Source of the DNA: Escherichia phage 232Ecol030PP
Direction: 5' to 3' (one strand)
Length of the DNA stretch: 64,000 nt
Sequence record: PP355090.1
The notes under the pieces were generated by a model. That model did no database searches and was not told where the DNA came from. It worked only from the letters and a program-made list of their open reading frames with translations. A program made the translations under genes and the position numbers. Numbering within the stretch: position 1 is the first letter of the stretch; each line of letters begins with the position of its first letter. Below are positions 1 through 64,000 of the stretch, piece by piece.

Positions 1-410
1 TAAATATTTTTGCCGTAATACTTATACCAGTGTGGCTTCATTAAAATTTTTTCATCGAGTCGTTGTTGACTCAACTTAATAGCTGATTTGCATGGATTAT
101 AATCATTTTTCCATTCTACTGGAATATCGCTGATGTCAGGAACTTCAGTATCTTTTATACTGAACCCGCGTTTTAAGCATTCCGTTATAATGTCCGATTG
201 ACGCTTTCGCAAAAATTCTAACTTATCGTAAAAGAAAGTAACATGACCAGAACCTAAAATAAATTTAGAAGATATTTTAAAATCTTTAACGCGCTTACCG
301 TTTGCCACATGCTTACGAACTATACCAAAAACACGCGGCAATTCACGGTATTCTGCGATTAAATGTTGATCAGCAAGTTCAGATACTAAAGTCAAATTAA
401 TACGAGTCAT
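1..410 (-). CDS. denV: Endonuclease V (pyrimidine dimer DNA glycosylase), 3'-truncated by window edge
   Basis: Minus-strand ATG at 410-408; own translation [29 protein letters not shown]...[10 protein letters not shown] matches T4 DenV as I recall it; stop codon lies beyond position 1, so absent from ORF track. Confidence 0.85.
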
Positions 411-469
411 TTTATCCCTCCAAGTAACTGTGAATATACTATCACAATTCTAGGAGAAAGTAAACAACT

Positions 470-1000
<531 letters not shown>

Positions 1001-1456
1001 TTAAAAGAGGCTGTTCATTATTCGGTAAAGTGAAGGACCCATCACATATTGCCACTGAGTACGAGGAATAAGAGCAAAAGCATCCATCTCTGGAATCATA
1101 ACGCCATCTTTATTTTCAAAATAAGACTCGCAATGGCAATTTCTAAACATCTCATGCTCTACTGGAATCGTATAATAAAATAACTGTAAGTCTTTATTAC
1201 TAGAATATTTAAATACACCTAGGTCTTCTAGAAGGTCTGGATTATAATTGCTAAAACCGGTCTCTTCTAAGCATTCTCTTTTTGCAGCTTCCAGTGCATT
1301 CAAATCAGAACTTTCTACGCGGCCCTTTGGAATATCCCAGCGATGTGCCATCATTCCAGGCTTACGAGAACCAGTAACCCGACCCATAAATAAATCTTTA
1401 TCTTCTGTCATAAAGATAATACCAGCTGATAGTGTTTTCATTTTAATTTCCTGCAT
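1001..1456 (-). CDS. nudE: Nudix hydrolase
   Basis: 151 aa; Nudix box GRVESSDLNALEAAKRECLEETGF; position downstream of e as in T4 e.1. Confidence 0.9.
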   Translation of the reverse strand: MQEIKMKTLSAGIIFMTEDKDLFMGRVTGSRKPGMMAHRWDIPKGRVESSDLNALEAAKRECLEETGFSNYNPDLLEDLGVFKYSSNKDLQLFYYTIPVEHEMFRNCHCESYFENKDGVMIPEMDAFALIPRTQWQYVMGPSLYRIMNSLF

Positions 1457-1926
1457 TCAGTGATAAAGTTATTTAAATTTTGAGTATATTTCTTTTCATC
1501 AAAAATCTTTTGTTGTCTGCGTAAACGCCATGGCATTTCAATGAACATACGCCATATTCCTGATAATACTGCTGCTGTAAAAATATTAACAAGTATAGTT
1601 AAAAGAACCCAATCTCCTATTCTGTCCATTGGATTTTTTATAAAAAAGTAAAATACGAACGATGATATAGGAAGACTAATGATATACCACAGAAGAACCT
1701 TCTTATCTGTGAACCAATCAGCATTCGTTAACTTAGCGCGACCGTTTTGAATACATACGAACTTATCATCTGTTACAGTAAATGGCTTAGCTGCTTGATA
1801 TCCCATTCTAAACTCCCTAATCAACAAATTTTTCATATCTTCGGAACAACCATTCCAGTCAACTCTATCAACTGAAATGCCATCGTCCCCATCATCTAAA
1901 TCATACCAGCGAGTTTTTAAAATCAT
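1438..1926 (-). CDS. Hypothetical membrane protein (e.2-like position)
   Basis: 162 aa ORF with hydrophobic segments (LLWYIISLPISSFVFYFF, LLTILVNIFTAAVLSGIW); co-oriented with flanking genes. Confidence 0.6.
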   Translation of the reverse strand: MILKTRWYDLDDGDDGISVDRVDWNGCSEDMKNLLIREFRMGYQAAKPFTVTDDKFVCIQNGRAKLTNADWFTDKKVLLWYIISLPISSFVFYFFIKNPMDRIGDWVLLTILVNIFTAAVLSGIWRMFIEMPWRLRRQQKIFDEKKYTQNLNNFITECRKLK

Positions 1927-2285
1927 TTAATTTTCCTACAATCACTCACAAACTCTTCCATTGATTCTTTTTCAATATAAGACATATAGCTATTATATTC
2001 CTTTAATTGTATTTTGTAATCCTTTTTTCTTTGCCAATTTATTTTAAAATTATCATAATGAAAATATAACATGGTACCAAAGAATGAAAATAATGAAATC
2101 GCTATAGTAAAACGAAGTTCACTCCAAACCTCTGTTATAATTACTGTGCCGTCGATATTTAAAATAAAACAGTCAATTAACAATCCAATAAGACTACCCG
2201 CAAGAGCTGTAAATACTGATACAGCAAGAATTAATAGTGCCTCTGGAAACGAATATTTGACTTTATTTAGTTTTGGCTTTTGCAT
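1923..2285 (-). CDS. Hypothetical small membrane protein
   Basis: 120 aa; hydrophobic stretch ALLILAVSVFTALAGSLIGLLIDCFIL; 4-nt overlap with upstream gene. Confidence 0.6.
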   Translation of the reverse strand: MQKPKLNKVKYSFPEALLILAVSVFTALAGSLIGLLIDCFILNIDGTVIITEVWSELRFTIAISLFSFFGTMLYFHYDNFKINWQRKKDYKIQLKEYNSYMSYIEKESMEEFVSDCRKIK

Positions 2286-2680
2286 CGTGATTCCTTAACA
2301 AATTTCATAATTTCATCAAATTCATACATATCTAGCTTAAGCTGGTGTTCCTTTTTAATCTTTTTACACTGAGCTTTCCAATCACGTACACGTTTACGAT
2401 AATGTCTTCCTTGATACCAGTATCCTACCCAATTTACGGGTACTAATAAAAGTGGAACTATTAATGGAAGAATTAGCATTAACACAAGTATTTCGCCAGA
2501 ATCAATATCAGTCATAACATCTAAAACACCTCCAATAATCAATAGAATTACAAATGATATGAGTATAACAGGACCTATTAACACATCAGTAGAAATTATC
2601 TGACGCTTTGGTTCATACTTCACAGGTTTACTTGGAAGGTATAGTGATGGTTTTGACATATTCTCTACATTCCTTAACAA
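2267..2680 (-). CDS. Hypothetical small membrane protein
   Basis: 137 aa; two hydrophobic helices (VLIGPVILISFVILLIIGGVL, LVLMLILPLIVPLLLVPV); start may be at an internal Met. Confidence 0.55.
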   Translation of the reverse strand: MLRNVENMSKPSLYLPSKPVKYEPKRQIISTDVLIGPVILISFVILLIIGGVLDVMTDIDSGEILVLMLILPLIVPLLLVPVNWVGYWYQGRHYRKRVRDWKAQCKKIKKEHQLKLDMYEFDEIMKFVKESRCKSQN

Positions 2681-3242
2681 ATTTTTCTAGTAATAAATCA
2701 CTTTCAAAATTGGGATTTTCTACAAATTTATCAAAAAGATCATCAACAATAGTTAAGATATTCTTTTTACTAAGAATACGTTTATTTTCATGCTTCGTTT
2801 CAGAATCAACTATAAGAGTAAAGAAATATTTCTTGCCCTGAAATTTTACAGTAGTATCAATATAAAATAAATTTGACTTTTGTAAATTACGTTTAAACCA
2901 TGCGTCACTTAAACTATAAACACCGAGATAATCAAAATCGTCGTTTAAATAACAAACCGTCCATTCAGGAGAAATGAAATCAGTAAATTCAACATCAAAA
3001 TCACACGTCAATGAATGAATTGATTCAATACTGTTAATGAGTATTCCAGGACGTATTAAAGACTTTTTACCTCTAGAAAATCTTCCGGAAAGGCTTTCAT
3101 CAGTTTCATATGAAGACCCCCAATAGTAATTACGTCCTTCTGCCATGCGTTTAAGAGCATTTAGTAATTGGTCTGGAACATCAACCTGTCTTTGGAACTC
3201 TTCAAACATTGAATTGAAATCACTTTGCATTTTCATTTTCAT
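2628..3242 (-). CDS. Hypothetical protein
   Basis: 204 aa ORF, co-oriented, tight spacing. Confidence 0.6.
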   Translation of the reverse strand: MKMKMQSDFNSMFEEFQRQVDVPDQLLNALKRMAEGRNYYWGSSYETDESLSGRFSRGKKSLIRPGILINSIESIHSLTCDFDVEFTDFISPEWTVCYLNDDFDYLGVYSLSDAWFKRNLQKSNLFYIDTTVKFQGKKYFFTLIVDSETKHENKRILSKKNILTIVDDLFDKFVENPNFESDLLLEKFVKECREYVKTITIPSK

Positions 3243-3283
3243 TCCTATTTACTCCAAGTATAAGGGGCCGAAACCCCTTATCA

Positions 3284-3877
3284 TTATTTCAGAGAATTAA
3301 TGTATTCCTGAACATCGGCAGAGGTAGTTTCAACCCCAGAAATATTACCGTTAAAGGTTTCAACTCGAGCAAGGGTATCTTCAATATCAACCTTAGTCAG
3401 TGCTGCAATTTCAACTACATCATCGGCAGTACTAATTCCAAGGGCATTTGCTGCACGAGTTTCACGGATATATTCCAATTTAACCGCAAGTTCTTGACGA
3501 GCATCATCTAACTCAACTACTTTCTTGGCGATTTCAATTCGCATTTCAGCATAACCGTCAGCCTTAGTAGTCAACTGCTCAGCTGTTCGACGATATAGTA
3601 AACCGAGTTTAGCATGCATTGTTACATCTTGGCCTTCGGAAAGAAGTTTACGAATTTCACGCTCTTTTGATTCGGCCTGTCGATTCTTTTCGATAACAAG
3701 TTCACGAATACGTTTTTCTTCGTTAATAGATTTAACAGAAGCAGTTTTTAGATCTTTAATTTTATCAAGTAGTTTTGCTGCTGCAGCAGTATACTGTTCT
3801 TCGACAGATAGATTTTTAGCCATAGCAGAACCAAGTTTAGTGCGAATAAACTCAACAATTTTCTTCAGTGTGTTCAT
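3284..3877 (-). CDS. Hypothetical coiled-coil protein
   Basis: 197 aa, heptad-like charged/Ala-rich sequence; no family confidently recognised. Confidence 0.6.
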
Positions 3878-4166
3878 AGTATTTCCTTAGGTTAATTGAG
3901 ATTTAAAATCCATGAGAGTATTATACTCCGGATAGTTTGTAAACTATTTCAACATCGCCTTTTGCTGCTTTATAACCTTCAGCCCAAGATACAACCGAGT
4001 TTTTATCCGAAGATTCAAATTCTGGCATTGGGCTTTCGCCAATGTTCACGCAGTATGTTTCTTCATTTTCGTCGAACCAAATAATTAAAGTAGTCATTTA
4101 TTTCTCCGTTTTCTGTATTTGTTTTGATAAGTCTATAATAACACCGTCCTTGGCGTTTGTACACAA

Positions 4167-4442
4167 TTATTTCATATTATTGAAATATTCTTCTGCGATT
4201 TCATCGTTATCATGGTAAACTTTAGAAGACAGTTTAACATAACCTTCAGCAGTGAACATGTTAATCACAACCTTTACAGTATACCACTGACCATCTTCAT
4301 TACCCATTACTGCATAGGTTTCAAACATCGGATGGTCAGGACCGATAACTTTAATATCATTCACTGTACGACCGAAATCTTCTGAAACACATTTCATAAA
4401 GAAGTTGAACAGTTCGCCGTAATTATCCATTTCATTCTCCAA
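4167..4442 (-). CDS. Hypothetical protein
   Basis: 91 aa ORF preceded by a GTTTAC -35-like box and TACTAT -10-like box. Confidence 0.6.
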   Translation of the reverse strand: MENEMDNYGELFNFFMKCVSEDFGRTVNDIKVIGPDHPMFETYAVMGNEDGQWYTVKVVINMFTAEGYVKLSSKVYHDNDEIAEEYFNNMK

Positions 4443-4472
4443 GTTGTTTTTGTATCAGTAGTTGATAGTTGT

Positions 4473-4502
4473 ATAGTACCATGGAAGAACAGGGATGTAA
4501 AC
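4473..4502 (-). promoter_or_regulatory. Early-type promoter-like element (GTTTAC -35, 18-nt spacer, TACTAT -10)
   Basis: minus strand reads AAAACTGTTTACATCCCTGTTCTTCCATGGTACTATAC; A-rich upstream tract. Confidence 0.4.
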
Positions 4503-4636
4503 AGTTTTGTGAAAAAATTTTTTAAAAAGTTTTAGGGAATTCTAGGGCAGGGAGGGGCAATTAAAAGATAGGATAATATATTATAAAGGGTAGAAACTAA
4601 ATGATGTCTAGAGAGGCCCGGAAAGGCCTAGATACC

Positions 4637-4666
4637 AAAAAGCCCCAACCTTTCGGTCGGGGCTAA
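4637..4666 (-). terminator. Rho-independent terminator hairpin (copy A of 30-nt repeat)
   Basis: minus strand GCCCCGACC-GAAA-GGTTGGGGC followed by TTTTT, directly after the stop of the 4671..5144 gene. Confidence 0.7.
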
Positions 4667-4670
4667 AATG

Positions 4671-5144
4671 TTATTTGATTTGTTTAGCAGACCAAATGCG
4701 GTCTTTAATAATTTTTTGGATGTCTTCAACATACTCAAGAGAGTGAACATGTGGGTTATCTTTGAAACTATAAGCACGGGCTAACTTTTGGCCTTCGGTT
4801 TTGATTACTAAAAGCTCTTTAAGGATAGCTTCATATTTGGAGATAATTCCTTTAACAATATTTTTCTCTTGTGTGACTTTAGGATCTGCTTTAGGAGCAG
4901 GTTTACCTGAAGCCTTTGCAAAAGCAGCTCCAGTAGCAACTAAACTTTTCCAAGCCATACTAACTGCGTTCCCTGTAAATCCTTCGGCTTTCATATCACG
5001 AGCAAATTGGAATCGTGATTCATCGGAAGCATCTTTATAGGAATATTTACCCGCGGCAATGGCAGCTTTTGCAACAGCTTGAATTTCGGTGCTAGATGCT
5101 TCATTTAACACCGCTTCATTTAAAAATTGAGCATATGATTTCAT
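4671..5144 (-). CDS. Hypothetical late protein with capsid-targeting-sequence-like N-terminus (candidate internal head protein)
   Basis: 157 aa; N-terminus MKSYAQFLNEA resembles the T4 internal-protein CTS (MKTYQEFIAE) including an L-x-E site; own TATAAATA box upstream. Confidence 0.55.
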   Translation of the reverse strand: MKSYAQFLNEAVLNEASSTEIQAVAKAAIAAGKYSYKDASDESRFQFARDMKAEGFTGNAVSMAWKSLVATGAAFAKASGKPAPKADPKVTQEKNIVKGIISKYEAILKELLVIKTEGQKLARAYSFKDNPHVHSLEYVEDIQKIIKDRIWSAKQIK

Positions 5145-5180
5145 CTTATTTCCTGTTTTAATTCGTGGTTTTAATATACT

Positions 5181-5188
5181 TATTTATA
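5181..5188 (-). promoter_or_regulatory. Late promoter box (TATAAATA on minus strand)
   Basis: plus tatttata at 5181-5188, about 37 nt upstream of the ATG at 5144. Confidence 0.55.
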
Positions 5189-5190
5189 CT

Positions 5191-5220
5191 AAAAAGCCCC
5201 AACCTTTCGGTCGGGGCTAA
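5191..5220 (-). terminator. Rho-independent terminator hairpin (copy B of 30-nt repeat), end of tRNA/RNA transcription unit
   Basis: identical 30-mer to 4637-4666; hairpin plus U-tract on minus strand. Confidence 0.7.
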
Positions 5221-5221
5221 G

Positions 5222-5534
5222 CCTTGCGGCAACCTTGTCGGGGTTCCACCTGCTAAGGCAAGTGTTTGTACGAAACGCCGGGATTCGAACCCGGTTATTA
5301 AGCAGTTGACGCTACTCAATATTTTTAAAAGGCCATATCTCGACCATATCCGAACGTTCCGTCAAAAACGCTACTCGGCTTACGGCAAAGATATTTCCTC
5401 GAATCGATAATTCGGTGCGCCGTTTCTGCTGTGATATAAGGGGGCATTAACAAAACATAAAGATTTATTAATGCCAGTCCTTAAACAGGGAACATCAGTC
5501 CGACGACTTGCCGGTAGCGACCCGGCTTCTTGTC
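5222..5534 (-). ncRNA. Putative small stable RNA region downstream of the tRNA array (T4 rnaC/rnaD-like position)
   Basis: ~310 nt without a convincing ORF between tRNA-Arg and the terminator; contains tRNA-like T-arm GGGTTCGAATCCCGG and a long hairpin GGCATTAA...TTAATGCC; exact ends unknown. Confidence 0.4.
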
Positions 5535-5610
5535 TGGTCGAGGCAGTAGGGATCGAACCTACGACCCAGGACTTAGAAGGTCCTTGCTCTTCCTTCTGAG
5601 CTATGCCTCG
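5535..5610 (-). tRNA. tRNA-Arg (anticodon UCU)
   Basis: manual cloverleaf: acceptor CGAGGCA/TGCCTCG, anticodon loop CTTCTAA, T-loop TTCGATC, CCA encoded. Confidence 0.85.
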
Positions 5611-5614
5611 GATT

Positions 5615-5689
5615 TGGCGGACGTGATAGGATTCGAACCTATAACCAATCGCTTAACAGGCGATCGCTCTGCCATTGAGCTACACATCC
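5615..5689 (-). tRNA. tRNA-Asn (anticodon GUU)
   Basis: manual cloverleaf: acceptor GGATGTG/CACGTCC, anticodon stem ATCGC/GCGAT, loop CTGTTAA, T-arm ATAGG-TTCGAAT-CCTAT, CCA encoded. Confidence 0.75.
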
Positions 5690-5693
5690 AAAT

Positions 5694-5780
5694 TGGTGGG
5701 GAGTGATGGAGTCGAACCACCCGAGTCGCAATGACAATGGATTTACAGTCCACACCGCTACCTCTACGGGATAACTCCCC
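5694..5780 (-). tRNA. tRNA-Tyr (anticodon GUA), long variable arm
   Basis: acceptor GGGGAGT/ACTCCCC, anticodon loop CTGTAAA, long variable arm TGTCATTGCGACTCGGG, T-loop TTCGACT; architecture like bacterial tRNA-Tyr. Confidence 0.7.
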
Positions 5781-5789
5781 AAATTAATT

Positions 5790-5864
5790 TGGTGGCCCTG
5801 GGTGGAATTGAACCACCATCTGGCGATTATGAGTCGCTTGCTTGAACCTTCCAGCTACAGGGCC
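5790..5864 (-). tRNA. tRNA with CAU anticodon (Ile by analogy with T4, or Met)
   Basis: acceptor GGCCCTG/CAGGGCC, anticodon loop CTCATAA, T-arm GGTGG-TTCAATT-CCACC. Confidence 0.75.
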
Positions 5865-5865
5865 T

Positions 5866-5941
5866 TGGTGCTGATTGACGGAATCGAACCGCCGACCTTC
5901 TCATTACAAGTGAGTTGCTCTACCTACTGAGCTAAATCAGC
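5866..5941 (-). tRNA. tRNA-Thr (anticodon UGU)
   Basis: acceptor GCTGATT/AATCAGC, anticodon loop CTTGTAA, T-loop TTCGATT. Confidence 0.85.
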
Positions 5942-5946
5942 AAAAC

Positions 5947-6036
5947 TGGCGGAGGCGATAGGATTTGAACCTATGAGTCGCCGGAGCGACTGCCGGTTTT
6001 CAAGACCGGTGCATTAAACCACTCTGCCACGCCTCC
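5947..6036 (-). tRNA. tRNA-Ser (anticodon UGA), long variable arm
   Basis: GGAGGCG...CTTGAAA...long variable arm...ATAGG-TTCAAAT-CCTAT-CGCCTCC-G-CCA. Confidence 0.85.
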
Positions 6037-6039
6037 AGT

Positions 6040-6112
6040 CTCCGTGGCAGGATTTGAACCTACGACATTCTGCTCCCAAAGCAGACGCTCTACCAAACTG
6101 AGCTACACGGAG
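6040..6112 (-). tRNA. tRNA-Pro (anticodon UGG), CCA not encoded
   Basis: acceptor CTCCGTG/CACGGAG, anticodon loop TTTGGGA, T-loop TTCAAAT; 3' end followed by CT then tRNA-Ser. Confidence 0.85.
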
Positions 6113-6122
6113 TAAATTAAAT

Positions 6123-6196
<74 letters not shown>

Positions 6197-6201
6197 AAAT
6201 T

Positions 6202-6288
6202 TGGTGCGAGAAGTGGGACTCGAACCCACAAGGAAATCATTCCGCAGCATTTTAAGTGCTGTGCCTTTACCAATTTGGCCATTCTCGC
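6202..6288 (-). tRNA. tRNA-Leu (anticodon UAA), long variable arm
   Basis: acceptor GCGAGAA/TTCTCGC, anticodon loop CTTAAAA, T-loop TTCGAGT. Confidence 0.85.
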
Positions 6289-6289
6289 G

Positions 6290-6362
6290 CTGGGAATAAA
6301 GGACTCGAACCTTTGCATCCTGGAATCAAAATCCAGTGCCTTACCAACTTGGCTAATTCCCA
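6290..6362 (-). tRNA. tRNA-Gln (anticodon UUG), CCA not encoded
   Basis: acceptor TGGGAAT/ATTCCCA, anticodon loop TTTTGAT, T-loop TTCGAGT. Confidence 0.85.
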
Positions 6363-6459
6363 ATTATTAACAAAGGCTCTTAAGCAAGAACCCTTGATGA
6401 TAGAGGGTATTAATCAGTGCGATATGAGTTAATAATAACAAATAATTCTTAAAGCATAT

Positions 6460-6747
6460 TTACCATTTATAATAATACATATTTACGATGCATTCAAGAC
6501 CCAAAGGATTCTTGAAAATATCATATTCAAGAGGACCTTTTTCTGTTTCAATAAAGAAATCAAAATTTACTGTATTAAATTTACGTTCTTCCTTCACTAA
6601 TTTAACTTGAGAAGATGAACGGTCAATGTAAACCTTTTCAACTTCAAAACATGTTAAAATGCCATAATCATCAATCAAAGCTTTAGCCGCGTCTTGATCA
6701 TATTTATATCCATTTTCAATGGATGATACTTTCGCATAAAGAATCAT
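6460..6747 (-). CDS. Hypothetical protein
   Basis: 95 aa ORF between tRNA cluster and internal-protein-like genes. Confidence 0.55.
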   Translation of the reverse strand: MILYAKVSSIENGYKYDQDAAKALIDDYGILTCFEVEKVYIDRSSSQVKLVKEERKFNTVNFDFFIETEKGPLEYDIFKNPLGLECIVNMYYYKW

Positions 6748-6749
6748 TA

Positions 6750-7148
6750 TCAGCCTTCATCAACAATAGTGTGAGTATTAGCATTTACGATTTGCCACCA
6801 ATCAAAGCGATTAGAATCCATCGGTTTGTTTTCATTTTCTTTGATAATGTCACGGAGTTCATCTTCAGAGAATGCTTTAGCAATTAAATCGGTATACCCA
6901 CCACGGGGATAATAATTATCACCTGCAAACAAAAGGAAATTTACCTTCCCGGAAGCAACATATGCTTCCTTAGGATACTTGTTTCCTGCGTGGTCAACCA
7001 CTTCAATATAACGGTAAGGAATATCGGTTCTTTCAACCCATTGCCATGCCGCCGCAGGGGAATCGAAAGCATCTACACCTAAACGATTATCTTCATCTTT
7101 AGACGGATTATTTTCGTAATCCGCATATACATAATATTCAACGTTCAT
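6750..7148 (-). CDS. Hypothetical protein
   Basis: 132 aa ORF; 3-nt gap to the downstream ORF. Confidence 0.6.
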   Translation of the reverse strand: MNVEYYVYADYENNPSKDEDNRLGVDAFDSPAAAWQWVERTDIPYRYIEVVDHAGNKYPKEAYVASGKVNFLLFAGDNYYPRGGYTDLIAKAFSEDELRDIIKENENKPMDSNRFDWWQIVNANTHTIVDEG

Positions 7149-7333
7149 TATTCACCTTTAGAAATTTTATCCATAACAATAGCAATTAAACCAATTAAAA
7201 ATGCTACTACAAGTGAAAACACATTTTCTGCTGTAGTCAATAATCCACATATAAATCCAACAAACATTGAAAAACTAAAAGCGGAAGCAGAAATTGCAAT
7301 AGCAACATTTCGAATTAATTCACAACGTTTCAT
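7148..7333 (-). CDS. Hypothetical small membrane protein
   Basis: 61 aa, two hydrophobic helices (VAIAISASAFSFSMFVGFICGLL, VVAFLIGLIAIVM); preceded by promoter-like repeat. Confidence 0.5.
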   Translation of the reverse strand: MKRCELIRNVAIAISASAFSFSMFVGFICGLLTTAENVFSLVVAFLIGLIAIVMDKISKGE

Positions 7334-7361
7334 TTTATTCTCCTCAGTAGTAGATAGGGTA

Positions 7362-7391
7362 ATAGTATCACTACCCTATCTAAAAGTAAAC
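7362..7391 (-). promoter_or_regulatory. Early-type promoter-like element embedded in 9-bp inverted repeat (repeat copy 1)
   Basis: minus strand GTTTAC-18nt-TACTAT; inverted repeat GATAGGGTA(7353-7361)/TACCCTATC(7372-7380) brackets the -10-like box. Confidence 0.45.
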
Positions 7392-7625
7392 TTATTTTTT
7401 ACGAAAAATTGATTTATTTTCTGCTGCCCATTTTTCAATAACTGCAGCAGGACCAGTAACAACAATTTTATCACCGTAATCTTCTGCGGCGAGTTGACCG
7501 AAATTATCTAATGCATCACGAAGAACTCCATGAGGCATTTCACCCATTTTATCTTTCTTGCCAGTGTAAATAAACTCAACTTTTACATCAGCAGTTTCAG
7601 CAATAAATTCTTGGTAAGTTTTCAT
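7392..7625 (-). CDS. Internal head protein-like (capsid-targeting sequence MKTYQEFIAE)
   Basis: ORF track gives 7392..7637 (MEIKMKTYQEFIAE...); second Met starts the canonical CTS with an I-A-E cleavage-type site and has a better-spaced RBS, so 7625 is taken as the start. Confidence 0.7.
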   Translation of the reverse strand: MKTYQEFIAETADVKVEFIYTGKKDKMGEMPHGVLRDALDNFGQLAAEDYGDKIVVTGPAAVIEKWAAENKSIFRKK

Positions 7626-7659
7626 TTTGATTTCCATTTGGTTTTGTTTTGATAGGGTA

Positions 7660-7689
7660 ATAGTATCACAACTAAAACCCTATGTAAAC
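7660..7689 (-). promoter_or_regulatory. Early-type promoter-like element (repeat copy 2)
   Basis: minus strand GTTTAC-18nt-TACTAT; conserved core GGGTAATAGTATCAC; inverted-repeat arms ATAGGGT/ACCCTAT. Confidence 0.45.
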
Positions 7690-7701
7690 AACTTTGTGAA
7701 A

Positions 7702-7959
7702 TTATTTTAAATCTTCTAATCGTTTCTTCATCTTAGAACCATTTTTAGCAATTTCTCCTGCATCGGAGCATAATGCTAAAAGTGCTTTAACTTTAGTTTG
7801 GTCTCCTTTAAAAGATGAAGGATCGACCGCAGCAGCAAGTTCTTTAATACGAGAGAAAAGACGCTCAGCTTCAGCTAAAGCCATTCCAAGCTTTACTTCC
7901 ATACCGTGGGAAGATTCAGTGATAGTAGTTTTTGTAGCAAACTCTTTGAAAGTTTTCAT
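7702..7959 (-). CDS. Internal head protein-like (CTS-like N-terminus MKTFKEFATK...ITE)
   Basis: 85 aa; N-terminus follows the M-K-T-(Y/F)-x-E-F pattern; I-T-E site at residues 13-15. Confidence 0.6.
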   Translation of the reverse strand: MKTFKEFATKTTITESSHGMEVKLGMALAEAERLFSRIKELAAAVDPSSFKGDQTKVKALLALCSDAGEIAKNGSKMKKRLEDLK

Positions 7960-7990
7960 TTTTATTTTCCTAATTAATTTTGATGAGGTA

Positions 7991-8020
7991 ATAGTATCAC
8001 TACCTCATCAGTATGTAAAC
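7991..8020 (-). promoter_or_regulatory. Early-type promoter-like element in 10-bp inverted repeat (repeat copy 3)
   Basis: minus strand GTTTAC-18nt-TACTAT; inverted repeat TGATGAGGTA(7981-7990)/TACCTCATCA(8001-8010). Confidence 0.45.
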
Positions 8021-8032
8021 AACTTTGTGAAA

Positions 8033-8717
<685 letters not shown>

Positions 8718-8718
<1 letters not shown>

Positions 8719-9443
8719 TATAGTACCTTTAGTGTATTTTTAATTTTAGAAAAAAGTTCTTCAAGAGAACCATCGTTTGTAATTACTAAATCGCCATCAC
8801 GAATTGGCAATCCAGCTTCTGTAATATGTGTATCATTGGATTTTTGACCAGGACGAACTACATGAATTACTGTAGCACCCATCGCCCTAGCCGCATCCAT
8901 TTCATGATCTTGACGGGTATCAGGAACGATATAATAATCATAACCTGAGTTAAATTTATCAAGATAATCTAAAGCAAATAATTTTACCCAGTACATGCGG
9001 TCGAAGTTATTAACAATCAAATCCGTACCTAGGGCTTGCATCAGACGACGGACTGACCATTGATCTTCAATATTATTTATAACGTCAATAATCTTGTTAA
9101 ATGCTACGGAATTAACTGATTCTTGTCCTTCGTCATCAAAAACAAACACACCTTTAATTGGGCTTTTACCATTAAGATAGCAAAATGCTTGTTCCATAAT
9201 CGTGATTACTTCTAATTTAGTTAGATTTAAATTAGTCTCACGATCATAGTCAATTCCTTCAAACTCTTTACGAGTTAAGCAAGGATAGTCGGTATTTGCT
9301 GCAAATACTCCCCATGCATAAGCCAATGCATCCTTAATAGGACCAGCAAGTTGGTATTTAACTGCAGAATAATTGCTCATGATAAAATCAGCAGTAGTAT
9401 CTTTTCCACTACGCTTTACACCGCTTAAAAAGATTAGTTTCAT
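8718..9443 (-). CDS. 1: Deoxynucleoside monophosphate kinase
   Basis: 241 aa; P-loop GVKRSGKDT; matches T4 gp1 length and order. Confidence 0.92.
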
Positions 9444-9492
9444 ATGTTTCTCCTCAAATTTAGTTAAGATTATAACACATGAAACTGAAGCA

Positions 9493-10023
9493 TTAAACTT
9501 CCGCTATAATTTTTCCATCTTTTTCTACTTGAAAATACGTATAAGGAATCGTTGCTGTACATACTAAAGCCGGGTCTGAATCTTCTGTGTAGCTAAATTC
9601 TACTTCAGATAGGTCAGAAACCCAAGGCTTATAAAAATTTATTGACATCACGATTTCAGTTTTGCTATTATCTAAAATGTAAAGCGTAATGTATTCAGGA
9701 CCTGTTTTTTGGGCAGTATTTTCACCTGTAAGATAGTTGCTAGTTCCTAGCATCCATTCATACATTCCTATCCATGACTTAAGTTCTTCATCAACTATAA
9801 ATCTCACGATGAGTGGATCGTACTCAAATGTAGCACCTGGACGTTGTGCTCGGCCCAGTCCAAACGGCCCAGTCACGGTATCAGTAACAGGTATTCTAAT
9901 TCCTGGAATAGGAACTGACTGAGCATTTAAAGTAAAAGCAGATGTAGTATTACTATGTGGTATTGATACTACAAAGTTAGTTGTATTTGCTTGGTTAAAA
10001 ATTTGTTGCAGTGCTTGCGACAT
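9493..10023 (-). CDS. 3: Tail completion / sheath stabiliser gp3
   Basis: ORF track 9493..10104; start placed at internal Met (MSQALQQIFNQ...) giving 176 aa, the T4 gp3 length. Confidence 0.8.
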   Translation of the reverse strand: MSQALQQIFNQANTTNFVVSIPHSNTTSAFTLNAQSVPIPGIRIPVTDTVTGPFGLGRAQRPGATFEYDPLIVRFIVDEELKSWIGMYEWMLGTSNYLTGENTAQKTGPEYITLYILDNSKTEIVMSINFYKPWVSDLSEVEFSYTEDSDPALVCTATIPYTYFQVEKDGKIIAEV

Positions 10024-10129
10024 ATATTCCTCATAATGCTTTATAACTGTTGGTGGTATAATGGGTCTAAGTCCCTTCCATTCAATTCCATTTAGAACAA
10101 ACAACAGAAAAGAATGGAAGATAATAGAA

Positions 10130-10954
10130 TTAGATATTTGACCAGACTTTGTTTGCAGAGAAACGTTTTCCTTTTGAAACGAACTGCTGAAGTGGCATTA
10201 ACACAACGTTCGCCCAGTCTTTCGGGGCGATTTCAACAAGGCTACCCATAATATTACCAGGTATATATGCCTTAATCATTTGGTCTGCACCCCTAAATCC
10301 TTTCACTTGACTCCAATCAATTTTTAATTTCGTTTTATTAGTAATAGTAGGTGTATTTGCATATTGCTTTAAAAGCTCTTCTAGAAACTGTTGACGAGCT
10401 TTAGGTGGAATATAGTGCAAGTTCAATCCGTACATTAAATTATGCTTACCTAAACCAAGGTAAATTATCAAAGGAAATTTATCCCAGTAAGGAAGAGTTT
10501 CCTTGTGTTTAGCATCATAAGCAAAAGCATATATTCGTCCCGGCTGCGGGCGAACAACTTTATGTCCTTTTACTTGCTTAATAGTTTCAGCAAACCACTT
10601 TCTGGTTTTATTATTAATTGCTGCGCCTTCATTACGAATTTTATCGCGCAATGTTTGTCTGAATGAATTTATCATAAGCAGTTGTCTTTCTTGCTTATTG
10701 AGTTTATTCATTGGTTTTGATTCAAGCTTTTGAATCTTTTCAGCCGTTTTAATTCCTGAAGCATATTTTGACATTGCTGAAGTAAACGTAGAGTATTTGA
10801 TTCCTCTTTCTTCAGCAAATTGCTTTCCTGTCATTCCTTTTGCTTTGGCCTTTTTATATTCAAGACCTATCTGAATCCATTTCTTTTCGTTTAATGATTG
10901 CTTAACCTTTGGAACTTGGGGAGTGCTTTCATTAATTATTTGAAAAATAGCCAT
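10130..10954 (-). CDS. 2: DNA end protector protein gp2
   Basis: 274 aa; conserved order 3-2-4. Confidence 0.88.
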
Positions 10955-11406
10955 TATGCCCCCTTAAAGCCAAGAGCTCGTAATCCATCTTCTGTCAGAA
11001 TTCTAAATTTTATTCCACGCTTTTCAGCTAAAGCTTGCGCTGCTTTCCATTTGTCGGTATTAACAGAATATGTATAAATTTCATTCATAAATCTTTTCTT
11101 CGCTGCGGTTGTTAGATGTGCTGGTTTAACTGGTGGTTGTGTTTCTTTTTTAGGTTTTATTTCAATAAAAAATTCTTGTCCAGAAGAATCTTTCATCCAA
11201 ATATCCATGAAGTATCTACGTTTTTTCCCTTCTGCATTACAAAAATAAGGAATTACTGCTGTTTCACTACCCCATGCAATAATTTCTGGATTTTTATCTA
11301 ACCATTCAAAAAAGAATTTTTCCCAATTTGATCTATACGTAATTTTTTTAGGGTCACCTCTATACTTTGATATATTTTTAGGAACCCATTTTCCAGAATA
11401 TGCCAT
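10954..11406 (-). CDS. 4: Head completion protein gp4
   Basis: 150 aa; stop/start abut gene 2. Confidence 0.88.
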
Positions 11407-11417
11407 TGGATTCTCCT

Positions 11418-11425
11418 TATAAATA
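11418..11425 (+). promoter_or_regulatory. Late promoter TATAAATA for gene 53
   Basis: exact TATAAATA 29 nt upstream of the gene 53 ATG. Confidence 0.6.
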
Positions 11426-11432
11426 GATAATA

Positions 11433-11440
11433 TATTTATA
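11433..11440 (-). promoter_or_regulatory. Late promoter TATAAATA (minus strand) for gene 4
   Basis: plus tatttata 27 nt upstream of the gene 4 ATG; divergent with the gene 53 promoter. Confidence 0.6.
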
Positions 11441-11453
11441 AACAGGAGGGCCC

Positions 11454-12044
11454 ATGCTCTTTACATTTTTTGATCCGATTGAATATGCGGCCAAAACGGT
11501 GAATAAAAACGCGCCGACTATTCCTATGACAGATATTTTTAGAAACTATAAAGACTATTTTAAACGCGCTCTTGCGGGATACCGCTTACGTACTTATTAT
11601 ATCAAAGGTTCACCACGCCCGGAAGAATTAGCAAATACTATATATGGAAATCCACAGTTGTATTGGGTTTTATTGATGTGTAATGATAATTATGACCCGT
11701 ATTATGGATGGATTACTTCACAAGAAGCAGCTTATCAAGCATCTATACAAAAATACAAAAATGTAGGTGGAGACCAAATAGTATATCATGTGAATGAGAA
11801 CGGTGAAAAATTTTATAATTTAATATCATACGATGATAATCCATATGTTTGGTATGATAAAGGTGATAAAGCTAGAAAATATCCTCAATATGAAGGAGCA
11901 CTTGCTGCTGTTAATACGTATGAAGATGCTGTTCTTGAAAATGAAAAACTTCGTCAAATAAAAATAATAGCAAAATCAGACATTAATTCATTTATGAACG
12001 ACCTTATACGTATAATGGAGAAATCTTATGGAAATGATAAGTAA
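11454..12044 (+). CDS. 53: Baseplate wedge protein gp53
   Basis: 196 aa; position and length as T4 gp53. Confidence 0.9.
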   Translation: MLFTFFDPIEYAAKTVNKNAPTIPMTDIFRNYKDYFKRALAGYRLRTYYIKGSPRPEELANTIYGNPQLYWVLLMCNDNYDPYYGWITSQEAAYQASIQKYKNVGGDQIVYHVNENGEKFYNLISYDDNPYVWYDKGDKARKYPQYEGALAAVNTYEDAVLENEKLRQIKIIAKSDINSFMNDLIRIMEKSYGNDK

Positions 12045-13755
12045 TAACCTTAATTGGTTTGTTGGTGTTGTTGAAGATAGAATGGACCCATTAAAATTAG
12101 GTCGTGTTCGTGTTCGTGTGGTTGGTCTGCATCCACCTCAAAGAGCACAAGGCGATGTAATGGGTATTCCAACTGAAAAATTACCATGGATGTCAGTTAT
12201 TCAACCTATAACTTCTGCAGCAATGTCTGGAATTGGAGGTTCTGTTACTGGACCGGTAGAAGGAACTAGAGTTTATGGTCATTTTTTAGACAAATGGAAA
12301 ACTAACGGAATTGTCCTTGGCACGTATGGTGGAATAGTTCGCGAAAAACCGAATAGACTTGAAGGATTTTCTGACCCAACTGGGCAATATCCTAGACGTT
12401 TAGGAAATGATACTAATGTATTAAACCAAGGCGGAGAAGTAGGATATGATTCGTCTTCTAACATTATCCAAGATAGTAACTTAGACACTGCAATAAATCC
12501 CGATGATAGACCACTATCAGAGATTCCAACCGATGATAATCCAAATATGTCAATGGCTGACATGCTTCGCCGTGATGAAGGATTAAGACTAAAAGTTTAT
12601 TGGGATACTGAAGGATATCCGACAATTGGTATTGGTCATCTTATCATGAAGCAGCCAGTTCGTGATATGGCTCAAATTAATAAAGTTTTATCAAAACAAG
12701 TTGGTCGTGAAATTACTGGAAACCCAGGTTCTATTACGATGGAAGAGGCGACGACTTTATTTGAACGTGATTTGGCTGATATGCAACGGGACATTAAATC
12801 ACATTCTAAAGTAGGACCAGTCTGGCAAGCTGTCAACCGTTCTCGTCAAATGGCGTTAGAAAATATGGCATTTCAAATGGGTGTTGGCGGTGTAGCTAAA
12901 TTTAACACAATGTTAACTGCTATGTTAGCCGGAGATTGGGAAAAAGCATATAAAGCCGGTCGTGATTCATTGTGGTATCAACAAACAAAAGGCCGTGCAT
13001 CCCGTGTTACCATGATTATTCTTACGGGGAATTTGGAATCATATGGTGTTGAAGTGAAAACCCCAGCTAGGTCTCTATCAGCAATGGCTGCTACTGTAGC
13101 TAAATCTTCTGACCCGGCTGACCCTCCTATTCCAAATGACTCGAGAATTTTATTCAAAGAACCAGTTTCTTCATATAAAGGTGAATATCCTTATGTGCAT
13201 ACAATGGAAACTGAAAGCGGACATATTCAGGAATTTGATGATACTCCTGGGCAAGAACGATACAGATTAGTTCATCCGACTGGAACTTATGAAGAAGTAT
13301 CACCGTCAGGAAGAAGAACAAGAAAAACTGTCGATAATTTGTATGATATAACCAACGCTGATGGTAATTTTTTGGTAGCCGGTGATAAAAAGACTAACGT
13401 CGGTGGATCAGAAATTTATTACAACATGGATAATCGTCTTCACCAAATAGATGGAAGCAATACAATATTTGTACGTGGCGATGAAACTAAGACAGTTGAA
13501 GGCAATGGAACTATCCTAGTTAAAGGTAATGTTACTATTGTAGTTGAAGGTAATGCTGACATTACAGTTAAAGGAGATGCTACCACTTTAGTTGAAGGAA
13601 ATCAAACTAACACAGTAAATGGAAATCTTTCTTGGAAAGTTGCTGGGACAGTTGATTGGGACGTTGGTGGTGATTGGACAGAAAAAATGGCATCTATGAG
13701 TTCTATTTCATCTGGTCAATACACAATTGATGGATCGAGGATTGACATTGGCTAA
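12028..13755 (+). CDS. 5: Baseplate hub / tail-associated lysozyme gp5
   Basis: 575 aa; lysozyme-like motif DMLRRDEGLRLKVYWDTEGYPTIGIGHL and C-terminal VxGxxxxxx beta-helix repeats. Confidence 0.95.
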   Translation: MEMISNNLNWFVGVVEDRMDPLKLGRVRVRVVGLHPPQRAQGDVMGIPTEKLPWMSVIQPITSAAMSGIGGSVTGPVEGTRVYGHFLDKWKTNGIVLGTYGGIVREKPNRLEGFSDPTGQYPRRLGNDTNVLNQGGEVGYDSSSNIIQDSNLDTAINPDDRPLSEIPTDDNPNMSMADMLRRDEGLRLKVYWDTEGYPTIGIGHLIMKQPVRDMAQINKVLSKQVGREITGNPGSITMEEATTLFERDLADMQRDIKSHSKVGPVWQAVNRSRQMALENMAFQMGVGGVAKFNTMLTAMLAGDWEKAYKAGRDSLWYQQTKGRASRVTMIILTGNLESYGVEVKTPARSLSAMAATVAKSSDPADPPIPNDSRILFKEPVSSYKGEYPYVHTMETESGHIQEFDDTPGQERYRLVHPTGTYEEVSPSGRRTRKTVDNLYDITNADGNFLVAGDKKTNVGGSEIYYNMDNRLHQIDGSNTIFVRGDETKTVEGNGTILVKGNVTIVVEGNADITVKGDATTLVEGNQTNTVNGNLSWKVAGTVDWDVGGDWTEKMASMSSISSGQYTIDGSRIDIG

Positions 13756-14284
13756 TATACTTCCAATGAGCGCTGATTTAGGAGAATCCATGGAAGGTTC
13801 TTCTATCGACGTCACCTTTACCGCTCAATTAGAAACAGGTGAAACGTTAGTATCTATAAATATAACTAGTTACGAAGAAACTCCTGGGGTTTTAGTAGAA
13901 GAAAATCGCTTATACGGAACATATGAATCTGTGTTTGGATTTGGAAATGACGCGTTGAAATATCGTTTAGGCGATGAATTTAAAACTGCTGCTTCATGGG
14001 AAGAACTTCCTACTGATTCTGATACTCAGTTGTATTTATGGAAAGCTCCTCAAAACCTCCAGAAGACATTCACTTACGAAGTAACATTAATATATGACTA
14101 CCAAGAACAAAGTGAATCTGGAGGTTCTGGCAGTAATTCTAGGTCATCTTCTGATACTACTGAACCGACAGATCCTCCTGCTCCAGTAAGAAAAACTCTC
14201 GTTAAAAATTATACTAAAACTATAGTTGGAAATTGGAGTCGTTGGGCTAATAAATTAAGAAGCTATGTGTATGAGAGGTCATAG
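13727..14284 (+). CDS. 5.1: gp5.1-like hypothetical protein
   Basis: 185 aa ORF between genes 5 and 5.4; true start may be downstream. Confidence 0.65.
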
Positions 14285-14578
14285 ATGTCAGGATTAAGTT
14301 ATGATAAATGTGTTACTGCTGGTCATGAAGCATGGCCTCCAACAGTTGTGAATGCTACACAAAGTAAAGTATTCACTGGAGGAATTGCTGTTCTCGTAGC
14401 AGGTGATCCAATTACAGAACATACAGAAATTAAAAAGCCATATGAAACACATGGCGGAGTGACACAACCCAGAACTTCTAAGGTATATGTCACTGGAAAG
14501 AAAGCTGTTCAAATGGCTGATCCAATATCATGCGGTGATACTGTGGCTCAGGCATCATCTAAAGTATTCATTAAATAG
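14285..14578 (+). CDS. 5.4: PAAR-repeat tail spike tip protein gp5.4
   Basis: 97 aa; small Gly/Val-rich protein with conserved Cys/His; position after gene 5. Confidence 0.85.
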
Positions 14579-14586
14579 GATTTAAA

Positions 14587-16569
14587 ATGGCAAATACCCC
14601 TGTAAATTATCAATTAACAAGAACAGCAAATGCTATTCCCGAGATATTCGTCGGGGGTACATTTGCTGAAATAAAACAAAACCTCATTGAATGGCTTAAT
14701 GGCCAAAATGAATTTTTGGATTATGATTTTGAAGGCTCAAGATTAAACGTTCTGTGTGACCTTTTAGCTTATAATACATTGTACATTCAACAGTTTGGTA
14801 ATGCTGCTGTGTATGAAAGCTTTATGCGTACTGCTAACTTACGAAGTTCAGTTGTTCAAGCTGCACAAGATAACGGATATTTACCTACTTCAAAATCCGC
14901 TGCGCAGACCGAAATTATGTTAACATGCACCGACGCATTGAATAGGAATTACATTACTATTCCTCGCGGAACTCGCTTTTTAGCATATGCAAAAGATACT
15001 TCTGTTAATCCATATAACTTCGTTTCTACCGAAGACGTTATTGCTATTCGTGATAAAAATAACCAATATTTTCCGCGTTTAAAATTGGCCCAGGGACGTA
15101 TAGTAAGAACTGAAATCATTTATGATAAATTAACACCTATTATCATTTATGATAAAAATATTGATAGAAACCAGGTTAAATTATACGTTGATGGAGCAGA
15201 ATGGATTAACTGGACAAGAAAGTCAATGGTTCATGCTGGTTCTACATCGACAATTTACTACATGCGTGAAACTATTGATGGAAATACTGAATTCTATTTT
15301 GGTGAAGGTGAAATTTCTGTTAATGCTTCTGAAGGAGCTTTGACCGCTAATTATATCGGAGGTCTTAAACCTACTCAGAACTCTACGATTGTTATTGAGT
15401 ACATCAGTACTAATGGTGCTGACGCGAACGGAGCAGTCGGATTTTCATACGCAGATACATTAACAAATATAACTGTCATCAATATTAATGAAAATCCAAA
15501 CGATGACCCAGATTTTGTTGGGGCAGATGGCGGCGGTGATCCAGAAGATATTGAGCGTATCCGCGAATTGGGTACTATTAAACGCGAAACCCAGCAACGC
15601 TGCGTAACTGCGACTGACTATGATACATTCGTTTCAGAGAGATTTGGTTCTATTATTCAAGCAGTTCAGACTTTCACTGATTCTACTAAACCTGGTTATG
15701 CATTTATTGCTGCTAAACCTAAATCAGGTCTGTATTTAACTACTGTACAGCGTGAAGATATTAAAAATTATCTCAAAGACTATAATTTAGCTCCTATTAC
15801 GCCATCAATTATTTCTCCTAATTATCTTTTTATTAAGACTAATTTAAAAGTCACATATGCTTTAAATAAGCTGCAAGAATCCGAACAGTGGCTCGAAGGT
15901 CAAATAATTGATAAAATTGATCGTTATTATACCGAAGACGTAGAAATTTTTAATTCATCTTTCGCTAAATCTAAGATGTTGACATATGTAGATGATGCAG
16001 ATCATTCTATCATTGGCTCATCAGCGACAATTCAAATTGTTCGTGAAGTACAAAACTTCTATAAAACGCCTGAAGCAGGTATTAAATACAATAATCAAAT
16101 AAAAGATCGTTCTATGGAATCTAATACGTTTTCATTTAATTCTGGACGAAAGGTTGTAAATCCTGATACTGGTTTAGAAGAAGATGTATTATATGACGTT
16201 CGCATAGTATCAACAGACCGAGATTCTAAAGGAATTGGTAAAGTTATTATTGGTCCATTTGCTTCTGGCGATGTTACAGAAAATGAAAACATTCAGCCAT
16301 ATACAGGCAACGATTTTAACAAATTAGCAAATTCTGATGGACGCGACAAATACTATGTTATCGGTGAAATAAATTATCCAGCTGATGTGATTTATTGGAA
16401 TATCGCTAAAATTAATTTAACATCTGAAAAATTTGAAGTTCAGACCATCGAATTATATTCTGACCCAACCGATGATGTTATCTTTACTCGCGACGGTTCA
16501 CTGATTGTATTTGAAAATGACTTACGTCCACAATACTTAACTATCGATTTGGAGCCTATATCACAATGA
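14587..16569 (+). CDS. 6: Baseplate wedge protein gp6
   Basis: 660 aa, T4 gp6 length and order. Confidence 0.93.
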   Translation: MANTPVNYQLTRTANAIPEIFVGGTFAEIKQNLIEWLNGQNEFLDYDFEGSRLNVLCDLLAYNTLYIQQFGNAAVYESFMRTANLRSSVVQAAQDNGYLPTSKSAAQTEIMLTCTDALNRNYITIPRGTRFLAYAKDTSVNPYNFVSTEDVIAIRDKNNQYFPRLKLAQGRIVRTEIIYDKLTPIIIYDKNIDRNQVKLYVDGAEWINWTRKSMVHAGSTSTIYYMRETIDGNTEFYFGEGEISVNASEGALTANYIGGLKPTQNSTIVIEYISTNGADANGAVGFSYADTLTNITVININENPNDDPDFVGADGGGDPEDIERIRELGTIKRETQQRCVTATDYDTFVSERFGSIIQAVQTFTDSTKPGYAFIAAKPKSGLYLTTVQREDIKNYLKDYNLAPITPSIISPNYLFIKTNLKVTYALNKLQESEQWLEGQIIDKIDRYYTEDVEIFNSSFAKSKMLTYVDDADHSIIGSSATIQIVREVQNFYKTPEAGIKYNNQIKDRSMESNTFSFNSGRKVVNPDTGLEEDVLYDVRIVSTDRDSKGIGKVIIGPFASGDVTENENIQPYTGNDFNKLANSDGRDKYYVIGEINYPADVIYWNIAKINLTSEKFEVQTIELYSDPTDDVIFTRDGSLIVFENDLRPQYLTIDLEPISQ

Positions 16570-19500
16570 CAGTAAAAGCACCTTCAGTCACTAGTCTCAG
16601 AATTTCCAAGTTATCCGCAAATCAGGTGCAAGTACGCTGGGATGACGTTGGTGCTAATTTCTACTATTTTGTAGAAATCGCTGAGACAAAAACGAACTCG
16701 GGGGAAAATCTCCCGAGTAATCAATACAGATGGATTAACTTAGGATATACTGCAAATAACAGCTTCTTTTTTGATGATGCTGACCCATTGACATCATACA
16801 TTATCAGAGTAGCTACAGCTGCGCAAGATTTTGAGCAGTCTGATTGGATTTATACCGAAGAGTTTGAAACTTTTGCTACAAATGCTTATACATTTCAAAA
16901 CATGATTGAAATGCAATTAGCCAATAAATTCATTCAGGAAAAATTTACTCTTAATAATTCTGATTATGTTAATTTTAACAATGACACTATAATGGCTGCA
17001 TTGATGAATGAATCATTTCAATTCAGCCCATCGTATGTTGATGTTTCATCAATAAGTAATTTTATTATTGGTGAAAATGAGTATCATGAAATACAAGGTT
17101 CTATTCAGCAAGTATGTAAGGATATTAACCGAGTTTATTTGATGGAATCAGAAGGAATTCTATATCTTTTTGAGCGCTATCAACCTGTAGTTAAAGTATC
17201 CAATGATAAAGGACAAACCTGGAAAGCCGTAAAGCTCTTCAATGACCGTGTAGGATATCCTTTATCTAAGACAGTATATTACCAATCTGCGAACACAACA
17301 TACGTTCTAGGATACGACAAGATTTTCTATGGCCGTAAATCGACTGACGTTAGATGGTCAGCAGATGATGTCAGATTCAGTTCGCAGGATATAACATTTG
17401 CTAAACTTGGCGACCAGTTACATTTAGGATTTGATGTAGAAATCTTTGGTACTTATGCGACTTTACCAGCGAATGTATATCGTATAGCTGAAGCCATTAC
17501 TTGTACGGATGATTATATCTATGTTGTTGCCAGAGATAAAGTTAGATATATAAAAACGAGCAATGCACCTATAGATTCTGATCCATTATCTCCAACATAT
17601 TCGGAAAGGCTATTTGAATCTGATACAATGACTATAACTGGAAATCCTAAAGCAGTATGCTATAAAATGGATTCTATTGGTGATAAAGTTTTTGCTCTTA
17701 TTATCGGTGAAGTTGAAACATTAAATGCTAATCCTAGAACGTCAAAAATAATTGATTCTACTGATAAAGGAATATATGTTTTAAATCATGACACAAAAAC
17801 GTGGAAAAGAGTTTTTGGCAACACTGAAGAAGAAAGAAGACGTATTCAACCTGGGTATGCGAATATGTCAACTGATGGTAAATTAGTTTCTCTATCTTCG
17901 AGTAATTTTAAATTTTTAAATGATAACGTTGTTAATGACCCTGAAACTGTAGCAAAATATCAGTTAATCGGTGCCGTTAAATATGAATTTCCTCGTGAAT
18001 GGTTAGCTGATAAGCATTATCATATGATGGCATTTATAGCAGATGAAAAGTCTGATTGGGAAACTTTTACGCCTCAGCCAATGAAATACTACGCAGAACC
18101 GTTCTTTAATTGGTCTAAAAAATCTAACACACGCTGTTGGATAAACAACTCTAATAGAACTGTAGTAGTTTATGCTGATTTAAAATACACTAAAGTTATA
18201 GAAAATATTCCGGAAACATCACCAGATAGATTAGTTCATGAATACTGGGATGATGGTGATTGTACGATAGTAATGCCAAATGTTAAATTCACGGGATTTA
18301 AAAAATATGCGTCTGGGATGCTTTTTTATAAATCTTCTGGTGAAATAATTTCTTATTATGATTTTAACTATCGTGTGAGAGATACAGTAGAAATTATTTG
18401 GAAGCCGACTGGAGTATTTTTAAAAGCATTTTTACAAAACCAAGAGCATGAGACTCCTTGGTCGCCAGAAGAAGAGCATGGATTAGCTGACCCTGATTTA
18501 AGACCATTAATTGGCACAATGATGCCTGATTCTTATTTGTTGCAGGATTCGAATTTTGAGGCATTTTGTGAAGCATATATTCAATATCTTTCTGACGGAT
18601 ACGGAACTCAGTATAATAATTTACGAAATTTAATTCGTAATCAGTATCCACGAGAAGAGCATGCGTGGGAATATTTGTGGTCAGAGATATATAAAAGAAA
18701 CATTTATTTAAATGCTGACAAACGTGATGCTGTTGCAAGATTTTTTGAATCACGTAGTTATGATTTTTATTCTACTAAAGGAATTGAAGCATCATACAAA
18801 TTTCTTTTTAAAGTTCTTTATAATGAAGAAGTTGAAATTGAAATTGAATCTGGAGCTGGTACTGAATATGATATAATCGTTCAATCTGATTCTTTGACTG
18901 AGGATTTAGTAGGACAAACGATTTATACAGCTACAGGAAGATGTAATGTTACTTATATAGAAAGAAGTTATTCTAATGGTAAATTGCAATGGACCGTGAC
19001 TATACATAATCTTTTGGGGCGTTTAATAGCAGGGCAAGAAGTTAAAGCAGAAAGACTTCCTAGTTTTGAAGGCGAAATTATTCGTGGGGTTAAAGGAAAG
19101 GATTTGCTTCAAAATAATATAGACTATATTAATAGAAGTCGATCATATTATGTAATGAAAATTAAATCCAATTTACCTTCTTCTCGTTGGAAATCTGACG
19201 TTATTCGTTTTGTTCATCCAGTAGGATTTGGATTTATAGCAATCACGCTTTTAACTATGTTTATTAATGTCGGTTTAACTCTTAAACACACAGAGACAAT
19301 AATTAATAAATATAAAAACTACAAATGGGATTCTGGATTGCCTACTGAATATGCTGATAGAGTAGCTAAATTAACTCCAACTGGTGAAATTGAACATGAT
19401 TCAGTAACAGGAGAAGCAATTTATGAACCTGGCCCAATGGCTGGTGTAAAATATCCTCTTCCTGATGACTATAATGCTGAAAATAATAATTCAATATTTC

Positions 19501-19664
19501 AAGGTCAATTGCCTTCTGAACGACGCAAGTTAATGAGTCCTCTATTTGACGCATCTGGAACAACATTTGCACAGTTTAGGGATTTAGTTAATAAACGTCT
19601 AAAAGATAATATAGGAAATCCAAGAGACCCTGAAAATCCAACACAGGTTAAAATAGATGAATGA
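16566..19664 (+). CDS. 7: Baseplate wedge protein gp7
   Basis: 1032 aa, T4 gp7 length and order. Confidence 0.93.
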   Translation: MTVKAPSVTSLRISKLSANQVQVRWDDVGANFYYFVEIAETKTNSGENLPSNQYRWINLGYTANNSFFFDDADPLTSYIIRVATAAQDFEQSDWIYTEEFETFATNAYTFQNMIEMQLANKFIQEKFTLNNSDYVNFNNDTIMAALMNESFQFSPSYVDVSSISNFIIGENEYHEIQGSIQQVCKDINRVYLMESEGILYLFERYQPVVKVSNDKGQTWKAVKLFNDRVGYPLSKTVYYQSANTTYVLGYDKIFYGRKSTDVRWSADDVRFSSQDITFAKLGDQLHLGFDVEIFGTYATLPANVYRIAEAITCTDDYIYVVARDKVRYIKTSNAPIDSDPLSPTYSERLFESDTMTITGNPKAVCYKMDSIGDKVFALIIGEVETLNANPRTSKIIDSTDKGIYVLNHDTKTWKRVFGNTEEERRRIQPGYANMSTDGKLVSLSSSNFKFLNDNVVNDPETVAKYQLIGAVKYEFPREWLADKHYHMMAFIADEKSDWETFTPQPMKYYAEPFFNWSKKSNTRCWINNSNRTVVVYADLKYTKVIENIPETSPDRLVHEYWDDGDCTIVMPNVKFTGFKKYASGMLFYKSSGEIISYYDFNYRVRDTVEIIWKPTGVFLKAFLQNQEHETPWSPEEEHGLADPDLRPLIGTMMPDSYLLQDSNFEAFCEAYIQYLSDGYGTQYNNLRNLIRNQYPREEHAWEYLWSEIYKRNIYLNADKRDAVARFFESRSYDFYSTKGIEASYKFLFKVLYNEEVEIEIESGAGTEYDIIVQSDSLTEDLVGQTIYTATGRCNVTYIERSYSNGKLQWTVTIHNLLGRLIAGQEVKAERLPSFEGEIIRGVKGKDLLQNNIDYINRSRSYYVMKIKSNLPSSRWKSDVIRFVHPVGFGFIAITLLTMFINVGLTLKHTETIINKYKNYKWDSGLPTEYADRVAKLTPTGEIEHDSVTGEAIYEPGPMAGVKYPLPDDYNAENNNSIFQGQLPSERRKLMSPLFDASGTTFAQFRDLVNKRLKDNIGNPRDPENPTQVKIDE

Positions 19665-20661
19665 TTCAAGTGTTATCTATCGTGCGATAGTTACTTCAAA
19701 ATTTAGAACAGAAAAAATGTTGAATTTTTATAATTCAATTGGGAGTGGTCCGGATAAAAACACTATCTTTATCACATTTGGAAGATCAGAACCGTGGTCA
19801 TCAAATGAAAATGAGGTGGGCTTTGCCCCACCTTATCCAACCGATTCTGTATTAGGCGTAACTGACATGTGGACGCATATGATGGGAACAGTAAAAGTTC
19901 TTCCATCAATGCTTGATGCTGTTATTCCTCGCAGAGATTGGGGAGATACTAGATATCCGGATCCATACACATTTAGAATTAACGATATTGTAGTGTGTAA
20001 CTCAGCTCCTTACAACGCTACTGAATCAGGCGCAGGCTGGTTAGTATATCGTTGTTTAGATGTTCCTGATACCGGAATGTGTTCAATAGCATCTTTAACT
20101 AATAAGGATGAATGCCTCAAATTAGGCGGAAAATGGACTCCTTCTGTTAGGTCAATGACTCCTCCTGAAGGTCGAGGAGATGCGGAAGGAACAATCGAAC
20201 CTGGAGACGGATATGTTTGGGAATATCTTTTTGAGATTCCGCCCGATGTATCTATAAATAGATGCACAAATGAATATATCGTAGTTCCTTGGCCTGAGGA
20301 ATTAAAAGAAGACCCAACTAGATGGGGGTATGAAGATAATCTCACTTGGCAGCAAGATGATTTTGGGTTAATTTATCGTGTTAAAGCTAATACAATTCGT
20401 TTTAAAGCATATTTAGATTCAGTTTATTTTCCTGAAGCTGCATTGCCGGGAAATAAAGGATTTAGACAAATATCAATAATCACGAATCCTCTTGAAGCTA
20501 AAGTTCATCCAAATGATCCAAACGTTAAAGCTGAAAAGGATTATTATGATCCAGAAGATTTAATGAGGCATTCGGGCGAAATGATTTATATGGAAAATAG
20601 GCCACCTATTATCATGGCAATGGATCAGACAGAAGAAATCAATATTCTGTTTACATTTTAA
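19657..20661 (+). CDS. 8: Baseplate wedge protein gp8
   Basis: 334 aa. Confidence 0.93.
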   Translation: MNDSSVIYRAIVTSKFRTEKMLNFYNSIGSGPDKNTIFITFGRSEPWSSNENEVGFAPPYPTDSVLGVTDMWTHMMGTVKVLPSMLDAVIPRRDWGDTRYPDPYTFRINDIVVCNSAPYNATESGAGWLVYRCLDVPDTGMCSIASLTNKDECLKLGGKWTPSVRSMTPPEGRGDAEGTIEPGDGYVWEYLFEIPPDVSINRCTNEYIVVPWPEELKEDPTRWGYEDNLTWQQDDFGLIYRVKANTIRFKAYLDSVYFPEAALPGNKGFRQISIITNPLEAKVHPNDPNVKAEKDYYDPEDLMRHSGEMIYMENRPPIIMAMDQTEEINILFTF

Positions 20662-20666
20662 ATTAA

Positions 20667-20690
20667 GGGAGCCCATGGGCTCCCTTTTTC
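20667..20690 (+). terminator. Terminator-like hairpin after gene 8 (copy 1; copy 2 at 20808-20831)
   Basis: GGGAGCCCATGGGCTCCC followed by TTTTTC. Confidence 0.6.
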
Positions 20691-20833
20691 TTTATAAATA
20701 CTATAAACTCATAAGGAAACCGCTATGTTCATTCAAGAACCAAAGAAATTGATTGATACAATGGATCAGACAGAAGAAATCAATATTCTGTTTACATTTT
20801 AAATTAAGGGAGCCCATGGGCTCCCTTTTTCTT

Positions 20834-20841
20834 TATAAATA
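20834..20841 (+). promoter_or_regulatory. Late promoter TATAAATA for gene 9 (duplicated copy also at 20693-20700)
   Basis: exact TATAAATA 25 nt upstream of the gene 9 ATG. Confidence 0.6.
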
Positions 20842-20865
20842 CTATAAACTCATAAGGAAACCGCT

Positions 20866-21732
20866 ATGTTCATTCAAGAACCAAAGAAATTGATTGATAC
20901 CGGCGAAATTGGTAACGCTTCTACTGGTGATATCTTATTCGACGGTGGTAATAAAATTAATAGTGATTTTAACGCAATTTATAATGCGTTTGGCGATCAG
21001 CGTAAAATGGCAGTAGCAAATGGCACTGGAGCAGATGGTCAAATTATCCATGCTACTGGATATTATCAAAAGCACTCTATCGCGGAGTACGCAACTCCAG
21101 TGAAAGTTGGCACTAGACATGATATTGATACCTCTACTGTAGGTGTTAAAGTTATTATTGAAAGAGGAGAACTTGGCGATTGTGTTGAATTCATTAACTC
21201 TAATGGATCAATATCAGTTACTAATCCTTTAACGATTCAGGCTATTGATTCAATTAAAGGCGTTTCAGGTAATTTAGTAGTAACTAGTCCATATAGTAAA
21301 GTTACTTTACGTTGTATTTCATCTGATAATTCTACGTCGGTTTGGAATTATTCTATTGAAAGTATGTTTGGTCAAAAGGAATCACCTGCTGAAGGTACAT
21401 GGAATATTTCTACATCTGGGTCAGTTGACATTCCATTGTTTCATCGTACTGAATATAACATGGCTAAATTGTTAGTTACATGCCAATCAGTAGATGGAAG
21501 AAAAATTAAAACGGCAGAAATAAATATTCTTGTAGATACTGTTAATTCAGCGGTCATTTCTTCTGAATATGCTGTCATGCGGGTTGGAAATGAAACAGAA
21601 GAAGACGAAATCGCTAATATTGCATTTAGTATTAAAGAAAATTATGTAACGGCAACTATAAGTTCTTCAACTGTCGGTATGAGAGCAGCAGTTAAAGTTA
21701 TCGCTACGCAGAAAATCGGGGTGGCTCAATAA
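20866..21732 (+). CDS. 9: Baseplate wedge / tail-fibre socket protein gp9
   Basis: 288 aa MFIQEPKKLIDTGEIGNASTGDILFDGG... Confidence 0.95.
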   Translation: MFIQEPKKLIDTGEIGNASTGDILFDGGNKINSDFNAIYNAFGDQRKMAVANGTGADGQIIHATGYYQKHSIAEYATPVKVGTRHDIDTSTVGVKVIIERGELGDCVEFINSNGSISVTNPLTIQAIDSIKGVSGNLVVTSPYSKVTLRCISSDNSTSVWNYSIESMFGQKESPAEGTWNISTSGSVDIPLFHRTEYNMAKLLVTCQSVDGRKIKTAEINILVDTVNSAVISSEYAVMRVGNETEEDEIANIAFSIKENYVTATISSSTVGMRAAVKVIATQKIGVAQ

Positions 21733-23537
21733 TGAAACAAAATATTAATATCGGTAATGTTGTTGATGATGGTACCGGTGACTACCTGCGTAAAGGTGGT
21801 ATAAAAATAAATGAAAACTTTGATGAACTTTATTATGAACTTGGCGATGGAGATGTTCCATATTCAGCCGGTGCCTGGAAAACTTATAATGCTTCATCCG
21901 GTCAAACATTAAAAGCTAAGTGGGGAAAATCATACGCTATTAATACCTCTTCTGGAAGAGTAACTTTACAACTTCCTAAAGGAACTGTTAATGATTATAA
22001 TAAAGTAATTAGAGCTAGGGATGTATTTGCAACATGGAACATTAATCCAGTTACTTTAGTAGCTGCTTCTGGGGATACAATTAAAGGGTCGTCATCGTCA
22101 GTTGAAATTAATATTCAATTTAGTGATTTAGAGCTCGTTTATTGTGCTCCAGGACGTTGGGAATATGTCAAAAACAAACAAATTGACAAAATTATTAGTT
22201 CAGATATTAGTAATGTAGCACGTAAAGAATTTTTAGTCGAAGTTCAAGGACAAACAGACTTTTTAGATGTTTTCCATGGAACTAGTTATAATGTCAATAA
22301 CATCAGAGTAAAACATCGTGGTAACGAATTGTATTACGGTGATGTATTTAGCGAAAACAGTGACTTTGGCTCTCCGGGCGAAAATGAAGGCGAATTAGTT
22401 CCTCTTGATGGATTTAATATTCGATTAAGACAGCCTTGTAATATTGGTGACACCGTTCAAATTGAAACATTTATGGATGGTGTATCACAATGGAGAAGTT
22501 CATATACAAGACGCCAAATAAAAGTATTAGATTCAAAATTAACGTCAAAAACTTCTTTAGAAGGAAGTATTTACGTTACTGATTTATCAACAATGAAATC
22601 AATTCCATTCTCTGCATTTGGATTAATTCCTGGAGAACCTATTAATCCTAATTCTCTTGAAGTTCGTTTTAATGGAATTTTACAACAACAAGCTGGAACA
22701 GCAGGATATCCTCTGTTTTTGTGTGAAGGTGCTAACTCAGATACGCAAGCAGGATGTATATCTCTTGGTGGTGAATGGAAAGAATCTAACACAGATTATT
22801 CTATAGAATATGAAGATGGAAAACCTGTCAGTCTTTTATTTGATAGAAAATTTGAATCAGGTGATATAATCGTTATAACATGGTTTAATAATGATTTAGG
22901 AACTCTTTTAGAAAAAGATGACATTATTGAATTAACTGATGACCGTTATGTTAGTAAAGGATCATCTACCGAAGTTACTGGGGATGTAGCCTTAACAGAT
23001 TTTGATAAAATCGGTTGGCCAAATGTTGAAAAAGTTGATTCTTATACTAGAACGTATAATTCAATATCATCTATTTTCGATAGCATTTATCCCGTAGGTT
23101 CAATTTATGAAAATGCTATAAACCCAAATAATCCGGTGACTTATATGGGGTTTGGTTCGTGGAAATTATTTGGTAAAGGACAAGTTTTAGTAGGATGGAA
23201 TGATGATGTTACGGATCCAAACTTTGCTTTAAACAATAATGATTTAGATTCTAGCGGAAATCCTTCACATACTGCCGGTGGAACAGTTGGAACAACATCG
23301 GTGACACTTGAGAACGCAAATCTTCCTGCGACTAAAACTGATGAAAAAGTTTTAATTGAAGATGAAAACGGATCAGTTATTATTGGAGGTTGTCAATATG
23401 ACCCAGACGAAACTGGTCCTATATATACAAAATATCGTGAAGACTACGCAACAACAAACTCTTCACATACTCCTCCTACTAATATTAGTAATATTCAACC
23501 GTCTATTACTGTATACCGTTGGATAAGGATTGCATAA
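21732..23537 (+). CDS. 10: Baseplate wedge / tail pin protein gp10
   Basis: 601 aa. Confidence 0.93.
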
Positions 23538-24196
23538 TGAGTTTACTTAATAATAAAGCGGGAGTTATTTCCCGCTTAGCAGATTTTCTTGGTTTTAGAA
23601 CTAAGAAAAATGATATTTCGGTTATGAATAATCAGCCAGTAGGCGCTGTAACAATTTCACAAATAGCAAAAGGTTTTTATGACCCGAATGTAGAATCTGC
23701 TATCAATGATGTTAGAAATATGGCAGAGCAACCGGTTGGAGCTGTATTAGTTAATATAAGCGGCGTATCTCCTACTGGCGTGCAACAAACCGACTATTGG
23801 TCATTTGAAGGAACTGTTACTGATACTTCAGTCAAATCAGGTGACCCAGTTATTGTTAACATGTTTGGTATTCCAGTTAAAGCTACTAATGGAATGACTT
23901 CAATTGAATTTACTAGTGCCGTTAGAATAGCTCTACAGGAAATGGTTGTAAAATTTATTGCAATTGATTCATTTGAAGACCATCCTACCATAGGAAATAA
24001 AATACAAGTTAAGTATTTAGATAACCAAGAACATATCTTAGAACAATACTCTGATAAAGGAATTACTTTCAAACAGGAAATAATTTCTCCTTCTAAACCT
24101 GGGTATGGAACTTGGCAATTATTAGGTGCGCAAACTGTTACGCTAGATAGTCACACACAACCTACAGTATTTTATTATTTTGAGAGAGTAGCATGA
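23537..24196 (+). CDS. 11: Baseplate wedge / tail pin protein gp11
   Basis: ORF track starts at 23519; start placed at [20 protein letters not shown] (219 aa) abutting the gene 10 stop. Confidence 0.9.
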
Positions 24197-25743
24197 GTAA
24201 CAATACATATCAGCACGTATCAAATGAATCAAAATATGTTAAATTCGATCCTACTGGATCGAATTTTCCTGGCACTGTTACGACAGTACAGTCTGCATTA
24301 TCAAAAATAAGTAATATCGGCGTAAATGGTATTCCTGATGCAACTATGGAAGTTAAAGGAATAGCAATGATTGCGTCAGAGCAAGAGGTTTTAGATGGAA
24401 CTAATAATTCTAAAATCGTTACACCAGCTACATTAGCAACAAGATTATTGTATCCAAATGCTACTGAAACTAAATATGGTTTAACGCGTTATTCAACAAA
24501 TGAAGAAACATTAAAAGGCTCAGATAATAATTCATCAATAACACCACAAAAACTGAAATACCACACTGACGATGTGTTCAAAAATAGATATTCGTCTGAG
24601 TCATCAAACGGGGTTATTAAAATATCATCTACACCTGCAGCTTTGGCTGGAGTTGATGATACTACTGCGATGACTCCGCTAAAAACCCAAAAACTTGCAA
24701 TAAAATTAATTTCGCAAATAGCTCCTTCAGAAGACACTGCAACAGAATCGGTGAGAGGAGTAGTTCAATTATCTACTGTTGCACAAATTCGTCAAGGAAC
24801 TCTCCGCGAAGGATATGCAATTTCCCCGTATACCTTTATGAATTCTGTTGCAACACATGAATATAAGGGTGTTATACGCCTAGGAACGCAGACTGAAATT
24901 AATAATAATTTGGGTGGTGTTGCAGTAACAGGTGAAACACTAAATGGTCGAGGAGCTACCGGTTCTATGCGTGGAGTAGTTAAATTAACGACGCAAGCCG
25001 GTATTGCCCCTGAAGGTGATAGCTCTGGAGCATTAGCATGGAACGCAGATGTAATTAATACTCGTGGTGGACAAACTATTAATGGTTCTTTAAATTTAGA
25101 CCATCTTACAGCAAATGGAATTTGGTCACGCGGTGGAATGTGGAAAAATGGCGATCAACCTGTTGCCACTGAAAGATATGCGTCCGAACGAGTTCCGGTT
25201 GGAACTATTATGATGTTTGCGGGTGATTCAGCACCTCCAGGTTGGATTATGTGTCATGGTGGAACCGTGTCAGGTGACCAATTTCCTGATTATAGAAACG
25301 TAGTTGGAACAAGATTTGGTGGCGATTGGAATAATCCTGGCGTTCCTGATATGCGGGGTCTTTTCGTCAGAGGAGCCGGCACAGGCGGTCATATTTTAAA
25401 TCAACGTGGACAAGATGGCTATGGAAAGGATAGACTGGGCGTAGGATGTGACGGAATGCATGTTGGTGGTGTTCAGGCACAACAAATGTCATACCATAAA
25501 CATGCTGGTGGTTGGGGTGAATATAACAGAAGTGAAGGCCCATTTGGCGCGTCAGTTTATCAAGGATATCTTGGAACTAGAAAATATTCCGACTGGGATA
25601 ATGCTTCATACTTCACTAATGATGGATTTGAATTAGGTGGACCGAGAGATGCTCATGGTACACTTAATCGTGAAGGATTAATTGGTTATGAAACTAGACC
25701 ATGGAATATATCATTAAACTATATTATTAAAGTTCATTACTAA
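24193..25743 (+). CDS. 12: Short tail fibre protein gp12
   Basis: 516 aa; position after gene 11. Confidence 0.9.
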
Positions 25744-25752
25744 GGATTACAA

Positions 25753-27210
25753 ATGATTGAATTAAAAGAGTTACCTTTTGTTGATAGCGTTCCTGACGAA
25801 GGTCAGGAACGTATTTCATGGATTAAAAATGGTGAAGAAATATTAGGAGCTAGTACTAAGTATGGAAATGATGGATCAATGAATAGACCAATTGTTTCCG
25901 TGTTTAAAAACGTCGAAGTTCTTGATGAAAATGTGGGAATTCTTAAAACTGCCATTGAAACATCACAGAAAGATATTAAAACAATTCAAGGAGTTTTAGA
26001 TGTATCAGGAGATATAGAAGCACTATCGCAGATCAGTGTTAATAAAAATGACATATCGAATTTAAAGACACTTACCAGTGAACACACTGATATATTAACT
26101 GGAACTAATAATACAGTTGACAAAATTATTGCTGATATAGGTCCATTTAATGATGAAGAAAACTCTGTTTATAGAACAATTAGAAATGATTTATTGTGGA
26201 TTAAACAGGAATTAGGACAATATTCTGGCCAAGACATTAACGGTCTTCCTGTTGTTGGTAATGCTAGCACAGGAATGAAACACAGAATAATAACAAATAG
26301 TACATTATTATCTTCACAGGGCATTCGTTTAAGCGAATTAGAAAATAAATTTACTGAATCTGACGTAGGATCATTAACTGTTGAAGTTGGTAAATTACGT
26401 GATGAACTTGGTAATAAACCAGTAGATTTTGGGCCAAATATTTATAATAGATTAAACACTATAGATGATAAACAAACTTTAATAAATTCTGATATAGCAG
26501 AAATTAAATCTTCTATTGGATACCCAGAAAATGTTTCTATAATAACAGAAATTAATAATAACAAAAGTAGCATTGAAGCTATTAATAATGAATTAAATCA
26601 GAGTGAAGGTGTTAAACAGCGCTTAACGGCTATTGAAACTTCTATAGGTTCAGATGATATTCCTTCTAGTATTAAAGGAAAAATTAAAAATCACACAACT
26701 TCTATTGAGTCTTTAAACGGAATTGTTGGTGAAAACACTTCGTCTGGTTTAAGAGCGAATGTTTCGTGGTTAAATCAAATTGTTGGAACTGACTCCAGCG
26801 GAGGACAACCGTCTCCTTCTGGATCTCTATTAAATAAAGTTTCAGTGCTTGAAGGAGAAGTTTCAGTTTTAAACAATAATGTTCAAAATATACAAGTTGA
26901 AATAGGAAATAATAGAACAGGAATTAAAGGTCAAGTTATTGAACTTACTTCACTTATAAATGGAAATAATCCTGACGGATCAACTGTTGAAGAACGAGGA
27001 TTAACTAATTCTGTAAAAACGAATGAAACCAACATTGCGGCAGTCACACATGAAGTAAATACAGCTAAAGACAATATATCCTCTTTACAGAGCAGCGTTC
27101 AAGCTCTACAAGAAGCAGGTTATATTCCTGAAGCTCCAAAAGATGGCCAAGCTTACGTTCGTAAAGACGGCGAATGGGTACTACTTTCTACCTTTTTATC
27201 ACCAGCATAA
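25753..27210 (+). CDS. wac: Fibritin (whisker protein)
   Basis: 485 aa, coiled-coil heptads and C-terminal [27 protein letters not shown] foldon. Confidence 0.95.
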
Positions 27211-27241
27211 CATGGGGCCGCAAGGCCCCAAAGGATTTTAA

Positions 27242-28943
<1,702 letters not shown>

Positions 28944-28984
28944 TAAATATTATAAACTAATTAAAGCCCAGATTAGGAGAAATC

Positions 28985-32122
<3,138 letters not shown>

Positions 32123-32153
32123 ATATATTAAAGCATATTAAAGAGGATTAAAA

Positions 32154-34133
32154 ATGACTTTATTATCTCCGGGCATTGAGCTCAAAGAAACTACGGTTCA
32201 AAGCACCGTGGTTAATAACTCTACTGGTACAGCAGCTTTGGCCGGTAAATTCCAGTGGGGTCCTGCTTTTCAGATTAAACAGGTTACAAACGAAGTAGAT
32301 TTAGTTAATACTTTTGGTCAACCTACAGCTGAAACTGCTGACTATTTTATGTCTGCAATGAATTTCTTACAATATGGAAATGATTTGCGAGTTGTGCGCG
32401 CTGTCGATAGAGATACCGCTAAAAACTCATCTCCGATTGCTGGTAATATTGAATACACAATTTCTACCCCAGGTAGTAACTACGCGGTTGGAGATAAAAT
32501 CACGGTCAAATATGTTTCAGAAGATGTTGAAACAGAAGGTAAAATTACCGAAGTAGATGCTGATGGAAAAATTAAGAAAATTAATATTCCTACTGCAAAA
32601 ATTATTGCTAAAGCTAAAGAAGTTGGCGAATACCCAACATTAGGTTCTAACTGGACTGCAGAAATTTCTTCATCTTCTTCCGGTTTAGCTGCAGTAATAA
32701 CTCTTGGAAAAATTATTACTGATTCTGGTATTTTATTAGCTGAAATTGAAAATGCTGAAGCTGCTATGACAGCGGTTGACTTTCAAGCAAATCTTGAAAA
32801 ATATGGAATTCCAGGAGTAGTAGCTCTCTATCCAGGCGAATTAGGCGATAAAATTGAAATTGAAATCGTATCTAAAGCTGACTATGCGAAAGGCGCTTCT
32901 GCATTACTGCCAATTTATCCAGGTGGTGGTACTCGTGCATCTACTGCCAAGGCAGTATTTGGATATGGGCCGCAGACTGACTCACAGTACGCTATTATAG
33001 TTCGTCGAAATGATGCTATTGTTCAAAGCGTTGTTCTTTCAACTAAGCGTGGTGAAAAAGATATTTACGATAGTAACATCTATATTGATGACTTTTTCGC
33101 AAAAGGTGGTTCAGAATATATTTTCGCAACTGCGCAAAACTGGCCAGAAGGCTTCTCTGGAATTTTAACTCTGTCTGGTGGATTATCATCAAATGCTGAA
33201 GTAACAGCAGGAGATTTGATGGAAGCTTGGGACTTCTTTGCTGACCGCGAATCTGTTGACGTTCAGTTGTTTATTGCGGGTTCTTGTGCCGGTGAATCTC
33301 TTGAAACAGCATCTACTGTCCAAAAACATGTTGTTTCAATTGGTGATGCTCGTCAAGATTGCTTAGTATTGTGCTCACCACCGCGCGAAACTGTAGTTGG
33401 AATTCCTGTAACTCGCGCTGTTGATAACTTAGTCAATTGGAGAACCGCAACAGGTTCATACACTGATAATAACTTTAATATCAGTTCAACCTATGCAGCA
33501 ATTGATGGTAACTACAAATATCAGTATGACAAATATAATGATGTCAATCGCTGGGTTCCATTAGCAGCTGATATTGCCGGTTTATGTGCAAGAACCGATA
33601 ACGTTTCTCAGACTTGGATGTCTCCAGCTGGTTATAATCGCGGCCAGATTCTTAACGTTATTAAACTTGCTATTGAAACTCGCCAAGCTCAGCGCGACCG
33701 TTTATATCAAGAAGCTATCAACCCAGTAACTGGTACAGGTGGTGATGGTTACGTATTATATGGTGATAAAACAGCTACTTCTGTTCCTTCTCCATTTGAT
33801 CGTATTAACGTTCGTCGTCTGTTTAATATGTTGAAAACGAATATCGGACGTAGTTCAAAATATCGTTTGTTCGAATTAAACAACGCGTTTACTCGTTCAT
33901 CATTCCGCACAGAAACTGCCCAATACTTACAGGGAATTAAAGCTCTCGGTGGAATTTATGAATATCGTGTAGTTTGCGATACAACAAATAACACTCCGTC
34001 AGTAATTGATAGAAATGAGTTTGTTGCAACATTCTACATTCAACCGGCGCGCAGTATAAATTATATTACTTTGAATTTCGTCGCAACTGCTACTGGTGCA
34101 GATTTCGATGAGTTAACTGGTCTTGCTGGTTAA
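32154..34133 (+). CDS. 18: Tail sheath protein gp18
   Basis: 659 aa. Confidence 0.96.
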   Translation: MTLLSPGIELKETTVQSTVVNNSTGTAALAGKFQWGPAFQIKQVTNEVDLVNTFGQPTAETADYFMSAMNFLQYGNDLRVVRAVDRDTAKNSSPIAGNIEYTISTPGSNYAVGDKITVKYVSEDVETEGKITEVDADGKIKKINIPTAKIIAKAKEVGEYPTLGSNWTAEISSSSSGLAAVITLGKIITDSGILLAEIENAEAAMTAVDFQANLEKYGIPGVVALYPGELGDKIEIEIVSKADYAKGASALLPIYPGGGTRASTAKAVFGYGPQTDSQYAIIVRRNDAIVQSVVLSTKRGEKDIYDSNIYIDDFFAKGGSEYIFATAQNWPEGFSGILTLSGGLSSNAEVTAGDLMEAWDFFADRESVDVQLFIAGSCAGESLETASTVQKHVVSIGDARQDCLVLCSPPRETVVGIPVTRAVDNLVNWRTATGSYTDNNFNISSTYAAIDGNYKYQYDKYNDVNRWVPLAADIAGLCARTDNVSQTWMSPAGYNRGQILNVIKLAIETRQAQRDRLYQEAINPVTGTGGDGYVLYGDKTATSVPSPFDRINVRRLFNMLKTNIGRSSKYRLFELNNAFTRSSFRTETAQYLQGIKALGGIYEYRVVCDTTNNTPSVIDRNEFVATFYIQPARSINYITLNFVATATGADFDELTGLAG

Positions 34134-34168
34134 TACGGTGCATTCTAAAGGCCTGTTTCGGCAGGCCA

Positions 34169-34235
34169 TATAAATACACTATATCCTTAATTCTTTAATT
34201 CTATATGCCCTAGGTTAAACATAGGGATATAAATA
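34169..34235 (+). promoter_or_regulatory. Two late promoter boxes TATAAATA upstream of gene 19
   Basis: TATAAATA at 34169-34176 (just after hairpin GGCCTG..CAGGCC) and at 34228-34235 (14 nt before the ATG). Confidence 0.55.
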
Positions 34236-34249
34236 CTACAGAGGCTAAT

Positions 34250-34741
34250 ATGTTTGTAGATGATGTAACACGAGCGTTTGAATCTGGTGATTTTGCTCGA
34301 CCTAACTTATTCCAAGTAGAAATTTCTTATCTTGGACAAAATTTTACATTCCAATGTAAAGCCACTGCTTTACCAGCTGGTATTGTAGAAAAAATTCCAG
34401 TCGGATTTATGAACCGTAAAATTAACGTAGCAGGCGATCGTACATTCGATGACTGGACTGTTACAGTAATGAACGATGAAGCTCATGATGCTCGCCAGAA
34501 GTTTGTTGATTGGCAAAGCATTGCTGCTGGTCAAGGAAACGAAATTACTGGTGGAAAACCTGCAGAGTATAAAAAGAGCGCTATTGTTCGTCAATATGCT
34601 CGTGATGCTAAAACAGTAACAAAAGAAATTGAAATTAAAGGTCTGTGGCCTACTAACGTGGGTGAACTTCAATTAGATTGGGATTCAAACAATGAAATCC
34701 AAACCTTTGAAGTAACTCTTGCTCTCGATTATTGGGAATAA
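34250..34741 (+). CDS. 19: Tail tube protein gp19
   Basis: 163 aa. Confidence 0.96.
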   Translation: MFVDDVTRAFESGDFARPNLFQVEISYLGQNFTFQCKATALPAGIVEKIPVGFMNRKINVAGDRTFDDWTVTVMNDEAHDARQKFVDWQSIAAGQGNEITGGKPAEYKKSAIVRQYARDAKTVTKEIEIKGLWPTNVGELQLDWDSNNEIQTFEVTLALDYWE

Positions 34742-34773
34742 AATGAATGGGGAGAAATCCCCATCCTGCTTAA

Positions 34774-36398
<1,625 letters not shown>

Positions 36399-36399
<1 letters not shown>

Positions 36400-36638
36400 T
36401 GGAAGGTTTAATTGAAGCTATTAAATCAAACGACCTCGTAGCCGCTCGTAAATTATTTGCTGAAGCCATGGCTGCAAGAACGACTGATTTAATTAAAGAA
36501 GAAAAAATCGCTATCGCTCGTAATTTCTTAATCGAAGGTGAAGAACCTGATGACGAGGATGATGACGAAGACGAAGATAGTGATGATAAAGACGACAAAA
36601 AAGACAAAGACTCTGACGAAGACGAGGATGATGAATAA
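36399..36638 (+). CDS. 67: Prohead core protein gp67
   Basis: 79 aa with acidic C-terminal tract. Confidence 0.9.
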
Positions 36639-37063
36639 TGCTTCTGATCCCTGAAACTCATGAATTAGTTCTCGAGAATGTCGAAGCACTTATTCCTGAA
36701 GCACAGGGTCGCTTTGACGAATTGTCTTCTGCTTTAAATAAAGACGATATAAATACAATTGTCGAGAATATGCTTGATGATGAAACTGATTTAGCGGTTG
36801 CATTAGCTTCTATTAATGAAAATATGCCGTTAAATGAATTTATCGTTAAACATGTTTCTGCCCGTGGTGAAATTACTCGCACTAAAGATCGCAAAACCCG
36901 CGAACGTAATGCATTTCAAACTACCGGGTTGTCTAAAGCAAAACGTAGACAAATTGCTCGTAAAGCTACCAAAACGAAGATTGCCAATCCAGCAGGTCAA
37001 TCTCGTGCTCAGCGTAAGCGTAAAAAAGCTCTTAAACGTCGTAAAGCATTAGGATTAAGCTAA
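36638..37063 (+). CDS. 68: Prohead core protein gp68
   Basis: 141 aa, basic C-terminus. Confidence 0.9.
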
Positions 37064-37701
37064 TGAATGAACCCCAATTACTAATTGAAACTTGGGGTCA
37101 ACCTGGCGAAATTATTGATGGCGTACCAATGCTTGAATCTCATGATGGAAAAGACTTAGGTTTAAAACCGGGTTTATACATCGAAGGAATATTCATGCAA
37201 GCGGAAGTTGTCAATAGAAATAAACGTCTTTATCCAAAACGTATATTAGAAAAAGCGGTAAAAGACTATATTAATGAGCAAGTTTTAACTAAACAAGCTC
37301 TCGGAGAATTAAATCATCCTCCACGCGCTAATGTTGACCCGATGCAAGCCGCTATCATTATAGAAGATATGTGGTGGAAAGGAAATGACGTATACGGACG
37401 AGCTCGTGTTATTGAAGGTGACCACGGTCCTGGAGATAAATTAGCAGCTAATATTCGTGCCGGATGGATTCCAGGAGTTTCTTCTCGTGGATTAGGTTCA
37501 TTGACTGACACAAATAAAGGTTATCGTATCGTAAACGAAGGATTCAAATTAACTGTAGGTGTTGATGCAGTATGGGGTCCAAGTGCTCCAGATGCATGGG
37601 TAACTCCTAAGGAAATTACAGAATCACAGACGGCGGAAGCCGATACAAGTGCCGATGACGCCTATATGGCTCTCGCAGAGGCCATGAAAAAAGCGTTATA
37701 A
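37063..37701 (+). CDS. 21: Prohead core protease gp21
   Basis: 212 aa. Confidence 0.95.
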   Translation: MNEPQLLIETWGQPGEIIDGVPMLESHDGKDLGLKPGLYIEGIFMQAEVVNRNKRLYPKRILEKAVKDYINEQVLTKQALGELNHPPRANVDPMQAAIIIEDMWWKGNDVYGRARVIEGDHGPGDKLAANIRAGWIPGVSSRGLGSLTDTNKGYRIVNEGFKLTVGVDAVWGPSAPDAWVTPKEITESQTAEADTSADDAYMALAEAMKKAL

Positions 37702-37731
37702 ATATTATTATCTAAACAACAGGACTACAAA

Positions 37732-38541
37732 ATGCTTAAAGAACAACTGATTGCCGAAGCGCAGAAAATTGATGCTTCCGTTGCTCTTGATAGTATTTTC
37801 GAATCAGTTAATATTTCTCCGGAAGCAAAAGAAACTTTCGGCACTGTATTCGAAGCTACCGTCAAGCAGCACGCCGTTAAATTAGCTGAATCTCATATCG
37901 CTAAAATTGCTGAAAAAGCAGAAGAAGAAGTAGAAAAAAATAAAGAAGAAGCAGAAGAAAAAGCTGAGAAGAAAATCGCTGAGCAAGCTTCTAAATTCCT
38001 TGACCATCTTGCAAAAGAATGGCTCACTGAAAATAAATTAGCAGTAGATAAAGGTATCAAAGCCGAACTGTTTGAATCCATGCTTGGTGGATTGAAAGAG
38101 CTCTTCGTTGAACACAACGTTGTTGTTCCAGAAGAATCAGTTGATGTTGTAGCTGAAATGGAAGAAGAACTGCAAGAACATAAAGAAGAATCAGCTCGTC
38201 TGTTCGAAGAACTCAATAAGCGTGACGCATATATCAATTATGTGCAGCGTGAAGTGGCATTGAGCGAAAGTACTAAAGATCTGACTGAGTCTCAAAAAGA
38301 AAAAGTCTCTGCTCTGGTCGAAGGTATGGATTATTCAGATGCATTCTCAAGTAAATTGAGTGCAATCGTAGAAATGGTGAAGAAATCTAATAAAGATGAA
38401 AGCACTATTACTGAGAGTATAAATACTCCTGATACTGAAGCAGCCGGACTGAATTTCGTCACTGAAGCTGTAGAAGATAAATCTGCACAAGGTGCAGAAG
38501 ATATTGTAAGTGTATATGCGAAAGTCGCATCTCGTTTCTAA
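37732..38541 (+). CDS. 22: Prohead core scaffold protein gp22
   Basis: 269 aa, highly charged coiled coil. Confidence 0.95.
   Translation: MLKEQLIAEAQKIDASVALDSIFESVNISPEAKETFGTVFEATVKQHAVKLAESHIAKIAEKAEEEVEKNKEEAEEKAEKKIAEQASKFLDHLAKEWLTENKLAVDKGIKAELFESMLGGLKELFVEHNVVVPEESVDVVAEMEEELQEHKEESARLFEELNKRDAYINYVQREVALSESTKDLTESQKEKVSALVEGMDYSDAFSSKLSAIVEMVKKSNKDESTITESINTPDTEAAGLNFVTEAVEDKSAQGAEDIVSVYAKVASRF
38418..38425 (+). promoter_or_regulatory. Candidate late promoter TATAAATA inside gene 22, upstream of gene 23
   Basis: exact TATAAATA about 135 nt upstream of the gene 23 ATG; no other exact box between genes 22 and 23. Confidence 0.35.
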
Positions 38542-38559
38542 TTTTAAAGGTTAACACAA

Positions 38560-40125
38560 ATGACTATCAAAACTAAAGCTGAACTTTTGAACAAATGGAA
38601 GCCATTACTGGAAGGTGAAGGTTTACCGGAAATTGCTAATAGCAAACAAGCGATTATCGCTAAAATCTTTGAAAACCAGGAAAAAGATTTCCAGACAGCT
38701 CCGGAATATAAAGACGAAAAAATTGCTCAGGCATTCGGTTCTTTCTTAACAGAAGCTGAAATCGGTGGTGACCACGGTTACAATGCTACCAACATCGCTG
38801 CAGGTCAGACTTCTGGAGCAGTAACTCAGATTGGCCCAGCTGTTATGGGTATGGTACGTCGTGCTATTCCTAACCTGATTGCTTTCGATATTTGTGGTGT
38901 TCAGCCAATGAACAGCCCGACTGGCCAGGTATTCGCACTGCGCGCAGTATATGGTAAAGACCCAATCGCTTCCGGTGCTAAAGAAGCATTCCACCCAATG
39001 TATGGTCCAGATGCAATGTTCTCTGGTCAGGGTGCTGCTAAGAAATTCGCTGCTTTGAAAGCAAGTGATACTCTTGAAGTCGGAACTATTTACACTCACT
39101 TCTTCCAGGAAACTGGTACAGTATATCTGCAAGCTACAGCAGCTAAACAAATTAATTCAGGCGCATCTGACGCAGACAAATTAGATGCTGAAATTAAGAA
39201 ACAAATGGAAGCTGGTGTACTGGTAGAAATCGCTGAAGGTATGGCTACTTCTATCGCTGAACTTCAAGAAGGTTTTAACGGTTCTACCGATAACCCGTGG
39301 AATGAAATGGGCTTCCGTATCGATAAACAAGTTATCGAAGCTAAATCTCGTCAGCTGAAAGCTGCTTACTCTATTGAATTAGCACAAGACCTCCGCGCTG
39401 TTCACGGTATGGATGCTGATGCTGAACTGTCTGGTATTCTGGCTACAGAAATTATGCTGGAAATCAACCGTGAAGTTGTTGATTGGATTAACTACTCCGC
39501 TCAGGTTGGTAAATCTGGTATGACCCTGACTCCGGGTTCTAAAGCTGGTGTATTTGACTTCCAGGACCCAATCGATATTCGTGGTGCTCGCTGGGCAGGT
39601 GAATCCTTTAAAGCTCTGTTGTTCCAGATTGACAAAGAAGCAGTTGAAATTGCTCGTCAGACTGGTCGCGGCGAAGGTAACTTCATTATCGCTTCCCGTA
39701 ACGTAGTTAACGTTCTGGCTTCAGTTGATACCGGCATTTCTTATGCTGCACAAGGTCTGGCTACTGGCTTTAACACTGATACTACCAAGTCAGTATTTGC
39801 TGGTGTTCTGGGTGGTAAATACCGTGTATATATCGACCAGTATGCTAAACAGGATTATTTCACCGTAGGTTATAAAGGTCCGAACGAAATGGATGCTGGT
39901 ATTTACTATGCTCCATATGTAGCTCTGACTCCGCTGCGTGGTTCTGATCCGAAGAACTTCCAACCGGTAATGGGATTCAAAACTCGTTACGGTATCGGTA
40001 TCAACCCATTTGCAGAATCCGCTGCTCAGGCTCCGGCTTCTCGCATCCAGAGCGGTATGCCTTCTATTCTGAATAGCCTTGGTAAAAACGCTTACTTTAG
40101 ACGTGTATATGTTAAAGGTATCTAA
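38560..40125 (+). CDS. 23: Major capsid protein gp23
   Basis: 521 aa. Confidence 0.97.
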   Translation: MTIKTKAELLNKWKPLLEGEGLPEIANSKQAIIAKIFENQEKDFQTAPEYKDEKIAQAFGSFLTEAEIGGDHGYNATNIAAGQTSGAVTQIGPAVMGMVRRAIPNLIAFDICGVQPMNSPTGQVFALRAVYGKDPIASGAKEAFHPMYGPDAMFSGQGAAKKFAALKASDTLEVGTIYTHFFQETGTVYLQATAAKQINSGASDADKLDAEIKKQMEAGVLVEIAEGMATSIAELQEGFNGSTDNPWNEMGFRIDKQVIEAKSRQLKAAYSIELAQDLRAVHGMDADAELSGILATEIMLEINREVVDWINYSAQVGKSGMTLTPGSKAGVFDFQDPIDIRGARWAGESFKALLFQIDKEAVEIARQTGRGEGNFIIASRNVVNVLASVDTGISYAAQGLATGFNTDTTKSVFAGVLGGKYRVYIDQYAKQDYFTVGYKGPNEMDAGIYYAPYVALTPLRGSDPKNFQPVMGFKTRYGIGINPFAESAAQAPASRIQSGMPSILNSLGKNAYFRRVYVKGI

Positions 40126-40139
40126 TCTTTGACGATTTA

Positions 40140-40168
40140 AGGGACCTTCGGGTCCCTTTAGTTGTTTT
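40140..40168 (+). terminator. Rho-independent terminator after gene 23
   Basis: GGGACC-TTCG-GGTCCC followed by TTTAGTTGTTTTT. Confidence 0.7.
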
Positions 40169-40172
40169 TATG

Positions 40173-40180
40173 GTATAAAT
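40173..40180 (+). promoter_or_regulatory. Late promoter TATAAATA for gene 24
   Basis: exact TATAAATA 29 nt upstream of the gene 24 ATG. Confidence 0.6.
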
Positions 40181-40208
40181 AAATCATATAAACCAAAAGG
40201 AAAGCGCA

Positions 40209-41492
40209 ATGGCTAAAATCAACGAACTTCTGCGCGAATCAACCACAACGAATAGCAACTCAATCGGTCGCCCAAATCTCGTTGCTTTGACTCGCGCTAC
40301 CACTAAATTAATATATTCTGACATTGTAGCAACGCAAAGAACTAATCAACCTGTTGCTGCTTTTTATGGTATCAAATACCTTAACCCGGATAACGAATTT
40401 ACATTTAAAACTGGTGCTACTTACGCTGGCGAAGCTGGGTATGTAGACCGAGAACAAATCACAGAATTAACAGAAGAGTCTAAATTAACTCTCAATAAAG
40501 GCGATTTATTCAAATATAATAATATCGTTTATAAAGTATTAGAAGATACACCATTTGCTGATATTGAAGAAAGCGATTTAGAATTAGCTCTTCAGATTGC
40601 AATCGTTCTTTTAAAGGTTCGTCTATTTTCTGATGCTGCAGTAACAAGCAAATTTGAAAACTCTGATAGCGAAATTGCGGATGCTAGATTCCAGATTAAT
40701 AAATGGCAAACCGCAGTTAAATCTCGTAAACTTAAAACTGGCATCACAGTTGAATTAGCACAAGATTTAGAAGCAAACGGATTCGATGCTCCTAATTTCT
40801 TGGAAGATTTGCTTGCAACTGAAATGGCGGATGAAATCAATAAAGATATTCTGCAGTCTTTGATTACAGTATCAAAACGCTATAAAGTTACAGGAATTAC
40901 TGATACTGGATTCATTGATTTGAGTTATGCATCTGCACCTGAAGCTGGTCGTTCATTATACCGAATGGTGTGTGAAATGGTTTCACATATCCAGAAAGAA
41001 TCAACTTATACAGCAACGTTCTGTGTTGCTTCAGCTCGTGCCGCTGCGATTCTTGCTGCATCAGGTTGGTTAAAACATAAACCAGAAGATGACAAATATC
41101 TTTCACAAAATGCCTACGGGTTCTTAGCTAATGGTTTACCGCTTTATTGCGATACCAACAGTCCATTAGATTATGTAATCGTTGGCGTAGTAGAAAATAT
41201 TGGTGAAAAAGAAATTGTTGGATCAATTTTCTATGCTCCGTATACAGAAGGTCTTGACTTAGATGACCCTGAACATGTAGGTGCATTTAAAGTTGTAGTT
41301 GATCCAGAAAGTTTGCAGCCATCTATCGGTTTATTAGTTAGATATGCTTTATCTGCAAATCCTTACACTGTAGCAAAAGATGAAAAAGAAGCAAGAGTAA
41401 TTGATGGTGGAGATATGGATAAAATGGCGGGTCGTTCAGATTTGTCTGTTTTATTAGGTGTTAAGCTACCAAAAATTATCATTGATGAATAA
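40209..41492 (+). CDS. 24: Capsid vertex protein gp24
   Basis: 427 aa, paralog of gp23. Confidence 0.95.
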   Translation: MAKINELLRESTTTNSNSIGRPNLVALTRATTKLIYSDIVATQRTNQPVAAFYGIKYLNPDNEFTFKTGATYAGEAGYVDREQITELTEESKLTLNKGDLFKYNNIVYKVLEDTPFADIEESDLELALQIAIVLLKVRLFSDAAVTSKFENSDSEIADARFQINKWQTAVKSRKLKTGITVELAQDLEANGFDAPNFLEDLLATEMADEINKDILQSLITVSKRYKVTGITDTGFIDLSYASAPEAGRSLYRMVCEMVSHIQKESTYTATFCVASARAAAILAASGWLKHKPEDDKYLSQNAYGFLANGLPLYCDTNSPLDYVIVGVVENIGEKEIVGSIFYAPYTEGLDLDDPEHVGAFKVVVDPESLQPSIGLLVRYALSANPYTVAKDEKEARVIDGGDMDKMAGRSDLSVLLGVKLPKIIIDE

Positions 41493-41498
41493 AACAAA

Positions 41499-41520
41499 GG
41501 GACCGAAAGGTCCCTTTTTA
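41499..41520. terminator. Bidirectional terminator between gene 24 (+) and rnlB (-)
   Basis: GGGACCGAAAGGTCCC flanked by T-tracts on both strands. Confidence 0.65.
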
Positions 41521-41521
41521 T

Positions 41522-42526
41522 TTAACTTACCAATTCAATCCAAGCCGGACGAAGTACATCTTGTACCATTTTAACTAATTCCTTCTTAATCAAAGAAGGA
41601 TTATCCGCTTGAGTTAGAGTAATACCTTCACGAGAAGTTTCTTCCAAAATATCTTGAACAGTTAGCCCCATCACCTTTCCAAAATCTTTTGGACCAATTT
41701 CACCAATTTTAGAAATAACGTTATTTACTCGGTTCAGTGTAACGTAACAAGCTAAAATTCCAACCAATTTGTTATCAGCTTCTGACAGTTCAACTTTAGC
41801 TTTAATAGGCTTATCAGACTTTTTCTTTTCACTAAATTTGGAATTCTTGCATTTGATGGCTACACGATTTCCATTATGAAGCCAAGAAGGATAACAAGGT
41901 TTCAATACATATCCTTCAGCGGTAAATACTTCGCCTTTGGCTTCAGCTTTCCAAACACATTTGTTAGCGTCAACTAATCCTGCATGGTCTACTGTAAAAT
42001 TATAATCTTGGACGACAGAATCTAAATCATTTGGCAATTTAATAAGCTCTTCAAATTTACCGCGACCTAAAAGTGGAGCCATTTTAAATTTAAATGTATT
42101 ACAAAATGATTCCATCATATAATCATCGACATAAGTCACATCACCACTTTCTGTAGTGACAATAATGTCAAATACATAAAAATCTTTATCGCCATAATCG
42201 ACATTCTTCTGAATGCCAGGTCCAGCGAATTCGCCAAAGACTTGATAAGATACAACCGCTGAGGTTTCCATAATATCTTGTACTGCTTTAATAGAATCTT
42301 CGTAATTCTTTAGAATAATTTCATACCCAAAGAAATCTTCAGCAGGAAGAATTGGTCCAGTACGTTTAGCGCAAGTTACTTTATCACGCTCAATAATCAA
42401 TGAGAAATTTGTGCCGTGAATCTTTTCACGAGCTACCCACTCCCCACCAGTCAATCCCAAGCTATAAAGTTTTTCAATAAATTTAGAGTTGTAATGATTT
42501 TCAAGACTGCTATACTTTTTAAACAT
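41522..42526 (-). CDS. rnlB: RNA ligase 2
   Basis: 334 aa; lysine-nucleotidyltransferase motif KIHGTN; T4 Rnl2 length. Confidence 0.92.
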
Positions 42527-42535
42527 AATTAATCC

Positions 42536-42814
42536 TCAAAATGTAATTTCTAACCAATCACCATCACGCTGATCACTATTGACTTTAAAGCTGAATCCTT
42601 CTTTTCTCAGCCAATCACCAATTTCTTCAGTAATCAATTTATCACGAGCAATACAATAATAACTAAAATGTGTTTTACCTTGTTCAGCTGCTTTATTAGC
42701 AAGTTCCGAAAAATCTTTAATAAAACACTCTAGCTTAAACTGTTTACTTTTAAGTGCTTTTTCGCGCAATTGATTAGCAAAAGATTCATTTTCATAAAGA
42801 TCATACTGTTCCAT
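42536..42814 (-). CDS. Hypothetical protein (24.2 position)
   Basis: 92 aa ORF. Confidence 0.7.
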   Translation of the reverse strand: MEQYDLYENESFANQLREKALKSKQFKLECFIKDFSELANKAAEQGKTHFSYYCIARDKLITEEIGDWLRKEGFSFKVNSDQRDGDWLEITF

Positions 42815-43016
42815 TTTTCACCTTTTTATTGATATGTCTTTTTCTATAGACGACTTTTTCTCGAGTTTCAAATTTATTTTTAGCAGTCATAGCTCGAGCC
42901 CATAATACAGCCACTTCTTTTGCCTGTAAGTTTAATTCACGAGCAATTTCAATGAATGACTTTCCAGACTCATGAAGAGTAAACACCACAACCTCAGTTC
43001 TCATAATCAATCTCAT
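42801..43016 (-). CDS. Hypothetical protein (24.3 position)
   Basis: 71 aa basic ORF. Confidence 0.65.
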   Translation of the reverse strand: MRLIMRTEVVVFTLHESGKSFIEIARELNLQAKEVAVLWARAMTAKNKFETREKVVYRKRHINKKVKNGTV

Positions 43017-43083
43017 GTTATCGAGTTGATGCCATTATATACATCATTTTCTGAGTATGTTTTGTGTGCTTTCAAAATGAAGA

Positions 43084-43099
43084 AAGGGGCCGAAGCCCC
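43084..43099 (-). terminator. Terminator hairpin after hoc
   Basis: minus strand AGGGGC-TTCG-GCCCCT followed by TTCTTCATTTTG. Confidence 0.6.
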
Positions 43100-43111
43100 T
43101 TATGATTATGA

Positions 43112-44530
43112 TTATGGATAGGTATAGATGATACCAGTTTCTAAAGCAGTTTTATGAATGATGTATCCATTACGCGATTCTTGAACATCAACTTCTGGAT
43201 AGTCTTTCATCATCTTCTGAAGAGTGTAACGATGTAGGTAATATTTACTATCTGGGTCGTCAGTTTTCCAATCTTTACCTTCTTCGGTCATTTTTTGGAT
43301 TTCATCCATAACCCACCAACCGCACCAGATATAAGCTGAAGTACGATGTGGAAGAGGATGAACATAAGGTAGTTCACCTTCTGGTTCTGGAGCAACTTTA
43401 TCAGTTACCTGAACTTGACCTTCTGCTGTAATAGTTTTGCTATCGTAATCAGTTGCAGTAACGACAGCAGTAACTTCAATAGTTTGACTTCCAACAGATG
43501 AGGTATCGACAGTATATACGTTAGTTGACCCTTCTACAGGAGAAGAATCTTTCTTCCATGAGTAAGTAATTTGTGCTTCTTCTGGAGCACCCGTAACATT
43601 AGCCGTAAATGTAGCCGAAGCATCTTGCTGAACATTAATAGAAGGAGGAGTCAATGTAACCTGTGGATTCATTGTCTTCTTATTAACTGTCAATGATACT
43701 TCATTAGAAGTAACTTCCTTTTCATTGTAATTTTCAGCAGTTACTTGGGCTACGCATTTAATTCTTTTTACTCCACTTGTAGTTGGAGTATAGCTAAATG
43801 TAGAGTTAGTTTCTCCACCAACTTGTGAATCATCTACATACCACTGATACGTAGCAGACGCTCCATCAGGTTGAGAAGCTAAGGCAGCAGTAAATTGAAC
43901 TGGGGTTCCGATTACTCCCGCTGGAGGACTATCAGGAGTTACTGCCAAAGTAGTTGTCTGCTCCTTTTTATTAACAGTCAGTGATACTTCATTCGAAGTA
44001 ACTTCCTTTGTATCATAATCTGTCGCGGTTACTTGAGCTACGCACTTAATTGTTTTAACTCCGCTTGCGTCAGGAGTGTAATTGAATGTAGTGCTAGTTG
44101 CTTCGCCCACAGGAGAACCGTCAACGTACCATTGATACGTAGCGTTTGCACCTGATGGCTGTGAAGCTAAGGCAGCGGTAAATTCAATTGGAGTTCCAAT
44201 CACTCCAGCATCAGGGCTACCAGGAGTTACTGCCAAAGTAGTTGTTTGTGTCTTATTTTGAACTGTGATAGTTGTACTAATTTCAGCTGTTTCAGGTTCA
44301 GATTCTGCAACTTGATTGGTTGCAACTACTTTAATAGTCTTTTGACCGGCAGGTCCTTTTAGTACATAACTAAAAGTTGCTGACGTTTCTTCCTGTGGAG
44401 CGTCGTCTACAGTCCAAGCATATGTAATAGGTCCATCTCCAGTTTGACCACTGGGTGCAGCAGTAAACTGCTGAGTCTGATCTATAACTCCAGTAGGTGT
44501 TTTAGGAGTTATATCAACTGTAAAAGCCAT
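43112..44530 (-). CDS. hoc: Highly immunogenic outer capsid protein Hoc, with an extra Ig-like domain
   Basis: 472 aa; four tandem Ig-like modules plus C-terminal domain; modules 2 and 3 are near-duplicates. Confidence 0.9.
   Translation of the reverse strand: MAFTVDITPKTPTGVIDQTQQFTAAPSGQTGDGPITYAWTVDDAPQEETSATFSYVLKGPAGQKTIKVVATNQVAESEPETAEISTTITVQNKTQTTTLAVTPGSPDAGVIGTPIEFTAALASQPSGANATYQWYVDGSPVGEATSTTFNYTPDASGVKTIKCVAQVTATDYDTKEVTSNEVSLTVNKKEQTTTLAVTPDSPPAGVIGTPVQFTAALASQPDGASATYQWYVDDSQVGGETNSTFSYTPTTSGVKRIKCVAQVTAENYNEKEVTSNEVSLTVNKKTMNPQVTLTPPSINVQQDASATFTANVTGAPEEAQITYSWKKDSSPVEGSTNVYTVDTSSVGSQTIEVTAVVTATDYDSKTITAEGQVQVTDKVAPEPEGELPYVHPLPHRTSAYIWCGWWVMDEIQKMTEEGKDWKTDDPDSKYYLHRYTLQKMMKDYPEVDVQESRNGYIIHKTALETGIIYTYP
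43661..44248. repeat. Intragenic tandem duplication (~294 bp x 2, roughly 80% identical) encoding two Ig-like domains of Hoc
   Basis: protein segments TTTLAVTPGSPDAGVIGTPIEF...SLTVNKKEQ and TTTLAVTPDSPPAGVIGTPVQF...SLTVNKKTM; matching DNA blocks visible by eye. Confidence 0.8.
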
Positions 44531-44539
44531 AAGTTATCC

Positions 44540-45220
44540 TTATTTTAATGTTACGAAAGAAGAATTACGTGTTTCACGAATTAGAACTGATCCGTCACGA
44601 TTAATGTAGTAAATTAAGCTAAATAAAGTTTGGTGTGCTGACGCATGTTCAAAACTAGTTGGGTGAGATTTCCAATCTGGGGTTTCAGCAATCCATTGAT
44701 AAATCCACCAAGGAACAGTGCAGAATCCTGGATTTTTTCCAATCAGCTGAAGATTCGGACTAAAGTTTTCCGGAAGAGTAAATACAGACGGCTTTTCAGA
44801 TTCAATAATCTCAGCTACAGCCTGTTCGAATTTTTCTTCAACAAAAGGAGTATCTTCAATTAAAACAGTGGTATTTTCAGGAATTTTATCCGTTTCTACT
44901 ACTTCAATTTTAATGTCAGATTTAACCGGAGAATCAATCAGAAGTGCTGCCTCTGGATTGACTTCTTCATCGTCATATTTTAATCCGTCTGCGGCATCAG
45001 CAGCATCAATTAAGTCTTTAATAGATAACCCATCAGTCTCTGGCATAGGTTCACTAGCGAGCTTCTGGAGAGCTTCTTCAATATCATTAACGATATTATC
45101 AAAAGATTTATTCTTTTTGACCTTTATACCAAACTGTTCAGCATATTCAGCTAATTTAGCTTTAGCTTCTTTATTATCATCAAGAGCCTTCAGCTCTGCA
45201 ATATAATCTTTATCTATCAT
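44540..45220 (-). CDS. inh: Inhibitor of prohead protease
   Basis: 226 aa; position between hoc and uvsW. Confidence 0.85.
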   Translation of the reverse strand: MIDKDYIAELKALDDNKEAKAKLAEYAEQFGIKVKKNKSFDNIVNDIEEALQKLASEPMPETDGLSIKDLIDAADAADGLKYDDEEVNPEAALLIDSPVKSDIKIEVVETDKIPENTTVLIEDTPFVEEKFEQAVAEIIESEKPSVFTLPENFSPNLQLIGKNPGFCTVPWWIYQWIAETPDWKSHPTSFEHASAHQTLFSLIYYINRDGSVLIRETRNSSFVTLK

Positions 45221-45233
45221 AATATTTCCTCAG

Positions 45234-45241
45234 TATAAATA
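45234..45241 (+). promoter_or_regulatory. Late promoter TATAAATA upstream of uvsW
   Basis: exact TATAAATA 30 nt upstream of the uvsW ATG. Confidence 0.5.
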
Positions 45242-45270
45242 TAGATATATTTATTACATGGTATTTAGAC

Positions 45271-46782
45271 ATGACTGACATTAAAGTACATTTTTATGAT
45301 TTTAGTCACGTGAGAATTGATTGCGAAGAAAGTACATTTCATGAACTCCGTGATTTCTTTAGCTTTGAAGCTGATGGGTATCGTTTTAATCCGAAGTACA
45401 AATATGGCCACTGGGATGGACGAATTCGTCTTTTAGATTATAATCGCCTTCTTCCATTCGGTTTAGTCGGGCAAATTAAAAAGTTCTGCGATAACTTTGG
45501 CTATAAAGCCTGGATTGACCCGCAAATTAACGAAAAAGAAGAATTATCAAGAAAAGATTTTGATGAATGGCTTTCTAAATTAGAAATCTATTCAGGAAAT
45601 AAAAGAATTGAACCGCACTGGTATCAAAAAGATGCAGTGTTCGAAGGATTAGTTAATCGTCGTAGAATTCTTAATCTTCCAACATCTGCAGGTAAATCTT
45701 TAATTCAAGCTTTGCTTGCGCGATATTATTTGGAAAATTATGAAGGTAAAATTCTTATCATTGTTCCAACAACTGCTTTAACAACTCAGATGGCTGATGA
45801 CTTCGTTGACTATCGTTTATTCAGTCATGCAATGATAAAGAAAATCGGTGGAGGAGCATCAAAAGATGATAAATATAAAAATGATGCACCAGTCGTTGTT
45901 GGTACATGGCAAACTGTAGTAAAACAACCGAAAGAATGGTTCTCACAGTTTGGAATGATGATGAATGATGAATGCCATCTTGCTACAGGAAAAAGTATTT
46001 CATCCATCATATCAGGTTTAAATAACTGCATGTTCAAATTCGGTTTGTCTGGTTCATTACGTGATGGCAAAGCTAATATCATGCAGTATGTTGGAATGTT
46101 CGGTGAAATATTTAAGCCAGTAACGACCTCTAAATTAATGGAAGATGGACAAGTAACTGAGTTAAAAATTAATAGTATTTTTCTTCGCTATCCCGATGAG
46201 TTCACTACTAAATTAAAGGGAAAAACTTACCAAGAAGAAATAAAAATTATTACTGGGCTTAGTAAAAGAAATAAATGGATCGCTAAATTAGCTATTAAGC
46301 TTGCACAAAAAGATGAAAACGCTTTTGTCATGTTTAAACACGTATCGCACGGTAAAGCTATTTTCGATTTAATTAAAAATGAATACGATAAAGTTTATTA
46401 CGTATCAGGGGAAGTTGATACCGAAACCCGCAATATAATGAAAACCTTAGCTGAAAACGGTAAAGGAATAATTATAGTAGCTAGTTATGGTGTATTTTCT
46501 ACTGGTATTTCAGTTAAAAATCTGCATCACGTTGTTTTAGCACACGGTGTTAAATCTAAAATTATTGTATTGCAAACAATAGGTCGCGTATTACGTAAAC
46601 ATGGTTCTAAAACAATCGCAACAGTCTGGGACCTCATAGATGACTGTGGTGTCAAGCCAAAATCTGCTAATACTAAAAAGAAATATGTTCACTTGAACTA
46701 TCTTTTAAAACACGGCATTGATCGTATTCAGCGCTACGCAGATGAAAAATTTAATTACGTAATGAAAACAGTTAATTTATAA
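45271..46782 (+). CDS. uvsW: UvsW helicase (SF2 ATP-dependent DNA/RNA helicase)
   Basis: 503 aa; Walker A PTSAGKS; DECH box MMNDECHL. Confidence 0.93.
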   Translation: MTDIKVHFYDFSHVRIDCEESTFHELRDFFSFEADGYRFNPKYKYGHWDGRIRLLDYNRLLPFGLVGQIKKFCDNFGYKAWIDPQINEKEELSRKDFDEWLSKLEIYSGNKRIEPHWYQKDAVFEGLVNRRRILNLPTSAGKSLIQALLARYYLENYEGKILIIVPTTALTTQMADDFVDYRLFSHAMIKKIGGGASKDDKYKNDAPVVVGTWQTVVKQPKEWFSQFGMMMNDECHLATGKSISSIISGLNNCMFKFGLSGSLRDGKANIMQYVGMFGEIFKPVTTSKLMEDGQVTELKINSIFLRYPDEFTTKLKGKTYQEEIKIITGLSKRNKWIAKLAIKLAQKDENAFVMFKHVSHGKAIFDLIKNEYDKVYYVSGEVDTETRNIMKTLAENGKGIIIVASYGVFSTGISVKNLHHVVLAHGVKSKIIVLQTIGRVLRKHGSKTIATVWDLIDDCGVKPKSANTKKKYVHLNYLLKHGIDRIQRYADEKFNYVMKTVNL

Positions 46783-46795
46783 GGGCTTCGGCCCT

Positions 46796-47038
46796 TTGGA
46801 GAAAAAGATGTTACTAGAATTTAAACAATTTCTTTATGAAGCTTCTATTGATGAATTTATGGGTAAAATTGCCTCTTGTCAAACATTAGAAGGTTTAGAA
46901 GAACTTGAAGCTTATTATAAGAAAAGAGTTAAAGAAACTGAATTAAAAGATACTGATGACATCTCAGTCAGAGATGCTTTGGCAGGAAAAAGAGCTGAAT
47001 TAGAAGATTCAGACGATGAAGTAGAAGAAAGCTTTTAA
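46796..47038 (+). CDS. uvsW.1: UvsW.1 small acidic protein
   Basis: 80 aa (possibly starts at MLLEF, 76 aa). Confidence 0.8.
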   Translation: MEKKMLLEFKQFLYEASIDEFMGKIASCQTLEGLEELEAYYKKRVKETELKDTDDISVRDALAGKRAELEDSDDEVEESF

Positions 47039-47093
47039 ATTAAAAAAGGCCCAACCAAAAAGGAAGGGCCAAAACTATAGACTAAAGGTCACA

Positions 47094-47261
47094 CTATAGC
47101 AAAAGTTGCGTTTCATTTAATTGTTCTTCCGAACTTTCTGAAACTGGTAGTTCTTTAATGTAATTATAGCAAGGCCCAGGATGTACAGGACCTTTGTCTG
47201 TTTCAACAACCAATGCAGAATCGATTGGAGTTTTACAGACAACACAAATCTTATCTGACAT
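47094..47261 (-). CDS. Small cysteine-containing protein (uvsY.-2 position); absent from ORF track because under 60 aa
   Basis: own translation MSDKICVVCKTPIDSALVVETDKGPVHPGPCYNYIKELPVSESSEEQLNETQLLL (55 aa). Confidence 0.5.
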   Translation of the reverse strand: MSDKICVVCKTPIDSALVVETDKGPVHPGPCYNYIKELPVSESSEEQLNETQLLL

Positions 47262-47289
47262 GATTGTCTCCTCTGAATTATATATCTAT

Positions 47290-47514
47290 TTATACAACTC
47301 TCATATGCATATCAATGCCCATATCTTTAGAATAAAAATATTCATCAAGATATCCGGCAAATTTTCCTTTAATATAAAGAACATCTTCACCGCACGGGTG
47401 GTCGGCCAGGATACGAATATCCTGACGCTTAAGATTATGCTTTTTCATTAAGAATTGAATTTCCGTTTCAAATTCTTCTTCATAATTAAAAGCATCATCA
47501 ATGCTATATCTCAT
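47290..47514 (-). CDS. Hypothetical protein (uvsY.-1 position)
   Basis: 74 aa ORF immediately downstream of uvsY. Confidence 0.7.
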   Translation of the reverse strand: MRYSIDDAFNYEEEFETEIQFLMKKHNLKRQDIRILADHPCGEDVLYIKGKFAGYLDEYFYSKDMGIDMHMRVV

Positions 47515-47927
47515 TATTTTCCAGCCTCAAATGCTCGCATGTCTTGAATATGCTTAATAGCAAATCCACGTGATTTAATAGCATCAAGAGCTCCGCTACA
47601 GAAATCTAATAAAATCCCCCAATACTGTAACGAGGTATCAACCTTTAAAACATCCTTATCAGCTGATAGAACTGTCTTCATTTCTGATTTCTCGTAACGA
47701 TCCATACTAAATTCATCACCATCTCCTCGTCCCGAGTAGTAGTCTAATTTAGCTTTAAGAGCAACTTTTTTCTGTGCATCAATTCTAAGCATTTCCTTTT
47801 TAATACTTGAATGCTTATTAAGCCATTTACTATATAACATCACATTATTAGCTGCTTCATACTGTAATTTAGTCGAATCTATAAATACATCTTTCTTCAA
47901 TTCTTCTTGAAGATCTTCTAATCTCAT
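47514..47927 (-). CDS. uvsY: Recombination mediator protein UvsY
   Basis: 137 aa. Confidence 0.92.
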   Translation of the reverse strand: MRLEDLQEELKKDVFIDSTKLQYEAANNVMLYSKWLNKHSSIKKEMLRIDAQKKVALKAKLDYYSGRGDGDEFSMDRYEKSEMKTVLSADKDVLKVDTSLQYWGILLDFCSGALDAIKSRGFAIKHIQDMRAFEAGK

Positions 47928-47993
47928 ATTGTTCTCTATTCAATTGTTATTGGATGGACTTAGATTCATTATACCACGTTTATACGTGAAGCA

Positions 47994-48392
47994 TTATACT
48001 CTATTACTGGAAGCCAGTTGTAGTTTTATTTGCTCAATATCATCAGGGTTATCGATGACTGAAAAGCGTATTTCTACTATCAAAGTATAATCATCATAAA
48101 CCGGTATTACATTAACTGCTAATTTATCAATACGTGGCTCATAGTTTCTTACTGCGCTTTCGATATTACGCTCAACCGTGTCAGCAGTAAGAGGAGTCAT
48201 ATTCTCAAAAAGTTGGTCAGATAAATCGCATCCAAATTCAGGGTCAAACGGTCTTGAACCTTTTCTTGTTGTAATAATTCCTAAAAGACTATTTTTAATT
48301 GACCTTAATCCAAGTGATCTTGAAACGTCTTTGTTCCAATCCATTTTCATCTCTGGGTCAATATCAGAATAAAGCTTATTAATATTTGCCAT
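47994..48392 (-). CDS. 25: Baseplate wedge protein gp25
   Basis: 132 aa. Confidence 0.93.
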   Translation of the reverse strand: MANINKLYSDIDPEMKMDWNKDVSRSLGLRSIKNSLLGIITTRKGSRPFDPEFGCDLSDQLFENMTPLTADTVERNIESAVRNYEPRIDKLAVNVIPVYDDYTLIVEIRFSVIDNPDDIEQIKLQLASSNRV

Positions 48393-49018
48393 TACAATAG
48401 CTCAAAGAATTCTTTGAGTCCTCTTATTACATGAGCGTGAGTTTTTCCACACTCTGGACATTTAATTGGAACAGCCAAATAAACAGTAGGCTTTAAAAGC
48501 ATATCTTTTATAGCTACAATATCTGACTCTGCGATGATAGAATATAAATCTTCCAGTTCTTTTTCATTTAAGTCTTCAACTGGAATGCTTTCACCGTTAG
48601 CATGAATCGTTTCTATACATGATACTATCATGTGGGCTATATTTTTATCATCAAAAATTTTAGGGTAATGGAATTTAATTTTAATGTCACCCAGTGTATA
48701 CCAGAGGTCTTCTGGTGCATCTATTTGTGTATGTAATAGATTTATATGGGTTGGTATTTCAGTTCCACAGGTGCACTTCCAGGAGTTTTCGTGATTAACT
48801 TCTCCAAGAGAATGCGCCCATAAATGAATCAGTAATAGTTCTGATTCTTGGCGGTTTAAATCTTTTGCATTTGTACAGTCTTTGATTAGCTTTTTAACAA
48901 TCTCTTCTACTGAACCATTCTTTTTAGCAGTAATAAGTTCTAGATATTCTTTAAGAGTAAATGCGCGACAGTTGATTATTTTAGAACCAACTCTCACATC
49001 AAATTTGTATTCATACAT
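48392..49018 (-). CDS. 26: Baseplate hub protein gp26
   Basis: 208 aa. Confidence 0.9.
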
Positions 49019-49039
49019 ATTTAGCTCCTTTATTTATCA

Positions 49040-49051
49040 TATTTATAAATA
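49040..49051. promoter_or_regulatory. Overlapping divergent late promoters (palindrome TATTTATAAATA) for genes 26 (-) and 51 (+)
   Basis: TATAAATA on plus at 49044-49051 and on minus at 49040-49047, 18-22 nt from each start codon. Confidence 0.6.
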
Positions 49052-49068
49052 GAATAAAAGGAGCATCT

Positions 49069-49821
49069 ATGGCAAACATTATTCGTTGTAAATTACCAGA
49101 TGGTGTTCATCGTTTTAAACCATTTACGGTAGAAGATTATCGAGATTTTTTGTTAGTTCGAAACGATATAGAACATCGGTCACCACAAGAACAAAAAGAA
49201 GTAATTGCTGATTTAATTGCTGATTATTTTGGAGACTATCCAAAGACTTGGCAACCATTTATATTTTTGCAGGTATTTGTAGGTTCAATAGGTAAAACTA
49301 AAGTACCGGTCACATTTGTATGTCCAAAATGTAAAAAAGAAAAGACAGTTCCATTTGAAATATATCAAAAAGAATTAAAGGAACCTGTTTTTGATGTAGC
49401 TAATGTTAAAATTAAATTAAAGTTTCCTTCTGAGTTTTATGAAAATAAAGCAAAGATGATTACTGAAAATATTCATTCTGTTCAAGTAGATGAAATATGG
49501 TATGATTGGAAGGAAATTAGCGAGTCCAGTCAAATAGAACTAGTTGACGCCATCGAGATAGAAACATTAGAAAAAATTCTCGATGCAATGAATCCTATTA
49601 ATTTAACATTGCACATGTCGTGTTGTGATAAGTACATTAAAAAATACACTGATATAGTAGATGTGTTTAAGCTATTAGTTAATCCAGATGAGATATTTAC
49701 TTTTTATCAAATTAATCACACGCTTGTAAAAAGTAATTATAGCTTAAATTCAATAATGAAAATGATTCCTGCCGAGCGCGGATTCGTATTAAAACTGATT
49801 GAGAAGGATAAACATCAATGA
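49069..49821 (+). CDS. 51: Baseplate hub assembly protein gp51
   Basis: 250 aa. Confidence 0.9.
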
Positions 49822-50990
49822 GTATGTTACAACGTCCTGGATATCCAAATCTCAGCGTTAAATTATTTGAGAGTTATGACGCTTGGAGTAATAATAGATT
49901 TGTTGAATTAGCTGCTACTATTACCACATTAACTATGCGTGACTCTCTTTATGGTCGAAATGAAGGAATGCTACAATTTTATGATTCTAAAAACATCCAT
50001 ACAAAAATGGATGGAAATGAAATAATTCAGATTTCTGTAGCTAATGCAAATGATATTAATAATGTTAAAACACGAATTTATGGATGTAAGCATTTTTCCG
50101 TGTCAGTAGATTCAAAAGGCGATAACATCATTGCTATTGAATTGGGAACTATTCATTCTATAGAAAATCTTAAATTTGGTAGACCATTTTTCCCTGATGC
50201 CGGTGAATCTATAAAAGAAATGCTTGGTGTCATTTATCAAGACCGTACATTATTAACTCCAGCAATAAATGCTATAAATGCTTATGTTCCTGATATTCCA
50301 TGGACTAGCACATTTGAAAACTATTTGTCATATGTCAGAGAAGTTGCTCTAGCTGTAGGAAGTGACAAATTTGTATTTGTATGGCAAGACATCATGGGAG
50401 TTAACATGATGGACTATGATATGATGATAAATCAAGAACCATATCCAATGATTGTAGGTGAGCCAACTTTAATAGGTCAATTCGTCCAAGAATTGAAATA
50501 TCCATTAGCATATGATTTTGTTTGGTTGACTAAATCAAACCCGCATAAACGTGATCCAATGAAAAATGCTACTATCTATGCTCATTCGTTTTTAGATTCT
50601 TCACTGCCAATGATTACTACAGGAAAGGGTGAAAACTCTATTGTAGTGTCAAGGTCAGGTGCTTATTCTGAAATGACTTATAGAAATGGCTATGAAGAAG
50701 CTATTCGTCTTCAAACTATGGCGCAATATGATGGCTATGCTAAATGTTCTACTGTCGGTAATTTTAACTTGACTCCTGGTGTTAAAATTATTTTTAATGA
50801 TAGTAAAAACCAATTTAAAACAGAATTTTACGTTGATGAAGTTATCCATGAATTATCAAATAATAATTCAGTAACTCATCTATATATGTTCACTAATGCA
50901 ACGAAACTGGAAACAATAGACCCAGTTAAGGTTAAAAATGAATTTAAATCTGATACTACCACTGAAGAAAGTAGTTCTTCCAATAAGTAA
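49818..50990 (+). CDS. 27: Baseplate hub protein gp27
   Basis: 390 aa. Confidence 0.93.
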
Positions 50991-51471
50991 TAAAGAAGTT
51001 TCTATTCCTAAGATGGGTCTTAAACATTATAACATTTTAAAAGATGTTAAAGGTCCTGATGAAAATTTAAAACTTCTTATTGATTCTATTTGTCCGAATT
51101 TATCACCGGCAGAAGTTGATTTCGTTTCCATTCATTTATTGGAATTTAATGGAAAGATTAAATCCCGTAAAGAAATAGATGGTTATACTTATGATATTAA
51201 TGACGTTTATGTATGTCAAAGATTGGAATTTCAATACCAAGGAAATACATTTTATTTTAGACCTCCTGGAAAATTTGAACAATTTTTAACTGTAAGCGAT
51301 ATGTTATCCAAATGCTTGCTTAAGGTCAATGATGAAGTTAAAGAAATTAATTTTCTTGAGATGCCAGCATTTGTTTTAAAATGGGCAAATGATATTTCTA
51401 CAACTTTAGCAATTCCTGGCCCTAATGGTCCAATAACCGGAATTGGCAATATTATTGGATTATTTGAATGA
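50938..51471 (+). CDS. 28: Baseplate hub distal protein gp28
   Basis: 177 aa; overlaps gene 27 3' end. Confidence 0.85.
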
Positions 51472-53240
51472 AAAAGCCACAAGAAATGCAAACGATGCGT
51501 AGAAAAGTTATTTCAGATAATAAACCAACACAGGAAGCGGCTAAATCCGCTTCTAATACTTTATCTGGTCTTAATGACATTTCTACAAAATTAGATGATG
51601 CTCAAGCTGCCTCTGAATTAATAGCTCAGACTGTTGAAGAAAAATCAAATGAAATAGTTGGAGCAATTGATAACGTTGAAAGCGCAGTAAGTGATACTAC
51701 TGCCGGTTCTGAGTTAATTGCCGAGACTGTTGAAATTGGCAATAATATCAATAAAGAAATAGGCGAATCACTCGGAAGCAAATTAGATAAATTAACGAGT
51801 TTATTAGAACAAAAAATTCAAACAGCTGGAATTCAACAGACTGGAACGAGTTTAGCAGTAGTAGAAAATGCTATTCCTGTTAAAGTCGTCGAGGATGATA
51901 CAGCTGAATCTGTGGGTCCTTTATTACCGGCTCCTGAAGCAGTTAATAATGATCCTGATGCTGATTTTTTCCCTACTCCTCAGCCAATTGAACCAAAACA
52001 AGAGTCTCCAGAAGAGAAGCAAAAAAGAGACGCATTTAACTTAAAATTATCTCAAGCTTTAGATAAATTAACAAAGACAGTTGATTTCGGATTTAAGAAA
52101 TCTATTTCAATTACTGATAAAATATCTAGCATGCTATTTAAGTATACCGTCAGTGCTGCTATTGAAGCTGCTAAAATGGTTGCATTGATAATGGCTGTTG
52201 TTATTGGAATAGACCTGCTGATGGTTCATTTTAAATACTGGTCAGATAAATTTTCAAAAGCCTGGGATTTATTTAGCACTGATTTTAAAACTTTCTCAAG
52301 CGAAACAGGAACTTGGGGCCCTTTATTACAAAGCATCTTTGAATCTATTGATGAAATTAAAAAGTTCTGGGAAGCTGGAGATTGGGGCGGATTAACAGTA
52401 GCTATTGTTGAAGGGCTTGGAAGTGTTCTTTATAATTTAGGAGAGCTTATTCAATTAGGTATGGCTAAATTATCTGCAGCAATTCTTCGAGTCATTCCTG
52501 GCATGAAGGATACTGCTGATGAAGTAGAAGGAAGAGCATTAGAAAATTTCCAAAATTCTACTGGAGCATCTCTTAATAAAGAAGACCAAGAAAAAGTAGC
52601 AAATTATCAAGATAAACGAATGAATGATGATCTTGGCCCAATAGCAAAAGGATTAGACAAAATTGCGAACTGGAAAACTCGTGCATCTAACTGGATTCGT
52701 GGTGTAGATAATAAAGAAGCATTGACTACTGACGAAGAACGTGCAGCAGAAGAAGAAAAATTAAAACAACTTTCACCGGAAGAAAGAAAAAATGCTTTAA
52801 TGAAAGCTAATGAAGCTCGTGCTGCGATGATTCGTTTTGAAAAATACGCTGATTCAGCTGATATGAGCAAAGACTCGACAGTTAAATCAATTGAAGCTGC
52901 TCATGAAGACCTTAAAAAACGAATGAATGATCCGGATTTAAATAATTCACCAGCAGTTAAAAAAGAACTTGCTTCTAGATTTGCTAAAATTGATGCCACT
53001 TATCAAGAGCTCAAGAAAAATCAACCTGAAGCAAAACCTGAAACTTCTGCTAAATCACCAGAAGCAAAACAGGTCCAGGTGATTGAAAAGAACAAAGCAC
53101 AACAAGCTCCTGTTCAACAAGCATCTCCTTCAATCAATAATACTAATAATGTTATTAAGAAAAATACTGTCGTTCATAATATGACACCTGTCACAAGCAC
53201 AACTGCTCCTGGTGTATTTGGTGCGACGGGAGTTAATTAA
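51468..53240 (+). CDS. 29: Tail length tape-measure protein gp29
   Basis: 590 aa. Confidence 0.93.
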   Translation: MKKPQEMQTMRRKVISDNKPTQEAAKSASNTLSGLNDISTKLDDAQAASELIAQTVEEKSNEIVGAIDNVESAVSDTTAGSELIAETVEIGNNINKEIGESLGSKLDKLTSLLEQKIQTAGIQQTGTSLAVVENAIPVKVVEDDTAESVGPLLPAPEAVNNDPDADFFPTPQPIEPKQESPEEKQKRDAFNLKLSQALDKLTKTVDFGFKKSISITDKISSMLFKYTVSAAIEAAKMVALIMAVVIGIDLLMVHFKYWSDKFSKAWDLFSTDFKTFSSETGTWGPLLQSIFESIDEIKKFWEAGDWGGLTVAIVEGLGSVLYNLGELIQLGMAKLSAAILRVIPGMKDTADEVEGRALENFQNSTGASLNKEDQEKVANYQDKRMNDDLGPIAKGLDKIANWKTRASNWIRGVDNKEALTTDEERAAEEEKLKQLSPEERKNALMKANEARAAMIRFEKYADSADMSKDSTVKSIEAAHEDLKKRMNDPDLNNSPAVKKELASRFAKIDATYQELKKNQPEAKPETSAKSPEAKQVQVIEKNKAQQAPVQQASPSINNTNNVIKKNTVVHNMTPVTSTTAPGVFGATGVN

Positions 53241-53248
53241 GGAATAAT

Positions 53249-54343
53249 ATGGCAATTGTTAAAGAAATAACTGCTGATTTAATTAAAAAGTCCGGTGAAA
53301 CAATTTCAGCCGGACAGAGTACTAAATCAGAAGTAGGAACTAAAACATACACAGCCCAGTTTCCAACTGGGCGTGCTAGTGGTAATGACACTACAGGGGA
53401 CTTCCAGGTAACAGATCTATATAAGAATGGATTATTATTTACTGCATACAATATGTCATCTAGGGATTCTGGAAGTCTTAGAACGATGAGATCTAACTAC
53501 TCTTCTTCATCTTCGAGTATTTTACGTACAGCCAGAAACACTATCAGTAATACAGTATCAAAACTATCAAATGGACTAATATCAGATAATAATTCAGGAA
53601 CAATAAGTAAAGTTCCTGTTGCAAATATTCTTTTACCTAGATCTAAATCTGACGTCGATACGTCATCACATAGATTTAATGATGTTCAAGATAGTCTTAT
53701 TACAAAAGGTGGAGGTACTGCTACTGGTGTGCTAAGCAATATGGCTTCAACCGCAGTATTTGGAGCGCTGGAAAGTATAACACAAGGTATAATGGCTGAT
53801 AATAATGAACAGATTTATACGACAGCCAGAAGCATGTACGGCGGTGCTGAAAATAGAACTAAAGTGTTCACTTGGGATTTGACTCCGCGCTCAACAGAAG
53901 ATTTAATGGCTATTATTAATATCTATCAGTATTTTAACTATTTTTCTTACGGTGAAACTGGTAAATCTCAATATGCTGCTGAAATAAAAGGATATTTAGA
54001 TGAGTGGTACCGTTCTACTTTTATTGAGCCGTTAACTCCAGAAGATGCAGTTAAAAATAAGACGTTATTTGAGAAAATGACATCGAGTTTAACTAACGTT
54101 CTTGTAGTTTCAAACCCGACAATTTGGATGGTGAAAAACTTTGGTGCAACATCTAAGTTTGATGGAAAAACGGAAATATTCGGTCCATGTCAAATCCAGA
54201 GTATCAGATTTGATAAAACACCTAATGGTAACTTTAACGGATTAGCTATTGCTCCAAACCTCCCTAGTACATTTACTCTCGAGATTACTATGAGAGAAAT
54301 TATCACGTTAAACCGTGCTTCTTTATATGCGGGGACTTTTTAA
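53249..54343 (+). CDS. 48: Baseplate tail-tube cap gp48
   Basis: 364 aa. Confidence 0.93.
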   Translation: MAIVKEITADLIKKSGETISAGQSTKSEVGTKTYTAQFPTGRASGNDTTGDFQVTDLYKNGLLFTAYNMSSRDSGSLRTMRSNYSSSSSSILRTARNTISNTVSKLSNGLISDNNSGTISKVPVANILLPRSKSDVDTSSHRFNDVQDSLITKGGGTATGVLSNMASTAVFGALESITQGIMADNNEQIYTTARSMYGGAENRTKVFTWDLTPRSTEDLMAIINIYQYFNYFSYGETGKSQYAAEIKGYLDEWYRSTFIEPLTPEDAVKNKTLFEKMTSSLTNVLVVSNPTIWMVKNFGATSKFDGKTEIFGPCQIQSIRFDKTPNGNFNGLAIAPNLPSTFTLEITMREIITLNRASLYAGTF

Positions 54344-55308
54344 TGTATTCTTTAGAGGAATTTAATAATCAAGCAATAAACGCAGATTTCCAACGTAATA
54401 ATATGTTTAGCTGCGTTTTTGCTACAACTCCATCAACTAAAAGCTCTTCGTTGATAAGTTCAATTAGCAACTTTTCTTATAATAACTTGGGCCTAAATTC
54501 AGATTGGTTAGGATTAACTCAAGGCGATATTAATCAGGGAATTACCACGCTAATTACTGCTGGCACACAAAAACTGATAAGAAAATCAGGGGTTAGTAAA
54601 TATCTTATTGGTGCCATGAGTCAACGTACAGTTCAAAGTTTATTGGGTTCATTTACAGTTGGTACATATTTAATTGACTTCTTTAATATGGCGTATAATT
54701 CATCTGGATTGATGATATACTCTGTAAAAATGCCAGAGAATAGATTATCCTATGAAACTGACTGGAACTATAATTCTCCTAATATTCGTATAACTGGGAG
54801 AGAATTAGACCCTTTGGTTATTTCATTCAGAATGGATTCAGAAGCTTGTAACTATCGTGCAATGCAAGACTGGGTTAACGCTGTTCAAGACCCAGTAACT
54901 GGATTGCGTGCTTTGCCGCAAGATGTCGAGGCAGATATTCAGGTTAATCTTCATTCTCGCAATGGATTACCACATACTGCGGTGATGTTCACTGGATGCA
55001 TTCCAGTGTCCGTAAGCGCTCCTGAGTTATCATATGATGGAGATAACCAAATAACTACATTTGATGTTACTTTTGCGTATAGAGTGATGCAGGCTGGAGC
55101 AGTTGATAGACAAGCTGCCATTGAATGGCTTGAATCTGCTACTATAAATGGTATTCAAAGCGTTCTCGGAAATAGTGGAGGTGTTACTGGACTATCTAAT
55201 TCGCTTTCACGACTCAGTAGATTAGGGGGAACTGCAGGAAGCATTTCAAATATTAATACTATGACAGGAATTGTCAATTCGCAGAGTAAAATATTAGGAG
55301 CAATATAA
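54343..55308 (+). CDS. 54: Baseplate tail-tube initiator gp54
   Basis: 321 aa. Confidence 0.93.
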   Translation: MYSLEEFNNQAINADFQRNNMFSCVFATTPSTKSSSLISSISNFSYNNLGLNSDWLGLTQGDINQGITTLITAGTQKLIRKSGVSKYLIGAMSQRTVQSLLGSFTVGTYLIDFFNMAYNSSGLMIYSVKMPENRLSYETDWNYNSPNIRITGRELDPLVISFRMDSEACNYRAMQDWVNAVQDPVTGLRALPQDVEADIQVNLHSRNGLPHTAVMFTGCIPVSVSAPELSYDGDNQITTFDVTFAYRVMQAGAVDRQAAIEWLESATINGIQSVLGNSGGVTGLSNSLSRLSRLGGTAGSISNINTMTGIVNSQSKILGAI

Positions 55309-55310
55309 CA

Positions 55311-55341
55311 ATGGGGACCTTTCGGTCCCCATATTTTTATT
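55311..55341 (+). terminator. Rho-independent terminator after gene 54
   Basis: TGGGGACC-TTTCG-GGTCCCCA followed by TATTTTTATTT. Confidence 0.7.
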
Positions 55342-55627
55342 TACGGAATGAAATGAAAGCAGAAACTGAAGCAACTAAACTGTCTTCAATATAAACTTCA
55401 ATTTTTACCGGAGCTTCTGACTCAAATTTACCTGTTACTACACCCTGAAAAATACTTTCAGTCTGTTCTGGCTTTGAAAAATTTTCAGAAGGAAAAATTC
55501 CGAACTTTTTATCTGTTCCAAAAATTTTGATAAATTCATCGTAAACTGCTTCATTAAAAGCATTATCAGCAGGAATAACGCCTTCAACTACAAGTTCTTG
55601 ACCTAAAAAGCGCAAAGAAGATTTCAT
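55337..55627 (-). CDS. Hypothetical protein downstream of the alt paralogs
   Basis: 96 aa ORF. Confidence 0.65.
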   Translation of the reverse strand: MKSSLRFLGQELVVEGVIPADNAFNEAVYDEFIKIFGTDKKFGIFPSENFSKPEQTESIFQGVVTGKFESEAPVKIEVYIEDSLVASVSAFISFRK

Positions 55628-55687
55628 TTTGTGTTCCTCATGTTATGTCAGTAAGACTACTATAACACAACACGAGGGACTTGTAAA

Positions 55688-57745
55688 CTACATCTTGAAC
55701 TTTTTAGACATTCCGTTGATGTTAACCAAAGAAGCTAAGATTTGAGAAACTTCGTTTTCCTCTTCTTTTGATTCTTCTACAAGGAATTGATTAAATCCAG
55801 CCATTGGACGAACTTCACCAGTTTCCATCAAATGATCGCCATCATATACTGATTCTTCTAATTGCTCAGAAGGAGGAACGATTGTACCTTCGATTAGATA
55901 CTTGTTATAAGCAGTTTCTTTCATAAAGTAAGTACTTACTTTATTAATCTTCAGTAAAATTCCACGCGGTAGAATAACTTCAGCTTCTGATGGAAATCCT
56001 GATAAATGACCCGGAACGATAACTTTGATTCGCTCAGCTCCTTTAATTACCATACCCACGCTAGTTTCAGCATCTTCATTAGCATATGTAGAATGACTAC
56101 CCATATGCATCAAATCTTCTGCATCAACGGAACCTTCTCCTTCACCAGAAAATACTGCACCGGAATCATCTAGAGCCATATAGTTTTTACCATGCTCGCC
56201 GAAGATATTTGGTTTAAGCGATGTAGATACGAAGTTCTTGAAATAGAACATTTTGTTTTCAATGTTATGACGCAAAGTTTTAAAGGTAACTTCTTGTCCG
56301 CGATAAAGCGTAGTTCCTGGAGGAAGAACTGAACCTTTAGCGAATGCAGAATCCAACGTCTCGATGTGCTTAATAGCTCGTTCCATATATTCTTCACGGG
56401 TAGAATCTGGTTTACCCAAAAGGAACGAGTTCATTTCAACATATGAATCTGCACAATAATCTTCAATTACATCAGATTCGGCCTGAGTCAGTCCTTTTGG
56501 AGTTACTTCAGTGCTTGCGTATTCATATGCCTTGGCAGCAGATTCATTAATCAATTTATAAATGCCATTCATGACAAATTGAATAATAGCTGTCTTTTCA
56601 TCTGGCGTAGCTTTAGAACCTTTAACTAAATCATTAATAATTTTCTTAATAACATCAAAGCTATTAGAAATATTAATGTCAGCAAGATCGCTTAAAATTT
56701 TATCAGTTTTATAATCAAAGAATTCTTTATTCTTTAAATATTCTTGAGAACCTTGATATGTTATATCGCTCTGCAACTTGATAGATGGATCACGTAAACG
56801 TGCATGGGCCAATGCAATATGATTTCGGAAGCTTTCTAGTTCATAATCGTTAGATTTAAAACGAGAAGCACTTCTCATACCACCGATAGCTCCTTTGCTG
56901 AAGTTTGAACCAATCTGGATAACGCCAGAGTTCATCGGACCTTCTGCTTTATATACCGGAACTTTAGATTCAAACTCTTGATATTTCTTAGCAGCGAAGC
57001 TATCACCCTGAAGCGAAGCATCAACAGTAGAATATTGAGCTTGTGCTGCTAATCGACGACTAATTTTAGTTTTCTGAATAACAGCTTGGTCCGTGCGCTT
57101 ATCATTTTCTAAAGCAATAGAAGCAGCAACAGCAACAGCTTTAGGAACAGCATTTCCTGTTTTAACGTCTACATAAACATCACCGACCTTTGATTCAACT
57201 TTTGTGAATAACTCAGTTGAAATAGGAGGTACACCTGGAATGTCTTCTAAATTGGCATTTTTACGGTAAACCATAATATATGCATACTTTTTATCATAGT
57301 CCCAGATTTCCTTTAAAAGAACATATCGACCTGCTCCTTTAGTACGTACTAAACGGTCAGCAATAACTTGCATTTGACGAGCAGCGCCATTTGTTTTACT
57401 TTTTAGTACGCGGAATAAGCATGCATCAATTTTATACTGTTTCATTGTTTGAAGAGCAGTATCAAAAACAGCGTTAATGACGCCAATTGGATTTCCACCC
57501 AAGTTTCTAAGTTTAACCAGTGATAATTTCTCGTTGACACCTATCATTACGATATGCATCATTTTATCGCCCGGCTTAATGTTTTTATTCGTATCACCAC
57601 CAGAGGTGTATGTACAAAATCTAAATCCAGGAAGCACGCTTTCTTCGCCGGCTTGAATAGCAAAAATTTGTGGTATTTTATGCTTAGGATTTAAGTTAAC
57701 AACCGGCGCCGAAGCGCCGTCAAATAATTCTGTAATAAGTTCCAT
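55688..57745 (-). CDS. Alt-like ADP-ribosyltransferase paralog
   Basis: 685 aa; N-terminus MELITELFD...NLNPK.KIPQIF; C-terminal R-S-E triad elements LYRGQ, FVSTSL, AEVILPRG. Confidence 0.8.
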   Translation of the reverse strand: MELITELFDGASAPVVNLNPKHKIPQIFAIQAGEESVLPGFRFCTYTSGGDTNKNIKPGDKMMHIVMIGVNEKLSLVKLRNLGGNPIGVINAVFDTALQTMKQYKIDACLFRVLKSKTNGAARQMQVIADRLVRTKGAGRYVLLKEIWDYDKKYAYIMVYRKNANLEDIPGVPPISTELFTKVESKVGDVYVDVKTGNAVPKAVAVAASIALENDKRTDQAVIQKTKISRRLAAQAQYSTVDASLQGDSFAAKKYQEFESKVPVYKAEGPMNSGVIQIGSNFSKGAIGGMRSASRFKSNDYELESFRNHIALAHARLRDPSIKLQSDITYQGSQEYLKNKEFFDYKTDKILSDLADINISNSFDVIKKIINDLVKGSKATPDEKTAIIQFVMNGIYKLINESAAKAYEYASTEVTPKGLTQAESDVIEDYCADSYVEMNSFLLGKPDSTREEYMERAIKHIETLDSAFAKGSVLPPGTTLYRGQEVTFKTLRHNIENKMFYFKNFVSTSLKPNIFGEHGKNYMALDDSGAVFSGEGEGSVDAEDLMHMGSHSTYANEDAETSVGMVIKGAERIKVIVPGHLSGFPSEAEVILPRGILLKINKVSTYFMKETAYNKYLIEGTIVPPSEQLEESVYDGDHLMETGEVRPMAGFNQFLVEESKEEENEVSQILASLVNINGMSKKFKM

Positions 57746-57748
57746 GAT

Positions 57749-59797
57749 TTATCCTTGAACGAACTTGTAAGGCATGTTTGCAATATCTATACAAGACGCA
57801 ATAATTCCAAGAGATGATTCTACTTTCTGTTTAACATTTGATGAAACAAATGATGCAAAATCAACTCTGTCTTCTATATCACCTGTCATTGTAACTACTT
57901 CGCCGGTTTCCATTAGACGGTCACCGTCATAAATTACCGATTCGGTGAGTTCTTCTGTGGTCATAACTTCAGCTTGAATAAGCTTGTTGTTAGTTTTAAC
58001 TGTTCCATCATTGTAAGATGCATCAGTTATTTTATTAACTTTGACCATTAATCCACGTGGCAAAATAACTTCCATTTCATTTGAAGGCGCTAAACTTCCA
58101 CCGGGTAAAACAACATTGACTTTATCAGCCCCAGTAATAACCCATCCAATTCCGACTAAATTATCGCTAGAATTAACAAGCCCTTCATCATTTTTATCGA
58201 TAGAAATGTTTAGACGCTTTTCATCTGGTAAAACACCAACAGCTGAATCAGTCATCCAAGTACCAAAAATGTTTGGATATAATGATGTTGACACAAAATT
58301 TCTAAAATAAAAAACTCGATTTTTTACCAGTGCTTCATATATTGAAGGTAACATTCGTTGTGAACGATACAAAGTAATACCTTTTGGTAATCGTTCACCA
58401 TTTTTAAAGGCAGAATCTAAATTATCAATAGCTTTTTCTATATCAGATGCTGTCAAAATACTTGTACGCTCATCTGGATTATATAATCCCAAAAGAGCGT
58501 TATTTATGTCTACATATCCTGAACTTACGTATTCACGAATTCCGCGTTTTTGTGCCGGTGTGTATTTAGATGAATCTTTATTTTCGACTATAGGATGTAG
58601 TGACCATCCAGCGGTAAGAGCATATCCACGCAATTCTCTTCGAATAATCTTTGTTTTTATTGCATTCCAAGAATTTTGTACTAACTCATTCGCAGCATCT
58701 TGATTTAAATGCGAATGCTTGTTAATGTTTCTTTCTAACCAAGCACCTTTATATTTTTCTAAAGTATCATCAACTATAGAAGCAATAGTTTCTAAAGTTT
58801 TTATTGAAGTAATAGATTCTTTTCGTAATCTTTCTAAAGCTTTATTTTTTATTTCTGCATTAACATCAGATTCTTTATCTTCAGGAATTATAGAAGCTTC
58901 TCTGAATGCCATTCCAGCTGTAACACTATTAAGAGCATTCTCTAATGCAAATCCTGAAGTAGAAATAACAGTTAATTCGTTAGCATCGGAAATTAAAGGC
59001 GCATCAGCGGGTTTATTTAATTCTGCTGCTGAAGCCTCAAATTTTTGAAACATCGGTGTTTCAAATCTAGAAGATTCCAATGATTGACTTTGCGCAATTG
59101 CTCTACGGGAAATTTTAACTTTAACGATTACAGCTTGGTCAGAACGTTTATCATTTTCTTGCGCAATAGATGCTGCAATTGCCTCATTTTTAGTTACTTG
59201 AGCTCCAGTATCTTTATTGATATAAACATCACCGACCTTCGATTCAACTTTAGTAAAGAGCTCAGTACTAATTTCCGGAACTCCCGGAATGTCTTCTAGT
59301 GATACATTTTTGCGATGTATAAGAATATATGCATACTTTTTATCGTAATCCCAGAGTTCCTTAAGAAGGACGTATCTGCCACCTGAACGACTACGGATAA
59401 GTCTATCAGCAATAACTTGAATTTGTCGAGCTTGACCAGCGGTTTTAGACTTAAGAATACGAAGCATACAGGCATCAATTTTATACTGACGCATTGTTTG
59501 CATCGCAACAGTAAAAACTGAATTGATATAATTAATTGGGCTTGGACCAAGACCTTTTAATTTAGCAATTGAACCTTTAGCAGTTAATGTAAAAGGAACA
59601 ATATGCATCATTTTATCGCCCATCTTTAAATCGCGATTAGTATCACCTCCAGATGTATAGGTACATAAACGAAAGCCTGGTTGTTCAATTGCATCATCAA
59701 CATGAACTGAAAAAATTTGCGGTATTTTCTTCTTTGGATTTAAGTTTGTAATCGGAAGAGTAGTATCTTCGTCAAATAATTCTGTAATAAGTTCCAT
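57749..59797 (-). CDS. alt: ADP-ribosyltransferase Alt (packaged, injected)
   Basis: ORF track 57749..59800 (MMELITELFDEDTTL...); start placed at the second Met to match the MELITELFD N-terminus; ART motifs LYRSQ, FVSTSL, MEVILPRG. Confidence 0.85.
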   Translation of the reverse strand: MELITELFDEDTTLPITNLNPKKKIPQIFSVHVDDAIEQPGFRLCTYTSGGDTNRDLKMGDKMMHIVPFTLTAKGSIAKLKGLGPSPINYINSVFTVAMQTMRQYKIDACMLRILKSKTAGQARQIQVIADRLIRSRSGGRYVLLKELWDYDKKYAYILIHRKNVSLEDIPGVPEISTELFTKVESKVGDVYINKDTGAQVTKNEAIAASIAQENDKRSDQAVIVKVKISRRAIAQSQSLESSRFETPMFQKFEASAAELNKPADAPLISDANELTVISTSGFALENALNSVTAGMAFREASIIPEDKESDVNAEIKNKALERLRKESITSIKTLETIASIVDDTLEKYKGAWLERNINKHSHLNQDAANELVQNSWNAIKTKIIRRELRGYALTAGWSLHPIVENKDSSKYTPAQKRGIREYVSSGYVDINNALLGLYNPDERTSILTASDIEKAIDNLDSAFKNGERLPKGITLYRSQRMLPSIYEALVKNRVFYFRNFVSTSLYPNIFGTWMTDSAVGVLPDEKRLNISIDKNDEGLVNSSDNLVGIGWVITGADKVNVVLPGGSLAPSNEMEVILPRGLMVKVNKITDASYNDGTVKTNNKLIQAEVMTTEELTESVIYDGDRLMETGEVVTMTGDIEDRVDFASFVSSNVKQKVESSLGIIASCIDIANMPYKFVQG

Positions 59798-59820
59798 CAT
59801 AGCCTCTCTAGTGTTTATTC

Positions 59821-59828
59821 TATTTATA
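59821..59828 (-). promoter_or_regulatory. Late promoter TATAAATA (minus strand) for alt
   Basis: plus tatttata 24 nt upstream of the alt ATG. Confidence 0.55.
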
Positions 59829-59833
59829 AAATT

Positions 59834-59851
59834 AAAGGCCCGAAGGCCTTT
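59834..59851 (-). terminator. Terminator hairpin between the small ORF and alt
   Basis: palindrome AAAGGCCCGAAGGCCTTT with flanking T-rich sequence. Confidence 0.55.
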
Positions 59852-60038
59852 AGTAATCTAGTGGTAAGAGAGTACGGTATATTTCAAACTTTGGACCTTT
59901 TTCATAGGCATCAAATGTTTCTGTGAATTTATTATAAGCGTATGCATCTACAAATTCGAGAATGACTTGTGATACAGAAGTAGAAACATCTCCACCTTCT
60001 TTTTGAGCAATGACAATTGTTTCTAAGTAAGCTTTCAT
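59850..60038 (-). CDS. Hypothetical small protein
   Basis: 62 aa ORF overlapping the gene 30 stop by 4 nt. Confidence 0.55.
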   Translation of the reverse strand: MKAYLETIVIAQKEGGDVSTSVSQVILEFVDAYAYNKFTETFDAYEKGPKFEIYRTLLPLDY

Positions 60039-61498
60039 AAACCAGTTACCTCATGAAAATCACCAAATACATCCTCGAATGTATTAGCTTTAGTTTTATC
60101 TTCACGCAAACGAATCGCAATCGGAAGAAATAATTTAACGTAATCAGTGCGGCCATCAGATTTTAACCAACCGTTGCATTCGCACTCTAGAATTTTTCCA
60201 ATATAATAATTTTGGTTTTCCATAATGCGAGTACGGTCAAGTTCATGCGATTTTACACCGGCTTTATCTTTTAAGCCTGAACCAGCATTTACTTTAATTT
60301 TTCCACACTCTGACTCAAGAATAAATCCACCTGCTTTAGTAGGGTCTTTACGGTGAGGATAAATTCCTACAATTTTTAAATCAACATCAATTACTTCTTT
60401 AAATTTATAGAGATTTTTTGAACGAGCATTTTCCCATAATCCATCGATATTTTTGAGAATAATACCTTCAAGACCTTGGTCAATATACTTTTTATAAATT
60501 ACCTTGGCTTCGTCTAGGTTATTTACTACCTGGTTTTCAATTAAAATTACTTTATCATAGCCTGATGTCATTTGTTCTAGTTTAGAAAAACGTACATCAT
60601 ATTTCAAACGAAATGCAGGAAGACCGTATATTTCTACCAACGGGACATAATCCCAGACCTGAAACTTCATGCATTGAGCTTCTTTTTCAGAAATGGTTCC
60701 CTTTAAAGATTTATTGGCGATGCCATTAGATGCAGTACGTGATTCAGCTACTTCGGCGAATTCTTTAGCTTTACTAATTTCAGGATAAGCATCAAAAAGA
60801 AAATCTAGGCCTTCTGGCTCCTTTTCAACTTGCTCATGGTATACCAATTCGCCATCAATTAACACGCCTTCTGGATGAATCTGGCGGGCTTCAGCGGTCA
60901 TTTTGATTAATTCTTCCTTAAGAAGATCTAATCCTAGATATTCATTACCAGCTCGTGATAAAAGACGAACGTCATCTAATTCATCACCTCTGACTTCGGC
61001 AAAGCACCGAGCTCCATCAGCTTTTAACTGGGCAAAGGCTGGAAATTTGATATTCTTATTAATGCCTTTTTCATCATAAGAACTTGCGAGCATTTGAGGT
61101 TGTTCAGGAATTAAACCTGGCCAAACTTTGTTTGCAATAGATACTGAAGCACCACATTCAAGGTCTCGCATCATCACTCGACGCAAAACTTCAACATCAT
61201 CTTTTTTACCATCAGTGATATATCCAGTTAATTCCTCAATTGCAGCATTTCCAGTCAATTTCCGAGTAGCTAACGTGAATTCAATGAAGTCAAGCATATC
61301 GGTAATAGTCAGCATTCCAAAACTCTGGGTAGCAATACCCGGTTTAGGCCATTTCTTGATATAATACTGTAACCCACGAGAATAAGTCAGACGATATACT
61401 CGTTTAAGCAATTCATTATCTTTATTCTTTTCAAGAATTGCTTGCTTCTGCTTAGTTGAACCAATAGATGCTATTTCGTTCAGAATTTTAAGAATCAT
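60035..61498 (-). CDS. 30: ATP-dependent DNA ligase
   Basis: 487 aa; adenylation motif KADGAR; T4 ligase length. Confidence 0.96.
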   Translation of the reverse strand: MILKILNEIASIGSTKQKQAILEKNKDNELLKRVYRLTYSRGLQYYIKKWPKPGIATQSFGMLTITDMLDFIEFTLATRKLTGNAAIEELTGYITDGKKDDVEVLRRVMMRDLECGASVSIANKVWPGLIPEQPQMLASSYDEKGINKNIKFPAFAQLKADGARCFAEVRGDELDDVRLLSRAGNEYLGLDLLKEELIKMTAEARQIHPEGVLIDGELVYHEQVEKEPEGLDFLFDAYPEISKAKEFAEVAESRTASNGIANKSLKGTISEKEAQCMKFQVWDYVPLVEIYGLPAFRLKYDVRFSKLEQMTSGYDKVILIENQVVNNLDEAKVIYKKYIDQGLEGIILKNIDGLWENARSKNLYKFKEVIDVDLKIVGIYPHRKDPTKAGGFILESECGKIKVNAGSGLKDKAGVKSHELDRTRIMENQNYYIGKILECECNGWLKSDGRTDYVKLFLPIAIRLREDKTKANTFEDVFGDFHEVTGL

Positions 61499-61764
61499 TG
61501 TTCATCCTTTAGAGTTTGGTTTACAGCTCTATTATAAATCAATTCATCATTAAGCTCAGTCAAAGACCTGTGGTACGTGGTTCTAACTTTATTTCCTTGC
61601 ATCCAGTGCTTGACGTAAATGAAACCTTGCTCTACACATTTTTTAAAAATTCGTTCGTCTTTTTGAGCTCGGAATTCTGGATTGCATCTAAAAAATTGAT
61701 TTACGTGACCGTAATCACGTGTAGTATTACCTTCATTTTCATAAATAGTGTGAACAACAAACAT
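61495..61764 (-). CDS. Hypothetical protein
   Basis: 89 aa ORF, 4-nt overlap with gene 30. Confidence 0.65.
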   Translation of the reverse strand: MFVVHTIYENEGNTTRDYGHVNQFFRCNPEFRAQKDERIFKKCVEQGFIYVKHWMQGNKVRTTYHRSLTELNDELIYNRAVNQTLKDEQ

Positions 61765-61976
61765 TAGAATGCTCCTTGGAAAATATTATCACCACTAGTA
61801 AATCTATTAAAATATCCTGCATCACCAGGCTTAGTATAACTCCACGTATGGAATGGATTCATATGATACGGGTGTGTATAATATGGATTATATGGATGTG
61901 TATAATATGGATTATACGGATTAAATCCAGGAGTTCTCCAGGTAGTGTTCCAACGAAAAGAATCGTTTTTAACCAT
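61764..61976 (-). CDS. Hypothetical Tyr/Pro-rich small protein with internal 8-aa tandem repeat
   Basis: 70 aa; YNPYYTHP repeated twice, encoded by a 24-bp tandem repeat. Confidence 0.55.
   Translation of the reverse strand: MVKNDSFRWNTTWRTPGFNPYNPYYTHPYNPYYTHPYHMNPFHTWSYTKPGDAGYFNRFTSGDNIFQGAF
61871..61918. repeat. 24-bp tandem repeat x2 (22/24 identical) inside the small ORF
   Basis: ggtgtgtataatatggattatatg / gatgtgtataatatggattatacg. Confidence 0.8.
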
Positions 61977-61993
61977 CTTCTCAATTACATCTT

Positions 61994-62626
61994 TTATAGC
62001 TTTTTCACTATCAAAACTTTCTTTATTTTCCTTCGGTGAAAAAGCTTATTTTCTACATCATTCCATGTATAAACTCGCTGCGCAGTTTTTGGAATATTGT
62101 CACGCTCTCCTCGAGCCATCCAATAAACAGGAACATTTAATATTTCACTCGCATGATCGCAGTGGTGGGCGAGATCGTCAATATAACAAATTACATTATA
62201 TTTCTCTTTTGCCTTTTTGAATAACTCTTCTTTTGAAGAATCATGACCACACATCATTACTTCTGAGAAGGCACCAGGAAAAAGAGCATTCAAATTAAAT
62301 TGACGATTCAGCAGAGCGTCAATAGAATCACCCAATGCTGTAACAGCTACAAAATTATAATCTTCTTTTAGTTTGTTAATTACGCACAGGGCATCTTTAT
62401 ATGGAGACAGGTAACGAATAAAATCTGATCGATTGTATTTTTCAATTAGCTTGACACCAAGTTCTTCATCACAATTAAAGAGTTTACCCGGAGAAATAAA
62501 TTTCTCATCTTGGATCATTTTTAAAATATGTTCTAACGGAAGATTATATTTCTGAGCAAAATAAGGAAGACCTGATTGCCAGCTTAAACATACTCCATCA
62601 ATATCAGTTAAAATAGTAGGCTTCAT
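61994..62626 (-). CDS. HAD-superfamily hydrolase-like protein
   Basis: 210 aa; N-terminal LTDIDGV (DxDG motif I) and later CYIDDL aspartates. Confidence 0.6.
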   Translation of the reverse strand: MKPTILTDIDGVCLSWQSGLPYFAQKYNLPLEHILKMIQDEKFISPGKLFNCDEELGVKLIEKYNRSDFIRYLSPYKDALCVINKLKEDYNFVAVTALGDSIDALLNRQFNLNALFPGAFSEVMMCGHDSSKEELFKKAKEKYNVICYIDDLAHHCDHASEILNVPVYWMARGERDNIPKTAQRVYTWNDVENKLFHRRKIKKVLIVKKL

Positions 62627-63087
62627 AGAGAGTCTCTTAATAGGTTTAACACATCAATAAATTCAGCTTCGGTTAGTATTGTATCATCTTTTGTTAGACC
62701 ACTAGCCATGCTGTGCTTCAAAACTTTTCCTTTCGAGGCTTGTAATGCATCGCGAAAGCCCCTGTTTTGGAACGCTGCTTCAAAATATGCATTTGTGTAT
62801 AATTCTTTCCACGCTGGAGAGTATCTTGAAAACGGAACTCCAAGCCAGAAGAGGGTCCCACGGTCCTGAGCTCTAGCATAAGACCTTCCAGCTTGTTGGG
62901 CGGCAAGCCCGGATAACCCAAATATACGACGTTGCTGTTCAATATTTTTCACCTTACACCCTTGGAGGAATCCTTCGAGACCTCCAAATTGGATACCATC
63001 CATAACAAAAGGCCATTGGGCGAAATTACTTAATGCGCATGATGGCCATCTAAAATTGCTTCTAATCTCTAACTCAGACATTTTCAA
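62623..63087 (-). CDS. NADAR (YbiA/DUF1768)-like protein
   Basis: 154 aa; motif block SNFAQWPFVMDGIQFGGLEGFLQGCK resembles the YbiA core DFSNFAAWPIKVDGKTWPTSEHYFQAQK. Confidence 0.6.
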   Translation of the reverse strand: MKMSELEIRSNFRWPSCALSNFAQWPFVMDGIQFGGLEGFLQGCKVKNIEQQRRIFGLSGLAAQQAGRSYARAQDRGTLFWLGVPFSRYSPAWKELYTNAYFEAAFQNRGFRDALQASKGKVLKHSMASGLTKDDTILTEAEFIDVLNLLRDSL

Positions 63088-63280
63088 TACTTATAATTTC
63101 AACATCAGCCCAATGACCATAGCAAGGAAGACGAAATTCAACTGGCCAGTTAGGGTCCTTTTTTAATATAATAGACTTAACTTGTGGTTCTTCGTGTTCA
63201 TCAGTATATGGATTTTTATCTGTTACTTTATATGTGACCTTAATGTACTGAATTCCAAAAATCTTATTAATTATATTCAT
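63074..63280 (-). CDS. Hypothetical protein
   Basis: 68 aa ORF, overlapping upstream and downstream ORFs. Confidence 0.55.
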   Translation of the reverse strand: MNIINKIFGIQYIKVTYKVTDKNPYTDEHEEPQVKSIILKKDPNWPVEFRLPCYGHWADVEIISIENV

Positions 63281-63474
63281 ACTAATTCCTTTAATCCGTA
63301 GATAGGAGATAATTCATCACCCATACGAAGGTCTTCATTTCCATCTACCCAGGAAACAATATAAGCCTCTTTTATTTGAATACCACTCCATTTAAATGGA
63401 GGTAGAACCTTAGAAATTAATCCAGGTATACCAACTCCCTTTAATTCAACAGTTTGACCTAAAAAGAATTTCAT
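63277..63474 (-). CDS. Hypothetical protein
   Basis: 65 aa ORF. Confidence 0.55.
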   Translation of the reverse strand: MKFFLGQTVELKGVGIPGLISKVLPPFKWSGIQIKEAYIVSWVDGNEDLRMGDELSPIYGLKELV

Positions 63475-63761
63475 TAAAACCTCATCTGAAAACCGTGCGA
63501 TTTAACATTACCGCCATTAATATCAGAACTATTAATTTCACGTGCAATTGAGGGATCAATGTCAATTTCGCGATTGAGTTTAGTGATAGCTAAAGTATCG
63601 CGCCCATTTACAGTACGGAACTCTAAAGGGCAGACTACATTAACGTAGTTTTTAATCGATTCACTGGTAGGTTGCAAATGTGCAGGAAGGTCTTTAGGCG
63701 CCTTTGAGAAAACTACTTCGCAGAAGTTTTTACGGGTATCAAAATAAGTAGTCATAAACAT
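63474..63761 (-). CDS. Hypothetical protein
   Basis: ORF track 63474..63812; start moved to internal MFMTTYF because the upstream extension reads through hairpin GGGGCTTTGGCCCC and an RBS-like GAGGAAAA precedes the internal ATG. Confidence 0.5.
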   Translation of the reverse strand: MFMTTYFDTRKNFCEVVFSKAPKDLPAHLQPTSESIKNYVNVVCPLEFRTVNGRDTLAITKLNREIDIDPSIAREINSSDINGGNVKSHGFQMRF

Positions 63762-63801
63762 AACATTTTCCTCAGTAAGGGGCCAAAGCCCCTCATTTAT
63801 T

Positions 63802-63996
63802 TTAAATATCAAATTCGTTAAGAACTACATCAAAGATTGCTTCAAGATGCTCAGGTTTAGCTCTGTTACTCAGAATATGACGAATCCAAGTTTTAACCAA
63901 AAGCTTGCGATTAACGCCATTCCAGCAAGGATGAGTCCCTAAATCGCGTTCACGGAAATCATCATCCAGAGCGATTTTAAAGTTGGAACCTTCCAT
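63802..63996 (-). CDS. Hypothetical protein (near window edge)
   Basis: 64 aa ORF; start codon 4 nt from the window end. Confidence 0.45.
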   Translation of the reverse strand: MEGSNFKIALDDDFRERDLGTHPCWNGVNRKLLVKTWIRHILSNRAKPEHLEAIFDVVLNEFDI

Positions 63997-64000
63997 CGTG

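Follow-up and report, generated by a model that had tools for sequence, protein, structure and literature searches.

The window analysed here, a 64,000-nucleotide stretch of Escherichia phage 232Ecol030PP (PP355090.1), contains an open reading frame in the DNA ligase region that raises the question whether this phage carries a protein of the NADAR family, and if so what such a protein would do for the phage. The frame is open without interruption at 62623..63087 (-), with 154 codons counted from a TTG. Two codons inside the TTG at 63087 there is an ATG at 63081, which lies within ATGTCTGA and overlaps the stop codon of gene 30.4. The T4 annotation (NC_000866) begins gene 30.3 at the ATG equivalent to 63081, giving a protein of 152 aa, and with this start the published T4 catalytic residues have the same numbers here, E36 and K43. 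Because the annotated T4 start and the E36/K43 numbering agree with the ATG, the CDS was taken as 62623..63081 (-), in keeping with the list of open reading frames, the PF08010 match and the alignment to T4. Translation would thus most likely start at ATG 63081 rather than at TTG 63087, and the predicted 154-aa frame is real with a likely product of 152 aa.

The protein matches Pfam PF08010 (Phage_30_3, 'Bacteriophage protein GP30.3') over profile positions 1-138 of 138, scoring 231 bits (E=4.8e-69) where the cutoff is 36 bits, and in PHROGs it belongs to phrog_652, function unknown. It is identical to T4 gp30.3 in 148 of 152 residues (97%) over the full length, and the PF08010 match together with this identity is far beyond chance. 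The substitutions relative to T4 are V47I, I104F, K107R and I125M, all conservative and none catalytic, the last being located two residues past His123, and the C-terminus ...NLLRDSL is the same as in T4. By its sequence the ORF is orthologous to T4 gene 30.3 (adfN); in the records of the nearest relatives it is still labelled 'hypothetical protein'.

An entry of 109 aa for gp30.3 in phage 132 (L002, 1725-2054) was considered as a real truncation and rejected, since the DNA of phage 132 encodes the full 152-aa ORF and the short entry therefore reflects the annotator's start choice; the database entry of phage SV76 (P0007) also lists gp30.3 as 109 aa. An internal ORF in an alternative frame, annotated as 30.3' (75 aa) in T4, is still open at 62718-62942 (-) in the window. 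The ATG of T4 30.3' is ATA in the window phage as a consequence of V47I in gene 30.3, leaving TTG only. The 30.3' frame of 76 codons stays open in most T4-like loci with 85% identity, which could simply reflect the conservation of gene 30.3.

The window is Tequatrovirus DNA. Over 2.6 kb around the ORF the identity to Escherichia phages ES12, ES26 and 132 is 99.9%, and this stretch has matches in a total of 721 phage records; the alignment to T4 is colinear across the 30.3 region. The T4 gene order alt - alt.1 - 30 (ligase) - 30.1 - 30.2 - 30.3 - 30.4 - 30.5 - 30.6 is kept, and every gene of the 30.3/ligase block is encoded on the minus strand. The DNA ligase, gene 30, is located at 60035..61498 (-) and is transcriptionally downstream of the NADAR gene, the reverse of the order first proposed. 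The neighbours of gene 30.3 are T4 genes 30.4, which codes for a small protein without assigned function, and 30.2, which codes for a HAD hydrolase. No DarT1 toxin gene was found among the neighbours, where the sole ADP-ribosyltransferase nearby is the protein-targeting Alt of 683 aa (57749..59800, -; PF03496, E=1.7e-35). The alt gene is thus located about 3 kb from an ADP-ribose-removing NADAR gene in the same co-directional block, which is standard T4 synteny, and no evidence for a functional link between the two genes was found. PADLOC gave no defence-system match, and a scan for promoters and terminators in 59800-64000 showed no enrichment over shuffled sequences. The maximal ORF of gene 30.6 (63474-63812, -) has 112 aa from a TTG, but Met18 is where the match in PHROGs and the 95-aa T4 annotation begin, and phage 132 differs by an indel of one nucleotide (T4 against T3 at 63766) a little 5' of this Met18.

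Signature block, fold and family

The NADAR signature block covers residues 18-43, SNFAQWPFVMDGIQFGGLEGFLQGCK (62953..63030, -), including the catalytic residues E36 and K43, and was located by regular expression, translation and family-profile alignment. The spacing is S18-N-F-x2-W-P-x3-D-G-x6-E36-x3-Q40-x2-K43, which in the HMM alignment is identical in E. coli YbiA (FSNFAAWPIKVDGKTWPTSEHYFQAQK); the family profile aligns the block to YbiA residues 29-79, with lsnfakwpfvmdgiqfGgleGfLqglK against the YbiA sequence. The block itself had been recognized in the original prediction, where it was given as SNF-x-WP-x3-DG-x7-E-x3-Q-x-K, a literal spacing that fails a regex test. A second SNFRWP is found at residues 8-13 of gp30.3, and this duplicate probably caused the miscount.

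Among 148 representatives of the same family, which share 30-44% identity with the window protein, E36 never varies, and conservation is at least 90% at S18, N19, G37, Q40, K43 and H123. The codon of His123 is located at 62713..62715 (-), in the last beta-strand (LKHS), which is the final strand of the AF2 model (122-125 in TTG numbering). This last-strand position is His in phage gp30.3-type NADARs, Glu in YbiA and Asp in DarT1-linked NADARs (PMC11125620). The C-terminal alpha-helix, approximately residues 138-151 (62629..62670, -), is intact and corresponds to the helix at 140-153 in TTG numbering of the AF2 model, with a pLDDT of about 90-95.

The AF2 model of gp30.3 has a pLDDT of 89.3 and a pTM of 0.86. 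Searched against the PDB with Foldseek it gave only three matches at probability 1.00, namely YbiA (2b3w), the Geobacter lovleyi NADAR (8bat) and the P. nicotianae NADAR with ADPr (8bau), so that the predicted fold matches NADAR structures only, with YbiA as the best structural match, tied with PnNADAR. The structural comparison with YbiA that had been suggested as a check thus came out positive, and on the predicted model the assignment to the NADAR fold is specific and strong. At the sequence level, a profile of ten family members searched against PDB sequences had E. coli YbiA (2b3w) as top match, with E=0.058 and on the signature block. A phmmer search of the window protein against the same sequences gave a chance-level match only, and an NCBIfam scan of the protein gave no match.

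A direct match to PF08719 (NADAR) was not obtained for the window protein even at E<=1. Profile searches without a significant NADAR hit had been named as grounds against the assignment, and, taken literally, this is what the single-sequence Pfam scan returned; the loss of conserved catalytic residues had been named as well, and E36 and K43 are both present. There is no direct match because Pfam files gp30.3 under PF08010, which it keeps as a family separate from PF08719, and the assignment as a NADAR-family protein therefore rests on fold, motif, transitive profile matches and literature, which agree. All 148 representatives match PF08010, and 37 of the 148 also match PF08719 (E<=0.01, best E=1.2e-6), with scores of 17.7-21.2 bits in the inspected relatives, below the 35.1-bit cutoff.

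A word-indexed homolog search found just 22 close relatives, and an exhaustive search of representatives was needed for the real size of the family. This profile search, of 1.84 billion representatives, gave 1449 members of the family at E<=1e-3, or 258 with the limit set at E<=1e-30. The family of gp30.3-type NADARs is thus large (1449 representatives at 50% clustering), with diverse architectures. Tandem NADAR repeats are present in P0024, with three matched stretches, and in P0023, P0025, P0026 and P0037, with two each. There are fusions to LRR_5/LRR_8, ASCH, GDSL lipase and UPF0227/alpha-beta hydrolase domains, and ten family members match DUF6939.

Predicted function and alternatives

Work published in 2023-2025 has already established the gene family with its fold and chemistry, and the part it plays against DarTG1. 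Purified T4 gp30.3 strips ADP-ribose from guanine, not thymidine, in DNA (Toxins 2024, PMC11125620); the construct is listed in Methods 4.2 of that paper as 'T4 phage NADAR (gp30.3; residues 1-208)' as against the 152-aa CDS in NC_000866, a discrepancy that could be due to a typing error, to a tag or to the use of another homolog. Gene 30.3 was renamed adfN, for anti-DarT factor NADAR, in 2025 (Johannesman et al., Nat Commun 2025, PMC11825919). In that work the resistance of T2 and T4 to DarTG1 was mapped to the 3' portion of 30.3, and AdfN was found to be both required and sufficient for T-even phages to grow on DarTG1 hosts. Purified AdfN de-ADP-ribosylates DNA modified by DarT1 and the E36A mutant does not; T4 AdfN is impaired by E36A, by K43A and by C-terminal truncation, and AdfN does not bind to DarT1 (PMC11825919). 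In a T4 transposon screen (HIDEN-SEQ), insertions in 30.3/adfN were tolerated on K-12 and 'completely lost' on DarTG1 hosts (bioRxiv 10.1101/2025.11.20.689424). In RB69 a frameshift in adfN removes the final 15 residues of the protein, and this phage is sensitive to DarTG1 and is rescued by ectopic adfN (PMC11825919). A further disrupted homolog is found in a 155-kb T4-like viral contig (L016:3977-4342), where the match is limited to residues 41-154 in an ORF of 122 aa and the N-terminal block with the catalytic E36 is either absent or in another frame; this may be another way in which adfN has been naturally inactivated, in addition to the C-terminal frameshift of RB69.

Taken together, the window gene is very probably a T4-type adfN of the gp30.3 clade within the NADAR superfamily, encoding a guanine-specific DNA ADP-ribosylglycohydrolase that would counter DarTG1. 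Since E36, K43, H123 and the complete C-terminal helix are kept, the allele of the window, with its four conservative substitutions, should act like T4 AdfN. The product would be a stand-alone NADAR-fold enzyme of 152 aa, made early in infection. In a host with the DarTG1 toxin-antitoxin system, the DarT1 ADP-ribosyltransferase would be released and put ADP-ribose on guanine bases of the phage DNA, which would block replication. AdfN would then cleave the N-glycosidic bond between guanine and ADP-ribose via the Glu36/Lys43 site and the phage-type His123, setting ADP-ribose free and making the DNA replicable again, and would in this way be an 'orphan antitoxin' that repairs the damage without binding the toxin. 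Counter-defence by reversal of base ADP-ribosylation, as originally proposed, is borne out by the experiments on the 97%-identical T4 AdfN, so that the proposal is supported and at the same time already known.

T4 AdfN fails to protect uninfected E. coli against DarT1 and gives only weak rescue of non-T-even phages (PMC11125620; PMC11825919). AdfN(T4) is fully active in T-even infection only and possibly needs another T-even protein (PMC11825919). The failure in uninfected cells and the weak effect in non-T-even phages mean that the full in vivo function depends on something else in T-even infection.

There is a small chance that the main substrate of gp30.3 is a soluble ADP-ribose derivative or another N-ribosyl small molecule, with the activity on DNA being secondary. 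Candidates would be immune signalling nucleotides (cADPR variants) or reactive intermediates of the riboflavin pathway, as for YbiA. NADARs of the YbiA type are N-glycosidases acting on riboflavin intermediates, the structural tie between YbiA and PnNADAR as best match of the gp30.3 model fits this reading, and T4 AdfN is no antitoxin in uninfected cells. However, the loss of adfN sensitises T4 specifically to DarTG1, a DNA-modifying system, the purified protein de-modifies DNA and its E36A mutant does not, and in the published tree the phage gp30.3-type NADARs are closest to the DarT1-linked NADARs and not to YbiA (PMC11825919). Even less probable is a role in reversing or editing the ADP-ribosylation that the phage itself carries out with Alt, encoded 3 kb away, and with ModA and ModB, encoded elsewhere. 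The position of alt (57749..59800) in the same co-directional block as 30.3 speaks for it, but proximity is the sole link between the two genes and a literature search turned up no such role. The three transferases act on protein arginines (ModB also on RNA ends), not on the N2 of guanine, and the NADARs tested so far are specific for guanine-ADPr, leaving thymidine-ADPr in place (PMC11125620; PMC11825919).

It is hardly credible that the ORF is decaying or inactive and has no function, as in RB69. Disrupted alleles do occur in relatives, by frameshift in RB69 and as an N-terminally truncated copy in contig L016, and the adjacent gene 30.2 is frameshifted in the same window. The ORF of the window is nevertheless of full length, retains its C-terminal helix and every catalytic or family-conserved residue, and is separated from the functional T4 allele by just four conservative changes. 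With the reading as a T4-type adfN thus preferred, the practical value of the analysis is one of annotation, in that the ORF can be labelled adfN in place of 'hypothetical protein', and the intact allele predicts that the window phage is resistant to DarTG1-type defence. The recurrent linkage between NADAR and HAD/NT5C proteins is a testable candidate explanation for the restriction of full T4-type AdfN activity to T-even infection.

Gene 30.2 and the NADAR-HAD pair

The HAD-superfamily (NT5C-like) core of gene 30.2 is encoded by an ORF of 210 aa at 61994..62626 (-), assigned by HAD motifs, profile and AF2 model. The original prediction had this gene immediately upstream of the NADAR gene; its HAD character is confirmed by the model, and it is located immediately downstream, where the stop codon of 30.3 (TGA) and the start codon of 30.2 (ATG) overlap in an ATGA at 62623..62626 (-). 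The same overlap is present in T4 and in 15 T4-like viral loci and suggests translational coupling of 30.3 and 30.2. Four HAD motifs are conserved in 37 homologs of gp30.2, namely D8/D10/G11, T96, K132 and D150/D151, and the top PDB match of the family profile is the 5'(3')-deoxyribonucleotidase 2jao (E=0.046). A Pfam scan of the window gp30.2 protein gave no match; among the 37 homologs eight match PF00702 and five match NT5C (PF06941, best 1.2e-4). The AF2 model has a pLDDT of 93.7 and matches 133 HAD structures at E<=1e-3, with deoxyribonucleotidases among the top-ranking structures but without a clear gap to other HADs. As modelled, gp30.2 is a genuine HAD fold.

In the window, a 1-nt homopolymer deletion at about 62038 (A5 versus A6, + strand) frameshifts gene 30.2 after approximately residue 197. 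In place of the single 278-aa protein of T4 there are the ORF of 210 aa, consisting of the intact HAD core and 13 out-of-frame residues, and an ORF of 70 aa at 61764..61976 (-), identified by alignment with T4 30.2 as the severed C-terminal tail with NPY-rich repeats. A frameshift common to the nearest relatives was rejected, T4, PST, phage 132, ES12 and ES26 all having A6, and A5 could be a mutation private to the window genome or else a sequencing error in the homopolymer. In many T4-like phages gp30.2 naturally has about 200 aa and no tail, so that the HAD core may have kept its function. Within the proline/tyrosine-rich tail, a 30-nt insertion relative to T4 at 61800-61900 (-) duplicates an NPYYTHPY unit, and across T4-like phages the tail is highly variable or absent.

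The possible need of AdfN(T4) for another T-even protein makes gp30.2 an obvious candidate partner. In such a case a gp30.3-type NADAR and the HAD/NT5C-like gp30.2 would form a two-enzyme module, gp30.2 would be the 'additional T-even protein' that AdfN seems to need, and its role could be to process freed ADP-ribose or ADP-ribosylated (deoxy)nucleotides against reincorporation or re-use. The 30.3-30.2 pair, with overlapping stop and start codons, is found in 15 of the 15 T4-like viral loci with room downstream. Among the more distant gp30.3-type proteins in phages and metagenomes there are four independent single-polypeptide fusions of an N-terminal gp30.3-type NADAR to a C-terminal NT5C domain, P0035 (NT5C E-value 1.6e-16), P0040 (1.8e-5), L025:3914-4966 (7.4e-10) and L026:3430-4437 (8.9e-15), and a fifth gp30.3-type protein, P0144, has a weak HAD match. 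These fusions mirror the 30.3-30.2 gene pair and may reflect a functional link. The fused HAD domains were also considered as close homologs of gp30.2, which was rejected as they are of the NT5C type and a phmmer search of gp30.2 against the fused gp30.3-family proteins gave no significant similarity. At seven of nine distant gp30.3-type loci no 30.2-like gene is found nearby, the text of the genome-wide T4 transposon screen on DarTG1 names adfN and does not mention 30.2 (bioRxiv 10.1101/2025.11.20.689424), and the frameshift past the HAD core in the window phage's own gene 30.2 counts against the module, which on the whole is considered unlikely. The NADAR-HAD/NT5C thread was not found in the searchable literature.

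Comparison with known NADAR proteins

The E. coli YbiA protein (2b3w; PF08719) is about 19-20% identical to the window protein, has Glu in the last strand where the window protein has His, and has a housekeeping role as an N-glycosidase of riboflavin intermediates and in swarming. The NADAR antitoxins of the DarG1 type (DarT1-NADAR operons, the Geobacter lovleyi NADAR 8bat and the 'BC4488' family) are encoded adjacent to their cognate DarT1, whereas the window gene is an orphan. Asp is found in the last strand of DarG1-type and BC4488 NADARs in contrast to His in the window protein, and the DarG1-type NADAR has 219 aa compared with 152 aa. T4 AdfN is unable to replace DarG1 in uninfected cells.

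AdfN(Bas32) and AdfN(Bas60), of T5-like phages and Vequintavirinae, are also orphan phage NADARs that counter DarTG1 by guanine de-ADP-ribosylation, and were acquired independently, from archaeal-type and bacterial-type branches of the NADAR family (PMC11825919). These two proteins are active without phage infection, whereas AdfN of the T4 type is fully active in T-even infection only (PMC11825919). From T4 the window differs by the four substitutions, by the frameshift in 30.2 and by ATA in place of the ATG of 30.3'; it is like T4 AdfN in the 97% identity, the flanking genes 30.4 and 30.2, the E36/K43 pair, His123 and the C-terminal helix.
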